Assembly: GCA_949287505.1 (NCBI GenBank) | Contig: CASEGX010000010.1 | Span: forward strand, 3,297-67,296 | Direction: 5' to 3' | Source of the DNA: an uncultured Spirochaetales bacterium | GTDB taxonomy: Bacteria > Spirochaetota > Spirochaetia > Sphaerochaetales > Sphaerochaetaceae | DNA length: 64,000 bases | Shown: one piece after another, positions 1-64,000 of the stretch | How the letters are laid out: the number at the start of each line of letters is the position of its first letter | Position numbering within the stretch: position 1 is the first letter of the stretch | Program-made: the position numbers and the translations under genes | The notes under the pieces: generated by a model | What the model saw: the letters and a program-made list of their open reading frames with translations, nothing else | Databases searched by the model: none | What the model was told of the DNA's origin: nothing

Positions 1-1228
1 TGTCTATGTATTCTCTCTTGGAGCCAAGATAGTTGTACATCATCTCCTGGAAACCGAGGCCGACAAGGATTCCCTTCACCTTTCTTGAGAATTCCTCAAC
101 AGGCGACAGACGTCCGATTGTGAAATCTGCAGGCATTACCGGCTCAAAAGATGCCAGTCCATGACCAATCATCACATCTTCCACGACATCGACACCATGG
201 AGAAAATCATTGCGGTATTCAGGAACACGGACAGTAACGGTATCACCTTCGACAGAAGCCTTCACTCCCATTCTCTTGAGGGCAGCAACACACTCCTCTC
301 CGGAAAGATCCTCTCCAAGCTTCTTATGAATGAGGTCGAGAGAAGCCGTCATAGGCTTCTGGAAATAATACGGGACGGTGATTTCCCTTCCGTAAGGTGT
401 GTCTTTTGCAAAACGGGCCTTCACAGGAAGAATCTCAAAGCCCATATCCGCCATATCGCAGGAAAGGATCGAAACAGCAAGCAGCAGGTCATCAAGGATA
501 GGACCCGATACCTCGATAAAGAAATCAGAATCCCCGACCTCTACAGCACCGATACGTGCACTGTTTATGACAGGTGGGAAAGAGAGCGTGTCACCATTGT
601 CATCATAAAGATATGGGAAGCGTGGGAATGAAGAGACAATGTAGCCATAATCCCTTCCCTTAGGATGCTTTTCACATATTTCACGGAGTGAGAGCTCCTC
701 AGTCATTCCGAGCGGTACGAACTTTGTCTTATCAGGATCCACCGCAGCATAGTGCACAGGATACTTGATAAGCTCTGAGCGGTAGATACCCATTGCTATC
801 GTCTTTCTCTTCCTGCCGAAATTCGTGCAGAGCTTCTCCTGGCTCTGAATGAGATTCACAAGAAGGTCGTTATCAACAGTCTTTCCGCGGGCAGCGAAAC
901 CTATTGAATAATCACGTATGCCAATCACGCTCTCGTCATCGATGACGATGCGTCCGTCTGAAGGCTTCTCGGACTCAGCGCTTGAGAAGAAATCATACGA
1001 TGGGATATTTCCTGTCTCATAGCACTTGAGAGCACGTGCAACACCTGCAGCAGACCAGAGATCCGGACGGTTTGTGTCATTGAGCTCGATCTTTATCACA
1101 TGGTTTTCATTATCATGTCCGTCAAGCTCAGCCTTGGCGACAGGGAAGATATCAACAAGCTCATCATCGCTCATTCTCTTTCCGAGAAGCTCATAGAAAA
1201 TGTTTTCAGGTACTTCAATCTTTGGCAT
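1..1228 (-). CDS. pheT: phenylalanine--tRNA ligase beta subunit, archaeal/eukaryal type (first ~409 codons; gene runs off the window start)
   Basis: My own translation of the minus strand from ATG 1228-1226 reads MPKIEVPENIFYELLGKRMSDDELVDIFPVAKAELDGHDNENHVIKIEL... I spot-checked the frame and it stays open to position 1. It is absent from the ORF track because there is no stop in the window. The start directly follows the pheS stop (TAAATG). Confidence 0.8.
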   Translation of the reverse strand, partial: MPKIEVPENIFYELLGKRMSDDELVDIFPVAKAELDGHDNENHVIKIELNDTNRPDLWSAAGVARALKCYETGNIPSYDFFSSAESEKPSDGRIVIDDESVIGIRDYSIGFAARGKTVDNDLLVNLIQSQEKLCTNFGRKRKTIAMGIYRSELIKYPVHYAAVDPDKTKFVPLGMTEELSLREICEKHPKGRDYGYIVSSFPRFPYLYDDNGDTLSFPPVINSARIGAVEVGDSDFFIEVSGPILDDLLLAVSILSCDMADMGFEILPVKARFAKDTPYGREITVPYYFQKPMTASLDLIHKKLGEDLSGEECVAALKRMGVKASVEGDTVTVRVPEYRNDFLHGVDVVEDVMIGHGLASFEPVMPADFTIGRLSPVEEFSRKVKGILVGLGFQEMMYNYLGSKREYID

Positions 1229-2767
1229 TTAGTTTCCCCTCCTTGTCCTTACACTCTCAATGTCCGGAGTAAAGAGCTCTCTCAGATCGTTGAGACCAAG
1301 GTGCATGAGCGCCATCCTGTCGATTCCGAGACCCCAGGCAAGTACAGGTTCCTTTATTCCAAGCGGTTCTGTAACCTCAGGGCGGAAGATTCCGGATCCG
1401 CCAAGCTCAAACCAGCCAAGGACAGGATGCTTGATATGAACCTCAATCGATGGCTCCGTGAACGGGAAATAGCCAGGAACATACTTCACTTCCTCGGCTC
1501 CCGCAATTTCCTCTGCGAACATCTTAAGAAGGCCGAGAAGGTTCTTGAGATTGACATCCTTTCCGATGACAATACCCTCTGTCTGATAGAAATCAGCACC
1601 ATGTGTGGCATCCACCTGATCATATCTGAAGCAGCGGACGACACCGAAATACTTTCCAGGAATATGTGCCTTTGTAAGCTGATGAGCCGAAAGGACAGTT
1701 CCCTGGCTTCTCAGGACCTGGCGACGCGTGAATTCGTGATCGAACTCATATCCCCATCCGCGGGAACCTGTTGTCCATCCATTTTCATGGGTGGCTGCTA
1801 CCTGACTGAGCCAAGGTTCGTCTATCTTCTTCGCATGCACAGGATCCTTGACATAGTAGACATCGTGGATATCACGGGCAGAATGGAACTGCGGCATAAA
1901 GAGTGCATCGCCATTCCAGAACTCATTCTCTACAAGCGGTCCGTCAAATTCCTCGAAACCGAGAGAGATAAGCTTGTTCTTCACCCACTCAAGATACTCC
2001 GAATATGCATTTCTTCTTCCAGGAATGAGGCGTGAAACAGGAGCATTGATTCCATAAGGACGGAAGGTACCGTTCTTCCAGGCTCCGGACTGCAGCATCT
2101 GGGGCGTGAGGACACCGAACTCCTCTCCTGTTATGTTTGCTTTTATTACAGCTTCCTTTGTCTCTTCGCCAAGAGATGTAAGACGATAGACAATGACATC
2201 ACGTTCCTGAATGCGGAACGGTGAGGAGGAAGCACCTCTCTTCTTTGCAAGAGGGGCTATAGCCTTCTTCTCATCAGCGGACAAATCGCTCTCATCAAGA
2301 CTTCCGCTTTCTGCAGCTTTATCAAGGAGGGAGCGCTGGATCTTTATCTCTTCAGGAAGCTCTCCGGCAACCTCTGCTTTTCGCTCTTCATTCAGACGGA
2401 GCGCGCCTTTTGAAGAAAGAAGGCCGAAAGCAGAACCTACATCGCTCTTCTCAAGTCCAAGAGCCTCAGCAATCTCCGGCATAGTAAAGGCACCTTTCTC
2501 GCTCAGGAAAGCGTGGATACGCTCTGCAGGCAGTCCCTGTTCCTTCATTGTCCGTCCTGTATCTGTCAGCTCATAGATGGTCTTCTTTACTCTGGAGACC
2601 TCTTCAAGGCAGCCTTTTGCTGTAAGCCATGAGAATGACTGGTTGCACTGCCCTACCTTATATCCCAGACCGCTGATGATTTTCTCTTCGGTGATATCCT
2701 CTCCGGCATTCACATACCTCAGAAGCTTCACTTCCAGCGGGTGCAGGTTCTTAACATCGATACTCAT
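1229..2767 (-). CDS. pheS: phenylalanine--tRNA ligase alpha subunit, long archaeal/eukaryal/spirochaetal type
   Basis: 512-aa ORF with N-terminal helix-turn-helix-like repeats and a class II core (FRYDQVDATHGADFYQTEG, GYFPFTEPS, GSGIFRPEV, AWGLGIDR). A GGAG lies upstream of the ATG. Confidence 0.93.
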   Translation of the reverse strand: MSIDVKNLHPLEVKLLRYVNAGEDITEEKIISGLGYKVGQCNQSFSWLTAKGCLEEVSRVKKTIYELTDTGRTMKEQGLPAERIHAFLSEKGAFTMPEIAEALGLEKSDVGSAFGLLSSKGALRLNEERKAEVAGELPEEIKIQRSLLDKAAESGSLDESDLSADEKKAIAPLAKKRGASSSPFRIQERDVIVYRLTSLGEETKEAVIKANITGEEFGVLTPQMLQSGAWKNGTFRPYGINAPVSRLIPGRRNAYSEYLEWVKNKLISLGFEEFDGPLVENEFWNGDALFMPQFHSARDIHDVYYVKDPVHAKKIDEPWLSQVAATHENGWTTGSRGWGYEFDHEFTRRQVLRSQGTVLSAHQLTKAHIPGKYFGVVRCFRYDQVDATHGADFYQTEGIVIGKDVNLKNLLGLLKMFAEEIAGAEEVKYVPGYFPFTEPSIEVHIKHPVLGWFELGGSGIFRPEVTEPLGIKEPVLAWGLGIDRMALMHLGLNDLRELFTPDIESVRTRRGN

Positions 2768-2822
2768 AATCTCTCTGCTCCTTCGGAAATACAGAGTGAT
2801 TATATTGATTATCAGAGGAAAA

Positions 2823-4766
2823 TCAAAGGGAAAGAAGGCGATAGGCTGAATCTCTTATGTCCTCTTCACTGACAAGAACCATTTCCTCAAGGCTTCTCGG
2901 ACAGGGAAGCGGTACAGGAAGGGCGGAAAGCACCTCGATACAGCCGGGTTTGTATGAAGATGAGGATGAGAGAATGGAGACAACGCTTTCAGCAATGCTT
3001 CCCTGAAGCGGTGTATCCTCTACAATCAGGGCCTTTCCGATTCTCCCGAACTCTTTCAGGATTGTCTTTTCATCAAGGGGATGGATGGTTGCAAGATCAA
3101 GCATCGTAATGGAATCAGAGATGGAGGAAAGCGCCTTTCTCGCCACTGCAAATGGCCGCGAATAGCCTATTACAAGCAATCTGTCACCGCTTCCATGGAC
3201 AATGGCCTTCCCGATCGGGAGATACGTACAGCTGTCTCCAATATCTCCTTCATCATTATAAAGCGCCTTATGCTCGAAAAAGAGTACAGGATTACCATCC
3301 TTTGCGGCACTCTTGAGAAGGGCTTTGGCAGAGAAAGCATCAGAGGGAGCTACTACCTTGAGTCCCGGAATATTCAGAAACATTGATTCCAGGCACTGTG
3401 TATGCTGCGGTCCATGCCCTGTCATTCCCCCGATCGGAGCACGGACCACCATCGGACAGGAAAGCTGACCGCCAGACATGAAACGTGCTTTTGCCGCGTG
3501 ATTTATAATCGCATCAGAGACAAGCGTGGAGAAGTCACCATACATGATCTCAACAACAGGATGCAGCGACAGCATCGCCGCACCTGCAGCCATGGATGTA
3601 AAGCCTTCCTCTGAAACAGGAGTCTCCAATACCTGATCTGGATACTGTCTGTAAAGATTTCCAGTCACCCCGAAGCAGCCACCGTAAACTCCTATATCCT
3701 CGCCCATCAGGAAGGCTTTGCTGTCATTGGAGAGAATCTCGTCAAGTGCCTCCCTTATTGCACTACGGTAAGTTCCACGATGCGTGCAGCCACTGCCCCC
3801 TGCACGGAAAGATGAAGGCACATATACAAGACTCTCCATCTCCGAGCAACTGACTCTCTCATCTTTGACACTAAGTGCCCTTTCAAGCGCATCGTCGACT
3901 TCCGCTCTGACCTCATTCCTGATTTCCGCCAGTTCCTCTGCACTGGAAATAGAAGAGAGCTGGAGAAAACTGGAAAACAGAGCAATCGGATCCTTCTCCT
4001 TCCATTCAGCCTCCTCTCCGCGTGTCCGGTAAAGGAGCTTGTCAGAGCGGCTATGCCCACAAAGGCGGTATGTCTCTGCCTCGATGAAATATGGCGTATG
4101 ATCCCTGAGAATATGCTCACGGGCCTCCTTCACGGCCTCCTCGACAGCAAGTACATCATTGCCATCAATCCTGATAGAGGGAATCCTGAACCCCTCTGCC
4201 CTTCTGTATATACCATCTGCAGCTATCATCCTCTCAGCAGATGCAGACATTCCATAATGATTGTTCTCAAGGAGGAAAAGAAGCGGGAGGTGCCAGATCG
4301 ATGACGCGTTCATCACCTCGTACAGTATACCACGCGAGGAAGCTCCGTCTCCGAAGATAGCAACGGAGATTGCATCCCTCCCCATCCTCTTCAGCGCAAG
4401 GGCAGCACCACCGGCAAGACCTATTCCCGAGCCGACAACAGCAGAGGACCCGAGATTGCAGGTTTCCGTATCCGTCATATGCATGGAACCACCGAGCCCT
4501 TTGCAAAGACCATGCCGTGAGCCAAGGACTTCGGAGAACATACGGAATAAATCTGAGCCTCTGGCTGCATTATAACCATGGCATCGATGTGTAGGGACAA
4601 TCCAGTCATCTGGAGAAAGGGAGGCAGCAAGACCGGACGAGACAGCTTCCTGCCCTATTGAGAGATGATATGTACCATAAATGAGGCCTTCCGATGAAAG
4701 TCTTTCAAGTGCCTCTTCAAAATATCTTGAACGAAGCATCGAAGAGAAAAGAGAAAGATAATCCAT
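2823..4766 (-). CDS. TPP-dependent 2-oxoacid (pyruvate/acetoin/branched-chain type) dehydrogenase E1 component, fused alpha-beta subunits
   Basis: The N-terminal half looks like E1-alpha (GDGASSRG, ENNHYGMS). The C-terminal half looks like E1-beta (GEDIGVYGG, ETPVSEEGF, transketolase-like C-terminus). I chose the start at ATG 4766 because GGAGG lies 6 nt upstream and it avoids overlap with the upstream gene. Confidence 0.85.
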   Translation of the reverse strand: MDYLSLFSSMLRSRYFEEALERLSSEGLIYGTYHLSIGQEAVSSGLAASLSPDDWIVPTHRCHGYNAARGSDLFRMFSEVLGSRHGLCKGLGGSMHMTDTETCNLGSSAVVGSGIGLAGGAALALKRMGRDAISVAIFGDGASSRGILYEVMNASSIWHLPLLFLLENNHYGMSASAERMIAADGIYRRAEGFRIPSIRIDGNDVLAVEEAVKEAREHILRDHTPYFIEAETYRLCGHSRSDKLLYRTRGEEAEWKEKDPIALFSSFLQLSSISSAEELAEIRNEVRAEVDDALERALSVKDERVSCSEMESLVYVPSSFRAGGSGCTHRGTYRSAIREALDEILSNDSKAFLMGEDIGVYGGCFGVTGNLYRQYPDQVLETPVSEEGFTSMAAGAAMLSLHPVVEIMYGDFSTLVSDAIINHAAKARFMSGGQLSCPMVVRAPIGGMTGHGPQHTQCLESMFLNIPGLKVVAPSDAFSAKALLKSAAKDGNPVLFFEHKALYNDEGDIGDSCTYLPIGKAIVHGSGDRLLVIGYSRPFAVARKALSSISDSITMLDLATIHPLDEKTILKEFGRIGKALIVEDTPLQGSIAESVVSILSSSSSYKPGCIEVLSALPVPLPCPRSLEEMVLVSEEDIRDSAYRLLSL

Positions 4767-4779
4767 CAAAGCCTCCGCC

Positions 4780-5274
4780 TCAGTTGATATACACACCCAG
4801 AATGCGTCCGATGAACATTCTGTGCCAGTCCTCCTGAGGATAAAGGCTCTTTATCTCATCGTCAATCAATGTGCTCCCATCCAGCACAGTACCGGCAATC
4901 TTCTGGCATGTCATGATGAGGTTCGCCTCCTCAAATGCCACTCCGCCATCGAGCTCGAAAGGCGTTATTCCCGCTTTCAAGGCCTTATCCGTATCACGCC
5001 CTGATACAGAGCCACAGAAATCCAGCACGCTCTTTTTTTCCGGAGGAAAGAAAGACAAGGTGAAAACACCGGAGCGTTCCATCACCTGCAGTGTATAGCG
5101 TTCTTTCCTCACAAAGACAAATGCCGCAGGATCATTCCATATATATCCAAGCGCTCCCCATCCTGCAGTCATCGTATTCCAGTCCGAGGCACCACCTGCA
5201 GTAAGAAGGAAATTATCATTACCTATTACCGTGAACGGATTGAGTTCAAGCTGATCAAAACCTATTTTCTGCAT
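4780..5274 (-). CDS. flavin reductase-like (FMN-binding split-barrel) domain protein
   Basis: 164-aa ORF starting MQKIGFDQLELNPFTVIG... with a Flavin_Reduct-like layout. AAGGAGG precedes ATG 5274. The stop lies 13 nt before the E1 start, so the two are probably co-transcribed. Confidence 0.7.
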   Translation of the reverse strand: MQKIGFDQLELNPFTVIGNDNFLLTAGGASDWNTMTAGWGALGYIWNDPAAFVFVRKERYTLQVMERSGVFTLSFFPPEKKSVLDFCGSVSGRDTDKALKAGITPFELDGGVAFEEANLIMTCQKIAGTVLDGSTLIDDEIKSLYPQEDWHRMFIGRILGVYIN

Positions 5275-5387
5275 GCCTAGCACCTCCTTATAATGCAATT
5301 ATAGCATGCACACATTGGGTGTGCACTTCTCAAAACATCCATTCGCAGATAAACTGATTCCATCTCAATAGAAATCTGGAGCTATAA

Positions 5388-5945
5388 ATGACAGAAGCAA
5401 AACCGTCGCTACCGGCTGATCTCAGGCGCGTTCTAATCGACGAGGAGACAATACGCCATCGCGTGTCAGAACTTGCCGATGAAATCAACAAAGCTTACAA
5501 GGATATCAAGGAACCCCTGATTCTCGTTGGAGTACTGAAGGGGTCTTTTATATTCATGGCAGATCTCTCCAGGCGTCTTGAAATCCCGCATATCGTGGAT
5601 TTCATCGCCATTTCCTCCTATGGAAACAAAGGAGACAAGAGAGGAGAAGTCAGGCTTTTGATGGATACAAGAGAGAATCTTGCAGGGCATCATGTGCTCA
5701 TCGTCGAGGATATCCTTGACAGCGGTTCGACTCTCGCATATCTGACAAAAGCATTTGCGGCCAGAGGAACAGAATCTGTTTCCACTGCAGTCTTCCTGGA
5801 CAAGCCTTCACGACATATCGTGCCTGTTGACATACGCTTCAGAGGCTTCGAGATTCCCGATGTCTGGGTAGTGGGATATGGTCTTGATTACAAAGAGCGC
5901 CACCGCACGCTCCCTTATATTGCAGAAATGATACCGGAGAACTGA
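5388..5945 (+). CDS. hpt: hypoxanthine phosphoribosyltransferase
   Basis: Motifs LILVGVLKGSFIFMADL and the PRPP loop VLIVEDILDSGSTL. GGAG lies upstream. Confidence 0.93.
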   Translation: MTEAKPSLPADLRRVLIDEETIRHRVSELADEINKAYKDIKEPLILVGVLKGSFIFMADLSRRLEIPHIVDFIAISSYGNKGDKRGEVRLLMDTRENLAGHHVLIVEDILDSGSTLAYLTKAFAARGTESVSTAVFLDKPSRHIVPVDIRFRGFEIPDVWVVGYGLDYKERHRTLPYIAEMIPEN

Positions 5946-5946
5946 G

Positions 5947-6516
5947 ATGATCGATAAATTCTATGTCAGCTACAATACCGTTCACAAGCTAATAAAGAAA
6001 CTTGCGAAGAAGATTGAGGAATCAGGATTCGATCCTGATGTGATAGTCGCTATCGGATCGGGTGGTTTCATACCTGCAAGAATCATCAAGACATTCATCA
6101 ACCGTCCAATCTATGCAGTCGGAATATCCTACTATGGAATGGATCACAAGCACCGTGAGCATCCAACGAAAATCCAGTGGATTGATGAGGTCCAGTCACA
6201 ACTGAGAGGAAAGAATGTCCTCTTGATCGATGAAGTTGATGACACACGTGCAACGCTGGGATACTGCGTGGGAGAACTTCTTTCATATGAGCCGAAGGAG
6301 ATTGCGGTCCTCGTCCTTCACAACAAGCTCAAGAAGAAGGATGTAGAATTCCCTCCAGAGATTAAAAGATACTATCCTGCCCTCGAGATCGAGGACCTGT
6401 GGATAAAATATCCATGGGATGCCGATGATATCGATGAGCATGCAGAGAAAGAGAAAGAGATGTTCGCAGAACTGAAGAAAATGGGAAAGGAGGATTTACT
6501 AAATGGAATCATATAA
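5947..6516 (+). CDS. second purine phosphoribosyltransferase, yeast Hpt1-like HGPRT/XPRT type
   Basis: YVSYNTVHKL, VIVAIGSGGFIPARIIKTF, NVLLIDEVDDTRATL and WIKYPWD closely parallel the S. cerevisiae Hpt1 motifs as I recall them. The start is 1 nt after the hpt stop. Confidence 0.8.
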   Translation: MIDKFYVSYNTVHKLIKKLAKKIEESGFDPDVIVAIGSGGFIPARIIKTFINRPIYAVGISYYGMDHKHREHPTKIQWIDEVQSQLRGKNVLLIDEVDDTRATLGYCVGELLSYEPKEIAVLVLHNKLKKKDVEFPPEIKRYYPALEIEDLWIKYPWDADDIDEHAEKEKEMFAELKKMGKEDLLNGII

Positions 6517-7789
6517 TGTTAATGCAGTAGTTGGAGTCCAGTGGGGCGACGAGGGAAAAGGCCGCATCGTGGATTACCTTGCATCCGATGCGGAGCTTGT
6601 CATCCGCTTTCAGGGTGGTGACAACGCCGGACATACTGTAATAAACGAGCACGGCAAATTCGGACTTCACATTCTCCCCAGCGGAATATTCAATCCTGAC
6701 ACAATGAATATCGTGGGGGCTGGCACTGTCGTAAATTTTGACAGGATGCATGAAGAGCTTGAGGATATAAGAAAAACAGCCGGCCTTGAAATTGACAATG
6801 TATTCATCGATGAAAGAGCGCATATCATAATGCCATACCACATGGCTCTGGATGGAGCTGAGGAAGGAAAGCGCAGCGATAAAGAGAAAATCGGAACGAC
6901 CAAGCGTGGAATAGGCCCATGCTACTCCGACAAAGCTGCAAGAATGGGCATAAGAGCTGCAGATATCATGGATGAGGAAAGACTCAAGGAAAGGCTTTCT
7001 CTGATCCTCCCTAAGAAGAACAGGGATCTTGAATACTATGGCCTCGATACCGTCACTCTGGATGACATGCTTGCAAAATGTGCGCTCTGGAGAAAGGAGT
7101 TCGGTGACCATATCATCGATGCAGCACCAGTAATCAGGGATGCGGTAGAGAGCGGAAAGAAAATACTTCTCGAAGGCCAGCTTGGCATTATGAGGGACAA
7201 CGACTGGGGAATCTATCCTTATACGACATCCTCCAATCCGACCGTCTCCGGAGGCTGCAATGGAGCTGGAATCCCACCCCGCTGCATTTCCAAGGTTGTG
7301 GGTGTTGCCAAGGCCTATTCAACCTCCGTCGGTGGTGGTCCGTACATGACTGAGCTTTTTGACAAGGACGGTGAGAAACTGAGGGACATCGGGCATGAAT
7401 ATGGTGTTACGACAGGCCGCCCAAGAAGATGCGGCTGGTTCGATGCAGTTGCTGCAGACTTCGCATGCTATATGAACGGAGTTACGGATATTGCCCTCAC
7501 AAAGCTTGATGTGCTTGATACATTCGAGAAGATCAAAGTCTGTACAGGCTATATGATCGACGGCGAATATTACAGCCATCTTCCAGAAACAAGGCTACAG
7601 GAAAGAGCAAAGCCGATTTACGAGACATTCGATGGATGGATGACGGACACAACAGGCTGCCGCAGATGGGAAGAGCTCCCGGAGAATGCGAAGACATACA
7701 TTCTCGCCCTCGAGAAGATGATGAACACGCATATTACATACATCTCTGTAGGCCCTGAGCGCGACCAGCTGATCATCCGCGAAAAATAA
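6503..7789 (+). CDS. purA: adenylosuccinate synthetase
   Basis: Motifs GVQWGDEGKGRIVD, GGDNAGHTV and TTKRGIGPCY over a 428-aa ORF. Confidence 0.96.
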   Translation: MESYNVNAVVGVQWGDEGKGRIVDYLASDAELVIRFQGGDNAGHTVINEHGKFGLHILPSGIFNPDTMNIVGAGTVVNFDRMHEELEDIRKTAGLEIDNVFIDERAHIIMPYHMALDGAEEGKRSDKEKIGTTKRGIGPCYSDKAARMGIRAADIMDEERLKERLSLILPKKNRDLEYYGLDTVTLDDMLAKCALWRKEFGDHIIDAAPVIRDAVESGKKILLEGQLGIMRDNDWGIYPYTTSSNPTVSGGCNGAGIPPRCISKVVGVAKAYSTSVGGGPYMTELFDKDGEKLRDIGHEYGVTTGRPRRCGWFDAVAADFACYMNGVTDIALTKLDVLDTFEKIKVCTGYMIDGEYYSHLPETRLQERAKPIYETFDGWMTDTTGCRRWEELPENAKTYILALEKMMNTHITYISVGPERDQLIIREK

Positions 7790-7926
7790 TACATTCTTAA
7801 CGCAGTCTTGATGATATCTCCAATTTAACGGGTTATCATCAGGACAGAATACAAAAGGCCTCCAATGGAAACAGGCCGTCATAGAAAAATGGCTGTTCAG
7901 GATAACACAGCTGCAAAACATCACAG

Positions 7927-7946
7927 AGCAGGACTCAGGTCCTGCT
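7927..7946 (+). terminator. hairpin AGCAGGAC-tcag-GTCCTGCT followed by TTGTGGCATCTTTT
   Basis: 8-bp stem seen in the sequence. The U-tract is interrupted, and the hairpin sits about 140 nt after the purA stop. Confidence 0.35.
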
Positions 7947-8056
7947 TTGTGGCATCTTTTGGGCCTGCAGTCATAATCGTGAGATAATTCATTACAGGCA
8001 GTAAAAATCCTTGAAACAACCTCTCCTTCGCAATAATATCGGGAATGGAGGAAAAT

Positions 8057-9373
8057 ATGAGAAATCTCATAAAAATCGCAATGGGGGGGATTGTTCTTTT
8101 AGCTCTTCTCTCCTCCTGCACGCAGTATGACTACTCTGATCTCTACTGGTGGCATGATCAGAGCCAGAATGAAGACGGAAATGAATCGCATACACACGAG
8201 TACGAAATCGCAGGATATGAGATATCAGGGAATACCCTGTATGCAATAAAGAGCTGCGAATGCGGAGATTCCAGTAAATCTGCAATAAGAAACGCAATCT
8301 TCATAGATACCGAAGAGGAAGCAGAGGCAACGGAAATACCGTCAGGTTCCTTTGTCGTCGTGACACCGGAAAGCGCACTTCCTGTATTGGATGCGGTCCC
8401 AGATGGAGTCACTGTCATATTCAGCAAAGACACATACGAAGACACCATCACCTTCCGCCAGAGCCGCACACGCTCAAAAGTCAAGGTGTTTGGCGACTTG
8501 AATGACATTCCGCTGAAGGACAACATTGTCAGCGCTGAGTTCTATCTCGGTTATGTAAATGCAGATTCTGCCCTGTATGACTATGGTATATGGGCATACA
8601 GAAGGATCAATGATGTTACTCTCTATGCAGAAGAAGGAGCCAGTTTCCCCGGAGGGGTTTCGATAGACATTGACAATGATTATGACAATATCAGGGAACG
8701 CCAATCACCCTCGGCTGAAAATTACACAAGCATTATCTATGTCGAGAACCTGACAATATGGAATTTCGATTTTGAAGGAAGCACGCTCAGGCTCAACATA
8801 GACCATCAGAATCTTGAGGACTATGGCATCCATGGTCTTACAGTGCGTGGCTGCAATTTCATAGGCACGGATACAACAATGACTACAAACAATGAAACAG
8901 GCTACGCTATAAACGCAGGAAGAATGAAGACTTCAGGCTGCCTTGAGGATGTCGTCATTGAGAACTGCAGTTTCAGCAAGTATTTCAAAGGCATGAATAC
9001 CGGCACAATGAACAATCTCACGGTCAGGGATTCCATATTCACGGACATGGGATGGTCATCCATAGGCATTCAGGGACAGAACAACTCAGGAGAATTCCTG
9101 TTTTCAGGAAATGAATTCAATGGATTCGATGAATGTGCAATCGGACGTGCAAAGTTCACGGATGCTGATATCACAGTTGAGAACAACACATTCTCAGGAA
9201 GCAACCCAAGCTCAAGCAGCGGCAGAGTAATCCTATGGTTCGGGAATGGCGGCACTGAGCCTCTGACAAATGTGACAATCAGGCTCAGCAACAACACATA
9301 TGATGGAATCCTTCTTACTGAAGAGGGAATCACTGACGAGTCCCAGGATATGTTCCAGGTCTTCGCACCATAA
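8057..9373 (+). CDS. lipoprotein with parallel beta-helix (PbH1-like) repeats, unknown function
   Basis: Signal peptide plus lipobox (LLALLSSC). Repeated N-x-T/V-I/V-x-N-C/N-x-F units occur (VRGCNFIG, IENCSFSK, VRDSIFTD, VENNTFSG, LSNNTYDG). GGAGG precedes the second ATG at 8057. Confidence 0.7.
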   Translation: MRNLIKIAMGGIVLLALLSSCTQYDYSDLYWWHDQSQNEDGNESHTHEYEIAGYEISGNTLYAIKSCECGDSSKSAIRNAIFIDTEEEAEATEIPSGSFVVVTPESALPVLDAVPDGVTVIFSKDTYEDTITFRQSRTRSKVKVFGDLNDIPLKDNIVSAEFYLGYVNADSALYDYGIWAYRRINDVTLYAEEGASFPGGVSIDIDNDYDNIRERQSPSAENYTSIIYVENLTIWNFDFEGSTLRLNIDHQNLEDYGIHGLTVRGCNFIGTDTTMTTNNETGYAINAGRMKTSGCLEDVVIENCSFSKYFKGMNTGTMNNLTVRDSIFTDMGWSSIGIQGQNNSGEFLFSGNEFNGFDECAIGRAKFTDADITVENNTFSGSNPSSSSGRVILWFGNGGTEPLTNVTIRLSNNTYDGILLTEEGITDESQDMFQVFAP

Positions 9374-9432
9374 TCAATCGCCAGCCGGCCTCAGGTTATC
9401 AACAAGGTACTGTTGCTAGAAAACCTGGAATT

Positions 9433-9462
9433 TTGCAACGGTACCTTTTTCTTTGCTATAAT
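9433..9462 (+). promoter_or_regulatory. sigma70-type promoter TTGCAA-18 nt-TATAAT for purB
   Basis: The hexamers are at 9433-9438 and 9457-9462. ATG 9472 follows the -10 by 9 nt with no SD. Confidence 0.55.
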
Positions 9463-9471
9463 CTCAGCAGT

Positions 9472-10869
9472 ATGGAATACGATCACAGCACATATATCAG
9501 TCCGCTTACATGGCGCTACGGTTCGGATGAAATGAAGCATATTTTCTCCGAGGAACATAAAAGAAAACTTTTAAGACGCGTCTGGATTGCCCTTGCAAGA
9601 GCTGAGTCGAAAGCAGGTCTTGTCAGTCAGGAGCAGGTTGAAGAGCTTGAGGCTCACAAGGATGACATCAACATTGACAGAGCAACCGAAATAGAGAACA
9701 CAATACATCACGACCTGATGGCCGAGATACGTACATATGCAGAAGAATGCCCGAAGGCCGGCGGAATCATACATCTTGGAGCGACAAGCATGGATGCCCT
9801 GGACAATGCAGATGCCGTCAGGTTCAAGGAAGCCATGGCTCTTACTATCAGGAGACTTGATGATCTCATCAGGATGCTTTCCGATAAAGCTGAGGAATTC
9901 AAAGCCGTCCCCACTATGGCATTCACGCACATTCAGCCAGCGGAAATCACGACCATAGGATACAGGCTTGCCCAGACACTGCAGGATCTTCTTGATGACA
10001 GGGAGAATGCAGAATCAGTTCTCACAGCAATAAAAGGAAAGGGAATGAAAGGCGCTGTAGGTACTGCAGCAAGCTACTCCGTCCTGCTTAAAGGGACATC
10101 GGTGAGTGCCCAGGAACTTGAGAAGATGGTAATGGATGAGCTCGGCCTTGAAGCATTCGATGCCGCAACCCAGACATACACCAGAAAACAGGACCTGAGG
10201 ATAATCGCAGTCCTCTCATCGCTCGCTGCAACACTTCACCGTTTCTCGCTGGATCTCAGAATCCTCCAGTCCCCTCCTATCGGAGAATTCTCCGAGCCAT
10301 TCGGCAAGAAGCAGGTAGGTTCCTCTGCAATGCCTTTCAAGCGCAATCCGATAAACTCAGAGAAGATCTGTTCCCTTTCCCGCATTGTCGAAAGCCAGTA
10401 TCAGACGGCATGGATGAACGCATCATCGTCAATCCTTGAACGTACACTGGATGACAGCGCGAACAGAAGGATTTTCATACCAGAGGCTTTCATCGCAACA
10501 GATGAGATGCTGCTTACCGAACTCAAGATCATAAGCGGAATGAATATCCACAGCACCGCCACAGACAGGCTGATGTCAGACTACGGTATCTTCGCCTCAA
10601 CAGAGAGACTTCTGATGGAACTGGGAAGGCACGGTGCAGACAGGCAGGAAATGCACGAGGTCATAAGGGAAGAATCCCTCGCTTCCTGGGCCCTGGTACA
10701 GGAAGGAAAAGGGAATCCGCTGAAAAAGAGACTGAAAGAGAATGCGAGAATCCGTGAGTATCTCCCGGAGGAAGAAATCGATGCACTCCTCGATGCGCAT
10801 GATTACACAGGAGATGCCGAGAAGAGGACGGAGATGGTAATAGAAAGAGCGAGAAAAACGCTCAGATGA
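9472..10869 (+). CDS. purB: adenylosuccinate lyase
   Basis: Sequence MEYDHSTYISPLTWRYGS... and the fumarate-lyase signature GSSAMPFKRNP. The track's TTG start at 9433 is actually the -35 hexamer. Confidence 0.93.
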   Translation: MEYDHSTYISPLTWRYGSDEMKHIFSEEHKRKLLRRVWIALARAESKAGLVSQEQVEELEAHKDDINIDRATEIENTIHHDLMAEIRTYAEECPKAGGIIHLGATSMDALDNADAVRFKEAMALTIRRLDDLIRMLSDKAEEFKAVPTMAFTHIQPAEITTIGYRLAQTLQDLLDDRENAESVLTAIKGKGMKGAVGTAASYSVLLKGTSVSAQELEKMVMDELGLEAFDAATQTYTRKQDLRIIAVLSSLAATLHRFSLDLRILQSPPIGEFSEPFGKKQVGSSAMPFKRNPINSEKICSLSRIVESQYQTAWMNASSSILERTLDDSANRRIFIPEAFIATDEMLLTELKIISGMNIHSTATDRLMSDYGIFASTERLLMELGRHGADRQEMHEVIREESLASWALVQEGKGNPLKKRLKENARIREYLPEEEIDALLDAHDYTGDAEKRTEMVIERARKTLR

Positions 10870-11437
10870 TCAGCAATCCGGCTCGGAATAAAAAGAAATA
10901 GAGAGTTGCTCTTATATATCTTACAGCCGTTGCCGGAATGACCTTTCTTCCATCCATCTTCAAAGCTCCGGCAAGTACGCATATAGTTGAGAACGGGAGA
11001 GGGAAAAGCCCTGCGATGATGACAAAAAGCGTACCGTACTTTCTGATATAAGCACCCCACTTCACCTCAGCCTTTGCTGTATACCGTTTAATGAACGGGA
11101 TCTTGTGAAGCAGAAGCCCGATTGCATAGGAAGTGATGCCTCCAAGAGAAGAAGCCGTACCGATAACCGCTATGGCAACGAGAGGATTCATCGAAGCTAC
11201 TATCGGGAAGACAAAGTCTGGAGAAAGCGGAAGGATCAGGGTATCCACGATATATACATACAGGAATATTCCTGTCAGTCCGAAATTCTCATTGAACCAG
11301 TCAATTGCAAGGGAATAATTCTCACCGCCAATGAATTTGAGGACGATGAAGAATCCCAGGAATATAAGGAGAATCGGGATTGTGCCTATCAGGGCGATCT
11401 TCTTCCAGTTCAGGTGCACATCTTTGTGCGTGTGCAA
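10862..11437 (-). CDS. VTT/SNARE-associated (YqaA/DedA-like) membrane protein
   Basis: 191 aa, multi-pass and hydrophobic, with the motif LPLSPDFVFPIV typical of this family. Confidence 0.6.
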   Translation of the reverse strand: MHTHKDVHLNWKKIALIGTIPILLIFLGFFIVLKFIGGENYSLAIDWFNENFGLTGIFLYVYIVDTLILPLSPDFVFPIVASMNPLVAIAVIGTASSLGGITSYAIGLLLHKIPFIKRYTAKAEVKWGAYIRKYGTLFVIIAGLFPLPFSTICVLAGALKMDGRKVIPATAVRYIRATLYFFLFRAGLLII

Positions 11438-11477
11438 GTCCTTCTCCTTATTATCCTCTGCTCACAGTTTCTCTGCT

Positions 11478-12608
11478 TCACTTGTCATTTAACAGACTCC
11501 TTACCTCCCCCAGCACGGAATCGATATCCCCAGAGACAGAACCCCTGAAAAACATACCTCGGCCACCTCCACGAAGAGAATACGGAGAAAGTCCTGCCTT
11601 TAAGATCCTGAACTCTTCTTCTGTTCCATGAAACATGAAACGTCCGCCGTCGTCAATAATAAAGACCCTATTCTCACCCAGCGTGGAGAAAGCATCCTCA
11701 AAAGCGGTGACTGGAACGGATGTCCTGAAAACTGCCAATTCTTTTCCGTTCTCAGCTGCAAGTTCCAGGCACGCGACCTTCCTCTCTGCCTCTCTGAGCA
11801 TTCTCCTGTTATCAGAATTCTCCCTAAGCAACCTTTCTATGGAAGATAATATCATTTCAGGCTCTGCGGAAAGAAGAGACGATGAGGCATTCACAATCCT
11901 CCTGTTCTCTCTTCTGTAATCAACAGAAAGAGAGGAGCACTTCCACATCGTGCGTACATGACCCCTTATCTTCTCCGAGCCATAATACTGAAGCTCTCCG
12001 ATTTCTCCGGTCGAACGGAGATGCACACCTCCGCAGGCAACTGCATCAAGGCCTTCGATGAATACAACCTTGACATTCCCTTCCACCTTGATTGACCGTC
12101 TCATATTCAGTTTCTCGGCAGCCTCATGGCTCATCTCTTCCTGCCATATCCTGTGGTTTTCCCTGATTGCTGCATTGGCCTCATCTTCTGTGGCAAGAAG
12201 AACGCTCTCATCAATCTCTCCACTGTCTGTCTCAATAGTGAAGAATGCTTCTCCCTGATGGACAGCAACAGTTCCTATTCCATACCGCGAGAAGAGAAGG
12301 GAGGAGACAAGATGCTGAGCGCTGTGCTCTTTCATATAGAAAAGCCGGTGCTCCCAATCCAGGGAGAGCCTTGACTTCTCGCCCAGCACAGGTTTACCGC
12401 CTTCAATTACATGCACGATCTCTCCGTCACTGTCCTTCTGGGTGTCGATAATCTTAAAGCTGCCGAACCATCCCCGGTCACCAGGCTGCCCTCCTCCTTC
12501 CGGATAGAAGATGGTACGGTCAAGGATGATTCCCCTATCAGAGACAGCGATGACCTCAGCCTCTGTTTCCTTCAGGTATCCATTCCCGTAATAAAGCTTT
12601 TCAGTCAT
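11478..12608 (-). CDS. alanyl-tRNA editing protein (AlaX-L type: tRNA_SAD plus DHHA1-like C-terminus)
   Basis: Motifs IFYPEGGGQPGD, HSAQHLVS and CGGVH (the zinc/editing motifs of AlaRS-related editing domains). Confidence 0.85.
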   Translation of the reverse strand: MTEKLYYGNGYLKETEAEVIAVSDRGIILDRTIFYPEGGGQPGDRGWFGSFKIIDTQKDSDGEIVHVIEGGKPVLGEKSRLSLDWEHRLFYMKEHSAQHLVSSLLFSRYGIGTVAVHQGEAFFTIETDSGEIDESVLLATEDEANAAIRENHRIWQEEMSHEAAEKLNMRRSIKVEGNVKVVFIEGLDAVACGGVHLRSTGEIGELQYYGSEKIRGHVRTMWKCSSLSVDYRRENRRIVNASSSLLSAEPEMILSSIERLLRENSDNRRMLREAERKVACLELAAENGKELAVFRTSVPVTAFEDAFSTLGENRVFIIDDGGRFMFHGTEEEFRILKAGLSPYSLRGGGRGMFFRGSVSGDIDSVLGEVRSLLNDK

Positions 12609-13234
12609 TTCTTATCCTCCCCGACCATTCTTGCAACAGGAAGTCTCCATTTGAAATGATAGCCCAGCATCCGGAGTACAGTCGTGAAAACCGCGGTTGA
12701 ATACATCAGAATGTCACCATTGATGCCAAATGATATGAGAATGACGAAAAGCAGTCCTCCGAGAATCGAAGCAGAGGCATAGAAATCCGATGTAAGGACC
12801 ATTGGAATCTCATGGCAGAAGACATCACGGAGCACGCCTCCTCCCACAGCACCGAAAACACCGCTTGTCATTACACCTATCGCCCCGAGACCAAGGGACT
12901 GCGCCTTCACGCAGCCGATTGCGGTGAAGACCCCAAGCCCTATTGCATCGAGGTACTGGATAAGTGCCCATCGTCCTACGGCCTTCGGGCTTAGGAGAAA
13001 TACGAGAATGCCCATGGCTATACAGACGAGAACATAAGCATTGTCACAGAATACTGCAACAGGGAATATTCCCAATAATGCATCTCTAAGCATACCACCA
13101 CCACAGCCTACGGTGATGGCAAAAACAATGACGCCAAGGAAATCAAGTCTGTTCCTTACGCCTTTGACAGCTCCTGTTATTGCGAAGATAGCTGTACCGA
13201 ATATATCGAAAGCATAAACGATGCCACTGTCCAT
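12605..13234 (-). CDS. TRIC/UPF0126 (YadS-like) trimeric cation channel family membrane protein
   Basis: Duplicated glycine-rich motifs (FGTAIFAITGAVKG, GCGGGMLRDALLG, FGAVGGGVLRDV). I chose the start at ATG 13234, which gives 209 aa and fits the family size. Upstream in-frame ATGs at 13315 and 13375 are possible alternatives. An ATGA overlap joins it to the AlaX gene. Confidence 0.75.
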   Translation of the reverse strand: MDSGIVYAFDIFGTAIFAITGAVKGVRNRLDFLGVIVFAITVGCGGGMLRDALLGIFPVAVFCDNAYVLVCIAMGILVFLLSPKAVGRWALIQYLDAIGLGVFTAIGCVKAQSLGLGAIGVMTSGVFGAVGGGVLRDVFCHEIPMVLTSDFYASASILGGLLFVILISFGINGDILMYSTAVFTTVLRMLGYHFKWRLPVARMVGEDKK

Positions 13235-13283
13235 AGCCTGTAGCCTATACAAATAGGCAGTTTCCGTCCACTCTGCAAAGCTA

Positions 13284-13312
13284 TAGTCAGGAAGGGATAG
13301 TTTGATTATATT
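13284..13312 (+). promoter_or_regulatory. putative promoter TAGTCA-17 nt-TATATT
   Basis: The -10 ends 6 nt before ATG 13319, and there is no SD. Confidence 0.4.
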
Positions 13313-13318
13313 CATGGC

Positions 13319-13912
13319 ATGGGAAAGATAAAAAGCGCATGGGAACTGGCTCTCGAACGCACAGAGAGCATCCATATGGATAAGGATAAACTGAAATACA
13401 AGACGGATGTGGATACCGCACGCCGCCTTGCTGCAAAATACATCACGGACGAAGATCCTATTGATGAGAAGGCATTGAAGGAAGGACTGGCAAATCTCGA
13501 CAAGAAAGCTGTGAAGGAAGCACTTATGATCACAGCAGGAGCCAACCTGTCATTGCCACAGACAGAAAACGATGACAGCACAAGACTTGAGAAGGCAAAG
13601 CATCTGATAGAGCTTGCAACGGATGGAAATCCGGAAGCCACAGCTCTGGCCGGAGAGCTTGAGGGATTTCTAAAGCAGTATCCTCTCCACAGGAAGGATC
13701 TTCTCGAGAAGATGAAGGCTCAGTACAAACCTATTCTCGATGAGAAATCGGAGAAGCTATCAAGGCAGTATGGAACGGAAGTCTCCCTTACCTTCGAAAG
13801 CGATAAGGAATTCATGGAAGCTGCAAGGAAGAACCTCGAGAAACTTGAAGGACAGTATCAGGCGACACTGGACAATGCGAAAGCCCAGCTCAGGGAGCTT
13901 GCGGGGCTTTAA
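13319..13912 (+). CDS. hypothetical charged alpha-helical protein
   Basis: 197-aa ORF (MGKIKSAWELALERTES...). It has coding-like composition and I recognised no family. Confidence 0.6.
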   Translation: MGKIKSAWELALERTESIHMDKDKLKYKTDVDTARRLAAKYITDEDPIDEKALKEGLANLDKKAVKEALMITAGANLSLPQTENDDSTRLEKAKHLIELATDGNPEATALAGELEGFLKQYPLHRKDLLEKMKAQYKPILDEKSEKLSRQYGTEVSLTFESDKEFMEAARKNLEKLEGQYQATLDNAKAQLRELAGL

Positions 13913-14294
13913 GCTTCTCTCTGATTGCCGCAACCACGGCAGCATCTGCCGGAAGCCAAGCAACAACATCCAGTTCTGACAGATCAAGCCATCTTGCCTC
14001 ACTATGTTCGGTGAGGGTAAGGTGGCCTTCCTTAACATGTGACAGATAACAGTCCATGACAAGGTAGAACTCGGGATACTGTTCTTCTACTGTGCAAAGG
14101 AAACACTCAACCTCGATTTCAGCTCCGAGCTCTTCACGGATTTCCCTTACCGCAGCCTCTTCGCCGCTCTCTCCTTTCTCCTGCTTTCCACCCGGAAATT
14201 CCCAGTATCCTTTAAAACTGCCGTGCCCTCGCCTTACAGCATAGATTTTCCCATCTTCATGGATTACAGCAGCGCTTACCCGTATTGATTTCAT
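13890..14294 (-). CDS. NUDIX hydrolase (MutT-like)
   Basis: Nudix box GGKQEKGESGEEAAVREIREELG. Confidence 0.9.
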   Translation of the reverse strand: MKSIRVSAAVIHEDGKIYAVRRGHGSFKGYWEFPGGKQEKGESGEEAAVREIREELGAEIEVECFLCTVEEQYPEFYLVMDCYLSHVKEGHLTLTEHSEARWLDLSELDVVAWLPADAAVVAAIREKLKAPQAP

Positions 14295-14356
14295 ACTCCG
14301 ATCCTAACAGTTTTTCCCGATGGAACAAAGACAGAAGTAAATATATACTACCTCAC

Positions 14357-15733
14357 ATGCAAAAGAGCAGGAATTATGATCTGGGAAAGGATGGACTCTG
14401 GTTTCTGGTATTGAGTCTGGCACTGCCTACCGCACTGGGGCAGGCTGTGAATGTCCTGTATGCCATTGTGGACAGAATGTACATCGGGCATATCGCAGGC
14501 TATGGGGATATCGCGCTTGCAGGTGTTGGCGTTGCTTCGCCGATTGCAACATTCCTATCCTCTTTTGCCACTCTCATCGGAATGGGAGGCGCTCCTATAA
14601 TGGCCATGAGGGAAGGTCATGGCGATCATGAAATTGCAGAGAGGATACTCACAACAGGTTTCTACCTCCTCCTTGCTGTATCGGTAATCCTCACCCCGCT
14701 CTTCTTCATATTCAGAGACCCCATTCTCATGACATTCGGCGCCTCGGACGTGACACTGCCCTATGCCTCTTCATACCTTGGCTGGTATGTGCTCGGCACC
14801 CCGTTCGCACTGCTTTCCACAGGACTCAACAGCTTTGTGATCAATCAGGGGATGTCAAAGAAAGGCATGTTATCAGTCCTCGCCGGTGCGGTGATGAATA
14901 TCATCCTCGACCCTGTCTTCATATTCCTTTTCGACATGGGCGTGCAGGGAGCGGCAATTGCAACCGTAATCTCACAGCTTGTATCCATGCTCATTGCAAT
15001 AGCAGCACTGAAAGGGAAGAACACAGCGATAAAACTCCGCTTCAGCGGTTTCATGCCAAACCAGATCGGGAAAATAATAAAGTTCGGACTATCATCCTTC
15101 ATCATCATATCAACAGACAGTCTTCTCCTTGTCGTTCTCAATGCGATGCTCCAGAAATACGGAGGCCCGGGATGGGGAGATATGCTGATTACATGTTCCA
15201 CAATCGTCCAGAGCTACCATATTCTTGTGACATACCCTATGGGTGGAATGACTGCCGGATGTCAGGGCCTGGTGAGCTATAATTTCGGTGCAGGATATAC
15301 AGAGAGGGTGAGAAAGAGCATCAACAACCTCCAGATTCTCATCACAGGCTACACAATCATAATGTTCATTTTCACGATTTTCGGATCAGAGCTCTTTGCC
15401 TCCCTCTTTTCCTCTGACAATGAGATTCTGGAACTGTCAGCGCATTACATGCTCATTTTCGAGAGCATGATCATACCGCTCTCATTCCAGTATGTTAATG
15501 TGGATATGATGACGGCTCTTGGTCAGATCAGGATATCATTGCCACTTTCCCTGACAAGGAAGATCACATTCTTCCTTTCTTCGCTCATACTGCCAATGAT
15601 CTTCGGCGCATCCTCGGCATTCTTCTCTGAACCTATATCCGATCTTCTTGCCTGCGCTGTCGGAACCATAATCGTACGTCTGTCACTTACAAAGATCCTC
15701 GAGAGAAGAAAGAAGGAAGGCTTCCATATCTGA
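14357..15733 (+). CDS. MATE family efflux transporter
   Basis: 12-TM-like protein with an N-terminus typical of MATE transporters (LALPTALGQAVNVLYAIVDRMYIG). The start at ATG 14357 is 7 nt after TATACT. Confidence 0.88.
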   Translation: MQKSRNYDLGKDGLWFLVLSLALPTALGQAVNVLYAIVDRMYIGHIAGYGDIALAGVGVASPIATFLSSFATLIGMGGAPIMAMREGHGDHEIAERILTTGFYLLLAVSVILTPLFFIFRDPILMTFGASDVTLPYASSYLGWYVLGTPFALLSTGLNSFVINQGMSKKGMLSVLAGAVMNIILDPVFIFLFDMGVQGAAIATVISQLVSMLIAIAALKGKNTAIKLRFSGFMPNQIGKIIKFGLSSFIIISTDSLLLVVLNAMLQKYGGPGWGDMLITCSTIVQSYHILVTYPMGGMTAGCQGLVSYNFGAGYTERVRKSINNLQILITGYTIIMFIFTIFGSELFASLFSSDNEILELSAHYMLIFESMIIPLSFQYVNVDMMTALGQIRISLPLSLTRKITFFLSSLILPMIFGASSAFFSEPISDLLACAVGTIIVRLSLTKILERRKKEGFHI

Positions 15734-15783
15734 CACAGTGTTTACAACGAAGTGTTCAGTGATTGCCGCAGTTTTCCGGAGAA

Positions 15784-16815
15784 TCAGAGCCAGTGCTCGC
15801 TTTCGGGAATGTTTTCCTTGATGTAGATGTCTACAGGAGCAGAGAGATTCATACCGTTTTCTGCAGGGAGCGTGAAATGGTTATACATCGCCATCACGGC
15901 ATCGTGCCCCTGTGCCCTCGGCCTCTGCCCGATGATTGCGAAGATATGGCCGGAAGAAAGATAGCGGCGATTTGATGCAGAGAGATCAAATCCGATTATC
16001 CTGGCCTTATCCAGCAGATTCATATTCTCAAGGACTCCGCATAGAATTGATGCCTGATCATTGACTATGAAGATTCCGAACGAAGAAGGTGAAGGAGAAA
16101 GGATTTTTCTCAGGGCGTTTTCCATCTCATCCGGTCCATCTATGCAGATATTGTCCACGGCGATATCCGGATGGAAGGCAGAGAATGCCGATGTGAAGGC
16201 TTCTGCCCTCATCTCTCCATTGAAAGCTCCGAGATGCGTTTGCAAGGCAATGACACGGGAAAGCGGCTCTGGAGAGAGACACATAAGGCGGGCTCCGGTA
16301 CGACCTGCAGCCACAGGGTCCTGCGCAAAGGCCCAGCAAGGAGAAAGCCCGGGGAGTGAGGAATCTATGAAAGCATATGGGATATCAGGATGCTCCCTGA
16401 CAATCTCCTTCATTCCCTCGGTGATGATCGGAGCGACTATATAAGCAGAGACATGGTGTGAAAAGAGAACGGCAGATGCAGATAGGAAACTTGCACTGTC
16501 ATGTCTGTCAAAGAATGAATAGATGATGGTGGCATCCAGAGCCTCTATCTCCTTTCTGGCCTCCTCGATGCCATCCATTACCTGCTGCCAGTAACCATAC
16601 TCTGTTTTCGGATCAGGAATCAGGACACCGAAAACAAGACGGCGGTTACGCTGGAGACGCCGGGCAAGCTGGTTTGGAACATAGCCATTCTCATCAGCAA
16701 TACGCTTTATCTTCTCCTCGTTCTCCTTAGACACACGCCCTCTTCCATGAAGGACCCTGTCCACGGTTCCCGGGGATACTCCGGCCTTACCGGCAATCTC
16801 CTTGATTGTAATCAT
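15784..16815 (-). CDS. LacI family transcriptional regulator (probable repressor of the adjacent pentose operon)
   Basis: N-terminal HTH ITIKEIAGKAGVSPGTVDRVLHGRGRVS plus a periplasmic-binding-protein-like core. It starts 2 nt after the araD stop. Confidence 0.9.
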   Translation of the reverse strand: MITIKEIAGKAGVSPGTVDRVLHGRGRVSKENEEKIKRIADENGYVPNQLARRLQRNRRLVFGVLIPDPKTEYGYWQQVMDGIEEARKEIEALDATIIYSFFDRHDSASFLSASAVLFSHHVSAYIVAPIITEGMKEIVREHPDIPYAFIDSSLPGLSPCWAFAQDPVAAGRTGARLMCLSPEPLSRVIALQTHLGAFNGEMRAEAFTSAFSAFHPDIAVDNICIDGPDEMENALRKILSPSPSSFGIFIVNDQASILCGVLENMNLLDKARIIGFDLSASNRRYLSSGHIFAIIGQRPRAQGHDAVMAMYNHFTLPAENGMNLSAPVDIYIKENIPESEHWL

Positions 16816-16817
16816 AC

Positions 16818-17507
16818 TCAGTTCTGACCGTAATAAGCATTCTTCCCGTGCTTGCGGTAATAATGCTTATCCATAAGATACTGCGGAGCGCTCTGGATAT
16901 CAGGATTGATCATCCTCGCAATCGCAGCCATCTTGGCACATTCTTCAAGGACAACGGCATTATGAACAGCTTCAGCAGCGCTCTTACCCCACGCAAATGG
17001 TCCATGATTGCGGCAAAGCACACCCGGAGTAGCCATAGGATTCCTGTCCTTGAATGCTTCTTCGATTATGACACCCGTATTCCTCTCATAAGCATCCTCA
17101 ACCTCTTCCTTTGTCAGTGTGCGTGCAGCAGGAATCTCTCCATAGAAATAATCCGCATGCGTTGTGCCATAGCAAGGAAGAGAGAGTCCGGATTGGGCCC
17201 ATGATGTTGCCCAGGTCGAATGAGTGTGCACAATACCCTTTATCTGAGGGAATTTCGAATAGAGGTAGACATGCGTAGGCGTGTCACTGGAAGGCCGCAG
17301 ATGGCCTTCAACGACCTTGCCTTCAAGATCAACGACAACCATGTCATCGGCCTTCATCTTGTCATAATCAACACCGCTCGGCTTTATGACAACAAGCCCC
17401 GTTTCCTCATCGAATGCGGATACATTACCCCAAGTAAAGACTACAAGACCATACTCAGGGAGCTGTAGATTGGCCTTCAGCACCTCTTCTTTGAGTTTCT
17501 CGAGCAT
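16818..17507 (-). CDS. araD: L-ribulose-5-phosphate 4-epimerase
   Basis: Class II aldolase/epimerase motifs ([20 protein letters not shown]) over 229 aa. Confidence 0.92.
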
Positions 17508-19069
17508 CAGAACACCTCCACTGCTTTTCTTTCAACTGCAAGACCCTTCTCATAAGACTGAAGGAATCTGTCATACCCTGCCGTATCTTCTCCGTCTGGC
17601 TCGGACACCTCCATCTCCGCGTTCTTGAATATCTCTGACAGATAATCAGAAAGTGATTTCCCGGATCCGATATACGAAGCAAGAAGAGCTGCGCCCCAGG
17701 CACCGCCTTCTCCGGCTGTAGACATGACGGCAGATTTAACACCAGTGACAGATGAAAGCATCTTGAGACCGGCATCGCTTGTCTTAAAAAATCCTCCATG
17801 CCCGATCAGAAGCTCGGCTTTGACGCCTTCCTCCTTCGAGAGGATATCGAGGCCGATACGCATCGAAGAGAGGGAGGAATAGAGAAGAGAACGCATGAAA
17901 TTCGCAACCGTCAGCGGTTTCTCAGGATCGCGGATGACCATCGGCACACCTTTTTCCAGCCCGACGATATGCTCGCCAGAAATGAAATTATAGCTGATGA
18001 TTCCACCGGCATCCTTCTCAGCATCAAACACAGAGCGGAGAAGCGTGTCATAAAGACGCCCCTTCTTCACATCAGCACCCATCATCTTCAGAACTTCAGC
18101 AAAGAGAGAAATCCATGAGTCATAGTCGCCTGTGCAGTTATTGCTATGAGCCATTGCTCCAGGATAGCCATCTGGTGTGGAGACTATGTCAATCACGCTA
18201 TAAGCCTTTGAAAGCGGTTTATCAAGAATGATGGTCGCAAAAGCACTTGTACCTGCAGAAACATTACCTGTTCTCGGTTTTACGGTATTTGTTGCCGCCA
18301 TACCAGTCTCAGCATCGCCCTCAGGAGCACAGAACGGGACACCAGGCTGGAGCACTCCGCTCTCATCGAGAAGAGCAGCACCTTCAGCTGTGAGAGTGCC
18401 ACACATCTCACCGGCAAGTTTCACCTCCGGGAAAAGCGGACGGATATCAAGACCATAGGAAGAGAGGAAGGTCTCTGCAGCCTTGTCGGAGAATGTCTTC
18501 TTCTCGAAATCTATCGGGAACATACCGGATGCATCCCCGATTCCGATTGCCTTGACACCGGTGAGGAGGAAATGCACGTAAGATGCAAGTGTGAAGACAT
18601 GCCGGACATCCTTCAAATAGCTCTTTCCATCCTTTATATCCTTAAGGATGTGGCTTATGGTCCAGCGCTGAGGAATAGGATAATCAAAGAGCTTTGTCAG
18701 CTCCTCTGATTCTGCAGCGGTTATCGTATTGCGCCATGTCCTGAATGGAGAGAGGAATGCAAAAGAGCTATCACACTCGATGCAGCCGTGCATCATTGCA
18801 GATATTCCCATTGCCTTCAGTCTCTCTATCTTTAGCCCATATTTTGATGCCACAGAGTGGGAAAGGTCTGAATAGACTCCCCTGAGACCTGCAAGTATGT
18901 CTTCCCTGCTATAGGTCCAGATTCCATTCTCAAACCTGTTCTCCCAGTCATAAGCTCCTGTTGCTATCGGTTTTGCACTCTGGTCAATCAGGACAGCCTT
19001 TATTCTTGTTGAACCGAATTCAATTCCAAGAACCGCCTCTCCGCATCTGATGCACTCTGCTTCTGTCAT
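17507..19069 (-). CDS. FGGY-family sugar kinase, probable L-ribulokinase
   Basis: Sequence [16 protein letters not shown] and FGGY N- and C-terminal domains. ATG 19069 is preceded by GGAGG. A TGATG overlap joins it to araD. Confidence 0.8.
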
Positions 19070-19079
19070 TGCAACCTCC

Positions 19080-20561
19080 TCAGAATGGACACTCGTCGCT
19101 GTAAAGCATCGACTTTGGCTGATTGAAGGCAATATCCTTCACGCCGAGATACGCGAAAACTGCATAGAGCGCTCTTCCGACATGGCCGAAAGCCACCGCA
19201 CCATGGTGTGGATAGTGCTTTGCAATGAGCACATGGCGATAGAATCTGCCCATCTCATGGATTGCAAAGATTCCGATACCTCCGAACGAACGTGTCGCAA
19301 CTGGAAGGATCTCACCTTCTGCAACATATGCCTGCAGCGATGTATCTGCATTGCTCTGGAGACGGAAGAAAGTAATCTCACCAGGAGCGATATCTCCTTC
19401 AAGTGTTCCTCTCGTGAAATCAGGCGTATCTCCGTTCTCAAGTATTCTGTTCTGGATAAGCTGATACTTAACAGCACCGCCTGAAAGCCTGCAGAACGGC
19501 GTATTGCCGCAGTGGAATCCCATGAAGGTATCCTGAAGCGTATAGTCGTATTTTCCTTTGATATCGCTTTCGAACATATCCTTAGGAACAGTGTTGTTTA
19601 TATCCAGAAGTGTTACAGGAGCACCGGTTATGCATGTTCCGATGAACTCTGAAAGAGCTCCGTAGATATCGACTTCACAGGCTACAGGAATTCCGCGGGT
19701 CGCAAGGCGGCTGTTAACATAGCATGGCTCGAAACCGAACTCTTTCGGGAATGCCGGCCAGCACTTGTCAGCAAATACGACGTACTTTCTGGCTCCCCTG
19801 TGGTTCTCTGCCCAGTCAAGAAGAGTGAGTTCGAACTGTGCCATACGAGGGAGAAGATCTGGATATGCGTTTCCTGCTCCAAGCTCTTCTGCCATTTCCT
19901 TGACAACGCTCTCGATTCTCGGATCTCCGGCATGCTCACGGTACGATACGAGAAGATCAAGCTCGCTGTTCTCCTCAATCTCGACACCGATATCATAAAG
20001 CCCTTTTATAGGAGCATTGCATGCAAAGAAGTCCTGAGGACGAGGACCGAATGTGATGATCTTGAGTCCCTGGATTCCGATGATGGCTCTTGCGACAGGA
20101 ACAAACTCTGCAATCATCTTCGCACAATCTGCAGCGTCCCCTACCGGATACTCTGGAATATATGCTGCAATCTTCCTCAGTCCGAGGTTGTATGAGCAGT
20201 TAAGCATACCGCAGTATGCATCGCCACGGCCGTTGATGAGATTGTCTCCATGCTCCTCTGCAGCTGCGACGTACATCACAGGCCCTTCAAAAGCCTTTGC
20301 GATGATTGTCTCTGGCGTCTCTGGTCCGAAATTGCCGAGGAAAACGACAAGCGCCGTGCATCCTGCTGCCTTGACTTCATCTGCAGCTTTCATCGCATCA
20401 CGCTCATTCTCTGCGATTGTAGGAGCAAGGAATACCTCAATTCCAAGCTTTGCACACTCTTCTACGACTTTCTTGCTTCTTCCGTCTGATACGGAAATCG
20501 GGAAGCAGTCACGGCTGACTGCAATCATTCCAAGCTTCACTTCCGGTATATTGGAAAACAT
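19080..20561 (-). CDS. L-fucose isomerase-family sugar isomerase (candidate non-canonical L-arabinose isomerase)
   Basis: 493 aa with the FucI/AraA-like superfamily layout. It is the first gene of the operon with the kinase and araD. AGGAGG precedes the ATG. Confidence 0.7.
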   Translation of the reverse strand: MFSNIPEVKLGMIAVSRDCFPISVSDGRSKKVVEECAKLGIEVFLAPTIAENERDAMKAADEVKAAGCTALVVFLGNFGPETPETIIAKAFEGPVMYVAAAEEHGDNLINGRGDAYCGMLNCSYNLGLRKIAAYIPEYPVGDAADCAKMIAEFVPVARAIIGIQGLKIITFGPRPQDFFACNAPIKGLYDIGVEIEENSELDLLVSYREHAGDPRIESVVKEMAEELGAGNAYPDLLPRMAQFELTLLDWAENHRGARKYVVFADKCWPAFPKEFGFEPCYVNSRLATRGIPVACEVDIYGALSEFIGTCITGAPVTLLDINNTVPKDMFESDIKGKYDYTLQDTFMGFHCGNTPFCRLSGGAVKYQLIQNRILENGDTPDFTRGTLEGDIAPGEITFFRLQSNADTSLQAYVAEGEILPVATRSFGGIGIFAIHEMGRFYRHVLIAKHYPHHGAVAFGHVGRALYAVFAYLGVKDIAFNQPKSMLYSDECPF

Positions 20562-20576
20562 TGTTCCTCCTTACGC

Positions 20577-20588
20577 GTGTACGTACAC
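20577..20588. promoter_or_regulatory. perfect 12-bp palindrome GTGTACGTACAC, candidate LacI-family operator
   Basis: It has the central CG typical of LacI-type operators. It lies between the predicted -10 and the RBS of the isomerase gene. Confidence 0.6.
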
Positions 20589-20594
20589 ACACTC

Positions 20595-20622
20595 AGTATG
20601 AACCAGATTGACATATAGTCAA
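20595..20622 (-). promoter_or_regulatory. putative promoter TTGACT-16 nt-CATACT for the pentose operon
   Basis: Hexamers read on the minus strand. The operator lies immediately downstream. Confidence 0.45.
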
Positions 20623-20665
20623 GGAAAATCTCCGGAACATTGTGTTCTGTGCTACACTCACTGGC

Positions 20666-21151
20666 ATGGATATGCTTGTTCGTCTTTACAATCTACCGCC
20701 GCTTCAGCGCGAGATCGGGAAAATGGAAGAAATGGGAATCTCCGTATTCAGAGCACTGCCACCGAATCGCTCCCTTGTCGTGAACTGGGTAAGGAAACAC
20801 ACCTCAGAGCTTGCGGCGAATGAGGCAGAATGCTGTTTCAGCTCCCCCTCTTCTACAGTTTTCATTGCAACAAGGAACGGAAAGATACTTGGCTATGCCT
20901 GCTACAACGCCACAGCCCCTGATTTCTTCGGTCCTATGGAGGTTGCGGAGGAAGAAAGGGGAAAGGGAATAGGCCGAGCTCTTCTCATAGCAGCACTTCA
21001 TGCGCTCAGGGAAGAGGGATATGCATATGCAATCATCGGGGGCATCGGTCCCGCAGAATTCTACAGGAAGTGCGCAGATGCTGTGCTGATCGAAGGATCA
21101 GACCCAGGCATTTACAAATGGATGCTGGTGCAGGATGACGCGATTCATTGA
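20666..21151 (+). CDS. GNAT family N-acetyltransferase
   Basis: Acetyl-CoA binding motif EEERGKGIGRALLIAAL. The start is uncertain (ATG 20666 or 20672). Confidence 0.8.
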   Translation: MDMLVRLYNLPPLQREIGKMEEMGISVFRALPPNRSLVVNWVRKHTSELAANEAECCFSSPSSTVFIATRNGKILGYACYNATAPDFFGPMEVAEEERGKGIGRALLIAALHALREEGYAYAIIGGIGPAEFYRKCADAVLIEGSDPGIYKWMLVQDDAIH

Positions 21152-21969
21152 TCACACTGATACCACAGCTCGGCCTTGCCCAGCCGGGCCACGTCACCCT
21201 TTCTGAAACCGGACTCCTCATATCCTCCCTTTATGGAACCGTCGAGAAGACCGCAGCACAGGCGTATGTAGTCATGGATTATTTCCTTGCCGATAACGGG
21301 ACCATCGTGACCTATCGCAAGATAATCGAACGAGGCCTCACGGTCCCAGATCTTCTGAAGCGTTCTGCAATACCTTTCGATGAGAACAGGACTGTTATCT
21401 GGCTGACGGGAAAGTATGATGCTCTTGTTCACTGTATCTCCGCTGAAGAGAATACGTGTCTTGCTGTCCAGGAAACAAAGACTGCCTTTTGTATGCCCAG
21501 GTGTCAGAATGCATTCAAGAACACGGTCCCCAAGGTCAATCATGATACCATCCGCAGCATCGATGTAGCTGAAACCGTTCTCAGGTTCCGGATCCGGGAT
21601 GAGGCTTAAAAGGTCCTCAATGTGTCCAGGAAATCGTGAAGGACCACGGGTCTCTATGTACATCTTTCTGAATGCGTTATCCATTTCCATGCCGAATATG
21701 CGCTCCCCTTCATCAAGATGGTTCATGTACACAGGGCAATCACTGAACTCATACAGACCGCCTGCGTGATCCGGATGAGAATGTGTCAGAAGGACAATCA
21801 AGGGCTTTGAAGTAAGAGATGAGACAATGCTCCTTATATTCCCAAGCCCGCATCCAGTATCAATCATGGCAGCAAGCCTCTTCCCTTCCAAAAGAAAGGT
21901 ATTCACCAAGGAGAATTCGCTTATGCACCATGTCTTCTCCGCGATACCTGTACTGCTCTGTCTCAGCAT
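21145..21969 (-). CDS. MBL-fold metallo-hydrolase
   Basis: Motif LLTHSHPDHAGG, plus a downstream H and D. Confidence 0.88.
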   Translation of the reverse strand: MLRQSSTGIAEKTWCISEFSLVNTFLLEGKRLAAMIDTGCGLGNIRSIVSSLTSKPLIVLLTHSHPDHAGGLYEFSDCPVYMNHLDEGERIFGMEMDNAFRKMYIETRGPSRFPGHIEDLLSLIPDPEPENGFSYIDAADGIMIDLGDRVLECILTPGHTKGSLCFLDSKTRILFSGDTVNKSIILSRQPDNSPVLIERYCRTLQKIWDREASFDYLAIGHDGPVIGKEIIHDYIRLCCGLLDGSIKGGYEESGFRKGDVARLGKAELWYQCDQ

Positions 21970-22065
21970 TTCACAACCTCACACCTTCCTAGGACACTCA
22001 TCGAGTCTGGTTATATCTTTGACTCATTTTAAGCCATATTCCGATAATCTTCCTCATTTCTGTCG

Positions 22066-22094
22066 GTGACGCGCATCATTTTTCTTTTTATAAT
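22066..22094 (+). promoter_or_regulatory. promoter GTGACG-17 nt-TATAAT for pyk
   Basis: Hexamers seen in the sequence. A 15-nt interval containing GAGGA separates the -10 from ATG 22110. Confidence 0.5.
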
Positions 22095-22109
22095 CAGGGC
22101 GAGGAAAAT

Positions 22110-23528
22110 ATGCGAAAAACAAAGATAATATGCACGCTCGGGCCTGCTGTAGACAATGACGAGATGGTCAAGGCCCTGATAAAAAACGGAATGGATGCCG
22201 CAAGGCTCAATTTCTCACATGGCACTCATGAAGAACACAAAGCAAGGATAGACAGAATACGCCGTGTTGCGCACAAGATGGGTGTCAATATTCCTCTCAT
22301 TCTGGATACAAAGGGACCTGAGATCAGGACAAGAGAATTCAAGAACGGTTCAATAATACTGAAGGAAGGAACGGAATTCACGCTCTCCGCTGACAAGAAC
22401 AGGGAGGGAGATGAGACGGGTGTATCCATCACATATCCATATCTTGCAGAGGATGTGGAGATAGGGACATCCGTGCTAATCGATGATGGACTCTGCTCGC
22501 TTACAGTCACAGCGATAAACGGTCCTGATGTCATCTGCAGGGTGAACAACACTTCCAAAATATCCAATCACAAATCAATAAACATCCCTGGCGTGGATAT
22601 CGACCAGCCATTCATCTCCGAATCAGATAGAGCTGACCTCCTTTTCGGCATCGAGATGGATGTGGATTATGTATCCGCCTCATTTGTCCGCACCGCAGAT
22701 GATGTGAAGAAGATGAGAAAGCTTCTCAACGTCAATGGCGGAGAGAAGATCAAGATAATCGCAAAGATCGAATGCAGAAGCGGTATCGACAATCTCGATG
22801 AGATCATCAAGGTCGCAGATGGAATCATGGTTGCCCGTGGTGATATGGGTGTCGAGATTCCATTCAAAGAGCTGCCAGTCATACAGAAGATGATGATCTC
22901 CAAGTGCACGGCTGCAGGAAAGATCGTCGTCACAGCAACACAGATGCTTGAATCAATGACTGAGCATTCAAGACCGACAAGAGCAGAGGTCTCGGATGTT
23001 GCCAATGCAATCTTCGATGGTACGACATGTACAATGCTCAGCGGAGAGACTGCTGCAGGAAAATATCCTATCGAAGCTGTAAGGACCATGTCGGATATAG
23101 CAGAATTCACCGAAAAGCAGATTGATTACCGTCACCGCTATTTCCAGAACCAGGCCGCAAATCCTTCCCTCGACATTCCTGGAACAATCTCAAGCGCCGC
23201 AGTGGAGGCTTCTTTCTCTCTCGGAGCCAAGGCAATCATCTGCATGACAGCAACAGGAAGAACGGGATGGCTCACATCATCATTCCGTCCGGAGTGCCCT
23301 ATCATCGTCTGTGTCACGGATGAAAAGGCCGCCAGGCAGCTCAGGCTCGCATATGGCGTTACTCCGCTTCTTGCACCATTCACTGACGATATCGTGAAGA
23401 TGAGAGACCAGTCCATCGAGCTGGCACTGAAATCAAAGGCAATAACCGAGGGTGAGCTTGCAGTCATAATCTCCGGATCCATTCCTGGATTCAGATATGC
23501 AGATTCCATGCAGATTGCAAAGTTGTGA
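22110..23528 (+). CDS. pyk: pyruvate kinase
   Basis: Motifs KIICTLGPA, MVARGDMGVEIP and TQMLESM over 472 aa. Confidence 0.96.
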   Translation: MRKTKIICTLGPAVDNDEMVKALIKNGMDAARLNFSHGTHEEHKARIDRIRRVAHKMGVNIPLILDTKGPEIRTREFKNGSIILKEGTEFTLSADKNREGDETGVSITYPYLAEDVEIGTSVLIDDGLCSLTVTAINGPDVICRVNNTSKISNHKSINIPGVDIDQPFISESDRADLLFGIEMDVDYVSASFVRTADDVKKMRKLLNVNGGEKIKIIAKIECRSGIDNLDEIIKVADGIMVARGDMGVEIPFKELPVIQKMMISKCTAAGKIVVTATQMLESMTEHSRPTRAEVSDVANAIFDGTTCTMLSGETAAGKYPIEAVRTMSDIAEFTEKQIDYRHRYFQNQAANPSLDIPGTISSAAVEASFSLGAKAIICMTATGRTGWLTSSFRPECPIIVCVTDEKAARQLRLAYGVTPLLAPFTDDIVKMRDQSIELALKSKAITEGELAVIISGSIPGFRYADSMQIAKL

Positions 23529-23554
23529 ATTTGATACAACAATAATAGAATCTG

Positions 23555-23580
23555 CCCTTTCTGGCATATGCCAGGAAGGG
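23555..23580 (+). terminator. intrinsic terminator after pyk
   Basis: Hairpin of about 11 bp, CCCTTTCTGGC-atat-GCCAGGAAGGG, followed by TATTCTTAT. Confidence 0.6.
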
Positions 23581-23605
23581 TATTCTTATCCCAAAGGAGA
23601 ATAAA

Positions 23606-25147
23606 ATGAAGGTCTACGACACTCCGTCATTCCCTGATAATGGAATCATCTATGAGGGAGACTATTATACAGATATCCCCTACCATCTCTACATCTCTGA
23701 AGAACAGGTTCCAGAAGGCCCTGTCTTCGATATCCGTGACTACGGTGCTGTTCCTGAAGCAGGCGTCCTTTCAACTGAAGCCATACAGAAAGCTCTCGAC
23801 GATGCAGCAGGAAAAGGGGGCACCGTCCTTGTTCAGGGAGGAGCATACACAACAGGAACTCTCTCGATCCATTCAGACACAACCCTTTTCATCGCCTCCG
23901 GCTCATCCCTTAATGCCTCCAAGAATCTCAAAGCATTCTCAGATGCATTCATCAAGGCCGTGAATGAACGGAATGTGACAATATGCGGCGGAGGAAGAAT
24001 CAATGCAAACGGAGAGTATTTCGTATACCTTCCCCATGAGCGTCCGCTTGTACAGCCGCTTGGATACACGAAGCTGCCACCTGTACTAAATGATCCGATG
24101 GGCTCTCCCTCTGACACAAGCCGCTTCAAATACAGGGAAAGAATAAGATATGCCGAGGATAAATGGAATGAAGGCAAGACGAATATCCCACGTCCGATGT
24201 ACACCGTATGGATCAGAGGTTCTGAGAATGTAAGCATCCATAACATTATCATCCGCGATTCTCTTGACTGGAGCCTCTCAATAGATAAATCCGAACATAT
24301 CTCCATTGAGGATATGATTATAGACAACAATAGGCACGTTGCTAACACCGATGGAATAGATATCATGTCATCAAAGCATGTCAAGGTCAGACATGTCTTT
24401 GTAAGCACAGCTGACGATGGTCTTTGCGTCAAAGCGCCGATGGTTCAGGGCCATGACAGTATCAATGTCGAGGCTTCTGATATGGAAATGGGAGGAGCTG
24501 AGGATATAGAGATCGAGGATGCAACAGTGATTTCTGTAATGAATGCATTCAAGATTGGTACAGAAACATATTTCGATATAAAGAACGTACGCTGCAGAAA
24601 CTGCACATTCATGCTTCCAGATATCTTCCCAGGCGGTGTATCAGGAATTTCCATCGAATCCGCAGATGGCTCGAATATCTCAGACATACACCTTGAGAAC
24701 ATCACGATGAAGAATATCGCGGTTCCGGTTTTCATTTCCCTCTGCAAAAGAAACAAATTCGGATACCTCTCAGAAGAGGACAGGAAAGAAAAGGAAAAAG
24801 GCGGAAGCGTAAGGAACATCACGATTGAGAATGTGAAGGCTGAAGGCATGGAATCAACATGTATCATCACAGGCTTCAAGGATGAGGATGGATACGTCGG
24901 ACGCATAGAGGATGTTAAGATCAGGAATCTTGAAGCAGTGTATCTCGACAACGAGGAACGCCTCGATGTCCTTCCACAGATAAGAGAGAACGTCAGAGAC
25001 TACCCCGAATCCAATGCTCTCGGTGATATGCCATCCTACGGTTTCTATATCCGCCACACGAAGAATGTGTGTCTGGACAATGTGCAGATCAAACCGCGTT
25101 CCATGAACACCCGGCCGATGCTGGCAACAGATGATACAGAGGAGTGA
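23606..25147 (+). CDS. glycoside hydrolase family 28 (polygalacturonase-like), cytoplasmic
   Basis: Motifs NTDGIDI, ADDGLCVK and GGVSGISIES, with beta-helix repeats. I saw no signal peptide. Confidence 0.85.
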   Translation: MKVYDTPSFPDNGIIYEGDYYTDIPYHLYISEEQVPEGPVFDIRDYGAVPEAGVLSTEAIQKALDDAAGKGGTVLVQGGAYTTGTLSIHSDTTLFIASGSSLNASKNLKAFSDAFIKAVNERNVTICGGGRINANGEYFVYLPHERPLVQPLGYTKLPPVLNDPMGSPSDTSRFKYRERIRYAEDKWNEGKTNIPRPMYTVWIRGSENVSIHNIIIRDSLDWSLSIDKSEHISIEDMIIDNNRHVANTDGIDIMSSKHVKVRHVFVSTADDGLCVKAPMVQGHDSINVEASDMEMGGAEDIEIEDATVISVMNAFKIGTETYFDIKNVRCRNCTFMLPDIFPGGVSGISIESADGSNISDIHLENITMKNIAVPVFISLCKRNKFGYLSEEDRKEKEKGGSVRNITIENVKAEGMESTCIITGFKDEDGYVGRIEDVKIRNLEAVYLDNEERLDVLPQIRENVRDYPESNALGDMPSYGFYIRHTKNVCLDNVQIKPRSMNTRPMLATDDTEE

Positions 25148-25150
25148 AAA

Positions 25151-27304
25151 ATGAGATTCAGGAATGGTTTCTGGCACCTAGATGAGGGTGTTACCCTTTA
25201 TTCTGAGAAAAACTATTTTGAAAGCGAGGAGAGTGACGGGAAACTGTCACTCTTTTCATCAGCCTACCCTATCAGCTGTCGCAATGACACACTTAACAAC
25301 CCTGTCATCACGACAGAAATATCTGCAGTATGCCGCAACGTGCTGCGCGTCGACATCTACCATCATAAAGGTTCTGTAAAGGCAAAGCCATTTCCTGCCA
25401 TTTCCAGTACCGCTCCAGATGAAGAAGGAAAGGACTACATCGTCTCGGGAGACCTCCGCGCAGAGCTGAAGGATGGAGAGCTATGCTTTTCATACAAGGG
25501 CAAAGAGCTTACCAGACGCTTTTCCAGGCTTTCCGGCTGTATGACCACACCATGAGGCAGATACATGGCGGAATACCTCACTACGGACATCGGGGAAACA
25601 TACTACGGACTCGGGGAAAGATTCACAGCCTTCGTGAAAAACGGGCAGAAGGTGGATATGTGGAATCTCGACAGCGGCTGCTCAAGCGAGATGTCTCATA
25701 AGAATGTCCCGTTCTTTGTCTCTTCAAAGAATTATGGAGTTCTTGTACTCAGCTACGGGAAGGTTTCGTTTGAGATGGGAAGCGAGGTTGCAGAATGCGC
25801 ACAGTTCTCTGTTCCCGGTGAGCATATCGCATACTGTGTAATCGGAGGAGAAAATCTCAAGGATGTCGTCTCTGCATACACAGGAATCACAGGGCGTCCG
25901 GCAATGCCTCCTGCATGGTCATTCGGACTCTGGCTCTCGACTTCTTTTGCAACCGACTACAGCGAAGAGACTGTGATGTCTTTCATCGACAAGATGAAGG
26001 CGTACGACATACCGCTCTCTGTCTTCCATTTCGATTGTTTCTGGATGAAGGAATTCCAGTGGACTGATTTCATATGGGACAAAAGAATGTTTCCGAATCC
26101 GGAAGGATTATTATAAAAATTACATAATCGCGGCTTAAAGGTCAGCGTATGGATAAATCCTTACATTGCACAGAAATCACGGTTATTTGACGAAGGAATG
26201 GAACATGGATATTTCCTGAAGAGAAAGGATGGCAGTGTCTGGCAGTGTGATGTCTGGCAGGCAGGAATGGCTATTGTTGATTTCACGAATCCTGAAGCTG
26301 TGAGGTGGTATCAAGGGTACCTCGGGAAGCTTATGGACATGGGCGTAGATTGCTTCAAGACAGACTTCGGAGAGAACATCCCGACAGATGACGTGGTTTG
26401 GTATGACGATTCGGATCCTGCATTGATGCATAACAGATACACATACCTATACAACCAGACTGTATTTGAACTCGAGAGGGAAAAGAAAGGAGATGAAGCA
26501 ATTGTCTTCACACGTTCTGGGACAATCGGAAGCCAGTCCTTCCCTGTACACTGGGCTGGAGATAATGTAGCTTCATACATCTCGATGGCAGAAACACTCA
26601 GAGGTGGCCTGTCGCTTGCTTTCTCCGGCTTTGGTTTCTGGAGCCATGACATAGGTGGGTTCGAAGACAACACGACCCCGGATCTCTTCAAGCGATGGAT
26701 AGCTTTCGGCCTCCTCTCATCCCATTCAAGACTTCATGGAAGCTCTTCTTACAGAGTTCCATGGGCATTCGATGAGGAAGCCTGCCGTGTCACATCCTTC
26801 TTCACACACCTGAAGGAAAGCCTGCTGCCATATCTGCTGCATTATGGAGAAGAGGCTCACAGGACAGGAATACCTATACTCCGCTCAATGGTACTGGAAT
26901 TCGGCACAGATGACGAGACCATCAAATATCTGGATCTGCAGTATATGCTGGGACCATCACTTCTGGTCGCTCCGGTATTCAACAAGGAAGGAGAAGGACG
27001 CTGTTATCTTCCTGCAGGGAGATGGGTCTCACTTCTTGACGGAAGCTCGGAAAATGGCAGCACATGGATAAAAAGGAAATATGACTATTTCTCACTGCCT
27101 CTGTATGTACGAGAGAATTCAATCATCCCGATGGAGAAAGACGGGGAAAAGGTTCTGCTTGCCTGCAATGTATCGGATGCTGTCCTTGAGGGAATTGCTT
27201 CAATTCACGGAAAGGATATAAAGGTCTTCGACAACGCGTACAGAAAACTCATCCTGATAACCTCAGAAGGAGAAAGCAGCAAGAAAGAAACCATCACACT
27301 CTGA
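25151..27304 (+). pseudogene. GH31 alpha-xylosidase/alpha-glucosidase (YicI-like) interrupted by two in-frame stop codons
   Basis: Track ORFs 25151-25555, 25565-26116 and 26198-27304 all lie in one frame. The stops are TGA 25553-25555 and TAA 26114-26116. The translation stays collinear with E. coli YicI as I recall it (GETYYGLGERF, WSFGLWLSTSF, FHFDCFWMK, KVSVWINPYI, CFKTDFGE, WSHDIGGF), including the segments between the ORFs. Confidence 0.8.
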
Positions 27305-27344
27305 GATGTTTTCTATACTGTAATCTGCATGTGAATTCAAACGG

Positions 27345-27369
27345 CTCCGGATCAAACAACAATCCGGAG
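27345..27369 (+). terminator. hairpin CTCCGGAT-9 nt-ATCCGGAG after the GH31 gene
   Basis: 8-bp perfect stem. The U-tract (TCTGTAAT) is weak. Confidence 0.45.
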
Positions 27370-27484
27370 TCTGTAATGCACAACCCCTCTGATACAAAAG
27401 AATCAAATGATAAAACAAAGCCTCGCAATTACATATGCATAAAAAGAAGGCAAACCGCTTACCGTGTATAGCAGTGCCATATAA

Positions 27485-27742
27485 TTGATTTTGGCTGATC
27501 CTGATATACATTCCGGATTATCTTATGTGGTTCAGGAATTGGGCAGTCCAGATGGAACGTATACCAACGAAAATGGCAACATCGTAATAGAATACTATAA
27601 CTATCGTGTGGATGGATTATCTTGGGATAGAGGTGATTTCTACATAGAATTTGATAAAGATTACAAAGTTGTTGTATATGGGGCAAAAAAAGTGAGAACA
27701 GTAAATATTCCGATATCTTATAATCTTACATCTTTGATATAA
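27485..27742 (+). CDS. possible gene remnant (85 codons, no signal peptide or RBS)
   Basis: The ORF opens right after an in-frame TAA. Its 5' flank is homologous to the 5' UTR/RBS region of the 28326 gene, but the RBS is mutated. Confidence 0.25.
   Translation: MILADPDIHSGLSYVVQELGSPDGTYTNENGNIVIEYYNYRVDGLSWDRGDFYIEFDKDYKVVVYGAKKVRTVNIPISYNLTSLI
27493..27525 (+). repeat. 5' cassette repeat, copy A (GGCTGATCCTGATATACATTCCGGATTATCTTA)
   Basis: Aligns with 28283-28314 with a few mismatches and a 1-nt indel. Confidence 0.7.
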
Positions 27743-27913
27743 GCCGGACCTATACCCGGCTTCTCAAAGACTTTCATTCCATTATCCATTCATCTGGAAT
27801 CATTTCAGTCTATCTATCTACAGTTCTTTTATTTATCCATTTATCAATCAGCTGTTATTTTCAGGCAACCGATGGGTAGTCAAGGAATAAATCATACAGG
27901 ACGCAAATTTCTT

Positions 27914-27942
27914 CCGCATCGGATAACTCCGGTGCGGTTTTT
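27914..27942 (+). terminator. strong intrinsic terminator inside repeat A
   Basis: CCGCATCGGA-taac-TCCGGTGCGG (10 bp including one G-U pair) followed by TTTTT. Confidence 0.75.
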
Positions 27943-27943
27943 C

Positions 27944-27972
27944 TTGACTCTCAGGCTCATCATTATGATAAT
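27944..27972 (+). promoter_or_regulatory. promoter TTGACT-17 nt-GATAAT (candidate antitoxin sRNA promoter)
   Basis: Hexamers at 27944-27949 and 27967-27972. The arrangement is conserved in repeat B as TTGCCT-17 nt-GATAAT. Confidence 0.5.
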
Positions 27973-27978
27973 TGAGAT

Positions 27979-28062
27979 AGAAAGAGGCACTGCCGATGAA
28001 CGGTAGCCTCATCCGATTAAGAACGACATAAGCCGCCCACCGGTCAAAGCAGGGCGGCTTAT
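27979..28062 (+). ncRNA. candidate ~85-nt antisense sRNA convergent with the toxin-like gene
   Basis: It is predicted from the promoter above and the hairpin at 28028-28062. It has an internal hairpin GAGGC(ac)TGCCG-atgaa-CGGTAGCCTC. It would be complementary to the stop codon and terminator region of the minus-strand peptide mRNA. Confidence 0.35.
28028..28062. terminator. GC-rich hairpin ATAAGCCGCCC-13 nt-GGGCGGCTTAT, potentially a bidirectional terminator
   Basis: 11-bp perfect stem. On the minus strand it is followed by GTCGTTCTTAAT. The stop codon of the peptide ORF lies inside the stem. Confidence 0.6.
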
Positions 28063-28127
28063 CTTATGACTGCTATTACCAAACCTATGATTGCGATGAC
28101 AACCATAAGCAATTCATAATCACTCAC
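28059..28127 (-). CDS. 22-aa hydrophobic peptide, type I toxin / holin-like toxin (Hol-Tox-like) candidate
   Basis: My own translation gives GTG AGT GAT TAT GAA TTG CTT ATG GTT GTC ATC GCA ATC ATA GGT TTG GTA ATA GCA GTC ATA AGA TAA, i.e. (M)SDYELLMVVIAIIGLVIAVIR. AGGAGG lies 9 nt upstream. It is below the ORF-track size cutoff. Confidence 0.6.
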   Translation of the reverse strand: MSDYELLMVVIAIIGLVIAVIR

Positions 28128-28242
28128 CAGACATCACCTCCTTCATCAGCGTAAGACGCGAATCGGGAAGCAACGCCTCCCGATATCCATTGCTGTATTC
28201 CCGAGAGGCTACCGTCCACCATTACATGGCAGTACCGATTGA

Positions 28243-28271
28243 ATAATATTTCATCAACAAAGCACTGTCAA
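28243..28271 (-). promoter_or_regulatory. near-consensus promoter TTGACA-17 nt-TATTAT for the peptide gene
   Basis: Read on the minus strand (-35 at 28271-28266, -10 at 28248-28243). It predicts a leader of roughly 100 nt containing the hairpin at 28164-28182. Confidence 0.6.
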
Positions 28272-28282
28272 ACTTGCTTTCA

Positions 28283-28314
28283 GGCTGATACTGATATACA
28301 TCCGGATTTTCTTA
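28283..28314 (+). repeat. 5' cassette repeat, copy B
   Basis: GGCTGATACTGATATACATCCGGATTTTCTTA, followed by AGGAGGGG and GTG 28326. Confidence 0.7.
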
Positions 28315-28325
28315 GGAGGGGTCAA

Positions 28326-28907
28326 GTGAAACGCTTTTTGTTAATGATTGCAATATTAAGTACAATCACCCCATTATTTGCAGCTAATGACATATCAAAA
28401 TTATCATCCGAAGCACAATTAGAATATCTCCCTAATGCATTATCTATACAGACGACAGATTCAATGCAGTCTATAGGCTCAGGATTTGGAAATGTATATA
28501 ATTCTGGACTTATAACATCCTTGTCAGCAACTAACAGCTCAATATCCACAGAATGGTATCCATATTTAGGAGCATCAGAAATAGATAGAAAAACATTTTA
28601 TCAACTTACTGAACAAACAGATCTGTACAACGATTATGTAAATGGAATGAAAAAACAAAATACCATGAATGCATGTGGATGGGCTTTGTTTGTAGCGACA
28701 GCTATAGGTGGTACAGCATTAACAAAATATGGAATATACGATGATTATAATACGTTGTTTGCATATTCTGGATTAGGATTACTGATTATAGGAGGACTTG
28801 CCTCATTGCCTTTGGTAAGTTGGCAGTATAATGATAATGTTTCAATATCATTTGCAGTCGGATTATCAGATATATATAACAACAAATTATATGAATCACT
28901 TAAATAA
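28326..28907 (+). CDS. AT-rich orphan secreted/membrane protein (signal peptide plus C-terminal hydrophobic segments)
   Basis: AGGAGGGG lies 4 nt before GTG 28326. The product reads (M)KRFLLMIAILSTITPLFAAND... Two C-terminal hydrophobic stretches are present (ACGWALFVATAIGGTAL, YSGLGLLIIGGLASLPLV). The track's longer 28239 start lacks an RBS. Confidence 0.65.
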   Translation: MKRFLLMIAILSTITPLFAANDISKLSSEAQLEYLPNALSIQTTDSMQSIGSGFGNVYNSGLITSLSATNSSISTEWYPYLGASEIDRKTFYQLTEQTDLYNDYVNGMKKQNTMNACGWALFVATAIGGTALTKYGIYDDYNTLFAYSGLGLLIIGGLASLPLVSWQYNDNVSISFAVGLSDIYNNKLYESLK

Positions 28908-29172
28908 GTATCAGCCTGGCTTATACCCGACCTCTCAGTGACTCACCTTCCATTATCCATTCATCTGGAATCATTTCAGTAATCTATCTATAGTTCTTTT
29001 ATCTATCAGCTGTTATTTTTCAGGCAACCGATGGGTAGTCAATGAATGAATCATACAGGACGCAAATTCCTTACGCAGCAGGTAACTCAGGTGCGGTTTT
29101 TATTGCCTAAACGTTTCTTGATTACGATAATTTTTAACAGAAGCTGTACTGCCGACAGATGGCAAGCTTTCC
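28908..29172 (+). repeat. 3' cassette repeat, copy B
   Basis: Direct repeat of 27741-28012. Its terminator hairpin (about 29074-29096) is degenerate compared with copy A. Confidence 0.8.
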
Positions 29173-29283
29173 AAGGCCAGGAGCTAAAACCGTTCGTTTA
29201 TAGCCGTACCAAGTGGATTTCAAGTGAGGCTTATGAACATTGTCAAACAACATTATTCTTGTTGGTATCTGACCTGTATCAGA

Positions 29284-30084
29284 CTATGCTTTCACAGATT
29301 TCACTAATGAAGCGACGATAAAAATCACCATATGCACCACCACGATGCTTGCACCTGTCGGAAGAGAGAATGCATATGAAAGGAGAAAACCTGCAAGGAA
29401 TGCAATCAAAGCCTCTGCAGCCGCAACTACGGATACCTTCAGATATGTCTTCTCAATCTTCATGGCAACTGCCGCAGGAAAAATGATCAGGCTGGAAATC
29501 AGAAGAGAGCCAAGAATTCTCATTCCGACTACAATCACAAGCGCAGTAAGCAGAGACAGTAAAGCTGTATAACGCCTCGTGTTTATTCCTGTTGCTCTTG
29601 CAAAGGAAGAGTCAAATGTCGTGGCATAGATCTGATGATAGAAAATCACATAGGAAAAAAGTGTGGCTATTGAGATTACGGCAGCAATCACTCCATCGGT
29701 TTTTGAAACAGAAAGAATGGAGCCGAAAAGAAATGCATTCAGGTCAGTATTCACTCCCGCAATCGAGACTGCAATGACACCGAGTGCAAGTGCAGAAGAA
29801 GATATAAGTGCAATCGCACTGTCGCCACCGCGCTTACCTTCTGAAATACGAAGCAATACAAAAGCAGCTATCACTACAACAGGGATCGTGACCACCATCG
29901 GTTGCAGGGAAAGAAGGGCCGAAAGTCCCAATGCGCCGAACCCTACATGAGACAGTCCGTCTCCGATCATCGAAAAGCGTCTGAGCACAAGACTCACACC
30001 CAATAAGGAAGCCGCTATTGAGACACAAAGACCTACAAGCAATGCCCTCACAAGAAATGGATAGGAAAGAATCTCACTTATCAT
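29284..30084 (-). CDS. znuB: metal (zinc) ABC transporter permease, ABC-3 family
   Basis: 266-aa polytopic protein in an operon with the ATPase and a ZnuA-like SBP. Confidence 0.88.
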   Translation of the reverse strand: MISEILSYPFLVRALLVGLCVSIAASLLGVSLVLRRFSMIGDGLSHVGFGALGLSALLSLQPMVVTIPVVVIAAFVLLRISEGKRGGDSAIALISSSALALGVIAVSIAGVNTDLNAFLFGSILSVSKTDGVIAAVISIATLFSYVIFYHQIYATTFDSSFARATGINTRRYTALLSLLTALVIVVGMRILGSLLISSLIIFPAAVAMKIEKTYLKVSVVAAAEALIAFLAGFLLSYAFSLPTGASIVVVHMVIFIVASLVKSVKA

Positions 30085-30781
30085 GCCCTGCCTCCTTCAT
30101 GAAAGTCTTACCTGCATCGGAGTGAAAATACTTCTCCTTAGGGCCGAAGAAATAACCGTTATGGGAGAAGTGGAGTATTGTGCGTGCATCATGCAGAACC
30201 GGATGAATGTCATGGGTAACCATCATTATCGTGATTCCCGAAGCATTCAGATTACGCAGAATTCCGTACAGCTCACTTGTAGTCTTCACATCAAGATTGG
30301 CAACAGGCTCATCAAGGAATATGAGCTTCTCAGTCGCCATGAGCGCTCTGGCAAGCAACACCCTCTGCTGCTGTCCACCGGAGAGTTCCTGGAAAGAAAC
30401 TGAAGCGTAGCCAGACATGCCCATTCTCTCAAGCTCCTCTGAAGCTCTCTTTTTTTCCGCTTTTGTATAGAACAAGGCCCTGTGTCTGTTGAGGCAGCCG
30501 GAAAGAACAACCTCCATCACAGAGGAGGGGAAATCACGCTGTATGCCGGAAACCTGCGGGAAATACCCTATTTCAGTCCTTTTCAGGCCACCGCAGTATT
30601 CAATTCTTCCTTTCAGGGGCTCAACCAGGCCAAGAACGGTTTTCACGAAGGTGCTTTTCCCAGAGCCATTCTCACCGACGATGCAGAGATAGTCTCCATC
30701 ACTGACAGAGAATGAGAGTCCGGAGATAATTCCCTGCCCCTCATAACCAAGTGTCAGATCCTCTCCATGTATCAGTATCAA
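30074..30781 (-). CDS. znuC: metal (zinc) ABC transporter ATP-binding protein
   Basis: Walker A GENGSGKST, signature LSGGQQQR and Walker B LIFLDEP. Confidence 0.92.
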   Translation of the reverse strand: MILIHGEDLTLGYEGQGIISGLSFSVSDGDYLCIVGENGSGKSTFVKTVLGLVEPLKGRIEYCGGLKRTEIGYFPQVSGIQRDFPSSVMEVVLSGCLNRHRALFYTKAEKKRASEELERMGMSGYASVSFQELSGGQQQRVLLARALMATEKLIFLDEPVANLDVKTTSELYGILRNLNASGITIMMVTHDIHPVLHDARTILHFSHNGYFFGPKEKYFHSDAGKTFMKEAGHDK

Positions 30782-31707
30782 TTCAAAGCCTCCTGCAGCA
30801 CACTGATGTTCTCACCCATCAGATCAACATAATCCTTGCCGCTCAGATAATCAGCAGCACTGACATTGTGAAGTGTATTGAAAACCCTCACCCCGCATCC
30901 CGCCTCTTCTGCAATGACACGGGCTATCATCGGAGAGGACATCTCTATTGTCAGAATACACGGGACTTCAAGTTCTCTTGCCTTATCGATAAGGAATGCC
31001 ACCGTACGGGCACTGGGCTCACTTTCCTCTGCACAGCCGGGGAATGCCGCATAATATTCCAGCCCGTATTCGCGGACAAAATACAGAAGAGGAAAACGTG
31101 AGGCGAAAATAAGGATATTTCTCTCAGCACTCTCAACAATGCTTCTGAACTGCCTGTCCAGTTCTTCTATCCTGGAAATATACTCTTCTGCATTTTTCTC
31201 ATAAGAAGCTGCGTTCTCTGCATCAAGGGAGGAAAGGAGACGGGAAAGATTCTCAATGATCCTGATCTCATTCAGAGGGCTCGTCCATACATGCTCATCG
31301 ACTTCATGAACACTGTGATCATGCTCCTCTTCCTCCTCCATGCCTTCCCTGTGCTCCTCATATAGAAGCTCCACCTGGTCGGTAAGCGCAAATGATGATG
31401 GCGGATTATCCAGGGATGATAAAATAGTCCGCACCCACTCATCCGAAGGACCGCCTGTGTAGATGACAAGATCGCTTTCCGCAATTCTCACCATATCACG
31501 CGGAGTCGGATCATAGCTGTGGCTCTCCGTCCCTGGAGGAAGAAGCATCACAAGGTTGTCATCATTCCCGAGAACAGCACGTGCAGCATCAAACGACGGG
31601 AAATCTGCGGCAACAACGGAGAATGCATCATCTGTCTCAATCTGAGTCCTTGCACAGGAAGTGATGACAAGCAATATGACAACAGCAAGAATAAGGGCCC
31701 TTCTCAT
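30778..31707 (-). CDS. znuA: zinc ABC transporter substrate-binding lipoprotein with an acidic/His-rich loop
   Basis: Lipobox LVITSC and a loop EEEEEHDHSVHEVDEHVW typical of ZnuA. ATG 31707 overlaps the zur stop (ATGA). Confidence 0.88.
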   Translation of the reverse strand: MRRALILAVVILLVITSCARTQIETDDAFSVVAADFPSFDAARAVLGNDDNLVMLLPPGTESHSYDPTPRDMVRIAESDLVIYTGGPSDEWVRTILSSLDNPPSSFALTDQVELLYEEHREGMEEEEEHDHSVHEVDEHVWTSPLNEIRIIENLSRLLSSLDAENAASYEKNAEEYISRIEELDRQFRSIVESAERNILIFASRFPLLYFVREYGLEYYAAFPGCAEESEPSARTVAFLIDKARELEVPCILTIEMSSPMIARVIAEEAGCGVRVFNTLHNVSAADYLSGKDYVDLMGENISVLQEALN

Positions 31708-32078
31708 TTCCGGCAATCCCTGCAAAGCCCTTCAAAAACAGTACTCTCAAGCGCTACAAATCCGGATGCAGCCTCAACAAGCTTCTCGATATCATGAGTG
31801 GTCTTTGCATCCAGGTGCTCCGTGCGTCCGCATTCCCGGCATCTGATGTGCATATGTCCATGGCATTCTGCTCCCTGGTACTGATAAATGCTCTTACGCC
31901 CTTCCGTACCGTTCTTTCTCACAACACCCTCATCCGCAAGATGGGAAATCAGCCTATAGACCGTAGAACGCGGCACATCAGGAAGCGCAGATGCCACATC
32001 ATCAGGAGTGAAGCCCCTCTCCTGATGGTGTTCGAAAAAGGATGTGACAGCACTTTTCTGCTTTGTGTTGTAGCTCAT
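31704..32078 (-). CDS. zur: Fur-family metalloregulator, probable Zur
   Basis: 124 aa with two CxxC pairs (CRECGRTEHL, CRDCRK) and a winged-helix N-terminus. It is the first gene of the znu operon. Confidence 0.85.
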   Translation of the reverse strand: MSYNTKQKSAVTSFFEHHQERGFTPDDVASALPDVPRSTVYRLISHLADEGVVRKNGTEGRKSIYQYQGAECHGHMHIRCRECGRTEHLDAKTTHDIEKLVEAASGFVALESTVFEGLCRDCRK

Positions 32079-32083
32079 GGAAA

Positions 32084-32100
32084 CTGAGAATAATTCTCAG
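32084..32100. promoter_or_regulatory. perfect 8-1-8 palindrome CTGAGAAT-A-ATTCTCAG, candidate Zur box
   Basis: The inner 7-1-7 differs from the Fur consensus TGATAAT-N-ATTATCA at one position per half-site. It overlaps the predicted -10 of zur. Confidence 0.6.
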
Positions 32101-32115
32101 ATTAAATAGCGTCAA
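32087..32115 (-). promoter_or_regulatory. promoter TTGACG-17 nt-TATTCT for zur-znuACB
   Basis: Read on the minus strand. The -10 ends 8 nt before ATG 32078 and there is no SD. Confidence 0.5.
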
Positions 32116-32827
32116 GGACTTTTCTGGCTTTTTCCACCTCGTTTGTTATAAGACCCTCAATTCCCCAGTCATGACAGCGCCTCATCTCACTCTCATCATT
32201 GACTGTCCATACATTGATCCTCACGCCACTCTCATGAAGCTCACCGACACTCTCGTCATCAAGCAGTTTGAATGATGGATGATAGCATTCCAGGCCTGCG
32301 CTTCTTATCTCACGTCCTATCCCACGGAGTTTCATGCCATCAAAAAGCAGACCGACGGGGAAGGATGGAGCTATCTGCCGGATCCGGAAGATGGAAAGCC
32401 AGTTGAATGATGAGAAGACAATCCTATCCTCAACGCCTGCCTTTCGCACAAGATCAATGGCCTTCTCTTCGATGCCTGGATAGCATACAGGTACTGTCTT
32501 AAGCTCGATGTTCGTGTAAAGCCTTGTGCCTTTGATCATCTCAAGATACTCCTCAAGCGACGGGACAGGCGTGAAGCCAAAAGCATCATTCTTTGTCTTT
32601 CCTGCGCTTATCTTCTCAAGTTCTGACCGTGTGTAATCAAAGACAAAGCCATCCACGCCGGCTGTACGCATAAGGCTTTCATCATGAATGATCATCACCT
32701 CTCCGTCTTTAGAAAGATGTATGTCGAGTTCGATGGCTGCTGCACCATGCTCCACAGCCTTCCGAAAGCTGAGCATTGTATTTTCAGGGTATGCTCCGCT
32801 GTAACCCCTGTGTGCGATAATATCCAT
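32102..32827 (-). CDS. glycerophosphodiester phosphodiesterase (cytoplasmic UgpQ/GlpQ type)
   Basis: Sequence MDIIAHRGYSGAYPENT and HDESLMRT. I chose ATG 32827, which gives the family-typical N-terminus and size. The track's TTG start at 32890 is unlikely. Confidence 0.88.
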   Translation of the reverse strand: MDIIAHRGYSGAYPENTMLSFRKAVEHGAAAIELDIHLSKDGEVMIIHDESLMRTAGVDGFVFDYTRSELEKISAGKTKNDAFGFTPVPSLEEYLEMIKGTRLYTNIELKTVPVCYPGIEEKAIDLVRKAGVEDRIVFSSFNWLSIFRIRQIAPSFPVGLLFDGMKLRGIGREIRSAGLECYHPSFKLLDDESVGELHESGVRINVWTVNDESEMRRCHDWGIEGLITNEVEKARKVLDAI

Positions 32828-32858
32828 ATATAATAAATCATGTGCATATGAAGAAAAT

Positions 32859-32887
32859 TTGACAACTTCCCCATCCCTTGCGATATT
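32859..32887 (+). promoter_or_regulatory. promoter TTGACA-17 nt-GATATT for the Zn-ribbon/DUF5685/J-protein operon
   Basis: Consensus -35. The -10 ends 6 nt before ATG 32894 and there is no SD. Confidence 0.6.
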
Positions 32888-32893
32888 CAATTT

Positions 32894-33301
32894 ATGAATA
32901 ATGGCTTTTTCTCAGGCCGTAATGGCTCTGATGCACTATCCGTATTTCTTACTGCCTTGGCCCTTGTAACCGCTACAGCTGCTTCCGTGATAACAACAGA
33001 GACAGCAAGAATCATAGTCTCGCTTGCAGCTGCCGTGCTGATTGCTCTTGCTGCATGGAGAATGCTGAGCAGGAATATTGCAAAACGCAGGGTCGAGAAC
33101 GAGAGATTCCTTTCATTCTTCCGCTCTTTCAGCAAGGACCCGCAGAAAGCTGAGGAGAAAAAGCGGAAGAAAGAAGAGAGAAAGACCCATGCATATTTCA
33201 AATGCCCGGAATGCAAGAAGGAACTCAGAGTCCCCAGAGGCAAGGGAAAGATCAGAATAACATGCCCGCACTGCGGACACCAGTTCATAAAGAAGACCTG
33301 A
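32894..33301 (+). CDS. membrane protein with two N-terminal TM helices, a basic linker and a C-terminal zinc ribbon
   Basis: Hydrophobic segments FLTALALVTATAASVI and IIVSLAAAVLIALAAW. Lys/Glu-rich linker. Zinc ribbon CPECKKELRVPRGKGKIRITCPHCGHQF. Confidence 0.75.
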   Translation: MNNGFFSGRNGSDALSVFLTALALVTATAASVITTETARIIVSLAAAVLIALAAWRMLSRNIAKRRVENERFLSFFRSFSKDPQKAEEKKRKKEERKTHAYFKCPECKKELRVPRGKGKIRITCPHCGHQFIKKT

Positions 33302-33302
33302 T

Positions 33303-34100
33303 ATGTTCGGTTATGTCCTTGCGAATGCCTCGTCGCTGTCAAAAGAGGAAAAGGAAATCTACAAAGCTCATTACTGCGGACTGTGCCACGTCCTGAGAGA
33401 ACGTTATGGGCAGAAAGCCATAATGGCGCTCTCCTATGACATGGTCTTTCTTGAGATGGTACTCTCTGATCTCACGGATGCCACAGAGACAAAAGGGGCC
33501 GAAAGATGCGTTCCGCACCCTGTGAAGGAACATGCGTATACCATCACGCCTTGCACAGAGTATGCCGCCGATATGCAGATGCTTCTGGGATACTACTCAC
33601 TTCTGGATAAGGTCAGGGATGAGGGAAAAGGAAAGAGCGAGGAGAAGAAAATGCGCTCTCTCCTCCCGGACCTTGAGAAGAAGTATCCGCGTATTGCTGA
33701 AAGCATAAGAAACGGGCTTGCCCTCATCGGAGAGAACGAAGACATAAACTCCAAGGATGCGGAGGGGATGTCGCTTCTTTTCGGCAAAATACTGGGAGAG
33801 GTCTTCGTATATGATGAGAGTTCGTTCTTCTCGGATGACCTAAGAGGACTTGGCTGTGGTCTCGGCCGTTTCATCTATCTTCTCGATGCCTGGTGCGACA
33901 GGAAAAAGGATGAGAAGGAAGGCGCGTACAACCCCCTGGAAAAAGGGATAACAGAAGACCAGATGCGCCAGTTGCTCCTGGACGCAGCAGCAGCCGCCTC
34001 CGATGCTTTTGAGCGCCTGCCACTTGATCAGCATGTTTTCATTCTGAGAAATATCCTATACAGTGGAATCTGGTCAAAATTCAAGGAAGAGAAAAAGTGA
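33303..34100 (+). CDS. DUF5685-like protein (uncharacterised)
   Basis: The N-terminus MFGYVLANASSLSKEEKEIYKAHYCGLCHVL matches the DUF5685 N-terminal pattern as I recall it. It starts 1 nt after the upstream stop. Confidence 0.7.
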   Translation: MFGYVLANASSLSKEEKEIYKAHYCGLCHVLRERYGQKAIMALSYDMVFLEMVLSDLTDATETKGAERCVPHPVKEHAYTITPCTEYAADMQMLLGYYSLLDKVRDEGKGKSEEKKMRSLLPDLEKKYPRIAESIRNGLALIGENEDINSKDAEGMSLLFGKILGEVFVYDESSFFSDDLRGLGCGLGRFIYLLDAWCDRKKDEKEGAYNPLEKGITEDQMRQLLLDAAAAASDAFERLPLDQHVFILRNILYSGIWSKFKEEKK

Positions 34101-34681
34101 ACGATCCATACAGCGTCCTTGGTCTGAAGCCGGACGCCTCCGATGAAGAGGTCAAGAAGGCTTACAAGACCCTGGCTAAGAAATACCATCCTGATGTTGC
34201 TGGAAACAGCCCCGAAGCTGCACGGAAGATGCAGGAAATCAATGCAGCCTATGACCAGATCATCAACCATAAGGACAGCTTCTCAGGCCAGGCACAGGGT
34301 TATGGGTACGGCTACAATGGCTACCGCTCAAGCGGAGATGAGGAACCGATTGAGCTCAGGGCTGCTGTCGCATATATAAATGCAAGACGCTTTATGGAAG
34401 CACTTAATGCCCTCCGTTCGGTTCCCGAGGCGAAAAGATCCGGCAGATGGTACTATCTTGCAGCATATGCAGAGGCACATACAGGAGACACCGTAAGCGC
34501 CATGCGTGATATAGAAACCGCTATAAGAAAAGAGCCGGGGAATGCGACATACCACGCATTCAGAGACCGGCTTACAGGAAGGAGGACAGCGTACGAGGAC
34601 TACTCAAGATCTTTCGGAGGAATCAGTACAGGATTCTTCCCATGCTGTTTCCCGTTCTTCCCCTGCTGCTGTATTATCTGA
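34097..34681 (+). CDS. J-domain protein with TPR-like middle region and C-terminal cysteine string
   Basis: J domain DPYSVLGLKPDASDEEVKKAYKTLAKKYHPD. C-terminus FFPCCFPFFPCCCII. The GTG start overlaps the upstream stop (GTGA). Confidence 0.85.
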   Translation: MNDPYSVLGLKPDASDEEVKKAYKTLAKKYHPDVAGNSPEAARKMQEINAAYDQIINHKDSFSGQAQGYGYGYNGYRSSGDEEPIELRAAVAYINARRFMEALNALRSVPEAKRSGRWYYLAAYAEAHTGDTVSAMRDIETAIRKEPGNATYHAFRDRLTGRRTAYEDYSRSFGGISTGFFPCCFPFFPCCCII

Positions 34682-35285
34682 CGAGTTCTGTAATCTGCCT
34701 TATCGCACCACCTGTTATTCTTGTCAGAAGCTCTGGAAGATCAGAAAGCGAGACAGGCACAGCGTCACAAAGGACATCCGCATAGACATCGAGGATACCG
34801 GCAACAAGGAAATCGAGCGTCCCCACCAGTTCTGCACGCTTCACTGTATCGGTCGCAAGATGCTGGAATGCTGTTGTTTTCATCAGATACTTGTCGATGA
34901 TATCAAACCGGTGCTCCATCACGTTCTTTCTGAACTCCTCTACAGAAAGAAGCAGACGATAATATTCACTATCCTTTTCCAGCATTGCTGAAAGCGCTTC
35001 AAAAAGCATTCTCGGATTGGCCAGTACGACATCGGGAGAAAGGCCTGTGAAGGCCTCTTTCAGATCTGTTATGGCAATCTCCTTTATAGATGACAGGACT
35101 TCTTCCGTGTCACGGAAATGGGCATAGAATGTTCCTCTGTTGATATCTGCAGTCCTGACAATATCCGTTATCGTGATCTTCTCAAATGGCTTGGAACGCA
35201 TCAAAGTGATAAGCGCTTCGCGAATGAGGCGCTTGGAACGCAGTGAGCTCCGGTATTCAGCCTTCGTTCGTCTCTTCTCTTCCAT
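34674..35285 (-). CDS. TetR/AcrR family transcriptional regulator
   Basis: N-terminal HTH (ITITDIVRTADINRGTFYAHF). GGGGAGG lies upstream. Confidence 0.88.
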   Translation of the reverse strand: MEEKRRTKAEYRSSLRSKRLIREALITLMRSKPFEKITITDIVRTADINRGTFYAHFRDTEEVLSSIKEIAITDLKEAFTGLSPDVVLANPRMLFEALSAMLEKDSEYYRLLLSVEEFRKNVMEHRFDIIDKYLMKTTAFQHLATDTVKRAELVGTLDFLVAGILDVYADVLCDAVPVSLSDLPELLTRITGGAIRQITELVR

Positions 35286-35374
35286 TCTTGCCTCCCCTTT
35301 ATTTTAGTTTAGTATGGATTGTTACAGAATGAAAGAAAATTGTTCATATGTGAAAAAGAGACTTTAAAGTCTTA

Positions 35375-36184
35375 TCAGCTTCCTATCGTATCAAGCACAT
35401 ATTCAATTCCTGCACTGAGCCCGTCTTCATCGACCCTGGGCGCTACCCAGTCGGCAACAGCTTTCAGATCATCCGATGCATTCCCCATGGCAATGCCGAG
35501 GCCTGCATGCTCAATCATCTCCACGTCGTTTGAACCATCGCCGAATGCGGCTGTGCTGGAAAGAGAATCCCCGAAATATCTGACAATGCAGTCAATGCCA
35601 GTGGCTTTCGTGACACCTGCCATCATGATCTCTCCCATCATATAGGAAGGAAGGCCAACGGTATTATTCACGACGGAGAACATTGGTCCGAGCTCATTTC
35701 TGACATCCTCAAGCTCTGCGTGCTTTGCAAGGTACAGAAGCTTGATTATCTCAGCATCCTCTGGAATGCTTTCCGAAATGATAATCGAGGCAAGAGCAAC
35801 TTCACTGCCTGTATATTTTCTGAGAGCCTTTTTCCAGTATTCAAACGCCTCTGGGCTCACATAAGTGCCATTTTCTGTCTGAGCGAATATGTAGAGGCCT
35901 TTTTTCCTGCAATAGGAAAGCAGGACATCCTTCTCCTCCGGCGTCATGGCACATCGGAATATCGTCTTTTCTCCTGCAACCACATGGGCACCGGCGGAGA
36001 AGACACCGCCGTCAAAACCGATAGAGAGAATGGCATCCTGTACCTCGGCAATGCTGCGTCCCGTAGCAAGAAAGGCCCGGTGGCCTTTTTCACGGATTTT
36101 CCTGATAGCCTTCACGGCACTCTCCGGCACAGGACAGCCAAAGGGAAGAATCGTTCCGTCGACGTCAAAGAAGAAGTCGATCAC
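35375..36184 (-). CDS. Cof-type HAD-IIB phosphatase
   Basis: Motifs FFFDVDGTI, ATGR and FGDGSNDVEM. A 4-nt overlap joins it to the ilvA stop. Confidence 0.88.
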   Translation of the reverse strand: MIDFFFDVDGTILPFGCPVPESAVKAIRKIREKGHRAFLATGRSIAEVQDAILSIGFDGGVFSAGAHVVAGEKTIFRCAMTPEEKDVLLSYCRKKGLYIFAQTENGTYVSPEAFEYWKKALRKYTGSEVALASIIISESIPEDAEIIKLLYLAKHAELEDVRNELGPMFSVVNNTVGLPSYMMGEIMMAGVTKATGIDCIVRYFGDSLSSTAAFGDGSNDVEMIEHAGLGIAMGNASDDLKAVADWVAPRVDEDGLSAGIEYVLDTIGS

Positions 36185-37383
36185 TTCTCCTCTCCGACAA
36201 ACTGGAAACCTGCAGCCGAGAGCTTGTCCTTTATTTCCTTGATATGCTCGAAATTCCTGGTTTCCATGGAAACACGGAGCGTGCAGTTGTTCAGATACTT
36301 CTCATTTCCTGTCTTGTCATGGTGTACACCTACAACATTTGCCCCGGATGCGGCAATGATTGATGAAACCTCGACAAGCTGTCCCGGCTTATCCATCAGT
36401 TCCACAGTGATGTCAGCAAGACGGCCCTCCTTTATAAGAGCCCTGTTTATGACACGGGAAAGAATCGTAACATCGATGTTTCCTCCCGATACAAGGCACA
36501 CGGTCTTACCATTAAGAGGGACTTTATGGAAAAGCGCAGCAGCTACAGCAACAGCCCCGGCACCTTCCGAGACAAGCTTCTGCTTTTCCATAAGATCAAG
36601 AATGGCAACTGCTGTCTCATCATCGGAGACAGTCACAACATCATCAACATATTTCTCACAGAGCGAATATGTGAGATCTCCAGGACATTTAACAGCAATG
36701 CCATCGGAAATCGTGGAAACGGACGGCAGCGATTCTATTTTATGATCGTGAAGAGAATCAACCATGGAAGGAGCCCCAGATGACTGCACACCATAGACCT
36801 TCACACCGGGTTTAAGCATCTTGACGGTGAATGCAACCCCTGCAATGAGGCCGCCACCTCCGACAGGGACGATTATTGAATCGACATCGGAAAGCTGCTG
36901 CAGAATCTCAAGCCCTATGGTACCCTGCCCTGCGATGACATCCGGGTCATTGAACGGATGGATCATCGTACGTCCTGTTTCCTCCATGATCTCAAGAGCA
37001 CGGTTATATGCATCATCATAAACGCCTTTGACAAGCTCAACTCTCGCCCCATAGGCACGGGTAGCCTCGACCTTGGAAATAGGAGCACCTTCTGGAATGC
37101 ATATGATGGCATCAATACCCTGTCTGGAAGCCGCAAGAGCAACACCCTGGGCATGGTTGCCTGCAGAGCATGCAATTACGCCTTTCTTCTTCTGCTCATC
37201 TGTCAGGCGTGAAATCTTGTAATATGCGCCACGGACCTTGAAGGAACCTGTGGTCTGCAGATTCTCGGTCTTCAGATAGACCTCATCGGACGGAAACATG
37301 CGAGGTGCCCTGATAAGATCCGTGACCCTCGCCACATCCTTAAGTGCAAAGGATGCCTGATACACTGTGTCTAAAGTCAGCAT
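36181..37383 (-). CDS. ilvA: threonine ammonia-lyase (PLP-dependent, with C-terminal ACT-like domain)
   Basis: PLP lysine motif TGSFKVRGAYYK and GGGGLIAG, over 400 aa. Confidence 0.88.
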   Translation of the reverse strand: MLTLDTVYQASFALKDVARVTDLIRAPRMFPSDEVYLKTENLQTTGSFKVRGAYYKISRLTDEQKKKGVIACSAGNHAQGVALAASRQGIDAIICIPEGAPISKVEATRAYGARVELVKGVYDDAYNRALEIMEETGRTMIHPFNDPDVIAGQGTIGLEILQQLSDVDSIIVPVGGGGLIAGVAFTVKMLKPGVKVYGVQSSGAPSMVDSLHDHKIESLPSVSTISDGIAVKCPGDLTYSLCEKYVDDVVTVSDDETAVAILDLMEKQKLVSEGAGAVAVAAALFHKVPLNGKTVCLVSGGNIDVTILSRVINRALIKEGRLADITVELMDKPGQLVEVSSIIAASGANVVGVHHDKTGNEKYLNNCTLRVSMETRNFEHIKEIKDKLSAAGFQFVGEEK

Positions 37384-37501
37384 GGATTAATAATACGTAT
37401 TCCGTTCAGGCATGTCACGGGTGGAGAACAATCAAGCAGACTGATTTTCATATAGCAAATGAACACACGGACGATTATAATCGTACAAAAAGGGGACAGG
37501 G

Positions 37502-38089
37502 ATGAGGGATAATGACGAACAGCCATCAGTAAGCTTCGTGTCAAGAAGATCGGAAGAGACGAAAAAGAACCTGTGCAGGTCCTTGAAAAAGCTTCTTGGC
37601 ACGGGAAATCATAAGGAAATAGATATCGCCATGATTGCAAGGGAATCCGGAATCACCCGGAAAAGCTTTTACTACCATTTCTCCTGCCGTGACGAACTGA
37701 TGATATATGCGCTTGAACTCGACATAAAGAGAATCAGGGAAAAGATTGAGAACGGTACGGCACAAGGCTGGGATGCGCTGCTGATGACCTGCCGCTACAT
37801 CTATCACGACAAGGCTTTTTATAAGAGCATCGTGAGCCCGGAACTGTTCTATTCAGCAAGCACAAGCATATCTTTGCTGTTTTGCCCGATACTCAGGAAA
37901 TCAGCGGGAGAGATCTTCGGACTATCTGAGGAGAACGAGTGCTGCATGCTTGCCGCGGATTCAATCTGGGGAGCCATCGTGAGATGGATAGCCTCGGAGT
38001 ATCCTGCAGAACCTGACATCTTCCTCGGACGATACAGGAAACAGGCATTGAGCTATGCAAAAGAATGTATAGCACATATGAAAACTTGA
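37502..38089 (+). CDS. TetR-family regulator (DhaS-like)
   Basis: HTH IDIAMIARESGITRKSFYYHF. Confidence 0.8.
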   Translation: MRDNDEQPSVSFVSRRSEETKKNLCRSLKKLLGTGNHKEIDIAMIARESGITRKSFYYHFSCRDELMIYALELDIKRIREKIENGTAQGWDALLMTCRYIYHDKAFYKSIVSPELFYSASTSISLLFCPILRKSAGEIFGLSEENECCMLAADSIWGAIVRWIASEYPAEPDIFLGRYRKQALSYAKECIAHMKT

Positions 38090-38090
38090 A

Positions 38091-38119
38091 GTGACAAGGC
38101 CAAAGTCCGCTCGTATAAT
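38091..38119 (+). promoter_or_regulatory. promoter GTGACA-17 nt-TATAAT for metK
   Basis: The -10 ends 7 nt before ATG 38127 and there is no SD. The track's GTG start at 38091 is the -35 hexamer. Confidence 0.55.
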
Positions 38120-38126
38120 CGGTAGC

Positions 38127-39287
38127 ATGCGTAGATTATTCACATCAGAATCCATCACAAATGGACACCCGGACAAAGTCTGCGACCAGATAGCAGACGG
38201 AATACTTGATGAACTTCTCCGATCAGACCCCCTTTCCCGTTCTGCATGCGAGGTCACGGCAGAACCGGGGGCGTTGCATATCATGGGGGAAATCACATCA
38301 AAAGCAGAAGTGGACTATGAAAGCATCGCACGCCGTGTGATAAGATCCATCGGTTATACCCAAAAAGAGTATGGCTTCGATGACAGCCTCGATATCTCCG
38401 TATCAATACACAAGCAGTCTCCTGATATCGCAATGGGTGTGGATTCATCTTTCGCGGACAGTTCAACACTCGGCGCAGGGGACCAGGGAATGATGTTCGG
38501 CTACGCCTCTGCAGAGACGGATACATATATGCCTCTTGCCCTCTTCCTTGCCCGCAAGCTTGCAATGGCTCTCACAGATGCAAGAAAAAGCAATACGCTG
38601 CCTTATCTCAGACCTGACGGGAAAAGCCAGGTCACCGTTGAGTACGATGGGCGTAAGCCTGTGCGCATCTCCACAGTCGTGCTCTCTGCCCAGCACGATG
38701 AGGACGTGACACTGGAAAGGCTCAGGAAGGATATAAAGGAAGGAATCATCATTCCGTCCCTTCCTCCTGATCTCATAGACAAAGAGACACGATTCTTCAT
38801 CAACCCTACCGGAAGGTTCGTTCTGGGAGGCCCTGCAGCAGACACAGGCCTTACAGGAAGGAAAATCATAGCAGACACATATGGAGGCTATGCGCATCAC
38901 GGAGGTGGAGCATTCTCCGGCAAGGATCCGACAAAGGTTGACCGGAGCGCTGCACTGGCTCTGAGGAATATTGCAAAGACAATCGTAGCAGCAGGAGCCG
39001 CATCGGAATGCGAGATACAGGCGGCATATGCAATAGGTGTCGCAGACCCTGTATCCCTCTCACTCGTCACATATGGAAGCGGGGAACTGGATGAAGAAAC
39101 CATCATCTCCTGGATAAAAAGGCATTATGACCTCAGGCCCAGCGGGATGATAGAATCATTGAATCTCCGCACTCCAATCTATCAGGATTCCGCATCATTC
39201 GGAGCATTTGGCCGCAGCGATGTCATTTTCCCATGGGAGAACATAAACAAGGAAGCGGAAGAGGATCTGAGAGAGCTTCTCAGATAA
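38127..39287 (+). CDS. metK: S-adenosylmethionine synthetase
   Basis: Motifs LFTSESITNGHPDKVCDQIAD, GAGDQGMMFGYA and GGGAFSGKDPTKVDRS. Confidence 0.96.
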   Translation: MRRLFTSESITNGHPDKVCDQIADGILDELLRSDPLSRSACEVTAEPGALHIMGEITSKAEVDYESIARRVIRSIGYTQKEYGFDDSLDISVSIHKQSPDIAMGVDSSFADSSTLGAGDQGMMFGYASAETDTYMPLALFLARKLAMALTDARKSNTLPYLRPDGKSQVTVEYDGRKPVRISTVVLSAQHDEDVTLERLRKDIKEGIIIPSLPPDLIDKETRFFINPTGRFVLGGPAADTGLTGRKIIADTYGGYAHHGGGAFSGKDPTKVDRSAALALRNIAKTIVAAGAASECEIQAAYAIGVADPVSLSLVTYGSGELDEETIISWIKRHYDLRPSGMIESLNLRTPIYQDSASFGAFGRSDVIFPWENINKEAEEDLRELLR

Positions 39288-40103
39288 TCACTCAGCATTC
39301 TCCTTCTTGCTGACCAGTGTTGGCATGAATCTCTTTGCGAACCTTCCATTTCCCCTGCCCTTTATGTAGAAGAATCCTATTATGGAGAAGACAAGGGCAC
39401 CGATGAGGTTCACGAAGAGATCTTTCATTGTGTCGATGAGCCCTATATCCAGATAACCGCCACGTCCGAGATCCTGGCCGTTCACAGATACCTCTGTGAT
39501 TCCCGCTATCGTCACAGCCTTATTTGAATTCGTGGGATCCAGCATCACTGAGTGTATGGAATGCACGATGGTATCCTTCTGCATATCGAGGTTGAAAAGC
39601 ATGTCCGCAGAGAACTCGAAGAATTCCCAGATTACCCCTATCGTCATCGAGAAGCAGAAAGATGCGACAGCGACATAGATAGGAGAAAGATAGAGCTTAG
39701 TGTTCTCATTGCGGTTTATTATATCCACAAGAGAGAAGCCAACAGCGGCGGAAAGGAAGCCTGTTATCGTGTGCAATGCCGTATCCCAGCCCGGAACCTT
39801 GACATAGAACGCACGAATCTCTCCCAGAATCTCCGCGGCATATATGAACACGAGGATGATCACCTCAAGCGTGTTGGGAATATCTATATGCCAGTTCTTC
39901 TCTATGAAAGATGGGACTGTGAACAGGAACAGCGTGAATACGCAGAGTGCGGCGTTCTGCCAGTCCTTGTTGAGTATCTGGGCAATCATAACAAGGATGA
40001 TTGAGGTTCTTAAAAGGATATAAACGGCAAAAAGCCCCGGCTCCTTCCTGATCTGCTCCTTCAATGAAAGAGTATGGATCCGTCTCTGTTTCTTTCTGGT
40101 CAT
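39288..40103 (-). CDS. multi-pass membrane protein, unknown function
   Basis: 271-aa ORF with 6 or more hydrophobic segments. Its stop abuts the metK stop with no intergenic gap. Confidence 0.6.
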   Translation of the reverse strand: MTRKKQRRIHTLSLKEQIRKEPGLFAVYILLRTSIILVMIAQILNKDWQNAALCVFTLFLFTVPSFIEKNWHIDIPNTLEVIILVFIYAAEILGEIRAFYVKVPGWDTALHTITGFLSAAVGFSLVDIINRNENTKLYLSPIYVAVASFCFSMTIGVIWEFFEFSADMLFNLDMQKDTIVHSIHSVMLDPTNSNKAVTIAGITEVSVNGQDLGRGGYLDIGLIDTMKDLFVNLIGALVFSIIGFFYIKGRGNGRFAKRFMPTLVSKKENAE

Positions 40104-40174
40104 AAGTGAAGATTATCAGGAAAGAGGACTCTTTGCACCATACGGGCAAATGGCTATTATCATAGTGGAGGTTT

Positions 40175-41491
40175 ATGATGGACCCGATTACTGGATACAG
40201 GGCATTTCTAGACAATGGAAAGACAGAAAGGGAATGCATCAAGGAAATAATAAAAAGCGCGGAGGCGAAAGGATACAGGAACATAGAGTCCGTAGAATCG
40301 CTGAAAACCGGCGACAAGGTTTACTATGTGCAGTATTCCAAGTCCATAGCTCTCTTTCAGATCGGCTCTGAGCCGATTGAGAATGGCATGAACATACTCG
40401 GTGCGCATATAGATTCACCGCGCCTTGATGTGAAGATGAATCCTCTTTATGAGAATGATGGGATTGTATATCTGGATACTCATTACTATGGCGGTATAAA
40501 GAAATACCAGTGGGTGACGCTCCCTCTTGCAATACATGGCGTTGTGGTGAAGAAAGACGGAACGAAAAGTGAAATCTGCATCGGAGAGGATGATGAGATG
40601 ACATTCTGCATTTCCGACATCCTTCCGCATATGGCACAGGAGCAGATGAAGAAAACCGCTTCCGAGTTCATCCCCGGAGAGGATCTCGATCTCATCATCG
40701 GTCTCAATGAGGAGAAAGGAGAAGGCTCGAAGGACAAGGGCAAGGAGAGAATACTGTCATTGCTTTCCTCAATAGCAGGAATTGATGAGAAGGATTTCCA
40801 GAGCGCAGAGCTTGAAATCGTGCCTGCAGGAAAGTCAAAGATGCTCGGCCTCGACAAGACCATGATCCTCGCGTACGGACAGGATGACAGGGTATGTGCC
40901 TACACTTCCCTCCTCGCCCTTCTGGATACGGAGAATGCGAAACGCACATCCTGCTGCATTCTTGTGGACAAGGAGGAAATCGGATCTGTAGGCGCGACAG
41001 GCATGGACAGCACATTCCTTGAGAATGCTGTTTCAGAGGTCATAGCAAGGCTCTCCGGTTATGATGGACTGAAGCTGAGACGGACGATGAGGAACTCAAT
41101 CATGCTCTCAAGTGATGTGAATGCCGCATATGATCCACTCAATGCATCACTTTATGACAAGAAGAATGCCTCCACTCTCGGTGGCGGTGTGGTGTTCAAC
41201 AAATACACAGGATCGCACGGAAAGTCCGGAGCATCCGATGCAAATGCAGAGTTCATTGCAACCCTTAGAAAAGCCATGGATGAAGGCAGTGTGGTTTACC
41301 AGATGTCCGAGATGGGCAAGGTAGATACAGGCGGCGGCGGAACGATTGCAAAGTTCGCAGCTTATTATGGCATGCAGGTAATAGACTGTGGCGTCGCAGT
41401 GCTGTCAATGCATTCTCCATGGGAAATAACAGCTGTCAGCGATGTGCTATCAGCACTTGCATGCTACAAGGCATTCCTCAGCATCGAATAA
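40175..41491 (+). CDS. M18-family aminopeptidase
   Basis: Sequence GAHIDSPRLDVK, a DKEEIGS-type metal ligand region and SMHSPWE. GGAGG lies upstream. Confidence 0.85.
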   Translation: MMDPITGYRAFLDNGKTERECIKEIIKSAEAKGYRNIESVESLKTGDKVYYVQYSKSIALFQIGSEPIENGMNILGAHIDSPRLDVKMNPLYENDGIVYLDTHYYGGIKKYQWVTLPLAIHGVVVKKDGTKSEICIGEDDEMTFCISDILPHMAQEQMKKTASEFIPGEDLDLIIGLNEEKGEGSKDKGKERILSLLSSIAGIDEKDFQSAELEIVPAGKSKMLGLDKTMILAYGQDDRVCAYTSLLALLDTENAKRTSCCILVDKEEIGSVGATGMDSTFLENAVSEVIARLSGYDGLKLRRTMRNSIMLSSDVNAAYDPLNASLYDKKNASTLGGGVVFNKYTGSHGKSGASDANAEFIATLRKAMDEGSVVYQMSEMGKVDTGGGGTIAKFAAYYGMQVIDCGVAVLSMHSPWEITAVSDVLSALACYKAFLSIE

Positions 41492-42002
41492 GACGCACAG
41501 AGGAAAGCTCTGTATACACCATGTGTCCCTCTCCTCTTTCAGAGAGCATGAGGGACACAGAGCTTACAGGAGCATCAATCGGCTCTATTCTTCCCGCCTT
41601 TGATGCCGTGACAACCCTTCGGCCAAGGGTTATATGGGGCCGGAACTTTCTCTTCTCAAGGGAGAAACCGCGCTTTGAGAGTTCGGAAGAGAGGGAAGAA
41701 TGAAGGCGGAGAAGATCCTTGCTCTCCTCTGCCCCTACCCACCAGATATCACCATCGGGTCTGGAAAAGAATCCTAGCCTGTTCATCCGTATACTGAATG
41801 CATCGGCGCCCAGTGCTTCAAGCGCTTCAGATGCAAGCCGGCTTTCTCCCTGATTGCATTCGCCGAGGAATTCCAGTGTCAGATGGAGGTTGTCCCTAGG
41901 AACGAAGGAACCGGAGACAGCCTCATCATGAAGTGTGTCACGAAGACTCACAAGTCTATCCACGACATTATCTGGAAAGAGTACTGCTATGAAAAGCCTC
42001 AT
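41478..42002 (-). CDS. thpR: RNA 2',3'-cyclic phosphodiesterase (2H family)
   Basis: Two H-x-T/S-x motifs (HLTLEFLG and HITLGR). An ATGA overlap joins it to the upstream transporter stop. Confidence 0.88.
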   Translation of the reverse strand: MRLFIAVLFPDNVVDRLVSLRDTLHDEAVSGSFVPRDNLHLTLEFLGECNQGESRLASEALEALGADAFSIRMNRLGFFSRPDGDIWWVGAEESKDLLRLHSSLSSELSKRGFSLEKRKFRPHITLGRRVVTASKAGRIEPIDAPVSSVSLMLSERGEGHMVYTELSSVRLIRC

Positions 42003-43468
42003 GACTTCTCTTTTGCCTCTACCTTCTTCCTGTCATTCTCAGAAAGGAACGCTGACGGAGCCGGTTCAATTCCCAGCTTCCACTCTATTGCGTTGACTAT
42101 GAAGAATGTGACAGTGCCGACTGCACAGCCAAAGACAACAGGAAGGACGCCGAGATAGAAATCACCACCGGAGAGAATCTGCCATACAACGACACCGATC
42201 GTACCGGTTATGATGGAAATCTGTCCGGAATGCTTGGTAGCACGAGGAACGATCATACCCAGTCCATATGCCGCGAAAGGACCGGCACAGCGGATTGCGA
42301 AGGCAAAGGTGTTCATCGTGACGATGTTTATCTGCATGAGTGATATGAACATTGCAATCGCACAGAATATGACATTGCATGTCCTGGTCCAGAAGATCAC
42401 GGCTTTATCAGAGAGATTCCTGCACTTCTCGCTGTAATGGATCATGATGTCATTCATGAACATCGTTGACATACAGAGAAGATTCGAGTCTGCAGATGAC
42501 ATTGTCGCAGATATGATTGCAGCAGAGACAATACCAGTAACTACAGTAGGTGCGAACTGCTCTGTGACAGCCATCATCGCCGTAGCTCCCGTAATTCCCG
42601 GAATCTGATCCTTGAGGGCAAGAGCCGCAAGGCCGAGAAGTGTCGGGAATACTGCCATTGCAGCCATGAGCACACCAGAGAGAAGAGAAGCCCTGAATGC
42701 TGTCTTCTCATCCTTTGCGCTCTCAAAACGGCTTATCATCTCAGGGCCTGAGAGGAATGTGCAGAAGTAATTGAAGATATAACCGATTATGACAACCCAG
42801 CCTATCTTCGTAGGATCAAGCTGCTCTCCGGGAAGCTTTGCAGATATTGCTTCCCAGCCACCACAGCCATGCAGGACAATCGGGGTCGCTATCGCAAGAC
42901 CGAAGAGGATGATGATGAACTGGACAAGATCGGAAACCTGGTCAGCTATCATACCTCCAAGCGTTGTATAAAGTATGATGATTATTCCCGCGATAATGAG
43001 ACAGACATTCATCGGTATACCTGTCAGCGTTGCGACAACCGATCCGGATGCTGCGACCTGAGAAGAAGTGAGGCAGAAAAGAGCAAGGATATTGAGAACT
43101 GCAGAGAAAACCGAACTGCCTTTACCGAAACGTCTTCCAATTACCTCTGGAATTGTAACTGCCATGGTTTTCCTGATACGAGGAGCAAAGTACGCAAGGG
43201 GAATCATCGCAAGCGAAGCTGCGAGAACATACCAGATTGCGCTCATTCCCCATGAACCGAAGGCTTTATCCGCAAGGCCAGTTGTAGAACCTCCTCCGAT
43301 GTTGTTGGCAGAGAGCGAGAACGCAACCATGAACAGTCCCATTCTCCTGCCAGCCAGCATGTAGTCACTGCTGGTCTTGATCTTGAGCTTTCCGACTATG
43401 AATCCGATTACAAGCATTCCTATCAGATAGAACGCCACAATGATGAGAGCACCAGAGTTTATCTCCAT
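41999..43468 (-). CDS. sodium:solute symporter (SSS) family transporter
   Basis: Polytopic protein. AAGGAG lies 5 nt before ATG 43468. The track's GTG at 43501 is less likely. Confidence 0.85.
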   Translation of the reverse strand: MEINSGALIIVAFYLIGMLVIGFIVGKLKIKTSSDYMLAGRRMGLFMVAFSLSANNIGGGSTTGLADKAFGSWGMSAIWYVLAASLAMIPLAYFAPRIRKTMAVTIPEVIGRRFGKGSSVFSAVLNILALFCLTSSQVAASGSVVATLTGIPMNVCLIIAGIIIILYTTLGGMIADQVSDLVQFIIILFGLAIATPIVLHGCGGWEAISAKLPGEQLDPTKIGWVVIIGYIFNYFCTFLSGPEMISRFESAKDEKTAFRASLLSGVLMAAMAVFPTLLGLAALALKDQIPGITGATAMMAVTEQFAPTVVTGIVSAAIISATMSSADSNLLCMSTMFMNDIMIHYSEKCRNLSDKAVIFWTRTCNVIFCAIAMFISLMQINIVTMNTFAFAIRCAGPFAAYGLGMIVPRATKHSGQISIITGTIGVVVWQILSGGDFYLGVLPVVFGCAVGTVTFFIVNAIEWKLGIEPAPSAFLSENDRKKVEAKEKS

Positions 43469-43537
43469 AGAATCTCCTTTTTGCAGAATTATATCATACA
43501 CTTTTATGAATTGACGGGGCCGGATAAAAGGAGTACC

Positions 43538-43560
43538 TTATTGATAACGATTATCAATAA
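43538..43560. promoter_or_regulatory. perfect inverted repeat TTATTGATAA-CGA-TTATCAATAA, Fur/PerR-type box
   Basis: The inner 15-mer TGATAACGATTATCA has one mismatch to the 7-1-7 Fur consensus TGATAAT-N-ATTATCA. It lies between a TTGACG -35 (43511-43516) and the rubredoxin RBS. Confidence 0.6.
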
Positions 43561-43572
43561 TGGAGGCTCAAA

Positions 43573-43731
43573 ATGAAGAAGTACATCTGCAATCTCTGCG
43601 GATATGTTTATGATGAGGCTGCAGGCGATCCGGATAACGGAATTGCTCCAGGAACAAAGTGGGAAGACGTGCCAGAGGATTGGGTATGCCCTCTCTGCGG
43701 TGCAGGAAAAGAAGAATTCTCAGAGGCCTGA
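43573..43731 (+). CDS. rubredoxin
   Basis: My own translation gives [52 protein letters not shown] (52 aa, two CxxCG knuckles). GGAGG lies upstream. It is below the ORF-track cutoff. Confidence 0.93.
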
Positions 43732-43739
43732 GAAATAAC

Positions 43740-43760
43740 GGGGACTGATGATCAGTCCCC
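43740..43760. terminator. bidirectional terminator between rubredoxin and glnN
   Basis: GGGGACTGA-tga-TCAGTCCCC, with T-rich runs on both strands. Confidence 0.65.
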
Positions 43761-43768
43761 ATTCTTAT

Positions 43769-45853
43769 TCATACGTAGAACAACATCTCACCATATGTAG
43801 GATACGGCCAGTATTTCTGACCTACTATGAGCTCAAGCGCATCGCAGTAAGACCTGACATCATCCATAAGAGGAAGTATGGAATTCCTGTAGTAATGAGC
43901 AAGCGATGCACCTGAATAATCTGCGGCAAGCGCAACCCCCTTCTCCAGTTCCTTCACAGCCTTATAAAGATAATTCTCAAGCCCCTCAACCTCTGCAAGC
44001 CTCTCATTCTCTGCATCCGTCTTCATCTCCGGCATCGCGCTCCGCTTGTAGCTGATACCTTTTGCAATCTCGCCTGAGAAATCCATTACAGCTGGCAGCA
44101 CCTGCCTGTTGATCATATCTATCATTGTCAGGGCCTCGATATGGATTGTCTTCGAGTACTCATCATTGAGAATCTCATAGCGGGAATGGAGCTCAACAGA
44201 GCTGTAAATGCCGAATTCATTGAAAAGCTCGATGTTCTTCGGAGAAAGGAGCGTATCATAAGCCTCCGGAGAAGATGAGAGGTTCAGAAGTCCCCTTCTC
44301 TCTGCTTCAGCAACCCATTCAGAAGAGTAGTTGTTTCCGTTGAAAACAATGCGTCTGTGTGCAATGTATGTGTCGCGGACAAGATCATTGACGGCGCTGG
44401 TGAAGTCTGAAGCAACGGAAAGGATGCCATAGAATTCTTTCAGTTCCTTGGCAACGATTGTATTGAGTACTGTGTTTGGCTCTGCAACGGAGAATGAGGA
44501 GCCCAGCATCCTGAACTCGAACTTGTTTCCTGTGAATGCGAACGGACTTGTCCTGTTACGGTCAGTCGTATCCTTCGGAATTGCCGGAAGCACATGCACT
44601 CCAAGCTGCATCTTCTCCTTCGTCCTTCCTGTAACAGGTTTTCCTTCTGCTATTGCATCAAGGATTTCAGTAAGCTCATCGCCGAGGAAGACGGAGACGA
44701 TGGCAGGAGGTGCCTCATTAGCGCCAAGCCTGTGATCATTGCCAGCCGATGCAATCGACATTCTCAAAAGATCCTGATACTCATCGACAGCCTTAAGCAC
44801 AGCTACGAGGAAAAGCAGGAACTGCGCATTGTCTTTCGGGCTGTCTCCCGGCTCAAGGAGGTTCGTGCCCCTGTCCGTTGAAAGAGACCAGTTATTGTGC
44901 TTTCCGGATCCATTGACACCTGCAAACGGCTTTTCATGAAGAAGACAGGCAAACCCATGGCGTTCTGCGACTTTCTTCATGATCTCCATTGTCAGCTGGT
45001 TGTTGTCAACGGCAATGTTCGTCGTTGTGAATATAGGAGCAAGCTCATGCTGGCACGGAGCTGCTTCATTATGCGATGTCTTGGCATATATGCCGAGTTT
45101 CCAGAGTTCCCTGTCCAGATCCTGCATGTACTCGGAGACTCTTGTACGGAGAGCACCGAAATAGTGATCCTCCATCTCCTGCCCCTTCGGAGCCCTGGCA
45201 CCAAGAAGCGTACGGCCTGTGTAGATAAGATCCTTGCGTCTGGCATAATCGGATTTGTTGATCAGGAAATACTCCTGCTCAGGTCCCACTGTCGTAATGA
45301 CTCTTTTGGCATCGGTGCCGAAGAGCTTTATGATCTTCAGAGCCTCTGTCGATATTGCTTCCATGCTTCTCAGAAGAGGTGTTTTCTTGTCGAGAACCTC
45401 TCCAGAGTATGAGCAGAATGCTGTAGGGATGCAGAGTGTGTCATCCTTGATGAATGCATAGCTTGTAGGATCCCATGCGGTGTATCCTCTCGCTTCAAAT
45501 GTCGCCCTCAGTCCTCCTGAAGGGAAAGAGGAGGCATCCGGTTCGCCTTTTATGAGCTCCTTTCCGGAGAATTCAAGAAGGACCTTACCTCCTTCCATGG
45601 GGGAGATGAACGCCTCATGCTTTTCCGCAGTGATACCGGTCATCGGCTGGAACCAGTGGGTATAATGCGTGCACCCTTTCTCAAGAGCCCATGTCTTCAT
45701 GGCATTGGCAACGGAATTGGCCACATTTATATCCAGATCCTTACCTTCCTCGACAGTACGCTTGAGCGCCTTATATATATCTTTAGGAAGTCTTTCCCTC
45801 ATCACGGCATCGTTGAACACAAGGGAGCCGAAGTAATCTGCTACAGTTTCCAT
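43769..45853 (-). CDS. glnN: type III glutamine synthetase
   Basis: About 694 aa with the GSIII-specific N-terminus (FGSLVFNDAVMRERLPKDIYKAL) and catalytic core. GGAGGAG precedes ATG 45853. Confidence 0.92.
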   Translation of the reverse strand: METVADYFGSLVFNDAVMRERLPKDIYKALKRTVEEGKDLDINVANSVANAMKTWALEKGCTHYTHWFQPMTGITAEKHEAFISPMEGGKVLLEFSGKELIKGEPDASSFPSGGLRATFEARGYTAWDPTSYAFIKDDTLCIPTAFCSYSGEVLDKKTPLLRSMEAISTEALKIIKLFGTDAKRVITTVGPEQEYFLINKSDYARRKDLIYTGRTLLGARAPKGQEMEDHYFGALRTRVSEYMQDLDRELWKLGIYAKTSHNEAAPCQHELAPIFTTTNIAVDNNQLTMEIMKKVAERHGFACLLHEKPFAGVNGSGKHNNWSLSTDRGTNLLEPGDSPKDNAQFLLFLVAVLKAVDEYQDLLRMSIASAGNDHRLGANEAPPAIVSVFLGDELTEILDAIAEGKPVTGRTKEKMQLGVHVLPAIPKDTTDRNRTSPFAFTGNKFEFRMLGSSFSVAEPNTVLNTIVAKELKEFYGILSVASDFTSAVNDLVRDTYIAHRRIVFNGNNYSSEWVAEAERRGLLNLSSSPEAYDTLLSPKNIELFNEFGIYSSVELHSRYEILNDEYSKTIHIEALTMIDMINRQVLPAVMDFSGEIAKGISYKRSAMPEMKTDAENERLAEVEGLENYLYKAVKELEKGVALAADYSGASLAHYYRNSILPLMDDVRSYCDALELIVGQKYWPYPTYGEMLFYV

Positions 45854-45929
45854 ATCTCCTCCAGGAATGCAAACGCATCCCATATGACTGTTTTTTCATA
45901 GCTTAATCAAAAAGAATTAGTCAACAAGT

Positions 45930-46358
45930 CTAACGGAAGAATATTATGACACTTTCTCCGGAGAATACAGAGACGGCCTCGCCTTCTCCTGTATGGCTAC
46001 GGGAGATGGAGACAGAGAATTCCCGTCCGTTCAGCACTCCTTTGAGGTATCCTTCATGCCAGGCCACGGTTGCAGAGAGGTTTCCGAATATGAATTCCAG
46101 GGCATCGTCCCCTTCTCGCTCTATTCTGAGTCCCGCTGGTGGATCGAGAGCAAAGAGGCTCTCGAATTCCTTCCGTCCGTTGCGATCAAGCTTCCACTCC
46201 GTTCCATCGAGAATGTGAATGATATCACGGACATCACCGGGCTCGGTGTTCCCTGAGAAGCTGTGGGCGAGATTGAGAAAGAAGACTGCGATTACCGCGA
46301 CAAGAAGCAGTGATATGGATATGGCAACACCCAGGCGGATCATATTCTTCTCAGGCAT
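45930..46358 (-). CDS. hypothetical N-terminally membrane-anchored protein
   Basis: Single TM helix (IRLGVAISISLLLVAVIAVFFL) followed by a soluble domain of about 100 aa. The start could be 46358 or 46406. Confidence 0.5.
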   Translation of the reverse strand: MPEKNMIRLGVAISISLLLVAVIAVFFLNLAHSFSGNTEPGDVRDIIHILDGTEWKLDRNGRKEFESLFALDPPAGLRIEREGDDALEFIFGNLSATVAWHEGYLKGVLNGREFSVSISRSHTGEGEAVSVFSGESVIIFFR

Positions 46359-46474
46359 ACTGCAATGCTCCCATGCTGTGGCTGTAAATGGAAGGGATAT
46401 TATCATGCAGTGAAACAGCGCCCAGGTGATTTCATATATATTTATCTTTATATCATAAGAAGTTGCTGATTTAT

Positions 46475-46504
46475 TTGCGTCGGGTTATCCAGTCGTGATA
46501 TAAT
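46475..46504 (+). promoter_or_regulatory. promoter TTGCGT-18 nt-(TGa)TATAAT for the c-di-AMP receptor gene
   Basis: Extended -10 seen in the sequence. The 20-nt leader contains AAGGAG. Confidence 0.5.
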
Positions 46505-46524
46505 ATCCGAAAAGGAGAAAACGA

Positions 46525-46854
46525 ATGAAGCTCATTCTTTCTATCATTCAGACTGCAGATGAGACCGATACGGTGCAGGAGCTCAACAAGAAGGGCTTTT
46601 TCGTCACTAAGCTATCTACTACAGGTGGATTTCTGAAAGCAAAGAATACTACGCTGCTTATAGGTACAGAAGATGAGAAAGTGGATGCAGTGCTTGATGT
46701 GCTGAAAAAATATGCAGGTCACAGGATGCAGCTCAGCCCTGTTTCCGGTGCGGATATGAGAATGTTCAATCCAGCTGGAGCGAATATGGTTGAAGTCCCT
46801 GCCGGTGGCTGTGTCGTGTTCGTCCTCGATATAGACAAAGCTCAGAAATTCTGA
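46525..46854 (+). CDS. darA: PII-like cyclic-di-AMP receptor (DarA/PstA family)
   Basis: MKLILSIIQ...VTKLSTTGGFLKAKNTTLLIGTEDEKVD matches the DarA/PstA pattern. 109 aa. Confidence 0.88.
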   Translation: MKLILSIIQTADETDTVQELNKKGFFVTKLSTTGGFLKAKNTTLLIGTEDEKVDAVLDVLKKYAGHRMQLSPVSGADMRMFNPAGANMVEVPAGGCVVFVLDIDKAQKF

Positions 46855-46863
46855 GAAAGATGG

Positions 46864-46889
46864 TCCCTGCCTCCTTTGAGAAGCAGGGA
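46864..46889. terminator. bidirectional terminator TCCCTGC-12 nt-GCAGGGA
   Basis: 7-bp stem followed by TTTCTCATGCCTTTT. It lies between convergent genes. Confidence 0.55.
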
Positions 46890-46906
46890 TTTCTCATGCC
46901 TTTTCA

Positions 46907-49321
46907 TCAGTCAAGATACTGCGTGCGGTCGTCCACAGCCTCATAATGAAGAACACACTTACCATCCACATCAAGATTGAGAGACTCTGGAGAGAAGGAA
47001 GGATTGAGTGCGACAGATGATGCGATGAACTCATCAAAGCTCATATCCTCTTTCTTCCCTGCCCTTACAAAATAGGCCGCCTTTCTCTCATGAAGTCTCA
47101 GCTCAGAAGAGGCAATCTCGTCGTCATAGCCCTGCATTTCACCGCTTGCCCAGATTGCAAGATAGCCTTTGTTCTCTGCAAGGAAGATCCAGGAGCCAAT
47201 CTTTCTGTGTTCTGCGAACCTGAAGAACGGAATATAGAGATGAGTGAAACCGACAGGATGGTTTTCAGGAATCACGTAAATTGCTGAAAGCATTCCATTC
47301 TCAGCCTTCACAGCCGGCATCACGCCGTTTCCATTCCAGTATCCTGGTCTCAGCTCTGCATCTTCCGATGTCGTACCAGGATGATTCACGAAAACAAGAG
47401 CGGACGATGAGAGCGCGGCACTCCACATGTGCTGCTGATAGCCATACACACCTGGCTGGAAGCAGGATGTACCATGGAAACACTCATTGAGTGATTTCAC
47501 GAAGTGATTATCCTCAGCATCGACAGATTCATCATCCATTGTGTTCTTCCATCGTCTGAAGCCCTCATCGGTGCGTGGCGATTCGACTGCAGTGAGCATG
47601 TAGCTGTCATTCTTCTCGATATATACCAGTGCATTGCCTGTTGAATACTTCACTGTCAGAGGTTTTCTGATGACCTCTCCCAGGCCGGAGGGGAAAGCAT
47701 AGGAGCTGGTTGCCATGAAAGCAAGCCACCCTTCGCCATAAGCATAAGCAGCCTCCCCATCGATGGCACTCATAAGGGCCGCAACACACTCTCTGTATGG
47801 ATAGATAACACCCCTATATACCCTGCCCATCGGAGCAATGACAGCACCGTCGAATGTGCTCTCTGCAAGCATCGTGAGAATCGTGTCCGCAACCTTTCTG
47901 GCTTTGTCGGAGATATCTTTCCTGCAGTAATCAATCACATTGAGAAGCACTGCATATGTAACACACATGTATGTGGAACTGAGGAATTCCTCATAGCCGT
48001 TTGCAAGCACATCATCGAGCCACTCGTCAACTCTTCTCTCTCCATATTCATGGAGTTCCTTTCCCGTCATTCCCGCTCTCTCAAAATAGAGATCAGGGAA
48101 AAGTTCTCCAGCATCGCAGGCAGAGTAATAGAACATCAGAGAATGGTTTTCAGACCAGAAGCACATTCCATCTGCACCCTTCATCGTCATCCAGTAACGG
48201 AATGACGTCAGGGCATCCACAGCCTCTTTCCTGACACTCTCGGGCATTCCATATTCATGGATGTATCTCAGAAGTCCACAGACAAGGAAATCAGAGCAGT
48301 CTCCCCTTCTTTTGATCAGGTGGATATCATCCAGCAGAAGCTCATCCTCATCCGGCCGCTCGATGCCAAGATACTTTCTTGCAAGGATCGAGAAAATGGC
48401 AAATCCATGGTCTCCACGGTCAAGCATGCGGACAGATCCGATCCTGCGGAGAATCTCATCAAACCGCTCTTTTGAAGAAAGACCGGAAGGAAGATACTCC
48501 GGAACAATGCGCTCAGAGAACTCGAACGATCTCTTCATCCCATCAATCGTGACAACAGCCTTCTCAAAATCAACGGGAACCGAAACAGAAGAGAGCCCTG
48601 AAAGATCCATTTCATGGATGGATTCTTCCTTCATGCAATAATCATCGGTATGCGTTGAATAGGAAAGTACAGAACCTTCAGGAGCCGAAACGGGAAAATC
48701 CAGGGTCCCCTTTCCGATTCTTATGCCATCGAGAAAAGCTGCAGCTCTGTTATACTTTTCCTCTATGGATTCATCAGGAATACCCGATGATACGCCTTTG
48801 CCTCCGATAATCTGGAATGCAAGCATGTTCCTTGTGTCCCTGACACCAAGATTGTCAGAGACGAAAACGATATCATTACGGCCCTTTTTCAGGGACATGC
48901 TGAACCTGACGCTCTCAATCGGTTTGTAGACAGGATATTTTATCTCAGATATGAGCTTGCCATTCACATATACCCCGGTAGACATATAGGTCCAGAGAAC
49001 GGCTTCAACACTCTGCTCCGTGTCTGATATCAAAGTAGTTGCCGTATACATCCTGACTCTGTTGAGTACTGAATAGAATGCTGATCTGTCGACAAAGATG
49101 CTGCCATGTGAATAGTAAGGCTCCCAGATGGCATTTCCTATGGCCTTTCCGGACTCTATTGAAAGAGAGGGAAGGACGGACGGCTTCTCGGTGGAAATCG
49201 CCTTTCTCAGCCTTGATTCAAGTCTGAGCTGGTTTCTGTCCGTCATACTGGATTGATAATCCTCTGCAGAGATTGCAGAGAGATAGCTCATCACAAAACC
49301 GTCACGGTTCAAAGCACGCAT
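46907..49321 (-). CDS. 804-aa uncharacterised cytoplasmic protein, candidate glycan-active enzyme
   Basis: Long intact ORF with GAGG 5 nt before the ATG. I recognised no signal peptide and no family. It sits at the distal end of the sugar ABC operon. Confidence 0.75.
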   Translation of the reverse strand: MRALNRDGFVMSYLSAISAEDYQSSMTDRNQLRLESRLRKAISTEKPSVLPSLSIESGKAIGNAIWEPYYSHGSIFVDRSAFYSVLNRVRMYTATTLISDTEQSVEAVLWTYMSTGVYVNGKLISEIKYPVYKPIESVRFSMSLKKGRNDIVFVSDNLGVRDTRNMLAFQIIGGKGVSSGIPDESIEEKYNRAAAFLDGIRIGKGTLDFPVSAPEGSVLSYSTHTDDYCMKEESIHEMDLSGLSSVSVPVDFEKAVVTIDGMKRSFEFSERIVPEYLPSGLSSKERFDEILRRIGSVRMLDRGDHGFAIFSILARKYLGIERPDEDELLLDDIHLIKRRGDCSDFLVCGLLRYIHEYGMPESVRKEAVDALTSFRYWMTMKGADGMCFWSENHSLMFYYSACDAGELFPDLYFERAGMTGKELHEYGERRVDEWLDDVLANGYEEFLSSTYMCVTYAVLLNVIDYCRKDISDKARKVADTILTMLAESTFDGAVIAPMGRVYRGVIYPYRECVAALMSAIDGEAAYAYGEGWLAFMATSSYAFPSGLGEVIRKPLTVKYSTGNALVYIEKNDSYMLTAVESPRTDEGFRRWKNTMDDESVDAEDNHFVKSLNECFHGTSCFQPGVYGYQQHMWSAALSSSALVFVNHPGTTSEDAELRPGYWNGNGVMPAVKAENGMLSAIYVIPENHPVGFTHLYIPFFRFAEHRKIGSWIFLAENKGYLAIWASGEMQGYDDEIASSELRLHERKAAYFVRAGKKEDMSFDEFIASSVALNPSFSPESLNLDVDGKCVLHYEAVDDRTQYLD

Positions 49322-49338
49322 AAAAACCTCAAAACAAT

Positions 49339-49354
49339 GGGGGCCGCAGCCCCC
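49339..49354 (-). terminator. terminator GGGGGC-tgcg-GCCCCC after the permease gene
   Basis: On the minus strand it is followed by ATTGTTTTGAGGTTTTT. Confidence 0.6.
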
Positions 49355-49360
49355 AGTCTC

Positions 49361-50227
49361 TTAACCCTTCACAGCACCGGCTGTAGAGCCGCTCATGAAG
49401 TTCTTGTTGAATATGATATAGATAATAAGCATAGGGACAACGGCAATCGATGCACCCGCGAACATTACGTTCCAAGCAGCGGCGCCACCACCTGTTGCCT
49501 TGAGCATATTAACACCTACAGTAAGCGGTCTGAGGTTATCCCTTGCCATTGTGAATACAAGAGGCATGATGTACTCGTTCCATCCCTGGCGGAAAGAGAG
49601 AAGAGCAATCGTTCCCATGACAGGCTTCAGAACAGGAAGAATAATCCTGATGAATGTCTGGAAGAACGTACAGCCATCAATCTTTGCAGCCTCATCAAGC
49701 TCGCGTGGAACGGAGTCGACAAATCCTCTTGAGAGGAAGATGTATGTCGCCTGTCCTGTTCCTACGGAAATCAGGATGATCGGAAGAAGGCTCTCATTGA
49801 GATGAAGCATTGTTGCAAGCTCATAAAGAGGTCTGATTGATACAGAACCAACATTGATGAACATGAATGCGACAAAGACTCCGTAGATGAGATTCTTTCC
49901 AGGGAAATGGCTGCGTGAGAATACATAACCGGCCATTGTGGATATAAAAAGCGAGATAAGCATGACACAGACAGAGATGACGACACTGTTCCATGTGTAT
50001 GTAGCGAACTTCGCACCTGTCCAGGCCTGGACATAGTTCTCAAAATGCCACTGGGACGGGAAGATGTTTGAACCACCGACAAGGAGCTCAACATTGCTCT
50101 TGAAAGAACCAAGGACAATGTAGACGACGGGGAAGATTGTCAGAATCGCAAGGAAAAGCATCAGACACCAGATCACAGCCATGATGGCTTTCTGCTTTCC
50201 GGACATTACAGCTCTGGATTTTTCCAT
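49361..50227 (-). CDS. carbohydrate ABC transporter permease (MalG-like)
   Basis: EAA loop DEAAKIDGCTFFQTFIRIILP. Confidence 0.92.
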   Translation of the reverse strand: MEKSRAVMSGKQKAIMAVIWCLMLFLAILTIFPVVYIVLGSFKSNVELLVGGSNIFPSQWHFENYVQAWTGAKFATYTWNSVVISVCVMLISLFISTMAGYVFSRSHFPGKNLIYGVFVAFMFINVGSVSIRPLYELATMLHLNESLLPIILISVGTGQATYIFLSRGFVDSVPRELDEAAKIDGCTFFQTFIRIILPVLKPVMGTIALLSFRQGWNEYIMPLVFTMARDNLRPLTVGVNMLKATGGGAAAWNVMFAGASIAVVPMLIIYIIFNKNFMSGSTAGAVKG

Positions 50228-50238
50228 ACTCTACCCCC

Positions 50239-51162
50239 TTACATCACATCGTCAAGCTTACGTGCTATACGCTGGTAAGCAATCGTGACGATACCGACAA
50301 TGATAGCCGCAACAACGGAAAGGAGTGCACCATAACCGATCTGAGGCTGAGTCATATTTGTCAGACCTGAACCGAAGATCATGTTGTAGATATAGAGGAA
50401 CATGACCATCGATCTGTTGCCAGGACCACCCTGTGTGAGAACCATGATTGCCTCATAATCCTTGAACGCACCAGTGATTGCAAGCATGAGAACAACCTTG
50501 AGGATCGGGCTGAGCATCGGAAGTGTTATCTTGAAGAATGTCTGTACGCCATTTGCGCCATCGATCTTCGCAGCTTCATAAACATCCTCGGAGATGACGT
50601 TCATACCTGTGATGAAGTAAAGCATGTAGTTTCCGAAACCACCCCAGACAGCAAGGACTGTGACAGCACTCATTACATGATCAGGGCTTGTAAGCCACTG
50701 AACCGGTGCATTCATTCCCAACGCCATGAGGATTCCGTTGAGAATACCATTCTGAGTTGCGAAAATGAATGTGAAGATCATACCGGAAATCGAGGAGCTT
50801 ATGACTGTAGGCATGAAATATACAGCACGGAACACCGATGTTCCCCTGATCTTCTGATTAAGAAGAACCGCACATACAAGAGCAAGTGGAATTATGAACA
50901 CAAGCTTGTAAAGCGCATATTCGAATGTATGACCGACACTCGTCCAGAATGTCGTATCGGCAATCATTCTCGTGAAGTTCCTGGCACCTGTGAAATGGGC
51001 GGTGAATCCGTTGTAGTCATAGCAGACATAACGGAACATCCACAAGAATGGATATATTGAACAGACCAGAAGGAGAAGAACTACAGGGGAAAGCATCAGA
51101 ACTGCTGCAATCCTGTCTTTCTTATCTTCCTTCTTAATCATTTTGGGTGATTTACTTGGCAT
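50239..51162 (-). CDS. carbohydrate ABC transporter permease (MalF/LplB-like)
   Basis: EAA loop YEAAKIDGANGVQTFFKITLP. Confidence 0.92.
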   Translation of the reverse strand: MPSKSPKMIKKEDKKDRIAAVLMLSPVVLLLLVCSIYPFLWMFRYVCYDYNGFTAHFTGARNFTRMIADTTFWTSVGHTFEYALYKLVFIIPLALVCAVLLNQKIRGTSVFRAVYFMPTVISSSISGMIFTFIFATQNGILNGILMALGMNAPVQWLTSPDHVMSAVTVLAVWGGFGNYMLYFITGMNVISEDVYEAAKIDGANGVQTFFKITLPMLSPILKVVLMLAITGAFKDYEAIMVLTQGGPGNRSMVMFLYIYNMIFGSGLTNMTQPQIGYGALLSVVAAIIVGIVTIAYQRIARKLDDVM

Positions 51163-51224
51163 CTGTCCTCCCTTTATTCAAGAATGGGGAGCCTGAAGCT
51201 CCCCTTAGCAATTATCCTCGGAGA

Positions 51225-52595
51225 CTATTCTGTCAGATACTCTGGTGTTCCGAGATTTGGATGAAGCGGATCATAATCCTTGATTACAAGTCTTGTAGCA
51301 GAACCGGATGCAACATCTGCATCGAGTGCTTCATTGTAGCGCTTGTTGAGATCAGCGATAGCCTCATCGATATCAACATAACCCATTACTGCATTCCAAA
51401 GTACTGTGCGGTAGTCATCGCCAGAGAGGTTTACAGCTGGAGGTGCCGGGTAGACTGTCTCATATGGCTTGAGAGCGAAGTCTGCGAGGCGTCCTGTCTT
51501 GGAGCTGTCAATGACAGAAGCCATGTACTCTGTTGATGGGAGGCAGTAACCTGCTTCGAGGTATCCCTTGAGGAAGTCTTCTGACTGGAAGAACTCGATT
51601 ACCTTCCATGCCTCATCAGGATGCTCGGTGGAGGAGATGATACCCCAGCCCTTCGACGGTGTTGTGATAAGAGCACCTTCTACCTCTCCTGTGAGTGTAG
51701 GAACCTCTGCAACTCCCCACTCGAATCCCTGAACAGGAATCTGCTCTGTGAATACAGCTGCCTCCTGGGAAGCATTTGACCAGAGAGCGAACATTCCGAC
51801 AGAGAAGAGAGCACGCATGTTGTCTACACCCTGCTGATCAGGATATGCGATATTCTCTGTGAAGAATCTTCTTCCCAGCTCGAGAATCGGCTTGTAGTCG
51901 GAGAAATCGAAGCGGCCATTTACATAGTCATAGTAGTAGATACCTGACATCTGTGCAGACATCTCGAGAAGTCTCTCGAATGGGGAAGCATTTGTGAATC
52001 CGATTCCGTAGAATACGTTGTTTCCCTGCGCTGTGATGTCCTTTGCCATATCGATATAGGCTTCAAGAGTCTTAGGAATCTCTGTGTATCCGCACTGCTC
52101 GATGAGGTCCTTGTTGTAGATGACACGAACACCGGATCTCATTCCGGAAGGTACCCAGTAAACAAGACCGTTCTTTGCGTTTGTTCCCTCATAAATCTGA
52201 TTATAAGGATCGTTTACCTTCTGATACTCAGATGAACTCTCGATGAAATCATTGAGCGGCATTGCGATTCCTGTATCGACAATCATGTTGATAGGAATAG
52301 CATTGATACCTGCAACATCCGGAGCTGTTCCACCAGCAAATGCCATCTGGAGCATGTTGCGGAAGTTATCCGAGATGATAGTAAGGTTGATCTGGATATT
52401 GTCAGTATTGGTTGCATTATACTCTGCAACCTTTGCTTCGACATATTCCATATCGTGTCTGTCTTCTGACCAGACCTCTATAACTGTCTTTCCATCAGCT
52501 GATGATGACTCGCTGGATCCACCTGCGAATACAGGGCCAAGGAAAAGTGACAGGATCAATCCTGCAAGGAGAAGCGTCTTTGCTGCTCTTTTCAT
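51225..52595 (-). CDS. extracellular sugar-binding protein of the ABC transporter
   Basis: Signal peptide, Ser-rich linker and family-1 SBP length (456 aa). Confidence 0.88.
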   Translation of the reverse strand: MKRAAKTLLLAGLILSLFLGPVFAGGSSESSSADGKTVIEVWSEDRHDMEYVEAKVAEYNATNTDNIQINLTIISDNFRNMLQMAFAGGTAPDVAGINAIPINMIVDTGIAMPLNDFIESSSEYQKVNDPYNQIYEGTNAKNGLVYWVPSGMRSGVRVIYNKDLIEQCGYTEIPKTLEAYIDMAKDITAQGNNVFYGIGFTNASPFERLLEMSAQMSGIYYYDYVNGRFDFSDYKPILELGRRFFTENIAYPDQQGVDNMRALFSVGMFALWSNASQEAAVFTEQIPVQGFEWGVAEVPTLTGEVEGALITTPSKGWGIISSTEHPDEAWKVIEFFQSEDFLKGYLEAGYCLPSTEYMASVIDSSKTGRLADFALKPYETVYPAPPAVNLSGDDYRTVLWNAVMGYVDIDEAIADLNKRYNEALDADVASGSATRLVIKDYDPLHPNLGTPEYLTE

Positions 52596-52727
52596 ATTGC
52601 CTCCTCTTTTATTGTTACGACATTATTATATGACTATATCGATGTTAAAAGCGGATTTTCTTTCATTAAAGGACACTTTCCAGTTTCTTCAGGACAGATT
52701 CATATGAAAAGTGCATGACATATGCGC

Positions 52728-52733
52728 TATAAT
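52728..52733 (+). promoter_or_regulatory. -10 hexamer TATAAT 6 nt before the response-regulator ATG
   Basis: Seen in the sequence. The -35 is weak (ATGAAA, 18-nt spacer) and there is no SD. Confidence 0.4.
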
Positions 52734-52739
52734 GTCAGT

Positions 52740-54280
52740 ATGGATGCACCTTATCTGACAGCAATACTCGCAGATGATGAACCCGCAATCACCGAAGGAT
52801 TATCTTCCCTTCCAGTATGGAAAGAGCTTGGCATCAACGTGATAGCCACCGCATCTTCCGGAAAGGAAGCCCTGCAGAAGATCGTATCCCTCCGTCCGGA
52901 TTTCGCCATCATGGATATCATGATGACAGGAATGACGGGACTGGATGTGCTTGAGAACCTGGAAGCGGCATCTACAGATACGGATATCATAATACTCAGC
53001 GGATACGGGAATTTCGAATATGCCCGGAAAGCCCTGAAGTTCCAGGCAAAGGCATATCTCCTGAAACCGGTGGATGCGGATGAGCTGAGGGAGACGCTTC
53101 TTTCGCTTGTGAAGAAACGCACGGATGAAGAATCGGGGGCATCGCTTACTGTAAGCAGATCGACGCTCAATGATCTGGCAGAAGGGAAGATCCTGGATAC
53201 AGAGGCTGTATCACGCATGCTCACATCGGGAAAAGATGGGCTTTCGGACGGAACGTGCTTTTCCATGATATTCTCCTTCTCATCCCCAATGAAGGAAGGA
53301 ACGCTCTCTGTACTTGAGAATACAACGAAAGGTATCAGAAGATTGCTCTGGAACAAGGATCAGAAGACAATCCGGGCCATCTTCAGTATCTCAGAGAAGA
53401 CTCCGTTCGAAATTGCAGAAGAGTGTCTCAGGGCCCTGGGAGAGAAAGGCCTTGACCTTCCCCGTATTGCAATCGGGAATACCGTCGGACGCCCCGGAGC
53501 CATAGCATCCTCATTCTCGAGGGCCGCAATGGCACTTTCGTATCAGCTGTATGATGAGTATGGAAGGATTTTCACATCCGAGATGATTGCGAGCACCCCT
53601 CCTGAATACAAACCGGCAGACAGGGATGTCGAGCCTCTTGAGGAATATATACTGAATAATGACAAGGACGGCATCCAGAGCTACTCCGTCTCATTCATCA
53701 AGACACTGCTTGGGAAAACACTGCCTCCCCCGAATTATGTATACAGCATCACGAACTGGCTTATACGGGAAATCGGGAACAGGCTGAAGGAGCTGATCAA
53801 TACATCGGCACTGCTTCCTGAGGCGCCGGATATAACAAAATACCGGACAATACCCGCCCTAGAGGAAGGACTCACGGACCTCTTCTGCCGCATCGCCACA
53901 TACATCGATGCAGTCTACGGCAAGGAAGAGGCAAGGAGGAGACTCAAGGGAGAAAACGGAAGTGATGAGATCATCCAGAAGATGATTGCATATATAAATG
54001 AACACACAGAAGAGCAGATCAGGCTTGAGGATGTCGCCTCACTTGTCAATCTCAGCCCATCCTATGCCGCCATATACTTCAGGAAGAAGACTGGTACGAC
54101 ACTCAGGGAATTCATGCTTCAGAGAAAAATGGAGGATGCAAGGAAGAAGCTTCTGGAGAAAGAGGCATCCGTGACCGATATAGCATATAATCTCGGCTAC
54201 CATGATTACAGATCATTTTCACGTGCCTTCAAGAACATAACCGGTATGACTCCTTCGGAATTCCAGGACAGAAACCTGCA

Positions 54281-54284
<4 letters not shown>
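52740..54284 (+). CDS. response regulator with AraC-type HTH output (YesN-like)
   Basis: Receiver domain (ILADDEP, FAIMDIMMTGMTG) and a C-terminal AraC HTH (YNLGYHDYRSFSRAFK). Confidence 0.92.
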
Positions 54285-58948
<4,664 letters not shown>

Positions 58949-59071
58949 CTAGCATAATCGGGAGATTATTAGCAGGATATATACCAATTCTGGCAATATA
59001 CGGTAAGAAAATGTCACGTCTGAAGCAGAATATGCCCTGTCGTCTCCGTTTCTTTGTTATATGATAAAATC

Positions 59072-59308
59072 ATGGAAGAATATATCGTCAAAACGCTCGC
59101 TCCAAAGCTGAGAGGCGATGGTGGCTGGGTAGAATTTGTATCCTATGAGAACGGAAATCTAAGGCTTGTCTTCAGAGGCGAATGCTCCAAGTGCCTGATT
59201 CTTGACAGATGCACAGCCTGGATGGAAAAGGAAATCCTCCGCGACCTCGGAGAGACAGTACACATCGAAGCAATCCGCAAGAAGCCCTATTTCTGGGACA
59301 TGGCATAG
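59072..59308 (+). CDS. NifU C-terminal-domain (Nfu-like) small protein
   Basis: Sequence GDGGWVEFVSYENGNLRLVFRGECSKC with a CxxC motif. ATG 59072 lies 8 nt after TGtTATATG. Confidence 0.75.
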   Translation: MEEYIVKTLAPKLRGDGGWVEFVSYENGNLRLVFRGECSKCLILDRCTAWMEKEILRDLGETVHIEAIRKKPYFWDMA

Positions 59309-59316
59309 GAGGAATC

Positions 59317-62271
59317 ATGGCATTTGTAGAAGTCATAAGAAGAAGCATGAGGCCGGAGGAATGGACTGACCTCAGATACTCCTGGCTCAGAAGGGGTATC
59401 ATCAAGGATCGTTATGAGATCACGAATCTCAGAATCAGGGATGCCAGACAGATAAGCGAGAACGAGTATGAATACTATCCGGAAGGATGGAGACCACTTG
59501 TCAATGGCGATATGTACTTCACTCCGGACGGGACCGCATTCATCGAAGGAGAGGCAACTGTTCCGGAGGAGATGAGGGGCAAGGAACTCTGGCTTTACCA
59601 TCACACAGCTGCGGAGATGATCGTCAAGGTAAACGGACAGTACGCAGGCGGCATCGACCCCAACAGAGACAGAATGCCTCTTTCTCCATACATCGGAAAT
59701 GATGGCAAGGTTAAAATCGAGATTGAGGGATATAACAGATCCAAGCCGGATGATGAAAGAAATCCTGAATCAATGGCATCCCGTGGCTGCCGTCAGGTCT
59801 TCACAGGATTCTACATCGTAACGCTCCGCAAGGATGTCCTTGGCCTTTATTATGATATGACACTCCTCATAGATGTCGCAAAATCGAGGCATTTCGATGA
59901 GGATGCGAGAGCATATATCTCAAAGGAACTCAATGCAGCCCTCAATTATGTGGACTTCGAGACATTCGAAGGTGCTGACAAGGCACGTAATCACATCGAG
60001 AAGAGAATATTCCAGAATACGGATTTCAGATCATCCGGCAATGTCGCCCTGATCGGACACTCGCATCTGGATATAGCCTATTACTGGCGCCGCATCCATG
60101 TTGTCGAGAAGAATGCAAGGACAATCCTCATACAGATGAGACTCATGGACCAGTACCCGGACTTCCATTACACACATACACAGCCATATGTCTATGAGAC
60201 TCTTGAGAAATACCACCCCGAGCTTTTTGCAGAGCTCAAGGAGAAAGTGAAGAGAGGCCAGTTCGAACCTGTTGGAGCAATGTATGTCGAACCGGACTGC
60301 AATATCCCATCGGCAGAAAGCCTCATCAGACAGTGTCTCTATGGGCAGCACTACTACAGAAAGGCATTCGGCCTTACTGTAGACACTGCATGGCTTCCCG
60401 ATGTCTTCGGCAACAGCTGGATCCTTCCGCAGATCCTGAGGAAATCAGGAGTGAACTACTTCATCTCCAACAAGATGAGCACATGGAACGACACGAATCG
60501 CTTCCCTCACAACAACTTTTTATGGAAAGGACTTGATGGAACGACAATCTATGCATGTGTTCCGCCAACTCACTTCATAACCTGGAATATGCCAAGCCAG
60601 ATCATGGAAAACTGGGATGCCTACCAGGATAAGGAGAAAGGCGGCGCTACCCTCTCAATGTTCGGTTACGGAGATGGCGGAAGCGGTGTGACCGAAGAGA
60701 TGATCGAGATGATGCATCGCTTCGACAAACTGAGCATCATGCCAAAGACAAAGCACATGAGAGCAGACGAGTATCTCCATGAGAATTTCGATGGAAACAC
60801 GGAACTTTCAGTATGGGATGGCGAGCTCTACCTTGAGATGCACCGTGGAACATTCACAACGAAATCAAACCTCAAGGCCTACAACAGAATGCTTGAGTCA
60901 AAGCTCAGAAGCACGGAAATCGTATCACTTATAAGGGCAGGAAAAGGAAAAGCATATCCTGAAGAGGAAATCAGGGATGTCTACAAGAAGTTCCTTCTGA
61001 ACCAGTTCCATGACATCCTTCCGGGAAGCCATATCAACCCTGTTTATGAGGATGCGATGAATGACTACAGGGATGTGGACAGTCGGCTCGATGCAATCCT
61101 TGGCGAGAATGGAGATAATTACTTCAATTCGCTCAACTGGAAGAGAAAGGGATTGCACTTCATCGAGTCAGAGAACGGAAAGAGCACGAGACACGGAAAG
61201 AGCGGCTTCTTCACATACCCGGAGACAGATGCTCTTGCAACAGGAAAGGCAGAGGACAGGACAACAGCAGATACATCCTGGCTCAAGAACGATGGAATGA
61301 ACGTTTCAACGCCTTACTACAACATCACATTCAATGAGGACGGATCATTCAAGAGCCTTAAGGATGCAAAGAGCGGAAGAGAATGGGTCAAGGGTGGATT
61401 CAACAAGCTTCATCTCTTCCAGGACACACCGGGCATGTATGATGCCTGGGATATCCTTCCAAACTACGACGAAGTCGAGTATGCGCTCACAGTCGAGAAA
61501 CCCCTCTCCCTCGACAGGGCAGACAGCACTGTGGCAGAGTTCTCGGCAGTACTGAAGACACCGGGAGAAAAGAGCACATGGAAGCTTGTCATCAGGCTTT
61601 TCTCAGCCTCTCCTGAAATCGAGACGGAGCATATTGTCGACTGGGATGAGAAGCATAAGCTCATGAAGGCGGAATTCTCCTGCAACGTGCTCTCAAGAGC
61701 GCTCATCACCGACACAAGCGCAGGTTACGCTTCCCGTGAGACACATAAGAACACGACATGGCAGCAGGCAAGATTCGAAGTCTCCACACATCTCTGGACG
61801 GACTTTGCTGAAGCTGATGGAGGCATCGCAGTCATCAATGAAGGAAAGTATGGTCTTGGCGTGCAGGAAGACGGATTCTCTGTCAGCCTTCTCAGATCCA
61901 ACATCAGACCGGATATCATGTCAGATATCGGACACCATGATTTCTGCCTAGTGATTCTTCCGCACGAAGGAAGCGCAGTCGAAGCCGGCATCAACAGAAG
62001 AGCAATAGAGTATAACACTCCTCTTATAAGGACTGAGGAGAATCTCTCAGCAGACTGGGATTTCGGACCACTGTATCTTGAAGCAGCGAAGCTCTCTGAG
62101 GACGGAAAGAAGATCGTCTATCGTCTTTCTGAGCAGGATGGAAAGAGAGGAACAATCAATCTTGGCAGAAAGGTCGAGACAATGAACATGCTTGAGGACC
62201 ACGAAGGCTGGACGGACAGAATAGACTACAAGCCTTTCGAGATCATCACAATCGCTGAGGAAATAAAGTAA
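59317..62271 (+). CDS. GH38 alpha-mannosidase
   Basis: Sequence GHSHLDIAYYW plus GH38 central and C-terminal domains. AGGAGG precedes ATG 59317. The track's 59209 start overlaps the nfu-like gene. Confidence 0.9.
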   Translation: MAFVEVIRRSMRPEEWTDLRYSWLRRGIIKDRYEITNLRIRDARQISENEYEYYPEGWRPLVNGDMYFTPDGTAFIEGEATVPEEMRGKELWLYHHTAAEMIVKVNGQYAGGIDPNRDRMPLSPYIGNDGKVKIEIEGYNRSKPDDERNPESMASRGCRQVFTGFYIVTLRKDVLGLYYDMTLLIDVAKSRHFDEDARAYISKELNAALNYVDFETFEGADKARNHIEKRIFQNTDFRSSGNVALIGHSHLDIAYYWRRIHVVEKNARTILIQMRLMDQYPDFHYTHTQPYVYETLEKYHPELFAELKEKVKRGQFEPVGAMYVEPDCNIPSAESLIRQCLYGQHYYRKAFGLTVDTAWLPDVFGNSWILPQILRKSGVNYFISNKMSTWNDTNRFPHNNFLWKGLDGTTIYACVPPTHFITWNMPSQIMENWDAYQDKEKGGATLSMFGYGDGGSGVTEEMIEMMHRFDKLSIMPKTKHMRADEYLHENFDGNTELSVWDGELYLEMHRGTFTTKSNLKAYNRMLESKLRSTEIVSLIRAGKGKAYPEEEIRDVYKKFLLNQFHDILPGSHINPVYEDAMNDYRDVDSRLDAILGENGDNYFNSLNWKRKGLHFIESENGKSTRHGKSGFFTYPETDALATGKAEDRTTADTSWLKNDGMNVSTPYYNITFNEDGSFKSLKDAKSGREWVKGGFNKLHLFQDTPGMYDAWDILPNYDEVEYALTVEKPLSLDRADSTVAEFSAVLKTPGEKSTWKLVIRLFSASPEIETEHIVDWDEKHKLMKAEFSCNVLSRALITDTSAGYASRETHKNTTWQQARFEVSTHLWTDFAEADGGIAVINEGKYGLGVQEDGFSVSLLRSNIRPDIMSDIGHHDFCLVILPHEGSAVEAGINRRAIEYNTPLIRTEENLSADWDFGPLYLEAAKLSEDGKKIVYRLSEQDGKRGTINLGRKVETMNMLEDHEGWTDRIDYKPFEIITIAEEIK

Positions 62272-62285
62272 AAGGGGGTAGAAGG

Positions 62286-64000
62286 ATGGAAAAGGAAACA
62301 GAAAGAAGATACGCACAATGGCTTGAGAATGAGCTCTATGACAAAGACCTCAAAGCCGAGCTTGAGGCTATAAAGGGAGATGAGGAGAAGATAAACGATG
62401 CCTTCTACCGCGATCTTGAGTTCGGAACAGGCGGCTTGAGAGGCATCATCGGAGCTGGGACGAACAGGATGAATGTCATGACTGTCGCAAAGGCAAGTCA
62501 GGGATATGCAGACTATCTGAACAGGAATTTCTCCTCCCCTTCCGTTGCGGTGGCACATGACAGCAGAATCAAGTCAGATCTTTTCTCAGAGACCGCAGCT
62601 GCAGTATTCGCGGCCAATGGTATCAAGGTGCATATGTATCCGACGCTGATGCCAACTCCATCCCTTTCCTTCGCTGTACGCCACCTCGGCTGCTCCGGAG
62701 GCATTGTAGTGACGGCAAGTCACAATCCGGCCAAATACAATGGTTACAAGGTATATGGACCGGATGGCTGCCAGATCACGACAAAGGCTGCAGAGGAAAT
62801 ACAGGAAGCAATCAACGGAATCGACATCTTCTCAGGAATCAGAAGGATTGATTTCGAAGAGGGGCTGAGGAGCGGAAAGATTGAATGGATCGATGATGAG
62901 ACAGTGAATGCATTCATCGACGCAGTATCTGCAGAGTCACTCCTCAAGGACAATGACGGGGACAAGAACCTCTCGATTGTCTACACACCGCTTAACGGAG
63001 CTGGACTGAGATGTGTCACTACATGCCTTAAGAAGAACGGATATACGAACATCCACGTGGTCAAGGAGCAGGAGAATCCGGATGGCAACTTCCCGACATG
63101 CCCCTACCCGAACCCTGAGATCAGAGAAGCGCTTGAGCTTGGGCTGAGGGATGCAGCAGCTACAGGAAGCGACATCCTCATTGCGACAGATCCGGATTCT
63201 GACAGAGTCGGCATCGCAGTCAGAAACAGTGATGGCGGATACACACTCCTTTCTGGAAATGAAACCGGCGTGCTTCTTCTCAACTGGATTGCCACAAGGC
63301 GCAATGAGCTTGGCCTGATGCCGGATAAGCCTGTTGCAGTGAAGACTATTGTGACAACAGACATGGCAGCGCGCATTGCAGAGCACTATGGCATCGAGAT
63401 GCGTGAAGTGCTTACAGGATTCAAGTATATAGGAGAGCAGATCGGCCTTCTTGAGAAGGATGGAGAAGCCTCAAGATACATCTTCGGTTTCGAAGAAAGC
63501 TATGGCTATCTTACAGGAAGCTATGTGCGTGACAAGGATGCAGTGGATGGATCAATGATGATTGCAGACATGACAGCATACTACAGGAAGAGGGGCAAGA
63601 GTCTTCTTGATGTGCTTTCAGAGCTTTATAAGACATATGGCTATTTCTATAACACCCTCCACAGCTATGAATTTGATGGAGAGGCAGGATTCGAGAAGAT
63701 GAAAGCCATGACAAAGAAGCTCAGGACCGACTCTCCCAAGGAATTTGCAGGAAGTCCTGTCATCACGCGAAATGATTACCTCAATTCCGTCTCTGTGGAT
63801 AGAAATGGAAGGGAGACCAAGATTGACCTCCCTGTATCGGATGTCATGAAGTTCATCACGGAAAGCGGCATTTCCGTAGTTGTAAGGCCTTCCGGAACGG
63901 AACCGAAACTGAAGATCTATTTCTCAATCAGATCGGATGACAGGGAAAAGGCCGCACAGACTGAAAAGGAACTGAGAGCAGAAGTAGAAGGATTCCTTGG
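62286..64000 (+). CDS. phosphoglucomutase/phosphomannomutase (PgcA-like), 3' end outside the window
   Basis: My own translation gives MEKETERRYAQWLENELYDKDL...GTGGLRG...VTASHNPAKYNGYKVYG. The frame stays open to the window end, so it is absent from the track. Confidence 0.9.
   Translation, partial: MEKETERRYAQWLENELYDKDLKAELEAIKGDEEKINDAFYRDLEFGTGGLRGIIGAGTNRMNVMTVAKASQGYADYLNRNFSSPSVAVAHDSRIKSDLFSETAAAVFAANGIKVHMYPTLMPTPSLSFAVRHLGCSGGIVVTASHNPAKYNGYKVYGPDGCQITTKAAEEIQEAINGIDIFSGIRRIDFEEGLRSGKIEWIDDETVNAFIDAVSAESLLKDNDGDKNLSIVYTPLNGAGLRCVTTCLKKNGYTNIHVVKEQENPDGNFPTCPYPNPEIREALELGLRDAAATGSDILIATDPDSDRVGIAVRNSDGGYTLLSGNETGVLLLNWIATRRNELGLMPDKPVAVKTIVTTDMAARIAEHYGIEMREVLTGFKYIGEQIGLLEKDGEASRYIFGFEESYGYLTGSYVRDKDAVDGSMMIADMTAYYRKRGKSLLDVLSELYKTYGYFYNTLHSYEFDGEAGFEKMKAMTKKLRTDSPKEFAGSPVITRNDYLNSVSVDRNGRETKIDLPVSDVMKFITESGISVVVRPSGTEPKLKIYFSIRSDDREKAAQTEKELRAEVEGFL

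Follow-up and report, generated by a model that had tools for sequence, protein, structure and literature searches.

Between positions 27944 and 28271 of the window, i.e. the whole stretch of 64,000 nt analysed here, the minus strand carries a small gene which had been put forward in an earlier note as an unannotated gene for a short hydrophobic peptide, built like the toxin gene of a type I toxin-antitoxin system. In the direction of transcription, its elements are the following:

28266-28271, minus strand: -35 box TTGACA of the candidate toxin promoter (11/12 match together with the -10 box, 17-nt spacer)
28243-28248, minus strand: -10 box TATTAT of the same promoter
28182-28175 and 28171-28164, minus strand: leader hairpin CGGGAGGC-GUU-GCUUCCCG
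28162-28184, minus strand: the same hairpin with its stem extended to ten pairs, AUCGGGAGGC-GUU-GCUUCCCGAU
28137-28142, minus strand: Shine-Dalgarno (SD) sequence AGGAGG, 9 nt upstream of GTG 28127
28059-28127, minus strand: candidate toxin ORF MSDYELLMVVIAIIGLVIAVIR (22 codons, GTG start, TAA stop at 28061-28059)

The near-consensus promoter, the leader of roughly 100 nt with its hairpin, the AGGAGG preceding the 22-codon ORF and the AT-rich setting were all found as the earlier note had described them. In a promoter scan, which returned 12 sites vs 8.9 expected in shuffles, the toxin promoter is the best promoter-like site within 27000-29600, and a -10-like box lies at a fixed distance of 6 nt upstream of the conserved 5' element GGCACUGCC in 62 homologous modules. 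The leader would span ~109 nt from a predicted transcription start near 28236 to the start codon. Its hairpin covaries, five of the ten pairs displaying compensatory changes among 22 homologues, while the GGAGG of the SD sequence is invariant across the alignment of a group of peptide relatives (family A), which have ATG where the window ORF has GTG. The encoded peptide has a GRAVY of 2.0 and a 16-residue hydrophobic core, and the locus has a GC content of 0.38-0.40 vs ~0.48 in the rest of the window. Judged from the window sequence by itself, these elements could have come together by chance. It is the comparative data that decide for function, since the promoter -10 box, leader hairpin, SD sequence, ORF and 3' hairpin recur in register at 60-plus homologous loci. 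An upstream 32-aa ORF (28222-28124), which overlaps the candidate toxin start as GTGA, was considered as a coupled leader peptide and rejected: its AUG lies in the loop of the 5' element X described below and is missing in most homologues, and its conserved 'WISGGVASRF' is a mere translation of the covarying hairpin.

Relatives of the locus were gathered first via a neighbouring 193-aa gene and then via a DNA motif. Family A comprises 34 homologous ORFs, in which differences fall at codon positions 1, 2 and 3 in proportions of 39/13/49 % and pN/pS amounts to 0.44, while the other two frames are interrupted by stop codons in 34/34 and 21/34 sequences. The closest module to that of the window, at locus L027, is 81 % identical and encodes the identical peptide with five synonymous changes. 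This substitution pattern demonstrates that the 22-aa ORF evolves as a protein, and the conserved homologous peptide in related genomes, the lack of which the earlier note had named as evidence against its proposal, was thus found. A search of a 15-billion-protein collection with the candidate toxin peptide gave no match, and the family-A profile retrieved 243 small proteins at E <= 1 from a 5.8-billion-protein collection; small-peptide homologues were obtained by the dozens, mostly from gut and rumen Spirochaetaceae. No meaningful match to Pfam or NCBIfam was obtained for the peptide, the 32-aa ORF, the 193-aa protein or an 85-aa ORF.

On the plus strand, a second, convergent transcription unit faces the candidate toxin gene and shares a hairpin, designated T1, with it:

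27944-27972, plus strand: small-RNA promoter TTGACT-17 nt-GATAAT (10/12 match)
27979-28070, plus strand: candidate antitoxin small RNA of ~90 nt (5' stem-loop, linker, terminator T1)
27986-28010, plus strand: X' motif GGCACUGCCGAUGAACGGUAGCCUC in the 5' stem-loop of the small RNA
28028-28062, both strands: T1, an 11-bp GC-rich hairpin with stem AUAAGCCGCCC (28062-52) and GGGCGGCUUAU (28038-28), enclosing the toxin stop codon

The ends of the small RNA follow from the geometry of promoter and terminator and are predicted accordingly. A covariance model scores the candidate at 73.3 bits (E ~1e-13), and this is the only intact copy within the window. Its 5' motif GGCACUGCCGAURRACGG is invariant, and the pattern ARAGGCACTGCCGATRRACGG was found in 75 genome stretches. 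At a fixed distance upstream of the motif stands TTGAC(A/T/G)-17-xATAAT, which reaches at least 9/12 in 67 of 76 modules vs 1.6 % of background positions. Across the homologous modules the small-RNA promoter comes, on average, nearer to consensus than that of the toxin; in the window itself the latter matches at 11/12 and is thus not weaker than the small-RNA promoter with 10/12. On comparative grounds, the plus strand hence appears to hold a gene for an antisense RNA, equipped with a promoter and a terminator of its own, and this RNA would be complementary to the toxin mRNA.

T1 is common to both transcripts. Its outer pairs covary, with wobbles that read U·G on the plus strand. In an unbiased per-strand hairpin search over 76 modules, 56 had the stabler T1 on the small-RNA strand and 19 had it on the toxin strand (p = 3e-7); in the window the stem is perfect on both strands (-19.2 vs -20.9 kcal/mol). 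A simple terminator scan of the window missed T1 because its loop measures 13 nt and its T-run is weak. The GC hairpin around the stop codon, which the earlier note had read as the end of the toxin transcript, is present and recurs in homologues, but it appears to be primarily the small-RNA terminator, and the toxin mRNA probably continues past it to about 27975. The parts of this mRNA that would pair with each other are:

28203-28236, minus strand: element X, the 5' end of the toxin mRNA, GGUACUGCC-AUGUAAU-GGUGGACGGUAGCCUCUC
28209-28204, minus strand: anti-SD GCCUCU within X
27974-28027, minus strand: predicted 3' tail of the toxin mRNA (linker 28027-28013, rc(X') and U-rich run), its 3' end being inferred
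28010-27986, minus strand: rc(X') GAGGCUACCGUUCAUCGGCAGUGCC, which pairs with X in a strand-specific G·U pattern
27985-27974, minus strand: U-rich run UCUUUCUAUCUC, maybe a second terminator

Element X opens every toxin leader in the homologous modules and repeats the 5' motif of the small RNA in the same sense. In MFE and alifold structures it pairs with 28010-27986, and when the 3' tail is absent, its GCCUCU pairs with the SD sequence, to which the CCUCU tail is complementary; this anti-SD:SD helix is kept in 22/22 sequences. X and X' differ in 229 of 1829 aligned columns, with X=G/X'=A or X=U/X'=C in 169 cases and the reverse in 12, a directional signal much of which comes from a few conserved positions inherited by many, non-independent loci. 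The core of the X:rc(X') helix on the toxin strand counts 402 Watson-Crick, 126 G·U and 12 mismatched cells, vs 129 mismatches on the opposite strand, and in 64/64 loci it is the toxin strand on which the joined helix is stabler. RNAalifold recovers this 5'-3' fold-back, or 'panhandle', unprompted from 22 full-length transcripts, with 99.2 % of cells paired and eight pairs with compensatory changes, values which were reached by none of 500 shuffles; in alignment A5 the panhandle could be followed for 20 pairs, the two sides being out of register beyond. The asymmetry of G·U vs A·C together with the covariation indicates that the mRNA folds back, its 5' end pairing with its 3' tail. Since X and X' form an inverted repeat in the DNA, part of their covariation could stem from gene conversion, i.e. 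homogenisation at the DNA level, and the specific argument for pairing as RNA would be the G·U directionality only.

Taken as a whole, 27944-28271 is likely to be a self-contained module of ~330 bp of the type I toxin-antitoxin kind, with toxicity suggested by its architecture, and the best reading is that of a candidate new type I family. The minus strand would give a structured mRNA of ~215-260 nt for a 22-residue membrane-type peptide, and the plus strand a convergent small RNA of ~90 nt, fully complementary to the 3' end of this mRNA. As far as sequence goes, the proposal of the earlier note is therewith upheld, although the architecture that it called complete was not so within the coordinates it gave, as antitoxin and 3' tail lie outside them at 27944-28027.

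The same RNA framework hosts, in Spirochaetota and Lachnospiraceae, four peptides without relation to one another, hydrophobic or amphipathic and 22-39 aa long, and 64 of 76 distinct modules have a small, SD-preceded ORF that converges on the motif. Modules occur in several copies per genome and in tandem arrays of 2-4 (two tandem homologues were first seen at L011), next to orphan and decayed copies, and the genes that adjoin them are heterogeneous. These observations bear on the foremost rival explanation, namely a real small membrane-protein gene under antisense-RNA control whose peptide is not a toxin but, e.g., regulatory or accessory. The coding signature, the small RNA and the structured leader would fit such tight regulation equally well; exchangeable peptides on one RNA chassis, arrays, multiple and decayed copies, the lack of a constant partner gene and a doubly sequestered SD sequence are, however, typical of type I toxins and unexpected for a dedicated accessory subunit, so that we hold a non-toxic product to be rather improbable.

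A second rival would place the peptide in the Hol-Tox family (PF16935) or make it a small prophage holin with a role in lysis. Its acidic M-S-x-Y-E-x-L-like N-terminus resembles that of Hol-Tox, as the earlier note had pointed out, and a single hydrophobic helix is followed by a basic C-terminus in both cases. Hol-Tox is moreover the commonest Pfam match among the relatives (4/36, best E 0.052), and some module copies lie within prophage-like regions (L009, L011). The resemblance does not amount to membership: the HMM search proposed in the earlier note gave no match to PF16935 for the window peptide even at E <= 10, the matches of its relatives all fall below the Pfam threshold, and none of the best 120 of the 243 database homologues carries a precomputed Pfam domain. 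In addition, the module peptide with 22 aa is shorter than Hol-Tox proteins, which comprise roughly 34-48 aa, housekeeping genes surround most copies, and the module motif found no match in viral contigs or a phage collection and two chance-level matches in a plasmid collection. A Hol-Tox or lysis protein is hence a poor candidate.

Comparably slim are the chances that the plus-strand element acts as 5' leader or attenuator of the downstream plus-strand gene for the 193-aa protein (28326-28907). No separate promoter is obvious for this gene, the module precedes its homologues in the same orientation in L001, L005 and L011, and L009 retains the small-RNA part only. Against this, only 18 of 45 cases among the 75 genome loci have a gene past the module that runs in the same direction as the small RNA, unrelated housekeeping genes make up the neighbourhood, and a homologue of the 193-aa gene occurs only at loci that were fetched through that gene; as a general role, that of a leader was therefore rejected. 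Least probable of all is a MITE-like mobile repeat of which X and X' are the terminal inverted repeats and the ORF and 'promoters' incidental passengers, a reading that accounts for ~250 bp bounded by an imperfect ~26-bp inverted repeat in multiple, dispersed intergenic copies, but sits badly with promoters that keep their consensus and spacing on either side, beyond the inverted repeats, amid otherwise unalignable flanks, with an ORF under codon periodicity and purifying selection, and with covarying hairpins and repeat mismatches that are strand-specific G·U and thus speak for selection at the RNA level.

For the type I module favoured here, the predicted structures suggest a mechanism of its own. 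Some toxin transcripts would read through T1, and their 3' tail would close onto the 5' end; in this panhandle state the anti-SD tail of X would be locked away while the 5' end holds its 3'-UTR partner. The small RNA would form a perfect duplex with 3' tail and T1 and, being stabler than the panhandle with its many wobbles, this duplex would displace X. The calculated duplex is indeed stronger in 64/64 loci, with an average margin of ~17 kcal/mol and one of 19 kcal/mol in the window. The freed X tail could then re-pair with the ribosome-binding site, and the duplex presumably serves as RNase III substrate, so that peptide would be made only once the small RNA runs out; it presumably acts on the membrane, like other very small hydrophobic type I toxins. 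In the window the predicted SD switch is weak: with the 3' UTR blocked, modelled SD accessibility goes from 0.27 to 0.30 and P(SD:X) from 0 to 0.28, and across the 64 loci the SD shift is moderate (0.11 to 0.37). Read-through of T1 into the 3' tail could also be infrequent in the window, given that T1 is perfect on both strands. The full picture, in which both RNAs compete for one 3'-UTR partner, freed X shuts the SD sequence, and one chassis has served for no fewer than four unrelated toxic peptides and has crossed between Spirochaetota and Bacillota (Lachnospiraceae) in the gut, is accordingly put forward as a tentative proposal that may well need revision. Pairing of the small RNA in trans with the toxin 5' UTR, as in par or SprA1, was considered as well and rejected, the small-RNA 5' part binding cognate 5' UTRs no better than non-cognate ones (-31.5 vs -31.2 kcal/mol).

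[quoted passage not shown] The module likewise displays convergent promoters and a shared bidirectional terminator hairpin, its peptide is small and hydrophobic with charged ends, and helices of the toxin mRNA are predicted to hide 5' end and SD sequence. In par, however, the repeats DRa and DRb are direct in the DNA, and RNA II is therefore complementary to the toxin translation-initiation region, whereas the repeat of the module is inverted, so that its small RNA repeats the sequence of the mRNA 5' end and finds its complement in the 3' UTR alone. Unlike Fst, the module peptide is devoid of the PXXXG(C) motif and of proline, and Pfam Fst matched none of 36 peptides.

Regarding the 3'-overlapping systems BsrG/SR4 and TxpA/RatA of Bacillus subtilis, BsrG/SR4 represents the closest functional analogue to the proposed mechanism, as binding of SR4 to the 3' end alters the structure around the SD sequence and recruits RNase, and the SR4 promoter is stronger than that of the BsrG toxin (PMC8167048). 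In the modules, too, the antitoxin promoter is on average the one nearer to consensus. Matches to Pfam/NCBIfam toxins or Rfam antitoxins of TxpA/RatA, BsrG/SR4 and related Bacillus families were not obtained, and toxins of the BsrG/TxpA type comprise 38-59 aa vs 22 aa in the module. Moreover, we know of no description of a sequence identity between 5' end and antitoxin, or of a 5'-3' panhandle, for BsrG/SR4 or TxpA/RatA.

A fold-back of this kind is familiar from hok/sok of plasmid R1, where translatability is governed by long-range pairing between the two ends of the mRNA (tac-fbi); there, Sok is directed against the 5' leader, and hok requires an overlapping mok frame as well as 3' trimming. 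An analogous helix is supported here, with a predicted mRNA 3' end. In contrast to hok/sok, the module antisense RNA would target the 3' partner itself, and the 5' end, once released, is expected to close the SD sequence, not to open it; HOK_GEF matched none of the 36 peptides, and the upstream 32-aa ORF, which overlaps the candidate toxin start, is not conserved. In terms of peptide size, Ibs/Sib and ShoB/OhsC of E. coli are similar, their toxins of ~19-26 aa being almost entirely hydrophobic, just as the module peptide is very short and hydrophobic along most of its length. The RNA arrangement differs, since Sib spans the ibs ORF in full and OhsC is divergent, and a sequence relationship of Ibs or ShoB to the module peptides was not found.

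Reports of type I systems are confined to Proteobacteria, Firmicutes and Tenericutes, with a single recent candidate from cyanobacteria, a narrow range that has been attributed to homology-based discovery (PMC12390103). If our reading is true, the module would be the first type I family described in spirochaetes, and a literature search on the motif, or on type I systems in spirochaetes or Lachnospiraceae, returned nothing relevant. The locus opens a family that is invisible to current tools, as no Pfam, NCBIfam or Rfam model exists for any part of it: Rfam gave chance-level matches only in the window at E <= 10 and no match at gathering thresholds in 8 loci. Here, the invariant 18-21-nt motif provides a search handle that retrieves whole modules, new toxin peptides included. 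Because the module, which is abundant in gut and rumen Spirochaetaceae, also occurs in cultured Lachnospiraceae such as Lachnospira intestinalis and Acetatifactor muris, the family can be tested at the bench. If confirmed, an antitoxin identical to the mRNA 5' end, with one 3' partner contested between the two, would amount to a new mechanism and offer a compact layout for synthetic RNA switches.

Finally, the window holds traces of a second copy, to which the covariance model assigns 10.7 bits at 29139-29241:

29103-29246: decayed second module, without ORF or T1
29103-29131: its small-RNA promoter, TTGCCT-17-GATAAT
from 29146: X'-like sequence GTACTGCCGACAGATGG
29210-29190, minus strand: its degenerate X

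The module at 27944-28271 appears, on sequence comparison, to represent a family of type I-like modules that is new and unannotated and has a distinctive RNA design, in which a candidate toxin gene on the minus strand converges with a candidate antitoxin small RNA on the plus strand; both roles as well as the transcript ends are predicted. The earlier note had described the minus-strand part as a complete type I toxin architecture, and all elements it listed were confirmed by reading the minus strand and by the ORF listing, while the convergent small RNA was missed. Its interpretation as a type I-like gene is supported and extended.

Features of the module
28271-28266, minus strand: -35 box TTGACA of the toxin promoter, 17-nt spacer to the -10 box
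28248-28243, minus strand: -10 box TATTAT of the toxin promoter
~109 nt, minus strand: leader of the toxin mRNA
28182-28164, minus strand: leader hairpin CGGGAGGC-GUU-GCUUCCCG
28142-28137, minus strand: Shine-Dalgarno sequence (SD) AGGAGG, 9 nt upstream of GTG 28127
28127 (GTG) to 28061-28059 (TAA), minus strand: ORF MSDYELLMVVIAIIGLVIAVIR
28062-28028: 11-bp hairpin (T1), common to both transcripts, with the stop codon of the ORF inside
27944-27972, plus strand: small-RNA promoter TTGACT-17-GATAAT, from the promoter scan
27979 to ~28070, plus strand: candidate small RNA of ~90 nt, from comparison of motif, promoter and terminator

Taken by itself, the window sequence makes an only suggestive case for a toxin gene. 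The toxin promoter (11/12) is the top-scoring promoter-like site within 27000-29600, the scan giving 12 such sites versus 8.9 expected, and the 3' hairpin 28062-28028 was not called a terminator by the window scan. The locus does lie in an AT-rich island, as claimed, with a GC content of 0.38-0.40 versus ~0.48. An upstream 32-codon ORF (28124-28222, minus strand), whose TGA overlaps the GTG start (GTGA), is joined in its frame to the toxin ORF in some metagenome gene calls (P0038, P0075 and P0078). It is probably no gene, since its AUG is absent from most homologues; its segment 'WISGGVASRF' is the conserved leader hairpin in translation.

Relatives of the 22-aa peptide were reached via the neighbouring plus-strand gene for a 193-aa protein (28326-28907) and then via a DNA motif. 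One homologous locus of the 193-aa gene, L011, holds two tandem 22-23-codon ORFs, MRDYEIIMIVLTVIGLLIAVIR and MTDFELLSLVIAIISLVIIVLKK, in the same position and orientation as in the window, and an SD-preceded ORF of 18-45 codons occurs at the equivalent place in 64 of 76 distinct modules. The coding signature comes from 34 ORFs that belong, like that of the window, to family A; their differences are spread 39/13/49 % over codon positions 1/2/3, their pooled pN/pS is 0.44, and stop codons interrupt the other two frames in 34/34 and 21/34 sequences. Homologues have ATG at the position of the window's GTG, and the peptide of locus L027 is identical to the window's with five synonymous differences in the DNA. 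Judged by this ORF conservation and coding pattern, the ORF 28127-28059 (minus strand) is a real gene for a small hydrophobic peptide conserved in relatives. From 5.8 billion proteins, a family-A profile retrieved 243 small ones of 26-71 aa at E ≤ 1, all of them unnamed and devoid of Pfam domains, and the exact window peptide was not found in a 15-billion-protein collection, consistent with its description as unannotated.

Directly after the small-RNA promoter lies AGAGGCACTGCCGATGAACGG, a sequence which also adjoins the ORFs in loci L001, L009 and L011. A search of the species-representative genome set gave 75 stretches with the pattern ARAGGCACTGCCGATRRACGG, at most six per genome, mostly from uncultured gut or rumen Spirochaetaceae/Spirochaetales and about 10 from Lachnospiraceae or other Clostridia. 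Two cultured isolates carry the motif, Lachnospira intestinalis CLA-AA-H89B and 'Bacterium 0.1xD8-71', the peptide of the latter's locus being found also in Acetatifactor muris. Sequences upstream of the motif are not alignable across modules, yet the promoter spacing is fixed: a promoter of at least 9/12 stands at this distance in 67/76 modules versus 1.6 % of random positions, and its -35 box reads TTGAC(T/A/G) in 60/76. On the plus strand the motif is followed by a linker, the GC hairpin T1 and a U-rich tail. The outer pairs of T1 covary (AU 28/UA 20; GC 22/CG 12/AU 12), and wobble pairs in it are of the U·G kind when read on the plus strand, which would be A·C on the toxin strand. With hairpins picked independently per strand, T1 stability favours the plus strand in 56/76 modules and the minus strand in 19/76 (mean energies of -17.7 vs -15.0 kcal/mol, p = 3e-7, 76 modules); in the window both strands are about equally good. 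A covariance model of the small RNA gives the window copy 73 bits and found no second intact copy in the window. The analysis concludes that 27979 to ~28070 (plus strand) encodes a small RNA of ~90 nt, with predicted transcript ends. A strong intrinsic terminator, CCGCATCGG-ATAACT-CCGGTGCGG plus T-run (27914-27937, plus strand), abuts the small-RNA -35 box, as it also does in L001, L009, L011, L036, L078 and L079, and presumably insulates this promoter from upstream transcription.

Every toxin leader opens, 6 nt after the -10 box, with an element X, GGCACUGCC-(AUAAAC)-GGUAGGCGG-UUGGCCUC, which is a same-sense version of the 5' motif of the small RNA (X') plus a 6-9-nt insertion. Hence, X is complementary to the DNA just past T1 on the toxin strand, rc(X'), the pair in the window being 28218-28205 with 28010-27997. 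(A/G)CGG is followed by a variable tail, which is not the same from locus to locus but agrees between X and X' of one locus. X and X' differ with a strong directional bias: the combinations X=G/X'=A and X=U/X'=C, which yield G·U on the toxin strand, account for 169 of the 229 columns that differ, and their reverse for only 12. The helix core comprises 402 Watson-Crick, 126 G·U and 12 mismatched cells on the toxin strand versus 129 mismatches on the opposite one, and the joined helix is stabler on the toxin strand in 64/64 loci (-43.7 vs -34.1 kcal/mol). Structure prediction independently agrees with this pairing. Unguided RNAalifold of 22 full-length family-A transcripts predicts a panhandle of X with rc(X') of 9 + 11 pairs, with 99.2 % paired cells and compensatory changes in 8 pairs, values attained by 0/500 shuffles; slid controls reach 28-55 % paired cells. 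By the same count, the leader hairpin (28184-28162) has compensatory changes at 5/10 pairs. When the 3' tail is left out, the X tail (G)CCUCU is predicted to pair with the SD GGAGG in 22/22 sequences and in the window MFE structure.

By sequence comparison there are two convergent, conserved transcription units and a translated ORF, the SD is paired in the predicted structures, the 5' element is complementary to both SD and 3' tail, and the antisense RNA is perfectly complementary to the toxin 3' tail and T1. In the mechanism proposed, part of the toxin transcripts would continue beyond T1 and stop behind the rc(X') hairpin with its U-run (27985-27974), and the 3' tail would then close onto X. 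As the duplex of small RNA and tail exceeds the panhandle in strength (-65 vs -46 kcal/mol in the window; likewise in 64/64 loci), the small RNA should pair with the tail, drive off X, yield a substrate for RNase III and set the anti-SD free. With the 3' UTR blocked in silico, pairing of the SD with X became more probable, rising from 0.11 to 0.37 on average and from 0 to 0.28 in the window, where total SD accessibility was little altered; on account of this small change, an SD 'switch' upon small-RNA binding is only a hypothesis. The proposed switch resembles the action of SR4 on BsrG, in which the antitoxin binds the 3' end, changes the surroundings of the SD and brings in an RNase (PMC8167048). 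A search for cognate-specific pairing between small RNA and toxin 5' UTR found none.

As for the likeness to Hol-Tox and type I toxins claimed in the earlier note, only 4/36 peptides match the Hol_Tox HMM, below threshold, and no type I toxin family of Pfam or NCBIfam is matched by the module peptides; no Rfam family was matched either. Closest in layout is par/Fst-RNA II with convergent promoters, a shared terminator and a hidden 5' end and SD (PMC7472228). The par repeats render the antitoxin complementary to the initiation region, whereas the repeat here gives it the same sequence as the mRNA 5' end. The nearest functional counterparts of the mechanism proposed here are BsrG/SR4 and TxpA/RatA, since it is at the 3' end that their antitoxins act, and a 5'-3' fold-back, predicted here, is in common with hok/sok. 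Outside Proteobacteria, Firmicutes and Tenericutes, the type I systems on record amount to one cyanobacterial candidate of 2025 (PMC12390103); spirochaetes are not mentioned by Fozo et al. 2010.

Four peptide types that are unrelated to one another share one RNA chassis: type A is that of the window, with 22-32 aa; type B is MKEILEIILKILEVAKASLSLLRDIKETRHSPKK; type C comprises MVLDILLKLADIASKALSLVTAILLFTNNRPGHGKH and MFDLIIKVLEFLVKAMSLASAIWSIINNRPKNSGK; and type D, from Clostridia, MLTIEGLISVLGLCLTCFGLGYAIGSKDNNKPQK and similar. Tandem arrays of 2-4 modules occur in L011, L031, L082 and L057+L015. The latter two (L057 7121-8000, L015 1-700) are adjoining tiles of contig CALXKJ010000005.1 with an array of four modules, one straddling the tile border, in which families A and C alternate; it lies ~4 kb from a znu operon syntenic with window 29443-31623. 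Orphan or decayed copies exist as well, in L009 and at window 29103-29246. This decayed second module (covariance-model match at 29139-29241) retains the small-RNA promoter, an X'-like motif and, on the opposite strand, a degenerate X, with ORF, leader hairpin and T1 deleted. In about a dozen modules, promoter, motif and terminator of the small RNA persist but no intact ORF is recognisable (L009 4865-4975; L039, apparently a frameshifted family-A copy; L041, L047, L062, L071 and others); these may be orphan antitoxins or decayed toxins.

Module neighbours are heterogeneous, chiefly housekeeping genes; among 105 flanking ORFs, phage integrase and Mu-F domain each appear twice, and no orientation bias was found. 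The flanks of the window module look cassette-like (27738-27996 vs 28909-29155; 27493-27527 vs 28283-28316): an 85-aa ORF (27485-27742) and the 193-aa ORF have ~35 nt of 5' flank and ~250 nt of 3' flank (83 % identity) in common, the latter ending with terminator, small-RNA promoter and X' motif. In L036, a homologue of the 85-aa ORF region adjoins another module. The 193-aa protein (plus strand) has a signal-like N-terminal segment, two hydrophobic C-terminal segments and no Pfam domain. Just 11 homologues of it turned up in 5.8 billion proteins, and in L009 and L011 its gene lies where prophage-like gene blocks meet. Since an own promoter is not evident, this gene may rely on transcription that starts at the small-RNA promoter and reads through. 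The island holding the module lies between a znuABC-type operon and a fragmented GH31 glycoside hydrolase gene (25151-27304, plus strand). Three successive ORFs make up the latter (25151-25555, 25565-26116 and 26198-27304), with the Pfam GH31 domains running on across the breaks; it is a pseudogene, or else the assembly contains a frameshift.

Follow-up and report, generated by a model that had tools for sequence, protein, structure and literature searches.

A compact module of three genes of unknown function was examined within a 64,000-nt stretch (the window) of contig CASEGX010000010.1 (assembly GCA_949287505.1), from an uncultured Spirochaetales bacterium. The three genes, designated here g1, g2 and g3, lie on the + strand, are flanked by opposite-strand genes and neighbor zur-znuACB (Table 1). 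A single base (33302) separates g1 from g2, whereas the GTG start of g3 overlaps the TGA stop of g2 as GTGA.

Table 1. Features of the three-gene module (positions are those of the window).
Feature	Coordinates	Strand	Description
Sigma-70-type promoter	32859-32887	+	-35 TTGACA (32859-32864), 17-nt spacer ending in TGc, -10 GATATT (32882-32887) ending 6 nt before the g1 ATG
g1	32894-33301	+	135 aa, ATG start; N-terminal FxxGRxGxDxL motif, two hydrophobic (TM) segments (aa 14-36 and 40-56), basic FRMLSRNxxKRxxEN stretch, K/E-rich linker and C-terminal CPxC...CPxC putative zinc ribbon (aa 103-131)
g1 putative zinc ribbon	33200-33286	+	C104, C107, C124 and C127 (C104PEC...C124PHC); predicted to be cytoplasmic by the positive-inside rule
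g2	33303-34100	+	265 aa, ATG start; soluble DUF5685 protein (PF18937)
g2 putative metal site	33375-33533	+	C25-G-L-C28 on helix 1; C69, H72 and H77 in the beta hairpin
g2 first acidic motif	33606-33620	+	D102-x3-D106, at the C-terminal end of helix 83-107
g2 second acidic motif	33885-33935	+	D195-x3-D199-x3-D203, followed by N210-P211, on helix 177-206
g3	34097-34681	+	194 aa, GTG start within GTGA, preceded by AAGGAAGAG; class-C J-domain protein
g3 J domain	34103-34264	+	aa 3-56; HPD motif at aa 31-33 (34187-34195)
g3 TPR-like domain	34349-34576	+	aa 85-160, five helices, after a disordered G/Y-rich linker (aa 62-82)
g3 cysteine-string tail	34604-34678	+	Hydrophobic tail (...GFFPCCFPFFPCCCII); Cys at 183, 184, 190, 191 and 192

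The promoter matches the consensus in 10 of 12 positions and is TG-extended. A single consensus hit is not beyond chance in this sequence, because we found seven promoter-like sites against 4.2 +/- 1.7 in shuffled sequences. However, the same arrangement, with a -35 box, a 17-18 nt spacer, (G/C)ATATT and 6-7 nt to the ATG, recurs in seven other spirochaete loci whose DUF5685 proteins are 40-84% identical. Since no Shine-Dalgarno sequence can fit between the -10 box and the ATG, this conserved geometry suggests that the transcript is leaderless, and offers a clean candidate for a leaderless mRNA in Spirochaetes.

Conservation and composition of the module

We examined 164 DUF5685 loci from Clostridia, gut Spirochaetes and Coriobacteriia-like bacteria. 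A homolog of g3, with J, TPR-like and Cys-tail regions, lies directly downstream of the DUF5685 gene in 155 of these loci, comprising 78 of the 78 genome loci that have sequence there and 77 of 83 metagenome loci. The start of g3 overlaps the end of g2 in 121 of 147 loci, and lies within 20 nt in 139, suggesting that both genes are usually translationally coupled. Homologs of g1 were present in 103 of 164 loci; in the remainder, about a third and many of them short contigs, this gene was missing, and it is sometimes moved or replaced by a different membrane protein. No other neighbor family occurred in more than about 11 of the 80 genome loci, no integrase or transposase family recurred among the neighbors, and the synteny with zur-znuACB is confined to close relatives. 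No fusions of g2 with g3 or g1 appeared among the top 150 representatives, in which one long form (P0224) looks like a frameshift read-through and the others have low-complexity tails or insertions. These results support the initial annotation, which proposed a translationally coupled three-gene module, correctly assigned g2 to DUF5685 and considered that the J domain implies recruitment of DnaK, probably to the membrane, although the membrane location, which fits the two-TM g1 and the hydrophobic Cys tail, is not proven.

The link with Hsp70 now has genomic support, because a DnaK-type Hsp70 gene adjoins the module in 22 loci, in the orders g1-g2-g3-hsp70, g2-g3-hsp70-g1 or hsp70-g2-g3-g1. 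These Hsp70s score 813-866 bits on the DnaK model PRK00290, but sit near the TIGR02350 cut-off of 822.55 (792.8 and 838.5 bits), and we interpret them as divergent DnaK paralogs. They lie outside a grpE/dnaJ context, as judged by eye on the few flanking genes inspected, such as a TetR-family gene following the Hsp70 gene in one locus.

The membrane protein g1 and the J protein g3

The hydrophobic segments of g1 reach KD19 values of up to 2.3, and its four Cys are invariant in the alignment of the family, although all zinc-ribbon profile matches fall below threshold (Zn_ribbon_4, 22.1 bits against a cut-off of 30.3; TIGR02098, 17.3 against 20.9). The g1 family comprises at least 6837 clusters at 90% identity, almost none of them carrying a Pfam domain.

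The J domain of g3 matches PF00226 with E 5.2e-18 (65.3 bits against a cut-off of 27.8), and the HPD motif is present in 77/77 homologs. Matches to the DnaJ models cover only residues 1-60, with 58 bits against a cut-off of 377, and there are no DnaJ_C or DnaJ_CXXCXGXG hits; therefore, g3 is a class C J protein. Likewise, NCBIfam matches to DjlA, HscB, CbpA and ActJ cover only the J domain and fall far below their cut-offs. The TPR-like block was modeled by AF2 as five paired helices with pLDDT of about 80-87, although its Pfam scores are just below threshold (TPR_15, 24.0 against 26.2; TPR_19, 20.3 against 25).

The C-terminal tails of the 77 homologs contain 24% Cys against 0.55% in the rest of the protein, a 43-fold enrichment, with a mean KD of +1.06 against -0.91, and a Cys lies within the last three residues in 59/77. 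Of these tails, 20 end in -CC, 10 in -CCX, 8 in -CCXX and 7 in -CXC. AF2 gave no confident structure for the tail, which is not predicted to be helical. All seven loci carrying the alternative membrane protein have one distinctive tail type, indicating that the tail subtype co-varies with the membrane partner, whereas one clade has acidic tails that look more like metal ligands than lipid acceptors. A search with the C-terminal half of g3 alone reached only 50 close relatives, and these family-wide statements therefore rest on the sets of loci.

Predicted fold of DUF5685

The g2 product is a full-length member of Pfam DUF5685 (E 6.6e-76, 255.7 bits against a cut-off of 26.7; residues 1-261 on profile positions 1-271 of 272). 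All 73 aligned relatives also match this family, which comprises 6298 clusters at 50% identity. AF2 predicts with high confidence (pLDDT 91.5, pTM 0.89) an all-helical protein with the class I terpenoid-synthase/trans-isoprenyl-diphosphate-synthase fold. All 50 best Foldseek matches in PDB are FPP, GGPP, octaprenyl or solanesyl diphosphate synthases or MoeN5, with probability up to 1.00 and TMq of 0.5-0.59 for the best-fitting ones. Nevertheless, the E-values are weak (best 2.3e-3, none below 1e-3), and these TM-scores indicate the same general fold, not the same active site. No link at the sequence level to any terpene or prenyl synthase family was found with Pfam at E<=10 on 73 members, with a profile search of PDB sequences or with hhalign against E. 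coli IspA (probability 0.1%), and no natural isoprenyl diphosphate synthase was found in the window or the retrieved loci. The fold assignment therefore rests on the AF2 model and Foldseek alone.

Residues D102, D106, D195, D199, D203 and N210 are invariant in the two alignments examined (24 and 73 sequences), and many aromatic residues are conserved. The two acidic motifs are on helices separated by three helices, as occurs with helices D and H of class I enzymes, so that the first would occupy the position of the first Asp-rich motif on helix D, and the i, i+4, i+8 spacing of the second matches that of an NSE/DTE triad; this equivalence is inferred from helix order and not from a superposition. 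Residues C25, C28 and C69 of the putative Cys3-His site are invariant in 73 sequences, H72 was nearly invariant (>=90%) in the 24-sequence alignment and H77 in both. Helix order suggests that this site lies away from the diphosphate end, which would make it structural rather than thiol-activating.

Proteins with a class I fold, no sequence similarity to known terpene synthases and novel Asp motifs (classes IB-IF) have been shown to be active enzymes (PMC11234867, PMC5939612). The DUF5685 motif Y(L/I)(L/M)DA(W/Y/F)xD resembles the class IB motif DYLDNLXD, although DUF5685 has DxxxD and DxxxDxxxD motifs instead of DDxxD with NSE/DTE, and adds the Cys3-His site, a beta hairpin and an invariant MFGY N-terminus.

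Possible function of the module

Our preferred interpretation is that this self-contained, vertically widespread module encodes a specialized Hsp70 co-chaperone system working at the cytoplasmic face of the membrane. In this model, DUF5685 would bind an allylic prenyl diphosphate (FPP or a longer chain, from the isoprenoid pool of the cell) through Mg2+ held by the two acidic motifs, would be made in a 1:1 ratio with the J protein and be bound by its TPR-like domain, and would alkylate cysteines of the C-terminal string, whose ca. 25 residues are too short and too rich in Gly/Pro/Asn to span the bilayer unaided. The lipidated tail would then anchor the J protein beside g1, or beside the alternative polytopic membrane protein found in some Lachnospiraceae, and the HPD motif would trigger ATP hydrolysis in DnaK, or in the module's own paralog, concentrating Hsp70 activity on a membrane-proximal client. 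We assign to this reading as a whole a probability of around 0.35. The general picture of a dedicated J/Hsp70 module with a partner of predicted terpenoid-synthase fold and a membrane component is more likely than not, but the mechanism is inferred, and S-prenylation of the tail in particular is unlikely, though not excluded. No class I-fold enzyme seems to be known to prenylate cysteine, isoprenoid genes are not generally nearby, and we found no experimental data on the module. A weak hint towards isoprenoids is that the only J-less DUF5685 loci place the gene directly after a ubiE/COQ5 menaquinone-type methyltransferase gene.

Other explanations fit parts of these data, but appear less probable. 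DUF5685 could be a non-canonical terpene synthase or prenyl-lipid enzyme that makes or remodels a membrane isoprenoid, with the J protein, DnaK and g1 serving only to fold it, activate it or deliver it to the membrane, and the cysteine string being an unmodified interfacial anchor. This would agree with the predicted fold, the invariant acidic motifs and aromatic-rich core, the activity of class I enzymes recognized only by structure (PMC11234867), the ubiE-family neighbor and the hydrophobicity of the tail (KD19 1.75). It is nonetheless doubtful, because it does not explain why an enzyme would need its own J protein, carrying a cysteine string, in more than 90% of loci, there are no terpene biosynthetic neighbors in the 80 genome loci, and the tails contain Gly, Pro, Asn and Arg and are not predicted to be helical.

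An arrangement similar to HscB/HscA-IscU, in which DUF5685 would be a metalloprotein client or scaffold presented by the TPR-like domain to Hsp70 for the transfer of a metal or Fe-S cofactor, with the cysteine string and the g1 zinc ribbon as further ligands, is suggested by the conserved Cys clusters of the three proteins, the logic of a dedicated J protein plus Hsp70 paralog, the clade with acidic Cys/Asp/Glu tails, hosts that appear, from record titles, to be gut anaerobes, the neighboring zur-znuACB genes, and a protein, judged by eye to be an Mrp/NBP35-type ATPase, encoded directly upstream in four loci. We consider it unlikely, since the metal-related neighbors are confined to close relatives or a few loci, a pure Cys-ligand role leaves the invariant Asp, Asn and aromatic residues of DUF5685 unexplained, the tails are strongly hydrophobic, seemingly unlike metal-binding Cys-rich peptides, and no similarity to IscU, HscB C-domains or other Fe-S proteins was found. 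Finally, although the module is a small, compact group of genes of unknown function, an accidental or mobile arrangement, such as an anti-phage defense or toxin-type cassette, is effectively refuted by the conservation of the order and overlap of g2 and g3 across Clostridia, Spirochaetes and Coriobacteriia-like bacteria; additionally, a PADLOC search gave no hit for g2 and only weak zinc-ribbon-type matches for g1 and g3 (12.9 bits for the latter).

Relationship to known J proteins

As in the animal cysteine string protein (CSPalpha/DNAJC5), g3 has an N-terminal J domain with HPD, a flexible linker and a hydrophobic run of clustered cysteines that does not form a transmembrane helix; in CSP the string is palmitoylated, targeting the co-chaperone to membranes, where it recruits Hsc70 (PMC4447612). 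However, there is no homology outside the J domain, the bacterial string is at the extreme C-terminus and shorter (3-11 Cys in 25 residues against 12-15), a TPR-like domain replaces the CSP linker and C-domain, and bacteria appear to lack DHHC palmitoyltransferases. Thus, g3 is an analog and not a member of this family, and lipidation of its tail is only hypothesized. The tail endings also recall the S-prenylated C-terminal cysteines of Ydj1/DNAJA1 and of Rab-type CC/CXC motifs, a resemblance that is not in itself a test; eukaryotic protein prenyltransferases are probably alpha-alpha barrel zinc enzymes unrelated to the fold predicted for DUF5685, for which no Pfam prenyltransferase hit was found. 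Among bacterial systems, HscB-HscA and DjlA likewise involve a J protein with a specialized non-J domain, sometimes encoded next to its own Hsp70 paralog or tethered to the inner membrane, but they do not appear to have a cysteine string or a partner with a terpenoid-synthase fold.

The DUF5685 and g1 families occur in abundant gut lineages such as Lachnospiraceae, Oscillospiraceae, Blautia, Agathobacter and Eisenbergiella, yet we found no functional study of either family, only one in-silico paper that merely lists DUF5685, and nothing on bacterial cysteine-string J proteins or on this module. Our analysis turns three hypothetical proteins into a defined system with testable parts: a class-C J protein with a cysteine string, an optional dedicated DnaK paralog, a putative membrane tether, and a partner with a predicted terpenoid-synthase fold and invariant, putatively metal-binding residues. 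If DUF5685 were a protein prenyltransferase acting on the cysteine string, which we regard as improbable but not excluded, gut Clostridia, Spirochaetes and Coriobacteriia would have an endogenous lipidation route anchoring an Hsp70 co-chaperone to the membrane, an independently evolved counterpart of the lipidated eukaryotic J proteins (CSP, Ydj1). This would apparently be the first endogenous bacterial cysteine-prenylation system acting on a protein, and a new reaction type for the class I fold. If this is not the case, the module would still define a new specialized Hsp70 circuit in anaerobes, a group for which few specialized J proteins have been described.

Organization of the operon and its promoter

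The three genes form a stand-alone unit, because the genes on either side run on the opposite strand. A single base separates g1 from g2, whereas the GTG start codon of g3 overlaps the TGA of g2 as GTGA and is preceded by AAGGAAGAG. By inspection of the translations, the upstream genes are glpQ-like, zur-like and znuA/C/B-like, and downstream there are a TetR-like gene, a HAD-like gene and a threonine-dehydratase-like gene. The synteny of the zinc-uptake cluster with the module appears only in close spirochaete relatives and it is thus probably coincidental, despite the many Cys/Zn motifs in the module. The convergent TetR-family gene overlaps the 3′ end of g3 by 8 nt, leaving no room for an intergenic terminator, and the only terminator-like stem lies inside the region coding for the g3 tail. 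Additionally, an antisense ORF spans the whole of g1; this is probably a mechanical by-product of the g1 sequence and not a gene, although it causes naive longest-ORF gene calling to pick the wrong strand here.

A promoter scan identified a TTGACA-17-GATATT sequence with a TG extension. On its own this hit is not statistically remarkable, since 7 sites were found against 4.2 +/- 1.7 in shuffled sequences. However, seven other spirochaete loci, whose DUF5685 proteins are 40-84% identical to that of the window, show the same layout, with TTGAC(N) followed by 17-18 nt, (G/C)ATATT, 6-7 nt and the g1 ATG. The conserved N-terminal motif of g1 begins at residue 5 and no earlier in-frame start exists; the start codon is therefore fixed and no ribosome binding site can fit, from which we infer a leaderless g1 mRNA. 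The glpQ-like gene most likely starts at the ATG encoding MDIIAHRG, and not at an alternative TTG, so that both promoters must be held in a divergent intergenic region of only about 66 nt, where the -35 of the module promoter overlaps promoter-like hexamers on the minus strand.

Coordinates of the features of the module, of its surroundings and of selected homologous loci
Feature	Coordinates	Strand	Description
Zinc-uptake cluster	29284-32078	-	znuB-, znuC- and znuA-like genes plus a Fur/Zur-family regulator; just upstream, beyond the glpQ-like gene
Start of the glpQ-like gene and divergent intergenic region	32825-32893		Most likely ATG at about 32827; alternative TTG at 32890
Promoter of the module	32859-32887		TTGACA-17-GATATT, TG extension
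Antisense ORF	32887-33342	-	151 aa
g1	32894-33301	+	135 aa, ATG
g2 (DUF5685)	33303-34100	+	265 aa, ATG
g3 (J protein)	34097-34681	+	194 aa, GTG
Terminator-like stem	34616-34640		Inside the g3 tail-coding region
Overlap of g3 and the TetR-family gene	34674-34681		8 nt
TetR-family gene	34674-35285	-	Convergent with g3
Locus L155, DUF5685 without an adjacent J gene	1566-3376		Follows a ubiE/COQ5-family methyltransferase gene
Locus L060, alternative membrane protein	6427-6987		~186 aa
Locus L021, Mrp/NBP35-like protein	4033-4872		~279 aa, upstream of DUF5685

Domain composition of the three proteins

The product of g2 is a full-length member of Pfam DUF5685 (E 6.6e-76) and matches no NCBIfam model. 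The g3 product contains a J domain (E 5e-18) with an intact H31-P32-D33 motif, as well as TPR hits that fall just under threshold. In an AF2 model it is resolved into the J domain (residues 1-63), a disordered G/Y-rich linker (62-82), a five-helix TPR-like domain (85-160, pLDDT about 80-87) and an unstructured tail (162-194, pLDDT 32-41). It lacks the DnaJ zinc-finger and C-terminal domains, so it is a class-C J protein and not a member of the canonical DnaJ classes A and B. The g1 product has two hydrophobic segments (residues 14-36 and 40-56) followed by a strongly basic stretch, which puts both termini in the cytoplasm by the positive-inside rule, and then a K/E-rich linker and a CPEC...CPHC motif with only sub-threshold zinc-ribbon matches.

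Conservation of the module

A pattern scan of one genome per GTDB species with a DUF5685 alignment returned 80 loci. Their record titles name Spirochaetales, one Eggerthellaceae bin and many Clostridia, including Lachnospiraceae, Oscillospiraceae, Blautia, Agathobacter, Eisenbergiella and Anaerocolumna. A phmmer search with the window proteins showed that a homologue of g3, matching both the J part and the C-terminal part, lies directly downstream of DUF5685 in all 78 loci that have sequence there. A g1 homologue is present in 62 loci, usually directly upstream, although in five loci it follows g3 and in four it is divergent. All-against-all clustering of the neighbours found no other family in more than about 11 loci, and those few reflect synteny among close relatives. 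Two of the loci (L021 and L026) are labelled Alistipes communis and Bacteroidaceae, but their module and neighbours resemble those of the Clostridia loci, with 41% identity to the query and the same upstream Mrp-like gene as in loci L019 and L035, suggesting mis-binned contigs or horizontal transfer.

A second, independent set of 84 loci, from a divergent DUF5685 subfamily in metagenomes, showed g3 downstream in 77 of 83 usable loci and g1 in 41. Over 147 loci, the start of g3 overlaps the end of g2 in 121, mostly as ATGA or an 8-nt overlap, and lies within 20 nt in 139. The g2-g3 pair is about as tightly linked as prokaryotic gene pairs get. The proposal in the initial annotation of a translationally coupled three-gene module thus withstands the test of co-conservation. 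No genuine g2-g3 fusion was seen among the top 150 representatives; an apparent C-terminal extension of one DUF5685 protein (P0224, 368 aa) reads like an out-of-frame run-through into the downstream gene.

There were a few exceptions. Five near-identical high-GC loci (L155 and four others) contain DUF5685 without a neighbouring J gene; there, it directly follows a ubiE/COQ5-family methyltransferase gene (Pfam E 1.4e-67), with an amidohydrolase gene nearby, which is a weak hint of an isoprenoid-quinone connection. Another locus, L140, appears disrupted after g2.

Association with an Hsp70 gene

In 22 loci, a gene for an Hsp70 of 584-642 aa adjoins the module, in the orders g1-g2-g3-hsp70 (for example, in locus L094), g2-g3-hsp70-g1 (L092) and hsp70-g2-g3-g1 (L057 and L064). 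Two representatives match the DnaK model PRK00290 at 813 and 866 bits, and score 792.8 and 838.5 bits against the TIGR02350 cut-off of 822.55. In the loci inspected they are not flanked by grpE or dnaJ; for instance, in locus L082 the Hsp70 gene is followed by a TetR-family gene, a family that also follows the module in the window. We interpret these proteins as DnaK paralogs dedicated to the module. This is direct genomic support for the inference, made in the initial annotation, that the J domain recruits an Hsp70. The window holds no Hsp70 gene, and the housekeeping DnaK is presumably used in this case.

Predicted terpenoid-synthase fold of DUF5685

Using a 73-sequence alignment, AF2 produced a model of DUF5685 with pLDDT 91.5 and pTM 0.89, containing nine helices plus one beta hairpin at residues 63-81. 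A Foldseek search against the PDB returned only trans-isoprenyl diphosphate synthases and the prenyltransferase MoeN5 among the top 50 hits, including FPP, GGPP, octaprenyl and solanesyl diphosphate synthases and CrtE. Probabilities reach 1.00 and TM-scores are 0.5-0.59 for the best superpositions, although the E-values are modest (2.3e-3 at best). Judging by helix order, the invariant residues appear to fit that fold, although the acidic motifs are non-canonical: D102xxxD106 sits at the C-terminal end of helix 83-107, and D195xxxD199xxxD203, followed by N210-P211, sits on helix 177-206, which lies three helices later, as helices D and H do in class I enzymes. Besides, there are many conserved Tyr, Phe and Trp residues, and R130 is nearly invariant. 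The i, i+4, i+8 spacing of the second motif matches an NSE/DTE triad, and its sequence, Y(L/I)(L/M)DA(W/Y/F)xD, recalls the class IB motif DYLDNLXD (PMC11234867), although this resemblance is only a lead.

DUF5685 also has features of its own. Residues C25, C28 and C69 are invariant, whereas H72 was nearly invariant in a 24-sequence alignment and H77 in both alignments; together, they look like a Cys3-His metal site bridging helix 1 and the hairpin. The N-terminus, M-F-G-Y, is almost invariant. No sequence-based method linked DUF5685 to known synthases, and it does not belong to the sequence-defined terpene synthase families. Nevertheless, there is precedent for active class I-fold enzymes that are recognisable only by structure (PMC11234867, PMC5939612).

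A cysteine string at the C-terminal end of the J protein

All 77 complete g3 homologues of the first set of loci keep the HPD motif. Their last 25 residues are 24% Cys (3-11 per tail), against 0.55% in the rest of the protein, and have a mean Kyte-Doolittle score of +1.06, against -0.91, with a high content of Gly, Leu and Phe and almost no charged residues. A Cys occurs within the last three residues in 59 of 77 homologues, with endings of -CC (20), -CCX (10), -CCXX (8), -CXC (7) or -CXCX (5). The second set shows the same pattern, often as C-x2-3-C-hydrophobic-x-(N/Q)-hydrophobic-hydrophobic-C-x-CC, followed by a Gly-rich turn and a terminal -CC. These stretches are too short and too rich in Gly, Pro and Asn to be ordinary transmembrane helices, and AF2 gives them no structure. 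The closest analogue appears to be the palmitoylated cysteine string of animal CSP/DNAJC5 (PMC4447612), although the g3 product is not a member of the CSP family.

Variation of the membrane component

The g1 family is large, with at least 6837 clusters at 90% identity, and almost none of its members carries a Pfam domain. Its conserved features are FxxGRxGxDxL, two TM segments, FRMFSRNxxKRxxEN and YxCPxCxxxxRVPRGKGKIxIxCPKC. In seven Lachnospiraceae-type loci that lack g1 (such as L060), a different polytopic membrane protein with no Pfam match overlaps the end of g3. All seven share one distinctive acidic tail, CCDLWCADSLCECMGGDLCxCM, and tail type and membrane partner therefore change together; however, these loci may form a single clade, so the correlation is only suggestive. 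In four other loci that lack g1 (L019, L021, L026 and L035), a protein that looks by eye like an Mrp/NBP35-type P-loop ATPase (Fe-S carrier family) is encoded directly upstream of DUF5685, on the same strand.

Possible role of the module

The module is conserved, with a J domain that is intact, an Hsp70 linked to it in some lineages, a predicted class I fold with acidic motifs in g2, a hydrophobic Cys tail in g3 and a membrane hairpin in g1. From this we infer that DUF5685 may bind a prenyl diphosphate through Mg2+ and associate with the TPR-like domain of the J protein, and the tight translational coupling fits a stoichiometric complex. The cysteine string would be the acceptor of the prenyl group, and lipidation would place the J domain at the membrane next to g1, where it recruits DnaK to a still unknown client. 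We assign to the general architecture a probability of about 0.6, whereas we consider the S-prenylation step unlikely. The link to terpenoid synthases is at fold level only, with weak Foldseek E-values, and the active-site geometry is only presumed; judging by helix order, the Cys3-His site is probably remote from the diphosphate end. Furthermore, one clade has acidic tails, and no class I enzyme appears to be known to prenylate Cys.

We consider none of the other explanations likely. DUF5685 could make a membrane terpenoid, with the chaperone parts merely servicing it, and this is the least improbable of the alternatives. Less likely would be a metal or Fe-S hand-over similar to that of HscB/HscA-IscU, using the three Cys clusters. 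A mobile or defence cassette is very improbable, because a PADLOC search was negative and the conservation of the module argues against it.

Full-text searches found one paper that merely lists DUF5685 (PMC9403866) and nothing on the operon. The system may work like a lipid-anchored or membrane-tethered J protein (CSP, Ydj1, DjlA) combined with a dedicated Hsp70 pair (HscB/HscA), to which it adds a partner with a predicted terpenoid-synthase fold, a combination that to our knowledge has not been described. We regard it as a variant of the specialised J-protein/Hsp70 systems, with a small chance that it is something categorically new, namely bacterial protein S-prenylation by a class I-fold enzyme.
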